A stretch of DNA of 20,000 bases from an uncultured virus (IMG/VR IMGVR_UViG_3300046171_000167). Lineage: Duplodnaviria > Heunggongvirae > Uroviricota > Caudoviricetes > Crassvirales. Below, in pieces: positions 1 through 20,000 of the stretch. Below the pieces are notes generated by a model, which saw only the letters and a program-made list of their open reading frames with translations, was not told the origin of the DNA and made no database searches. The stretch lies in the IMG/VR virus record IMGVR_UViG_3300046171_000167. One strand, written 5' to 3'. Every line of letters begins with the position of its first letter. The first letter of the stretch is position 1. A program made the translations under genes and the position numbers.

Positions 1-3000
1 TCGCAGGGTATAGATGTGGAGGCTAGAAAAAGATTTAAATTAGAGGAGGGGGAAGTACCTACTCTAGAGCAGCGAGCTACTGTAATGGAAGACGATAAGT
101 TTTTAGATAAACTTGAATCTAAAGCGGTCGCGGGAGGGTTTATAGCTGGACAGCTGGATAGATTTGGTGCCGGAAAAGTTTTAAAACCGTTTGCGGTGAA
201 TACAACTAAATCAATATTAAGAGGAGGTTATAAAAATTTCTTAAAAGGAGTAGCGAATGGTACTGTAAAAAACACACAAAGAGGTAGTATAGAAGCTATA
301 ACTGAAACCTTACAAGAAGTTATTCAGGCCGGAGCTAGCGGTGCGGATTTAAAGAAAGAGCAATTATTAGAAGCTGGAGCAACCGCTTTTATAACTACCG
401 CAACGTTTGGAATAGGAGGAAAAGTAGCTACGCAAACCGCGGCAGAAGCTAAGACTATTAGTAAAATTACAGCGGGTAAGCTTAATCCTAAAAGCTCAGA
501 GGCGTTTTTAAACAATAAAATAAAAGACTTACAATCAGCCTCTTGACAATGGTGAAATATCTAAAGAAGCTTTTCAAGAAAGTTTCGACGCAATAAACAG
601 CGTTAAAAAAGCAAACGCTTCTATTCCTAATAATTTTTCACAGCCTAGTAAAGAAAAAGCTTTAGATTTACTGATACAAAAGCAAGAGTTACTTAGCGAA
701 ATAGAAAACAAAGATTCTTCGCTCACCAAAGTAGAGAAGAGAAATGATTAATGAAATTAACACTGAGTTAGAATCATTAACTGTTCTTGAAAAAGCTGTA
801 AGCAAAAGACAAACACTTTTGGAAGCAGCTCAGAAAGCAGGCGTTGTAGAAGACTTATCTGTTCAATCTTTTGAAACAAAAGAAAAAATTGAAGAGTACA
901 TAAAACAACAAGGAAAAGGAAAAGCTCAAGCTAAGAGAAGCATGGGTCAATATGGTACTATATTTCAAAACAAAAAAACAGGTAGACAGGAAATACTTAT
1001 AAATAAAGAAATTGCTTTAGAGGATTCGGTAATAACAACAGCCTGACCACGAGTTTTTGCATGCTGTACTATACCAAACCTGTTAAAGGTAATAAACAAG
1101 CACAAATTAACTTAGGGCAGGCTTTATACACTGAATTAATAAAACAAACAGATGGAGCAGTACAAAACACACAGCTCGCCCAAAGATTAAATAACTATTT
1201 AGAAAAAGCTAAAAATCCCACACAACAAGCAAACGCATGGGAAGAAGCTCTAACCTTATTTGCAGAAGGCTTAGGCGACGGAACATTTAAAGCTGAACAG
1301 TCTTTTATAGAAAAAGTAAAACAATTCTTTAAAGATTTATTTGGAAAAGAAATTAATAAAGAAATACGATTTGATACAGGTGCTGATGTAGTTAAGTTTA
1401 TTCAAGACTATAACAAAAGCTTTGAAAAAGGTAAATGGGGTGAGGGTATTAAAAGACTCGCTAAAGAAGGAGCTAAAGGTAAATTAGTTGAGGGTAAGCC
1501 AGTAATGACAGAAGAAGAAGTCGCTAAAGAGTCGGCTAGATCGAATTTAGATGAACAGCTTAATAAAAAATACAAAGGCAATCCTAAGCAACTTATTGCT
1601 GGTATGCTTACATTTCCTTTAGCAAAATCTGAATTTGCTCAACAAATTGGAGGTATAACAAATAGAATAACGCAAAGATTATACGACCCGATACCTACAG
1701 ACCAAAAAAGAACAGTATCTAGGAATGATTTTATAGATGCATTGGTAAGTGAGGCCGCTACTATGGTGGACCGAGAATATAATGGTTTACAAAACCTAGA
1801 TAAATTTGTAAGCAATAGACTCAATTTAAGAGCTAATAATTTAGCTTCTAGACTTGGTATAGAAGAATCTATAAAAGCTGATGTAACGGAGCGTAAAGAT
1901 ATTGCAGGGAACTGAAACAGCAGAACAAACTGTTCAAAGGTCAGAAGAAGTTATAAAAGAAAAGCCAAAAGCCAAACCTTTTAAAGATGCTATTAAAAAT
2001 AAAGCTTTCGAGGAAAACCTTACAAGCACTTTAAATAAAAATATTGCTTTAAGCATAAGCAAGTACGATACGGAAATATCCAACAATAGGACTGTAACTC
2101 CTTTCGTACAGAATATTAAAAATGGATTAGCTCAAGATTTAGAAAAAGACGTTATTAAATTAATTAACGAATACGGGTTATGAGCAATTTTTAAAAGACT
2201 ACAAAGGTACTTTACTATTTAATTATACAACAACTTACTTAAGTAAAAATCCTTTATTTAAAAAAGGTATACTTAAAAGTGTTGGAGGGAAAATGGGTAA
2301 AGATAATCAAGGTAACAACCTATTTAAACCAAACTGGACAGCACCTACTAAATTAGCTAATAACAAATACGACTGGGTTGACGATAAAGGTAAGAAACTT
2401 AAAATAGACAGGGATAATGCTGGACAAAGAGGCTTAACTTCTGGGCCTATTATAATGAAACGTAATCCAAAGATTAACGATATAATTACCGAAGATGAGT
2501 TTTTAAACTTTCATTTTGATGATGGCCCTGTTAGAAAAAGAGTTAAAGTTAATGCTAGAAAAGCTATCGCTAGGCAGGTTGCCTCTGAAATGGGATTAGA
2601 AATATTCCAAGAAGACTTGCAAAATGAAGGTCCTTTATATGAATCTTTTAAAGAAAGAGCTGATATGTTAGGTAAAGCTATGGCCTGAAAATGCAGCTGT
2701 AGAGATTGCTAAAGACATAGACAGAGGGGACTGTAAAAGAATCTGCAAGATTTAATTTAAATGAGCAAATACAGTTACAGTTAGATAAAGGAATTGTAGA
2801 TGCTAATGGATTAATAAGCAATCAAACAGCAAGAGATATTTTTGACAAAGCAGGTAGAGTTCGGTCCCTAACAGCAAGAAGTTTAGTGAATACATCAATA
2901 ACATAGACGCTGATGATAATATAAAAACTATATTTCTTGATTCGGTTATTGGAGATAAAATATACTTAATACAAAGAGCTCAAAGAATTAAAGGGCGAAA

Positions 3001-6000
3001 CATGGGTGTTAAGTATGAAAAAGCTATAAATGAATTACTTAAAAATAAATTTGCTAAAGATATAAAAGTTAGTATACTAAAGCAAAGAAGAGGAGATTTA
3101 GCTTTTAATATAAACAATAATGAATTTGGTATAGAAATTAAGCTAAATGATCAGTCACAAGTAGGGTCTACCACTGTAAATAATATTTTAACAAACCCTT
3201 CTTTATTTAAAAACATACCTTCTTCTGAAATTATTTTAAACGAAATTAATAAGCAAAAGAAAATATTTAATTCATTTATTAATGTAGCTAAAAGTTTCGG
3301 GGCCACTATTAATGAAAAAGGTGCTTTAAAGCTAAAAAATAAAGAAGACTGGAAACTTATAAAACAAAAATGGGGTAAAGCTGTACCTAGAATAAGTTTT
3401 GAATTAGATCAAACCGCCTGCAATGGAACTTTACTCTAATGTAGAGGGCATACAAGTGCCATTTATTCACATTGGAGGTAAAGGCACTTTTGCTGTAGGA
3501 AAAAATAATATTTCCAACGGGGTAACACCTTTACAAGCGGACATGGACTACGTGGTTAGAATGGTACGAAGCAAAAACACGGTTAGCTTTAGAATGTTTC
3601 CTAACTTTAAACAAATAAACGTAGAGTCTAACTTTAATCTAGAAACAAAACAAGGCAGAGAGAACTTAATTAATATTATAAAAAATAATATTAACAAGTC
3701 TTACAACGATAATATACGTAATGCTAACGAAAATATTAGTAAGTTTAGCGAAAGAAAAGGCATAAGTGTTTGGGACTTTGATGATACCTTAGCTAGAACT
3801 AAAAGTAATGTATTGTATACAATGCCTGATGGTACCTAAGGGCAAAATAGACGCTAGTAGGTTTGCTTTAAAAGGCGAGGATTTAGCAGCACAAGGGGCT
3901 ATATTTGATTTTTCAGAATTTAAAAAAGTTATGAAGGGATCTAAAGGTCCTATGTTTGATAAAGCAATTAAAAGAAACGAAAAGTTTGGAAATGAAAATG
4001 TATTTATACTGACTGCCCGCCCTGCTGATTCTAAATATGCAATTCATGAATTCTTAAAAGGGTTAGGCTTAAATATTAAGCTAGAAAACATTGTAGGATT
4101 AGAAGACGGTGCCCCTCAAGCAAAAGCGGATTGGATAATAAGTAAAGTAGCTGAAGGCTATAATGATTTTTATTTTGCTGATGATGCATATAAAAACGTT
4201 GCGGCAGTGCAAGATGTATTGTCTATAGCGGACGTAAAATATGATGTACAGCAAGCAAAAGTTAAATTTAGCGAAAGACTTAGCGAAGACTTTAATGATA
4301 TTATAGAAGATCAGTTTGGTATTGAAAGTTATAAAAGATTTTCAGAAGTTGTTGGTAGAAGAAGAGGTTATAAAAAAGGCAAATGGAAATTATTTATACC
4401 GCCGCAAGCAGAAGATTTTCAAGGTTTACTTTATGATCTATTAGGCAAAGGTAAAAGAGGTGATATGCAAAAAGAATGGTTTGATCAATCTCTTATATTG
4501 CCATATATTCAAGGAGTAGCTAAATTAGAAAAAGCAAAACAAAGTATACAAAGAACGTATAAAAACTTTTTAAAGAACAATAAAGGCGTAGGTAAAAAGT
4601 TAAAACAAAAAATAGAAGATGGTGATTTTACATATGATCAAGCTTTAAGAGTATATTTATTTACAAAGGCAGAATATGAAATACCTGGTTTATCGCAAAG
4701 AGATCAAAAAAAATTAAACGAAATAGTACAAGCGGATGATCAATTAGTTAATTTAGCTTCGCAATTACAATCTATAAGCCAACAAGATGCGGGCTGGATA
4801 AAACCAGAACAATATTGGGACGGGGAAACATTATTAAGTGATTTAAGTAAATTAACAGAAGGGGTTAGTAGACAGCAATATTTATCTGAGTTTATAGAGA
4901 ACGTGGATATTATATTTTCAAAAGAAAATAAAAACAAATTAAGGGCGGCTTTAGGTAATCAGTGGGTAAATGCGGCTGAAAACGCTATAGCCAGAATGAA
5001 ATCAGGGGTGAATCACGTAGGTGGTTCAGATGCTATAACTAACGGATGGCTACAATGGGTTAACAACTCTGTAGGTAGTATAATGTTCTTTAACAGAAGA
5101 TCCGCTACATTACAGCTTTTATCTGCTACCAACTTTTTAAACTGGTCAGATAATAATCCAATGAAGGCGGCCGTCGCGTTCGGTAATCAGCCACAATATT
5201 GGAAAGACTGGTCTATGATATTTAATTCTGACAAATTAAGAGAGCGTAGAGGTGGTTTAAAAACAGATGTTACTGAATCTGAGATTGCAAATGCGGCAGA
5301 AGGAAGTAAGAATAAAGTTTCTTCTATTATAAGTTACTTACTTAAAAAAGGATTTTTACCTACGCAAATAGCCGATAGTATTGCTATTGCTTCAGGTGGG
5401 GCAGCATTTTATAGAAATAGAGTCAATACTTATCTAAAACAAGGATTAAGTAATAAAGAGGCTGAAGCAAAAGCTTTTGATGATTTTTCTAGAATATCTG
5501 ACGAAGCTCAGCAGTCATCTGATCCTTTGCTTGTATCACAAGAACAATCAACGACCGCAGGTAGATTAATATTAGCCTTTGCAAATACACCACAGCAGTA
5601 CATGCGTTTAAGCAAAAAAGCTTTTAGGGACTTAATAAATGGCAGAGGAGATGCTAAAACAAATATTAGTAAAATAGCTTACTATACTTTTGTACAAAAC
5701 TTAATATTTTCTACATTGCAGGCTGCTGGTTTTGCGTTAATACCTGGATTCGATGATGAAGACGAAGAGCTTGAAGATGCTAAAATAAAGCAAGAAAAAA
5801 CAGGTGTTATGGTTTTAAACAGCATGTCCGACACTGTACTAAGAGGTATGGGGCTATATGGCGCAGCTGCTTCGACCTATTAAAAACGTGGTATTAAAAT
5901 ATAAAGAAGAAAAAGCTAAAGATCCATTTAGACAAGATATGGATAAAGTAGTTTATGCAGCACTAAATTTATCACCACCTATTGGATCTAAAGCTGGTAA

Positions 6001-6445
6001 ATTAAAAAGCGCTATGAATACTGAAATATTTGAAAAAGATGTTTTAGCGGCAAGAGGGTTTAATTTAACTATAGACGGAAAGTTTGTACCTAATCCCGCA
6101 TATTCAGCTGTAGGTAAAGTTGCTGCAGCCGCGGCAAATATACCACTTGACAGAGCTTATGATGAAGTAGCTAGTATAACCGAAGCTTTGGATTCTAGAA
6201 ACACAGCATGGCAAAAATTAGCATTAGCTTTAGGTTATAAAACTTGGCAAGTAAACGCTAAGATAGAGGAACATGACTTAATCAAAGCGGCGGCTAAAGC
6301 AAATAGAAAATCACAAGGAAAATTAAAAGCAAAAGCAACAAGAGCTAGAAAGAAAAAAGAACAACAGGCTGCTGATAAAGAAAAAGTAAAAAATATGACT
6401 GTTGAAGAATTAATACAATTTAGAAAAGAGCAAAGAAAAAAATAA
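1..6445 (+). CDS. Giant multidomain (polyvalent-type, probably virion-associated) protein, 5'-truncated; broken into fragments by about 13 apparent +1 base insertions; reconstructed length >2,140 aa
   Basis: The frame is open from base 1. Each listed ORF (16, 744, 1061, 1902, 2293, 3002, 3423, 3808, 5858) and the 'intergenic' gaps join when one base is removed at about 539, 740, 1042, 1079, 1908, 2176, 2684, 2727, 2853, 2867, 3417, 3835 and 5876 (6445-13=6432 nt, 2144 codons). The 2853+2867 pair could alternatively be a single deletion. The joins restore motifs such as HEFLH and a continuous HAD domain. Confidence 0.85.
940..1350 (+). other. Zincin-like metallopeptidase domain within the giant protein
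   Basis: Corrected translation reads YGTIF...QEILINKEIALEDSVITTAD-HEFLH-AVLYQTV (HExxH at 1048-1062, in a frame missing from the ORF track). A downstream AW-EE-ALTLFAE (1241-1246) is the candidate third Zn ligand, followed by an amphipathic FIEKVKQFFKDLFG helix. Confidence 0.75.
3002..3740 (+). other. PD-(D/E)xK (restriction-endonuclease-fold) nuclease-like domain within the giant protein
   Basis: G-x-x-YE helix (MGVKYEKAI), then GD-LAF (D at 3095-3097) and GI-E-I-K (3134-3142): the canonical E...D...ExK arrangement. Confidence 0.6.
3756..4263 (+). other. HAD-superfamily phosphatase domain within the giant protein
   Basis: Motif I SVW-DFDDT-L (3774 onward), motif II FIL-TAR-P, motif III Lys (QAKADW) and motif IV FYFA-DD-AYKN. 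The domain is split by the frameshift at about 3835. Confidence 0.8.
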
Positions 6446-6462
6446 AGAATGTAAAAATATAT

Positions 6463-6471
6463 GTAATTATA
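6463..6471 (+). promoter_or_regulatory. Candidate phage promoter core GTAATTATA upstream of the lysis-like cassette
   Basis: Lies in the 58-bp gap before 6504. The same 9-mer occurs on the - strand at 17777-17785 in the gap upstream of the ERF gene. It is short and AT-rich, so support is weak. Confidence 0.3.
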
Positions 6472-6503
6472 ACATATATTACCCCACCTTATAAAAAATA
6501 AAT

Positions 6504-6788
6504 ATGGCTAACAAGATATCAGAAAACACTGAATTAACTTTAGATTTAAAAACACTTATAATAATAGTAAGCTTTGTCGTTACAGTTGCGGGAATGTGGT
6601 TCGCCATACAGGCAGATATTCAGTTAGCGAAAGAACTTCCGGAGCCTCCTGTAAGTAGAACTGAATACGATCTTAAAGATCAATTAATTCGAGAAACTAT
6701 AATGAATACACAATCAAAGGTGGAGGAAAATAGTGATAAGCTTGACAAAATAGATGAAAAGCTATATGAAATAATTGAAAAAAAATAA
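6504..6788 (+). CDS. Small membrane protein (one N-terminal TM helix plus coiled coil); holin/spanin-like candidate
   Basis: Hydrophobic LIIIVSFVVTVAGMWFAI segment, heptad-like C-terminus, two genes upstream of the M15 peptidase. Confidence 0.55.
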   Translation: MANKISENTELTLDLKTLIIIVSFVVTVAGMWFAIQADIQLAKELPEPPVSRTEYDLKDQLIRETIMNTQSKVEENSDKLDKIDEKLYEIIEKK

Positions 6789-6791
6789 GCC

Positions 6792-7133
6792 ATGAAAAAC
6801 ATTTTAACCGTAATATTTATATGTATAGCAAGCGTTGCTTTCTCTCAAGAATACACATTGCTAGAAATTAATTCCGAATGGAACTGGAGAAACTCAGCTA
6901 AAATAGACAAGGTTAAGGGGGTGAAACATAAAATAGCTTATTTAGAGCAGCAAACTAAAGATTTTCAAAGCAAAGTAAAATCAGTGCCTCTTGTTATATT
7001 ATATAAAGACAACCATGCTATAATGCAATGGTCCGCGGATATAAGTTTTAAGCTTGTTATAAAAGAGGAACAAATTAAAGAAGCAATAGAATCGTCAAAT
7101 AATCGTTTAACAAGAGCATCAACAAATGACTAA
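6792..7133 (+). CDS. Secreted protein with signal peptide; possibly a thioredoxin-like fold without CxxC
   Basis: MKNILTVIFICIASVAFS-Q is a Bacteroidota-style signal peptide ending before Gln. LLEINSEWN and VKSVPLVILYKD resemble the thioredoxin beta-strand/Trp and cis-Pro motifs. Confidence 0.5.
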   Translation: MKNILTVIFICIASVAFSQEYTLLEINSEWNWRNSAKIDKVKGVKHKIAYLEQQTKDFQSKVKSVPLVILYKDNHAIMQWSADISFKLVIKEEQIKEAIESSNNRLTRASTND

Positions 7134-7515
7134 AAATTTTAAATTATCTGAATTAGAGTGTAATTGCATATGTGAAAACCCGTGTACCATTCCGGATGAT
7201 GTTATGAATAATTTAAAAAAATTAGCGGAAAATTTGCAAGTTATAAGAAACACCATTGATAAGCCTATAAAAGTTACTAACGCTTATAGATGCCCTGAAA
7301 AAAATGCTTCCGTAGGTGGAGCGACAAAAAGTCAACACTTGCTAGGCAAAGCAGCGGACTTGCAAGTTAAAGATACATCACCAGATGAGGTTGCTGATAT
7401 TGTAGAATCTTTGCAAGAATCAGGAATTATAGAAATGGGTGGTGTCGGAAGATATAATACATTTACTCACGTAGATATTAGAGGATACACTGCGAGGTGG
7501 AATAATAAAAAATAA
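7126..7515 (+). CDS. Peptidase M15 family Zn peptidase (endolysin candidate)
   Basis: NF-x-LSE-x-x-C start, AYRCPEKN, SQHLLGKAAD (H-x6-D) and FTHVDIR motifs typical of M15A peptidases. Confidence 0.9.
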   Translation: MTKNFKLSELECNCICENPCTIPDDVMNNLKKLAENLQVIRNTIDKPIKVTNAYRCPEKNASVGGATKSQHLLGKAADLQVKDTSPDEVADIVESLQESGIIEMGGVGRYNTFTHVDIRGYTARWNNKK

Positions 7516-7516
7516 T

Positions 7517-7759
7517 ATGAAACCAATTACAAAAATAGTTAAAGAAAGAGCATCAAAAAAGATTTATTCGGATAGTATGGATATATCAATGAACGCTGAT
7601 GGAACTGGCGGTGTATTTAAGTCACCTATAAAAAAGAAAGACGCTTGCTACAGTAAAGTTAAAAGCAGATATAAAAAATGGCCATCAGCTTATGCTAGTG
7701 GCGCGTTAGTTAAATGTAGAAAGGTAGGTGCAGCTAATTGGGGAAATAAATCTAAATAA
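7517..7759 (+). CDS. Small basic phage protein (KKDACYxKVK...WPSAYASGALVKCRK type)
   Basis: Clean 80-aa ORF starting 1 nt after the upstream stop. The C-terminal half resembles a conserved phage hypothetical protein family (recalled, not searched). Confidence 0.7.
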   Translation: MKPITKIVKERASKKIYSDSMDISMNADGTGGVFKSPIKKKDACYSKVKSRYKKWPSAYASGALVKCRKVGAANWGNKSK

Positions 7760-7760
7760 T

Positions 7761-8033
7761 ATGGCAAAAAAAGGGATTGGCCCACAGGGGTTGGGAATAC
7801 TAGGTAATAACGGATATCACATAGGTTCTCCTGCTAAAAACTTAAAGAGGTGGTTTGAAGAAGAATGGAGAACACCTCGCGGTAATAAAGATTACAGTAA
7901 AGGGGAGAATACTTTTAGGCCTACTAAAAAAGTTTCTAAAGACACTCCAAAAACCTGGAACGAAGTTACACCCGCGTCAAAAGCAAAAGCACAAAAAGAA
8001 AAAAATACAAAAGGCAGAGTAACTAAATATTAA
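7761..8033 (+). CDS. Small basic phage protein (LKRWFxEEW...RPTKKVSKDTPKT type)
   Basis: The ATG at 7761 (MAKKGIG) follows the upstream TAA by 1 nt, the same spacing as the previous junction, so it is preferred over the 7728 start. Lys-rich, 90 aa. Confidence 0.7.
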   Translation: MAKKGIGPQGLGILGNNGYHIGSPAKNLKRWFEEEWRTPRGNKDYSKGENTFRPTKKVSKDTPKTWNEVTPASKAKAQKEKNTKGRVTKY

Positions 8034-8038
8034 AATAA

Positions 8039-8064
8039 AAAGGGAAGTCGCAAGACCTCCCTTT
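8039..8064. terminator. Intrinsic terminator between the convergent arms (probably bidirectional)
   Basis: AAAGGGA-A-GTC-GCAA-GAC-C-TCCCTTT hairpin. On the - strand the mismatch becomes G-U and the stem runs into TTTTTATTTT; on the + strand it has a GCAA tetraloop followed by TTTAATTAT. Confidence 0.8.
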
Positions 8065-8087
8065 AATTATATGTATAGATTATTTGA

Positions 8088-8123
8088 TTTTTTATACACA
8101 TTGGTTATTATATGTATAAAAAA
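8088..8123. repeat. AT-rich inverted repeat downstream of nrdA
   Basis: TTTTTTATACA (8088-8098) pairs with TGTATAAAAAA (8113-8123) around a 14-nt loop. Confidence 0.55.
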
Positions 8124-8140
8124 GTCATAACTTTTAGCCT

Positions 8141-9865
8141 TTAGCCATCACAAGCTAAACAATCTTCATCCATAGCTTGATCTGCAATATCTCCTCTCAG
8201 CACAGATTCCGTGCGCATATAGTATAAAGTTTTAATACCCTTCTTCCACGCTTCCATATGCACTTTATTAACCCACTTAGGTGAGGCTACACTAGGGAAG
8301 GCTAAGTTTAAACTTACAGATTGATCTATATATTGCTGGCGAATACCAGCTTGGTTTACCAACTCTAATTGATTAATTTCTTTAAAAGTTTTAAACACTT
8401 CTTTAGCTGGTATATCATTATACTTACCAACCATTATTTTGTCTAACTCTTTTAACCCTTGAACAGATCCACCGTCTTTAAGTATTTTACCCCACGTCTT
8501 TTCATTATCTAACTTATATTTTCTTAATAGCTTTTTTAACGATGGGTTCTTGCGTATAAAAGTTCCTTTAGCACTTTGCTCAGTAAATACGTTTGCAGCC
8601 CAAGGTTCTATTCCTGGCGAAACATTTCCGCTAAGCTTTGAATTACTAACAGTGGGAGCAATAGCGCGCAAATGAGTATTACGCATACCAGTACCACGGC
8701 ACCACAAAGGTTCACCATAAGTTTCTGCAAGCGCCATAGAAGCTCTTTCGCTCTCAATTTTAATTTGACTAAATATTCTTCTTGTTTCATATTGTGATAA
8801 TAAACCTTCAAAAGGCAAGCCTTTGTCTTGTAAATAAGTATGCCACCCAAGAACACCTAACCCTAAAGCTCTACCCTTCTCGGCAGATCTTACTGAATTG
8901 TGAAATCCAACTTTACCTTTTGATTTTTGTATAAACTCTTCTAACACGCCATCTAAAAACCATATACTATCGTATATTAGATTAGTGTTTTTCCATTCAT
9001 CATACTTAGCTAAGTTTAATGATGATAAACAACAAACAAAGCTATGAGACTCGTCTGTATGCAGCGTAATCTCAGAGCATATATTTGTCATATGTACTTT
9101 TAAACCGTGCTTTCTGTATTGCTCTGGATTATTTTTGTTTGTATTCCCCTTAAATAGCACGTAAGGTTCTCCAGTAGCTTTACGCTTTTGAAGTAATTTT
9201 CCCCAACGTTTTCTAGCTTCTGCATCTCCTTGTTCAAGCTGTCGCATAAACTTGTCGCCGACCACAGCGCACTGGTGGAGGTTGAGCGATTGACGATTAA
9301 CGTCTCCTTTAGGCTCACGTATTTCGAGCCACTCTTCGAAATCGGGGTGATCAATGTTAATATTAACCGATGCAGCTCCTCGTCTGACAGATCCTTGATT
9401 AGTGGCAAGTATTGTTGAATCGTATATCTTACAAAAAGGCACAACTCCGTCACTTGTTCCATTTCCTGTTATATTAGCGCCGGCAGGACGAATCATATTA
9501 ACGCCAATACCAACCCCGCCGCCGTGTTTTGCTAGTAGCATCATCTCTAAATTTTTATTACCTATCTCGTATATAGAGTCTCCTACATCAATGCCGAAGC
9601 ATGATATTGGCAAACCTCTATCAGAACCTGTGTTGGAGAGCACAGGGGACGCTAAGCATAACCAACCATTCCATATATATTCAAAAAATATTTTAGCCAA
9701 TTCTGGCTTACCTAAACGCTTTGCAACCGTGTTGCATACTCTATTGTATGCGTCTCTAGGCGACTCATCGCCGACTAAATAACCGCCTCCAATTGTTTTT
9801 TTATAAACTTCAGTTTCTCCCCATGAGGGATAGTCCGTTCCTTTAATCCATTCTTTATTCCACAT
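8141..9865 (-). CDS. nrdA: Class I ribonucleotide reductase, alpha subunit (no ATP cone)
   Basis: LASPVLSN, PISCF, GGGVG, TNICSEI (catalytic N-x-C-x-E), LGLGVLG, AIAPTVSNS, DQSVSLN, KTLYY and C-terminal CLAC. The start is set at 9865 (MWNKEW) because it overlaps the upstream stop as TAATG. Confidence 0.96.
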   Translation of the reverse strand: MWNKEWIKGTDYPSWGETEVYKKTIGGGYLVGDESPRDAYNRVCNTVAKRLGKPELAKIFFEYIWNGWLCLASPVLSNTGSDRGLPISCFGIDVGDSIYEIGNKNLEMMLLAKHGGGVGIGVNMIRPAGANITGNGTSDGVVPFCKIYDSTILATNQGSVRRGAASVNINIDHPDFEEWLEIREPKGDVNRQSLNLHQCAVVGDKFMRQLEQGDAEARKRWGKLLQKRKATGEPYVLFKGNTNKNNPEQYRKHGLKVHMTNICSEITLHTDESHSFVCCLSSLNLAKYDEWKNTNLIYDSIWFLDGVLEEFIQKSKGKVGFHNSVRSAEKGRALGLGVLGWHTYLQDKGLPFEGLLSQYETRRIFSQIKIESERASMALAETYGEPLWCRGTGMRNTHLRAIAPTVSNSKLSGNVSPGIEPWAANVFTEQSAKGTFIRKNPSLKKLLRKYKLDNEKTWGKILKDGGSVQGLKELDKIMVGKYNDIPAKEVFKTFKEINQLELVNQAGIRQQYIDQSVSLNLAFPSVASPKWVNKVHMEAWKKGIKTLYYMRTESVLRGDIADQAMDEDCLACDG

Positions 9866-10131
9866 TATATTAAAAAGTGTTTTATCCAAGCGATCAATCC
9901 GTTAAGATTTAACGCTACTAAATTCCATTGTTTTCTATAGCTTGTTTGTACCATAACACATATAAAGCCTATTATATATAGTCTAGGGTCTATGGTCCAT
10001 TGAGCAGCGATCAAAAAACCACTGCCCATATATCCCACTCTAATTGCTAATCTTTCTTCAGGTCTCAAACGCTGGCTCTTCACTAGCGTCTTCAGCCATT
10101 TCCTTTTTAAGCTTTTCAATTGCTTCTTCAT
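9865..10131 (-). CDS. Small integral membrane protein (about 3 short TM segments); start uncertain
   Basis: Hydrophobic segments VGYMGSGFLIAAQW, LYIIGFICVMVQT and WNLVALNLNGLIAWI. The stop is coupled to the nrdA ATG. Confidence 0.6.
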   Translation of the reverse strand: MKKQLKSLKRKWLKTLVKSQRLRPEERLAIRVGYMGSGFLIAAQWTIDPRLYIIGFICVMVQTSYRKQWNLVALNLNGLIAWIKHFLI

Positions 10132-10270
10132 AACCAGGTAGGTCTTTAATTATTTTGCTGTTTCCAAAAGATAATGTTTTTAAATGCTCTATTTCTTTCA
10201 TTAATCCTTGTGTTATAGAGCCTAAAACTTCTATCTTTCTTTGCATTTCTATTAATTTACTTTCTTTCAT
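10058..10270 (-). CDS. Hypothetical protein (coiled coil)
   Basis: 70-aa ORF starting 12 nt after the nrdB stop, in the operon direction. Confidence 0.7.
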   Translation of the reverse strand: MKESKLIEMQRKIEVLGSITQGLMKEIEHLKTLSFGNSKIIKDLPGYEEAIEKLKKEMAEDASEEPAFET

Positions 10271-10282
10271 TGTTATTATTTT

Positions 10283-11260
10283 TTACCACACATCATCCCA
10301 ATCTTCTCCTTCATTTGCTTTACTGTAGTCAGTCGGCCTAATAGCGAAAAAATCAGTATGGGTATGCCCGCCGGTAAGATGATCAAACCAAGCCATTTTA
10401 TCAATTGACTTTTGGTCATATTCAAACTTAAATTTACCTTCTTGTTTATAACCCAACTCTTGAATTTTGTCACCCGTGCGTTTTTTAATAAACTGTTTAA
10501 GATCATATTCTGTTATTCCTTCAATATCACCCATTTCAAATAACTTAGATATGTAAGTCATTTCGGCGTTGTGCATAGTTAAAGCTGCATCGTACACATG
10601 CTCCTTACATTCTTCTTTTAACCCCGGTATTTGGGAACACATATGTCTAAATAATTGACAACCCATTTTAGAATGTAATGACTCATCTCTTACGGACCAT
10701 TTCATTTGTTGACCAATACCCTTTAATAGGTTTCTCATTTGAAAAGAATAAAGTACAGCAAAAGCAGAGTAAAGGCTAACACCTTCCGCAAAAGCACTAA
10801 ACACAGCAAGAGACTTGCCAATCCCCACAGGATCGGATCCCTCGTAAGCAACCAAATTTTCAAATCTTTTAGCAGTCGCAGGTTCATGTAAAAAAGCTTC
10901 ATAATCTTCTAACCCTAAAGTTTCATTTAAATAACTGTAAGCAACAGCGTGTATTGTTTCTTGCGAACCAAACATCATTGCCATTTGTTGTATCTCGTGT
11001 TTAGGAAACCACGATACGACCTTCTGGGTCCAATAGTCTGAAACAGCGCATTCGGTTTGCGCGAATCCAAGAAGTATGTTCCCAACAAGGTGTTTTTCTT
11101 TTTCATTAAGTCTTTCATTCCAATCTTTTAAATCGCCAGACATAGGTATTTCGGTATGTAGCCAAAAAGCCTGGGCTTGTTTTAACCAACCTTCTGTATA
11201 ATACTCTGGGTATTCAAAAGGCTTATAAGGTATTCTAGGTGTAAATAAAGGCGCTTTCAT
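10283..11260 (-). CDS. nrdB: Class I ribonucleotide reductase, beta subunit
   Basis: YKPFEYP, FWLHTE, metal ligands AQTE, ETIH, AEG and DESLH, radical-site Tyr (HAVAY), and C-terminal TDFF...PTDY. Confidence 0.96.
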   Translation of the reverse strand: MKAPLFTPRIPYKPFEYPEYYTEGWLKQAQAFWLHTEIPMSGDLKDWNERLNEKEKHLVGNILLGFAQTECAVSDYWTQKVVSWFPKHEIQQMAMMFGSQETIHAVAYSYLNETLGLEDYEAFLHEPATAKRFENLVAYEGSDPVGIGKSLAVFSAFAEGVSLYSAFAVLYSFQMRNLLKGIGQQMKWSVRDESLHSKMGCQLFRHMCSQIPGLKEECKEHVYDAALTMHNAEMTYISKLFEMGDIEGITEYDLKQFIKKRTGDKIQELGYKQEGKFKFEYDQKSIDKMAWFDHLTGGHTHTDFFAIRPTDYSKANEGEDWDDVW

Positions 11261-11261
11261 A

Positions 11262-11423
11262 TTATTTTTCTATTTCTATTGCTACGTCTACAAACGGCAG
11301 GTAAATTACGTGCTGTTTATGCGCCGGTCCATCGTATGATCTTGCTCCAAATAATATGCCAGGATAAAACCCTAAGCTAATGCTCCAGTCTTTATCGGCC
11401 TTGCCCTCTGTATTTTTTAACAT
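11262..11423 (-). CDS. Hypothetical 53-aa protein (not in ORF track)
   Basis: MLKNTEGKADKDWSISLGFYPGILFGARSYDGPAHKQHVIYLPFVDVAIEIEK*; the stop lies 1 nt before the nrdB ATG. Confidence 0.7.
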   Translation of the reverse strand: MLKNTEGKADKDWSISLGFYPGILFGARSYDGPAHKQHVIYLPFVDVAIEIEK

Positions 11424-11526
11424 AATTTTTACTTGTTTTATTATTACTTGTTTTACTTTTAGCGTGTACTCCTTTACGACGCTTTTTTTGATTTTCTATA
11501 TACGTATATACTGCTGCTTTAGCCAT
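11392..11526 (-). CDS. 44-aa highly basic peptide ending in KKYRGQGR (not in ORF track)
   Basis: MAKAAVYTYIENQKKRRKGVHAKSKTSNNKTSKNYVKKYRGQGR*; overlaps both neighbouring ORFs, which tile the gap completely. Confidence 0.75.
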   Translation of the reverse strand: MAKAAVYTYIENQKKRRKGVHAKSKTSNNKTSKNYVKKYRGQGR

Positions 11527-11695
11527 GATAACATTTTATATTATACTTTTCGTGATATTCTAAGATATGCTTATATTTAACATATCCCTTTTTTTCTATA
11601 GACCACTTCACAAACTTATCAATCTGCCTCTGCGCGTATTTTCTCCTTGCTAGTTCTTTGCTTTGAACAGGAGTTGTTCTATTACTTTGTCGCAT
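11519..11695 (-). CDS. Hypothetical 58-aa basic protein (not in ORF track)
   Basis: MRQSNRTTPVQSKELARRKYAQRQIDKFVKWSIEKKGYVKYKHILEYHEKYNIKCYHG*; overlaps the resolvase end and the next start. Confidence 0.6.
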   Translation of the reverse strand: MRQSNRTTPVQSKELARRKYAQRQIDKFVKWSIEKKGYVKYKHILEYHEKYNIKCYHG

Positions 11696-12111
11696 TCTGC
11701 TTGATTTTGTGGTTTATATAATGTGTATTGAGGAAACTGTTTTGTAACTAACAATTTAAATAATTTCCAACGCATTGGAAAAGATTCATTAGCTCGCCCT
11801 TTCGTTTCTATTATAAAATCTTCACCTATAAAATCAGGCGTGTATTTTATTGGTAATATACGTTTACCTCCTCTGTTTTTAAAATCACCCTTACCATTAG
11901 CTTGACGTGCATAGCATTCGTTTGGAAAATGAAATCCATTTATTAATACAAACGTTTCGCCTTCGTATTTAGCTTTTATTTTAGCTTTTCTTAAAGCCAT
12001 ATACATATACCTTTCAAGCCCTGAGGCAAAGTTGATACCATCATATGATATCTTCTTTGCTTGTACAGGCCCTCTTTTTTTTCTTCTATAAGATCTCTTC
12101 TTCATAAACAT
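11650..12111 (-). CDS. T7 endonuclease I-like Holliday junction resolvase
   Basis: FASGLE, YEGE, YTPDF and IIETKG motifs of the endonuclease I PD-(D/E)xK family. Confidence 0.8.
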   Translation of the reverse strand: MFMKKRSYRRKKRGPVQAKKISYDGINFASGLERYMYMALRKAKIKAKYEGETFVLINGFHFPNECYARQANGKGDFKNRGGKRILPIKYTPDFIGEDFIIETKGRANESFPMRWKLFKLLVTKQFPQYTLYKPQNQAECDKVIEQLLFKAKN

Positions 12112-12361
12112 CTAAATTGTTTATGCCGTCAGCTATCTGCTCTTGCGCGTCTCTAATATAACATTCTTCAATTTCTTCACGCAATATAGATCTAGCTTTT
12201 TCTATATAGTTAACAGCATCCATTAATTCTTCTTGTAAGTGATTAAGCCATGTGTCTAAGGTTTGCTCATCATCTTCTAAAGTAACGCCGTATTTTTTAT
12301 AACCGACATCTGACCTAGACTTAATTTTATTTACAACTCTTTCAATAATTTTATCTCTCAT
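12086..12361 (-). CDS. Small all-alpha protein, possibly nucleotide pyrophosphohydrolase-related
   Basis: RSDVGYKKYG...WLNHLQEELMDAVNY with an EExxD acidic helix; adjacent to the MazG-domain gene. Confidence 0.55.
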   Translation of the reverse strand: MRDKIIERVVNKIKSRSDVGYKKYGVTLEDDEQTLDTWLNHLQEELMDAVNYIEKARSILREEIEECYIRDAQEQIADGINNLDVYEEEIL

Positions 12362-12362
12362 A

Positions 12363-13127
12363 TTAATCTTTTACAAATGTTCCATTAATCATTTTACCTG
12401 TTCTAAGAGCTATTTCATTATAAGCTGAATCGATACAGTCTTCTATTTCCATATTTTCTAAATGAGCTAAATTAGTTAGCACAACAACCATATCTCCAAT
12501 AGCATCTTTTATTTCAAATTTGTCATGCTTTAATATAGCGCTTGCTAATTCTCCCGCTTCTTCCATTAGTTTAGTATATTGAGTTCTGCTATCTCCAGCA
12601 TCATATATACCTCGTTTGGCTGCCCAATCGCGTATTAAATCAAATCTGTGATCTGTTTTTGGAATTTCTTTTGGATTATGCTTAAGATTAAAAAAAGCTT
12701 CATAGAAAGCTTTATTATAAATGTAAGATCTACTAGGGTTATACATAGATTCTTTAACATTTTGCATTATCCAAGGAACGTGCTCTGCTTTAAGTTCAAA
12801 GTCATATCCTTGCGGTGTTGTCCATTGTAAACCAATATGATCCATAAGATTACCTTTTAATTTATTTAAAGGATAAGGAAACGTTGTGGTTTGTTCAGTT
12901 GCATTTAATTTCATTTTATTGAACATGTTTTTATAAGGTTTTCTATCTATTTTATAGCCATAAGACTTTTGAAGCTCTATCTCACGCTCAGATATATAAT
13001 CTATATCTTTACTTTGATCAAGAACTTCATATTCATTAGGTGCGTAACCCTGGACTTCCGTAACCCTCTTATTAAGATTACGTGTTACGCCAATTTTTTT
13101 ACCAGGTATGTGATATATATAATACAT
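12363..13127 (-). CDS. Fusion protein: GIY-YIG-like N-terminal domain plus C-terminal MazG-like NTP pyrophosphohydrolase
   Basis: C-terminus WAAKRGI...KLMEEAGELA...IKDAIGDMVVVL (MazG-like EExxE...DxxGD). N-terminus YYIY...KIGVT-x-NL-x-KR...REIELQ resembles GIY-YIG/T5orf172 nucleases. Confidence 0.75.
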   Translation of the reverse strand: MYYIYHIPGKKIGVTRNLNKRVTEVQGYAPNEYEVLDQSKDIDYISEREIELQKSYGYKIDRKPYKNMFNKMKLNATEQTTTFPYPLNKLKGNLMDHIGLQWTTPQGYDFELKAEHVPWIMQNVKESMYNPSRSYIYNKAFYEAFFNLKHNPKEIPKTDHRFDLIRDWAAKRGIYDAGDSRTQYTKLMEEAGELASAILKHDKFEIKDAIGDMVVVLTNLAHLENMEIEDCIDSAYNEIALRTGKMINGTFVKD

Positions 13128-13135
13128 ATTTTTCT

Positions 13136-13976
13136 TTAGTTACCAACACTCAACTCTGCTTTAATTGCAGGGTAAGGATTGTATTTAATTAATTGAATTT
13201 CATCTGCTTTAGGTATATATACTTTATTATTTAATTTACCTAATTCGGAATACATATATATTCCTTGGTCCAAATGTAAAAATGGTAATGCTCTTTTAGA
13301 CCTATCTAAATATATTTTAGCTTGATCAAAATGATTGTTATATAAATGACAATCACCTAATTGACCAATAAGCTTCCCAGCTTCTAATTTAGCACCTTTA
13401 GCCAGCATCTCTAATAGTAAACCATACATTACAATATCGTAAGGCAATCCTAAAAACACATCAGCTGATCTTTGCTGCCACATCAAATCTATAACACCGT
13501 TGTTAATATAAACTTGAAAAGCATAATGGCATGGGGGCAAAACCATATCATTCATTTCATGTGGAGCCCATGCACTAACTATAAGACGCCTAGAATTTGG
13601 ATTAGTACTTATGCTATGCACAAGCTTTTCGAGCTGATCTACGCCGTTAAAATCACGCCATTGTTTTCCATACACAGGGCCTAAAGTTTCGTCTGTTCTA
13701 CCTGAACGCTCATAATCTGGTCGCCAATACTTAACCCCATTGTCTTCAAGATATTTAAGATCAGTTCTACCATTTAATATCCAAAGCAACTCTGTGCGAG
13801 CCTGCATTAAAACTTATCTTCTTTCCTGTAAGTATAGGGAAGCCCAATGACATATCGTGCTTAATCGTTCTTCCGAAGACAGCTTTCGTCCCTGTGCCTG
13901 TTCTATCCTCCTTATCCAATCCTCCGTAGAGAATTCCTGCCATAAGTCCTTTGTATTCATTTTCTATATTTGTCAT
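13136..13976 (-). CDS. thyA: Thymidylate synthase (one apparent +1 insertion at 13801-13802)
   Basis: DRTGTGT...FPILTGKKISFN in one frame joins RTELLW...LGPVYGKQWR...SRR...LPPCH...QRSADVFLGLPYD...GDCHLYNNH in the next. Removing one base gives 279 aa (ISFNAARTELLW). Confidence 0.95.
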
Positions 13977-14226
13977 AATAATAATTACATGCTTTAAATA
14001 CTTGTTCTTGTATTTCCGTTATGTTATAAGTCTGAGGTGATTCATTCCACTTTTTATAATCAGAGCCCATACTAACAGTTACTTTAAAATTTTCAGGATA
14101 CATACCCTGCTCTTGAGGCAACATACTAATCCTTATATTATTTCTAACGCAATATCTAAAAGCCTCCCAATCTTTAGGGGTCGGTTGATAATAATATCCT
14201 GCTGTTTTTCTTTTCTTTCTAGGCAT
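13957..14226 (-). CDS. Hypothetical protein
   Basis: 89-aa ORF; its start overlaps the primase-helicase stop and its end overlaps the thyA start. Confidence 0.7.
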   Translation of the reverse strand: MPRKKRKTAGYYYQPTPKDWEAFRYCVRNNIRISMLPQEQGMYPENFKVTVSMGSDYKKWNESPQTYNITEIQEQVFKACNYYYDKYRK

Positions 14227-15944
14227 TACTCCCAGGGCATTACTTCATTTTCTAAACTAACTGGATAGTGTGGAATAAAACAACCTGATCTAGGTTCCCA
14301 TTTAAAATGTGCTTCAGCTCCATTGTCCCCTAAGTTTTGAAATTTAACTTTTAGTACTTTTGCTTTAACTGTTTTTTCTTCATAATTTCTATGCACTAAT
14401 ATACCATGGTAACTAGCATCATACCATTCTCCTCCCCCTTTAATGTTGTACATTGTAGGCTCCTCAATTTTGCCGTCTTTGTCTTTATACATTTTAGTTG
14501 GGTGAGCTACAATAAAAACTAATACGTCATACTTTTTGCAAAACATTTCTATTTTACTTAAGTAATCCATAGTATATCTATTTACATCTTCTGTCTTAGC
14601 ATCAACATCTCTAACTTTATTAAAAGGATCTATAACCAAACATTTAATACCTTTACGTTTAACAAGCTCTGCTCCCTTTCGTAAAACTGATTCAAGTGTA
14701 TACCGTTCCATATCAATAAAAAAGAAGTTGTCATTTACGTGCTCCGCTACCTGATTCCATTTATCTCCACCTATATCTTTTTTTGTAGGCATATCTTGCC
14801 AAACTTTTCTCATTAATTTATGAGCGTGTAGATATGTTGGCGCATTTTCCGGGCTAGCAAAAGCTGTTTTCCAACCATAGTTTGCGTTATATCCGACAAC
14901 CATTTGATCGACAAAATCTGATTTCCCTGAACTTGGTATACCGGTGACAGTAATAAATTGACTAGTGTAAGTTGAAAAGATATTGTCAAAATTATCAAGG
15001 CCAATTTGAAATCCTTTTTTAAAGCCATTAGTAACAAAATCAGTAATCTCTCCTTCAATATCTTTGAATGTCGTAACATTCTCAAGCGGTACTGGTCTTG
15101 GTTTTGAAACACACTCTGCCAATTTTTCTTTTCCATATTCTAATAAATACTCGTTTGCATCTTTGCAACCATTAAAATCTATTAAATAACACGTCTCAGC
15201 TCCTAGTCTTCTTATTAACTCTTTTTCTAAAGCTTGACCCGCTTCGTCTGAATCAACCGCAATTATTATTTTTTCTTTATCAGTAAAATAATCTATACAG
15301 TTATCTAAATAATCTAAGTTATTACTATTAAGTGTTGCACCGTTCGGTACTGACACCACATTCTTTACACCAGCTTCGTATAAAGAAAGGGCATCCATTT
15401 CTCCTTCTACAATAACACATTCGTCGTAACCGACTATACTGTTAATATTGTAGAACACTTTTTCGGCGCCCTTATATAACTTAAAGTTTTTACGACCGTC
15501 CCTGTATTTTACATTAATTAGTTGATCGCCCATATAGTAATTAAACTGTATGGTATTCTCGGTCTTACCGGTTTGAGGCATCCATTCAGATCCCTCTGTA
15601 ACTTTTAAAGCCTGTAGAGTGGCAGGCGAGATTCCTCTGCCTTTAAACCACTCCTCGACTTTAGTGCCAACTACTTTCGTTACTTCAGGTGTTGTAGGCC
15701 TAATATATTCTTTTGTAGACCCGCCTTTCCTTTGGTAAGTGTGTAGTTGAAATGTTTCATTACAATTGTGGCAAGTACCGAGACCTCTTTTCCAATCATA
15801 AGAAGCACACTTTGCTTTCTTATTAGTTGCTTTCCTGGTGTGAGAACACAAAGGACAAGTCCCTTGCGCTTTACCCACATCAAGATCATGCTGATTAAAT
15901 TGGTCTATCTGGAAACCATTAATTTCCGTACTTTCTACTTGCAT
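14226..15944 (-). CDS. Bifunctional DNA primase-helicase (T7 gp4/Twinkle-like)
   Basis: Zn finger CPLC...CHNC, TOPRIM IVEGEMDALS and DSDEAG, KDANE, Walker A GIPSSGKS, Walker B LVIDP, and VAHP. Confidence 0.93.
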   Translation of the reverse strand: MQVESTEINGFQIDQFNQHDLDVGKAQGTCPLCSHTRKATNKKAKCASYDWKRGLGTCHNCNETFQLHTYQRKGGSTKEYIRPTTPEVTKVVGTKVEEWFKGRGISPATLQALKVTEGSEWMPQTGKTENTIQFNYYMGDQLINVKYRDGRKNFKLYKGAEKVFYNINSIVGYDECVIVEGEMDALSLYEAGVKNVVSVPNGATLNSNNLDYLDNCIDYFTDKEKIIIAVDSDEAGQALEKELIRRLGAETCYLIDFNGCKDANEYLLEYGKEKLAECVSKPRPVPLENVTTFKDIEGEITDFVTNGFKKGFQIGLDNFDNIFSTYTSQFITVTGIPSSGKSDFVDQMVVGYNANYGWKTAFASPENAPTYLHAHKLMRKVWQDMPTKKDIGGDKWNQVAEHVNDNFFFIDMERYTLESVLRKGAELVKRKGIKCLVIDPFNKVRDVDAKTEDVNRYTMDYLSKIEMFCKKYDVLVFIVAHPTKMYKDKDGKIEEPTMYNIKGGGEWYDASYHGILVHRNYEEKTVKAKVLKVKFQNLGDNGAEAHFKWEPRSGCFIPHYPVSLENEVMPWE

Positions 15945-15954
15945 TTAATTGTTT

Positions 15955-16273
15955 TTAGAATGGTAAATCATCTGCTGGTGCAACTGCTGGTTGCGGCTGT
16001 GCAGAAGTTTGCTGTACATCATTTCGTGGTGCCGCCGGAACATTATCTCCATTAGTCCACACGACTTGAACATTACCTAAGTAAGTCTTTGGTGTTTTAG
16101 CTTCTCTTTCTTCTTTACTTTGTGCTACAACTACAGGACCTTGATTACCAAATTGATCTACTTCATCGTTTAAAGTAATAGTTATTGGTAGGTATTTACC
16201 CTTTCTTGCCATCGATAATTTTGCTTTTATCAATAGCATTTAAGTTAATACTTGTCTTTATAATACTTGCCAT
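15955..16273 (-). CDS. Putative single-stranded DNA-binding protein (one apparent +1 insertion at 16199-16201)
   Basis: Corrected: MASIIKTSINLNAIDKSKIIDGKKGKYLPITITLNDEVDQFGNQG...YLGN...PADDLPF (105 aa). It has a flexible linker and an acidic DDLPF tail typical of SSBs. The ATG at 16273 is coupled to the upstream stop (TAATG). Confidence 0.65.
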
Positions 16274-16452
16274 TATGCGTATGCGTTTAATTTATTAAAT
16301 AAAGTTTGCAACCTAGATGTCTTTACACCTGTTGCTCTCCTAAAGTTATCAACTACTTTAGAATGTGTTTGATTAGAATAAAATTCTGTTGTAGGTAAAT
16401 TCATACCGGTTACACTACAAGTTCTTGTTTGCATTTTTTTTGCTCTTGCCAT
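16273..16452 (-). CDS. Hypothetical 59-aa protein (not in ORF track)
   Basis: MARAKKMQTRTCSVTGMNLPTTEFYSNQTHSKVVDNFRRATGVKTSRLQTLFNKLNAYA*; follows the promoter motif and its stop overlaps the next ATG. Confidence 0.75.
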   Translation of the reverse strand: MARAKKMQTRTCSVTGMNLPTTEFYSNQTHSKVVDNFRRATGVKTSRLQTLFNKLNAYA

Positions 16453-16473
16453 AAGATTTAATTTAAATTTAAC

Positions 16474-16497
16474 ATATTATCTATTTATATTCGTGTT
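16474..16497 (-). promoter_or_regulatory. Candidate phage promoter AACACGA-N9-GATAATAT
   Basis: Intergenic, 21 nt upstream of the ATG at 16452. Matches the copy at 19937-19960 in both boxes with the same 9-nt spacing. Confidence 0.65.
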
Positions 16498-16501
16498 ATC
16501 C

Positions 16502-17233
16502 TTACAATGTTTCATTTACAAAGTATTGTTTAGGATCGAAGCCTGGTGATTTAAAGAATAAATCATAAGCATCATTCGCTTTCGCAACCTTGTCTTCTCC
16601 TCTTGCAATAAAGTCAGGGGAGCAATCATATATACCTATCTGGTGTGTATTTTTATCTATCGCAATAAATATCATATCGTAACCGAATAACTGTTGATAT
16701 ATATAAGCTTGACTATCATAATTATAACGCCGCGCTGAGTACCTAAAGCCGTTTAAATCATTTGTTGTTTTAAGATCAATTATACATTGCTCGTCATGAT
16801 TTATAATATCAGCTTTACCTTTCCATTTATTAGAACCTATCTGCCTAGTGCCTGGAGTTTCGTACTCTACATTTATACCGTGGAGTAGATCGTTAACATG
16901 GTCATTGTTCTTTATTTTATCTACCATCCTTTCAATCATATCCACTTCGTGCTGCAATAAACAAATTTCACCTTCAGATAGCTCTTTATATTTCTTTGTA
17001 TTCCTTGTAGAACTTTCTATAATTTTAAACTTCTTAAGTTTATCTGGTTCAAGAATAGCTGTGTGAAAATATCCACCTACCATAAAAGGAACTGAGCTGC
17101 CGGATCTTTCTCCTAATTGCAACGGGTTAGTTAATAATGTTGATATATCTGAATTACTTAGAAACTGTTTACCAAATTCACCATAATATTGATCATCATC
17201 TCTTAACTTTTCTATAATTTCTTTATTGTTCAT
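16502..17233 (-). CDS. PD-(D/E)xK exonuclease (RecE/exonuclease VIII-like, DUF3799-type)
   Basis: LSNSDI, G-x-x-FHTAILEP, WKGKADI, IIDLKTT and YDSQAYIY motifs; next to an ERF annealase. Confidence 0.85.
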   Translation of the reverse strand: MNNKEIIEKLRDDDQYYGEFGKQFLSNSDISTLLTNPLQLGERSGSSVPFMVGGYFHTAILEPDKLKKFKIIESSTRNTKKYKELSEGEICLLQHEVDMIERMVDKIKNNDHVNDLLHGINVEYETPGTRQIGSNKWKGKADIINHDEQCIIDLKTTNDLNGFRYSARRYNYDSQAYIYQQLFGYDMIFIAIDKNTHQIGIYDCSPDFIARGEDKVAKANDAYDLFFKSPGFDPKQYFVNETL

Positions 17234-17771
17234 GCTTCTTTAGTTCTGCTAACGCTTTAACTGAAACGTTATATTTTGAATTAATAGCAGTTATTTTACC
17301 GCCGTTTTTAATATAGGCTACCGCTTTTTTAAATGCTTCTGTATTTAATTCTAATGAAGGTTTCTGTTTATTACTTTTACCTACGTTAGTTGCGTCTGCG
17401 TCTTGAGTATCGTCAATTAGTAATAAATTTCCAAGCGCATATTTTTTACCATAACTAGAAGCAGCACCGAACTGTTGTGCGGTTTGCATACCTTTCTGGT
17501 TAAGATCTACACCTACAATAGCTGTCGCTTCAATAGGCATTCCCTTTTCAGAATCAATAATAGATGCAGTGGATTTAATAATCGGTGTTACGTGATTATC
17601 AATCAACTCTTCTGTAATTGTAAAGTATACTTTATACTTCTCATTAAATGGCTTAAGTGCTTCTAGGATGTCTTCGGCAGAACGGAAGTTGTATTTGCCG
17701 AACGAGTTATAACGTGATTTTTTTGACTTAAACTCTTTTTGAATTAAACTTAATTTATCGTGTATTGTCAT
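17223..17771 (-). CDS. ERF-family single-strand annealing protein
   Basis: KSRYNSFGKYNFRSAEDIL and the ERF signature QQFGAASSYGKKYALGNLLLIDD-x-x-DAD. Confidence 0.9.
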   Translation of the reverse strand: MTIHDKLSLIQKEFKSKKSRYNSFGKYNFRSAEDILEALKPFNEKYKVYFTITEELIDNHVTPIIKSTASIIDSEKGMPIEATAIVGVDLNQKGMQTAQQFGAASSYGKKYALGNLLLIDDTQDADATNVGKSNKQKPSLELNTEAFKKAVAYIKNGGKITAINSKYNVSVKALAELKKHEQ

Positions 17772-17776
17772 ATTAA

Positions 17777-17785
17777 TATAATTAC
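17777..17785 (-). promoter_or_regulatory. Candidate promoter core GTAATTATA upstream of the ERF gene
   Basis: Same 9-mer as 6463-6471, in a 53-bp intergenic gap, but only 5 nt from the ATG. Confidence 0.25.
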
Positions 17786-17824
17786 GTGTTTATAATTTTA
17801 TTTAAACTAGTGATGTTATGTAAC

Positions 17825-18577
17825 TTAAAGGTAATCAAGCACTTGCGTAGGGTCTACGTTGTCAATAAGCTTGTCTATTGCTGCTCTCTTTATTTGTGAA
17901 ACCCTAACATAGTTTGCTATACCCTCTAGCTTTAATTGTTCCGCTATATCCTTTGCTGAGTGTTTATCACAATCCAACCCGTAGGATAATCTTATTACTT
18001 CATATTCTTTTTCATTAAGGTGTGTTTTCATTAACCCTAGTAAATAAGCATTAAGTAAATTAATATTGTAAGGCTCAGAGTTGTCGGGTATTTGAAAAAG
18101 ATTATTCTCATCATTCTCTATCATTTCATCAGTACTTTTAAATATACTGTTAAAAAACATTTCAACTATCTTTCTATCTTTACCTTCGTTTTTTCTAATC
18201 TCTATTAACTTATGCTCGGGTATTTTTATATCACCTCTATTAATATCTATAGCTCTTCGTATTGCCCCCTTAATTCTTTTACTAAAGAAACTTTTTAATG
18301 TTTTTTCTATATCTTCTGAGTCAACTAACTTATCCCAGTCTAATCTGTCTACTGCCATTGTAAGACCTAAGCTACCTTCTTGTATAAAGTCAGCAATAGT
18401 TAAAACACCGGAAGCTTGTTGTGAAGTAGAAAACTTTCTCGCTATTGTTTCGACTAGCGGTAAAAATTTAACGATCAACTCATCTCTAGAATAGTAATCG
18501 TAGAATTTGTTATCAGGCATGGATTTTTTTATATCTTCCTTATACCTAATATAGTTTTGTATGTTATATTTTTTCAT
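17825..18577 (-). CDS. Phage-encoded RNA polymerase sigma-70-family factor
   Basis: Region 2: LPLVETIARKF...DFIQEGSLGL-x-x-AVDR...RIKGAIRRAI. Region 4: LNEKEYEVIRLSYGL...AKDIAEQL...RVSQIK. Confidence 0.88.
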   Translation of the reverse strand: MKKYNIQNYIRYKEDIKKSMPDNKFYDYYSRDELIVKFLPLVETIARKFSTSQQASGVLTIADFIQEGSLGLTMAVDRLDWDKLVDSEDIEKTLKSFFSKRIKGAIRRAIDINRGDIKIPEHKLIEIRKNEGKDRKIVEMFFNSIFKSTDEMIENDENNLFQIPDNSEPYNINLLNAYLLGLMKTHLNEKEYEVIRLSYGLDCDKHSAKDIAEQLKLEGIANYVRVSQIKRAAIDKLIDNVDPTQVLDYL

Positions 18578-19190
18578 TATTTAATAACTCTTTTTCTCTT
18601 TTTAAACCCTCTGTAATATTTCTGTATATCGTTCTCGTCGATACTTGTAATGACTTTGCTATTTTAGTTATAGTTATTTTTTTACCCTCATCATGTAGTA
18701 AGAGCATGGTATCGTAAATGTCTTCTGCTGTAGCCTTCTTGCTTCTTCCAATTAATTGGCCTACTATGCTAAGCTTTTCATTTGTAGATAGCCCACAAAA
18801 ATCTTTAAATATAACTTTCCTAGCTTTATTCTTAGGTGGATGTTCTAGATCCATCATGCTCACGTCATATATTATCCTCTCCAATGTATTATCAGAGATT
18901 TTAAACGCTACAAAGCCATTCTGTTCTCTAGCAATTGTTTTAGCTAGGGATGTAAATTTATCTTGATCCAACTGAGGATTTAAATACCACAAGACTAACA
19001 AATGCCACCTCAATGATTTATATGTAGTTATCTTTGCTTTACTTCTAAATAACTCATAACATTCATGTGTACCATTCTCATAAAAGTAACCCCAATCATA
19101 CGTTTCTGAAGGTTTATCTTTTATTGGATACCTTCGGTATATAATTCTGTTACTATTTAAATAGTCCATTCTTCTTTCATACTGTGACAT
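18564..19190 (-). CDS. Hypothetical protein with C-terminal helix-turn-helix
   Basis: ITITKIAKSLQVSTRTIYRN is a clear HTH; the N-terminal part is unassigned. Confidence 0.7.
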   Translation of the reverse strand: MSQYERRMDYLNSNRIIYRRYPIKDKPSETYDWGYFYENGTHECYELFRSKAKITTYKSLRWHLLVLWYLNPQLDQDKFTSLAKTIAREQNGFVAFKISDNTLERIIYDVSMMDLEHPPKNKARKVIFKDFCGLSTNEKLSIVGQLIGRSKKATAEDIYDTMLLLHDEGKKITITKIAKSLQVSTRTIYRNITEGLKREKELLNNEKI

Positions 19191-19229
19191 TAGCCTGTTA
19201 CTCTATATTCATAACGACCTAACGTCGCA

Positions 19230-19412
19230 TTAGAATAAAATTAATTGTAATCTTCTGTTGTATTTCCTAATTAACCTTGCTTTATTGGTATTTATAATAC
19301 CTTCCAAAGCGTCGTGAAATATTTCACTATGTAGTTCTGCGATCATTTTTTGAACGAACGTTATGTGAACTTTTTTTCTTTTTAGTTTTTTTAATTTTGT
19401 CAGTAATTCCAT
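19230..19412 (-). CDS. Hypothetical basic protein (start uncertain)
   Basis: 60-aa ORF in the operon direction. It could start at 19455 (MSRKQ) if the 7-T run at about 19386-19392 carries an extra base. Confidence 0.5.
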   Translation of the reverse strand: MELLTKLKKLKRKKVHITFVQKMIAELHSEIFHDALEGIINTNKARLIRKYNRRLQLILF

Positions 19413-19423
19413 TATAGTTTACT

Positions 19424-19921
19424 TTAATTAAATGCAATGCTTGCTTTCTGCTCATAAATTGTTTCGTTTTTGTTAGCAACTTTCCACTTGTCGCCGATAT
19501 AATAATTCCAATATGCTTTAATACTGTTTCCAGTAACTTTATACTCGTCAGGCATACACTGAGGAGGCTCATTAAATGGTGTGTCAGGTATATTAGCTGG
19601 TGCAAAACTTAATATAGATGCACACTTTTCAATAGTTTTGTGTTTTTTACCATATCTAGCTGTATATTCTTGACCTAACGCGATCATATGGTTATATAAC
19701 CACATATATTGCGATTTATTTTCACGGCACCATATGCTTGATGGGTGATTGTAATGTGCTTTTTTGTAAGGTACATAGTAATCGTTACCGTATTTTTCAT
19801 TATAATGATGGTGAGCCGTGCATAGCATTTGTGCACTCTCTAAGATCATTTTTACTTTGTGTTTATCATAAAAATATGATGCTGCTATTGATGGTGATTT
19901 GTCTAAATAAAATATATTCAT
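19424..19921 (-). CDS. Pyrimidine-dimer DNA glycosylase (DenV/endonuclease V-like family)
   Basis: MNIFYLD...DKHKVKMILESAQMLCTAH...YKKAHYNHPSSIW...EYTARYGKKH...PPQCMPDEYK...AYWNYY family pattern. Confidence 0.8.
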   Translation of the reverse strand: MNIFYLDKSPSIAASYFYDKHKVKMILESAQMLCTAHHHYNEKYGNDYYVPYKKAHYNHPSSIWCRENKSQYMWLYNHMIALGQEYTARYGKKHKTIEKCASILSFAPANIPDTPFNEPPQCMPDEYKVTGNSIKAYWNYYIGDKWKVANKNETIYEQKASIAFN

Positions 19922-19936
19922 GGTTGTTAATTTATT

Positions 19937-19960
19937 ATGTTATCGGGCTATTGTCGTATT
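19937..19960 (-). promoter_or_regulatory. Candidate phage promoter AATACGA-N9-GATAACAT
   Basis: Intergenic, 15 nt upstream of the ATG at 19921; second copy of the motif at 16474-16497. Confidence 0.65.
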
Positions 19961-19964
19961 AACC

Positions 19965-20000
19965 TTATAAATTTTTAAGTCTTTCAATCTTCTTTCTGTA
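19965..20000 (-). CDS. 3' end of an upstream gene, truncated by the window edge
   Basis: Reads ...YRKKIERLKNL* and stops just before the promoter motif, the same layout as at 16502. Confidence 0.4.
   Translation of the reverse strand, partial: YRKKIERLKNL

Follow-up and report, generated by a model that had tools for sequence, protein, structure and literature searches.

The window analysed here, a stretch of 20,000 nucleotides from an uncultured member of the Crassvirales (IMGVR_UViG_3300046171_000167), raises the question whether the nine short open reading frames that it shows within positions 1..6445 belong to one giant protein and, if so, what the short peptides recurring at the joints of its modules do. 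The first-pass annotation had postulated a hidden polyprotein of more than 2,140 residues, and this was borne out: positions 1..6445 of the plus strand, on which all features named below are located, are the 3' part (approximately 2,143 codons) of a gene for approximately 2,575 residues; about 433 of its codons precede the window, which shows less than the full protein. All 13 frame breaks stem from single-base sequencing insertions in the window. Record G001, 99% identical across window positions 1-3051, has a single open frame of 1,446 residues that runs off the contig end, and all ten gaps in its alignment are extra window bases in short homopolymers. Beyond this overlap the frame was checked on contigs of all four runs used, from four studies; the extra bases near 3417, 3837 and 5876 are absent from these short-read contigs (one to three runs each among the rows listed), and one run yielded two contigs, covering 1181-4157 with eight gaps and 4159-6600 with one. 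The in-frame pieces, summed separately, give 2,574 stop-free residues. A reading of the fragments as separate genes, or as one gene in decay, to which the short frames and a break at three of 161 loci (L043, L066, L081) might point, is refuted for the sampled population and has practically no chance of being correct, since independent assemblies lack the extra base behind every break and all 19 first relatives have single open reading frames of 2,344-3,370 residues, three of them ending at contig ends.

The protein comprises, in this order, an N-terminal domain, a zincin, a sigma-2-like domain followed by a conserved domain termed M2b, a PD-(D/E)xK nuclease, a Pnkp-like HAD phosphatase and a helical C-terminus; the proposed order of modules stood, while the former single "module 2" turned out to be two domains, the first of them sigma-2-like. 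The zincin at 837..1468 carries HEFLH at 1048-1062, within a short frame-1 island, and a downstream Glu at 1244-1246. Its metal ligands (H, E, H and the downstream E) are intact and invariant in 70 of 70 aligned proteins, rows chosen for having HExxH, and this motif is present in 89 of 90 representatives and in 144 of the 145 proteins that have the region. Seven of 50 fold rows cover residues 1-222, all zincin-like by title with Z 5.4-8.0 (best row: Z 8.0, rmsd 4.7, 175 aligned). By motif and modelled fold the domain is a zincin-like metallopeptidase, as had been claimed, with putative proteolytic activity, and its C-terminal half shows a weak Pfam likeness to N4_RNAP_helical (E 0.007). The C-terminal region at 4279..6445 is all-helical and conserved (48-60% identity among relatives) and matched no Pfam or NCBIfam family above the cut-off. 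A Foldseek comparison of both whole models with PDB and BFVD gave nothing at E<=0.001, and no family or fold match was obtained for M2b, the N-terminal domain and the C-terminal region, parts for which the comparison of folds was minimal.

The four-helix module at 1574..1888 is assigned to sigma-70 domain 2 because several signals, each below threshold alone, agree with one another. Among 50 fold rows, approximately 29 carry the title of a sigma factor (best Z 7.9, rmsd 3.2, 86 aligned), Pfam Sigma70_r2 is matched in five of 74 members with a best E of 5.6e-4, and nine of 15 PDB rows, at E 0.05-2, point in the same direction. The predicted fold of sigma-70 domain 2 and the region 2 pattern are thus present, and docking on RNA polymerase is putative. 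An hhalign comparison of the sigma-2 alignment with the window's own sigma factor gave a probability of 0.6% and no support, and Sigma70_r4 had no match in the modules scanned, among which M2b was barely compared by fold. M2b itself (1953..2732) is confidently modelled and ends with R-G-x-x directly before the second junction; a profile of the sigma-2-like module and M2b retrieved 334 proteins at E<=0.001 from 1.84 billion searched.

The following two modules occupy slots whose content varies among relatives. In the window, slot 3 (2751..3740) holds a module that is PD-(D/E)xK nuclease-like by its catalytic motif (E..D..E-x-K at about 3017, 3095, 3134 and 3140), with putative activity. These four residues are invariant in 11 of 11 aligned proteins, ten of them relatives picked by the same pattern; the module is modelled at low confidence and has no Pfam match, and an Atlas search gave R-HINP1I as a lead (score 0.93, on 14% of a cluster). 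A second class of slot-3 modules, with an E-H-x-x-P motif in 40 of 69, may be of HNH type; no family was found for it. Slot 4 (3756..4250) contains a HAD domain with the DxDxT motif (DFDDT at 3774), whose fold, in the model of a homologue, is closest to the 3'-phosphatases of polynucleotide kinase/phosphatases (4xrp, Z 10.9, rmsd 2.4, 122 aligned; T4 Pnkp 5uj0, Z 10.7; 1ltq, Z 10.2). It is Pnkp-like by motif and modelled fold, and 3'-phosphatase activity is putative. In some relatives an AAA_33/Zeta-type P-loop kinase takes the place of the HAD domain, and in seven of eight such cases, judged by eye, the junction motif is found on both flanks. A module of approximately 190 residues that begins at an F-S-L junction follows the zincin in some relatives and the HAD domain in others, certain insertions duplicate the HAD end, and the insert of one relative matches ART-PolyVal weakly (E 0.003). 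Extra modules are also nested within the HAD domain with no evident motif, which counts against cleavage by the protein itself; in L034 it is the kinase that is nested in the HAD domain.

The phage is related to Pervagoviridae and Elemovirus, its capsid gene being 37-48% identical to the capsids of Elemovirus, Calle_1 and phi38:1. The giant gene, encoded beside late and virion genes, stands last in the virion block and is of ejection type; it follows genes for 210 and 375 residues, and no protease gene lies between portal and capsid. The part of the N-terminal domain within the window (its C-terminal part, 1..836) is rich in Gly and Ala with mildly hydrophobic helices. This domain is homologous to the N-terminal region of the giant virion proteins that cultured phages encode at the syntenic position, with profile matches to elemoE gp18 (E 4e-56), phi38:1 gp101 (7e-43) and phi18:3 gp123 (1e-38). 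Given that gp123 is annotated from MS/MS, this homology and the gene position make a location of the giant protein in the virion probable, which upholds that part of the claim of virion delivery. The phage is common in seawater, as 20 of 24 runs among the matches listed (13 studies) carry most of the stretch.

Four related peptides had been reported at the module boundaries, and all were recovered at their places. Junction 1 (1526..1540) reads KESAR within KESARSNLDEQL, which starts at 1526, and lies inside a segment with pLDDT<50 (232-250, model 1). Junction 2 (2736..2750) is KESAR within KESARFNLNEQI, from 2736, with pLDDT<50 at 642-654. The two KFSER copies bracket the HAD domain as claimed, with KFSERKG at junction 3 (3741..3755) 11 residues before DFDDT and KFSERLS at junction 4 (4264..4278). 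Junction 4 is predicted within helix 504-528 of model 2 (pLDDT approximately 68-93), that of a homologue in which junction 3 is non-canonical. Low model confidence at junctions 1 and 2 is consistent with unfolded linkers, and the confident helix at junction 4 speaks against one there. KxS[AE]R occurs four times in the protein versus 0.09 times in shuffled sequences (0 of 5,000 reach four), for a motif chosen post hoc. As a signal of the whole family this exact form was rejected, being present anywhere in 17 of 188 proteins and mostly off the junctions. It is lineage-specific, and what is retained at the boundaries while the modules vary is a core of [KR]-x-S; the expectation of a conserved boundary motif therefore held for this core and failed for KxS[AE]R. 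The core was found in 61 of 80 windows of 40 residues at junction 1, 67 of 74 at junction 2 and 65 of 85 at junction 4, each exceeding all 500 window shuffles, and a further count gave 123 of 150 at junction 4; relatives keep it least at junction 3 (31 of 56, which does not exceed the shuffle maximum of 32). At junction 2, K is present in 166 of 170 and S in 158 of 170 (98% and 93%), and just past this Ser conservation among relatives stops, with top-residue shares of 0.35, 0.31, 0.22 and 0.13. Variant motifs repeat within proteins, such as KRS in L002, L063 and L071, KK[FY]R in L159 and L161, KSLGL in P0128 and ASI in P0083.

We hypothesize here that the giant protein is an internal ejection protein with K-x-S cut sites from which cargo is freed, most likely by its own zincin, a reading to which we assign a little less than an even chance. 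Among the internal (ejection) proteins of a marine Flavobacteriaceae podophage it would be the third and the largest, made late, packed in the head and entering the cell with the DNA; packaging and delivery are inferred from gene position and orthologues. Its N- and C-terminal regions would serve as a conserved scaffold, between which exchangeable slots may hold the sigma-2-like, RNA polymerase-docking module, the nuclease and an end-healing 3'-phosphatase or kinase as cargo. K-x-S at the joints would be a recognition site at the protein level, most likely a cut site used after unfolding or delivery, and the zincin may read it loosely, with preferences at the middle and following residues. The low-confidence linkers at junctions 1 and 2, the exchange of HAD and kinase at the motif and the end of conservation at junction 2 were counted in favour of self-cutting. 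Counted against cleavage in cis were a core too short to specify a cut alone, with the 21 copies of [KR]xS in the protein equalling the chance number (21.9), the helix at junction 4, the failure of the motif to follow the zincin tree and the existence of cultured orthologues without a zincin. The more specific proposal of an injected self-cleaving polyprotein, whose zincin would free the sigma-2 module, the nuclease and the Pnkp half before phage transcription, is unlikely.

Whether the junctions change together bears on cutting by the zincin. Junction 4 is aromatic in 65 of 80 proteins with an aromatic junction 2 and in 10 of 36 of the others. Plain permutation gave z of 3.6-11.3 for such co-variation, ignores kinship and was therefore not taken as proof. 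With control on trees, same-way changes numbered 3.8 against 0.1 in 8 pairs (p 0.125), 8.0 against 1.7 of 20 (p 0.07) and 5.0 against 1.4 of 17 (p 0.29), all in the expected direction and not significant (p 0.07-0.29). The motif requires 14 and 19 changes on the zincin tree, 14 and 18 on that of M2b and 13 and 18 on the C-terminal tree; its state fits the zincin tree, a weak one from a short and divergent domain, no better than those of neighbouring domains.

An explanation without any cutting, which we hold to be improbable while granting it appreciable weight, is that K-x-S is a tag for binding, handling or modification (serving packaging, docking on the scaffold or refolding once ejected), with the protein remaining a single chain tethered to the membrane in the manner of N4 gp50, and the zincin acting on a host target. 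N4 gp50 is described as having a HExxH domain and is modelled as anchored via a linker (PMC13434306, PMC5512222). The helical junction 4 is consistent with this explanation, as is a zincin that has diverged much further (median end branch 0.55 versus 0.14 for the C-terminal region) and is not tracked by the motif. However, a three-residue motif exactly at the end of homology, flanking swapped enzymes, has the look of a cut site, and no binding partner was identified.

Less probable still, and in our estimate quite unlikely, is cleavage of the junctions by another protease, either one of the host or a phage protein not recognised as such. In its favour, KRS clusters on the C-terminal (lineage) tree while the KRS/KRS proteins have zincins from several clades, and L085, the only lineage without a zincin, keeps the sigma-2 module and a K-A-S approximately 28 residues before the C-terminal region. 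On the other hand, the motif is missing from L085 at the position of junction 2, for which its sister L073, a lineage with a zincin, shows V-F-S (by eye, one case), and the zinc ligands are invariant in all 70 aligned proteins. A head protease, named earlier as an alternative cutter, found no candidate among the 69 open reading frames of the complete relative G005, none of which matched a Pfam peptidase (most are unannotated, and frames below 75 residues and approximately 31-34 kb beside the giant gene were omitted).

The idea that module shuffling produced the motif as a side effect, through DNA microhomology or duplicated domain ends and with no function in the protein, is weakened and very improbable. 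The similarity of KESARSNLDEQL and KESARFNLNEQI across 12 residues and the insertions that copy the HAD end would fit such an origin, but shared residues have identical codons in 285 of 561 cases versus 279 +/- 11 expected by codon usage, most synonymous sites are different between the two copies of KESAR, and K and S of junction 2 are retained while the next residues are free. The motif is conserved as protein and not as DNA, and a recombination site at the DNA level was rejected for want of any excess of identical codons.

Self-processing by a zincin was predicted in 2017, and the present family offers four exact, testable sites per protein together with natural variants among the 334 proteins; some lineages have a shifted motif, which suits them to swaps of specificity, and one lacks the protease. 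The putative sigma-2-like cargo points to a takeover of host transcription at infection without a virion polymerase, and the nuclease and end-healing enzyme, if active, point to an early conflict over nucleic acids. If the more specific proposal of an injected self-cleaving polyprotein is true, a polyprotein in the style of eukaryotic viruses, with a cut code drifting between lineages, would exist in abundant marine tailed DNA phages, and a virion-delivered sigma domain gripping host RNA polymerase would replace the virion polymerase.

The concept of self-processing is already published: autoproteolysis was proposed for the zincin-like MPTases of phage polyvalent proteins (Iyer, Burroughs, Anand, de Souza, Aravind 2017, PMC5512222). 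As in the polyvalent proteins of phage type described there, disparate enzymes are joined here in one large chain encoded next to virion genes, and the MPTase has HExxH and a downstream Glu (PMC5512222), so that the claimed relationship to this protein type holds by domain arrangement, motif and fold; none of the LPD families of that study was matched at cut-off in the giant protein. The available text of PMC5512222 names no cut motif, and its main text contains the words "sigma", "linker" and "phosphatase" zero times, a point on which the supplementary alignments may bear. The available parts of PMC7077304 and PMC13288928 hold nothing on such giant proteins, and no report of the junction motif or of a virion-delivered sigma domain was found in the literature outside subscription journals. 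A tblastn search of 50,697 GenBank phage records with the C-terminal part and the G001 protein gave no match. The closest cultured counterparts, phi38:1 gp101, phi18:3 gp123, elemoE gp18 and Panino CDS0069, share the gene position and the homologous N-terminal domain. The zincin, too, is present in the Elemovirus protein elemoE gp18 of 3,694 residues (E about 1e-12), which has, by eye only, R-x-Q at three apparent joints, whereas the phi38:1, phi18:3 and Panino orthologues are without HExxH, and these four giant proteins of Pervagoviridae, Pachyviridae and Elemovirus did not match the sigma-2, M2b and C-terminal profiles at the cut-off used. Like our protein, N4 gp50 is a giant ejection protein with HExxH, encoded by the third gene of an ejection set (PMC13434306); it is described as packaged unprocessed (PMC5512222) and is a polymerase, in contrast to the sigma-2-like module found here without one. 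Phi24B gp47 is likewise a giant ejection protein with a metallopeptidase domain, and the accessible text reports no cleavage of it (bioRxiv 10.64898/2026.04.10.717836). The 3'-phosphatases of T4 Pnkp and bacterial Pnkp1 are the closest folds to the HAD module, and no ligase module was found in the giant protein; while these enzymes join kinase and phosphatase, here a single slot of a virion protein usually carries one half or the other.

As sequenced, window 1-6445 (+) falls into nine ORFs. The four junction peptides that the first-pass annotation had read across them after frameshift repair (KESAR at 1526..1540 and 2736..2750, KFSER at 3741..3755 and 4264..4278; junctions 1 to 4) and the HEFLH motif at 1048 were confirmed in place. 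Window 1-3051 is 99% identical to record G001, which has a single open frame of 1,446 aa reaching the contig end, and all ten gaps between the two are surplus bases in the window within short homopolymers. Surplus bases near 3417, 3837 and 5876 were missing from contigs of four runs and four studies aligned to 1-6600. The thymidylate synthase gene (13136-13976, (-)) is split near 13800 in the same way, which fits long-read error, and its frame change is most likely another sequencing error. About 433 N-terminal residues beyond the window were contributed by G001, and the giant protein, summed over separate in-frame pieces, has 2,574 aa. Three IMG/VR scans yielded 161 loci including G001, reduced to 90 representatives; a further 98 non-redundant proteins of at least 1,400 aa came from a profile search, among the 150 matches listed (188 in all). 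The giant frame is broken within or upstream of the C-terminal region in three of the 161 loci (L043, L066, L081).

Upstream of the giant gene, G001 carries terminase and portal, then an acidic 405-aa protein, the capsid and tail genes, and finally two genes of 210 and 375 aa. The capsid matched 85 GenBank records of the Elemovirus, Maribacter phage Panino, Cellulophaga Calle_1, phi38:1 (37-48%) and phi18:3 (23%) types, in which a giant gene is likewise present at the same position. The N-terminal-domain profile matched elemoE gp18 (E 4e-56), phi38:1 gp101 (7e-43), phi18:3 gp123 (1e-38) and Panino CDS0069 (8e-16). Since virion MS/MS underlies the annotation of gp123 and of its two preceding genes, orthology suggests that the giant protein is a virion protein. 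Such three-gene sets encode ejection proteins in the podophages T7 and P22. The same is described for N4 in the partial text of PMC13434306. Ahead of the ejection genes, one tail gene (L107 718-2268) matched the crassvirus muzzle C-terminal domain (PF25729, E 2e-8). The complete relative G005 carries GroEL and GroES genes (L169 5726-7527; Pfam Cpn60 E 2e-55, Cpn10 E 2e-11), possibly serving the folding of giant virion proteins, whose median cysteine count is zero (188 sequences), as expected if the chain passes the periplasm unfolded. Window 6504-8033 (+), 3' of the giant gene, holds small ORFs of membrane type, two DUF5872-like ORFs and, at 7126-7515, a Peptidase M15 endolysin (E 1e-23); near 8,100 the coding strand switches and GC skew reverses.

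The first-pass annotation had missed a sigma-2-like module, indicated by fold comparison, Pfam and PDB profile search. Model 1 (G001 residues 700-1400, 70-row alignment, mean pLDDT 79.5) comprises a zincin-like domain (residues 1-222), a sigma domain-2-like bundle (258-362) and a well-modelled conserved domain, M2b, for which the searches gave no family. About 29 of 50 fold-comparison rows for the bundle are sigma factors by title, with a best Z of 7.9 that lies below the tool's caution line, so the sigma-2 reading leans on agreement with Pfam (5/74 members, best E 5.6e-4) and the PDB profile search (9/15 rows sigma, E 0.05-2). No sigma domain 4 was detected in the scanned modules of the giant protein. 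A free-standing sigma-70-type factor (17825-18577, (-); Pfam regions 2 and 4, E 3e-4 and 2e-4), also in G005, gives the phage a second, complete sigma beside the putatively virion-borne module. Exactly one HExxH occurs in 89/90 representatives, and the motif is found in 144/145 proteins with that region present. L085 is the sole relative without the zincin and retains the sigma-2 module. The zincin is retained in L073, to which L085 is closest (62% in the C-terminal region), and the two form a natural pair for the question of motif loss.

Slot 3, between junctions 2 and 3, holds a PD-(D/E)xK-type module in the window phage (catalytic pattern; Atlas lead), replaced in 40/69 relatives by an E-H-x-x-P module that matched no family. 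Slot 4 holds a HAD domain in 55 of the 90 representatives, a P-loop kinase in 8 and neither in 22, 5 being cut off; Pfam added a ninth kinase, L052 (57 scanned). For the HAD of model 2, built on homologue L134, the nearest folds are Pnkp 3'-phosphatases (Z 10.2-10.9). Pnkp consists of a phosphatase and a kinase half, both of which are present in L034, and slot 4 probably serves end-healing. In L005, L007, L034, L069, L117 and L155, ART-like modules or a P-loop kinase sit within the HAD at its cap position and not between junctions.

Module swaps coincide with a junction motif, [KR]xS, of which KESAR and KFSER are the window phage's version; the observation is real. With windows placed by domain profiles that exclude the motif, it occurs in 61/80, 67/74, 31/56 and 65/85 cases at junctions 1 to 4; the counts at junctions 1, 2 and 4, but not 3, are higher than in any of 500 shuffles of those windows. 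The larger set gave 138/150 at junction 2 and 123/150 at junction 4. At junction 2 conservation ends with K (166/170) and S (158/170). By eye, the motif flanks the kinase on both sides in 7/8 cases. Another module, of ~190 aa, starts at an F-S-L junction at either junction 1 or 4. In several lineages one derived form recurs at two to four joints. That the motif is a by-product of shuffling is very improbable, as codon sharing among shared junction residues is no greater than usage predicts and selection thus acts on the peptide.

Our preferred reading from sequence and models, held at somewhat less than an even chance, is that the giant protein would be packaged in the virion, ejected and subsequently cleaved by its own zincin at K-x-S, setting free modules that direct transcription and process nucleic acid. 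Some cutting at the motif, by whichever protease, is somewhat more probable than not. The chain may instead stay uncut, with K-x-S as a handling tag, which we consider unlikely, and cutting by a different protease is less likely still. Several results count against the cut-site reading. Copies of the family core number 21 in the giant protein, as expected by chance, so specificity must come from context; junction 4 is predicted inside a confident helix; tree-controlled co-variation, in the right direction, was not significant; the motif fits the zincin tree, itself a weak one, no better than other trees; the ART-like and kinase inserts within HAD lack an evident motif; HExxH is missing from three cultured orthologues; and N4 gp50, which has a zincin-like domain of this kind, is packaged whole (PMC5512222, in part). 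L085 is ambiguous, its motif being missing at junction 2 and K-A-S present upstream of the C-terminal region. By eye only, apparent joints of two distant zincin-bearing orthologues read SRFQA, TRQQK and VRMQK (R-x-Q; L164 18852-29936, Elemovirus gp18) and FRATQ (L166 741-12320); the R-x-Q joints are possibly a different cut code in a cultured phage.

Neither a motif of this kind nor a sigma domain delivered with the virion turned up in literature searches outside subscription journals, and the portion of the PMC5512222 text considered, apart from supplementary files that may bear on novelty, mentions neither sigma domains nor linkers. With support so far drawn entirely from sequence and models, the standing prediction of cutting becomes testable at exact sites. 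The exact architecture of this giant protein occurs in no cultured phage; by its testable features it is a phage-type polyvalent protein and works like one, as that class is described in the same portion of PMC5512222.
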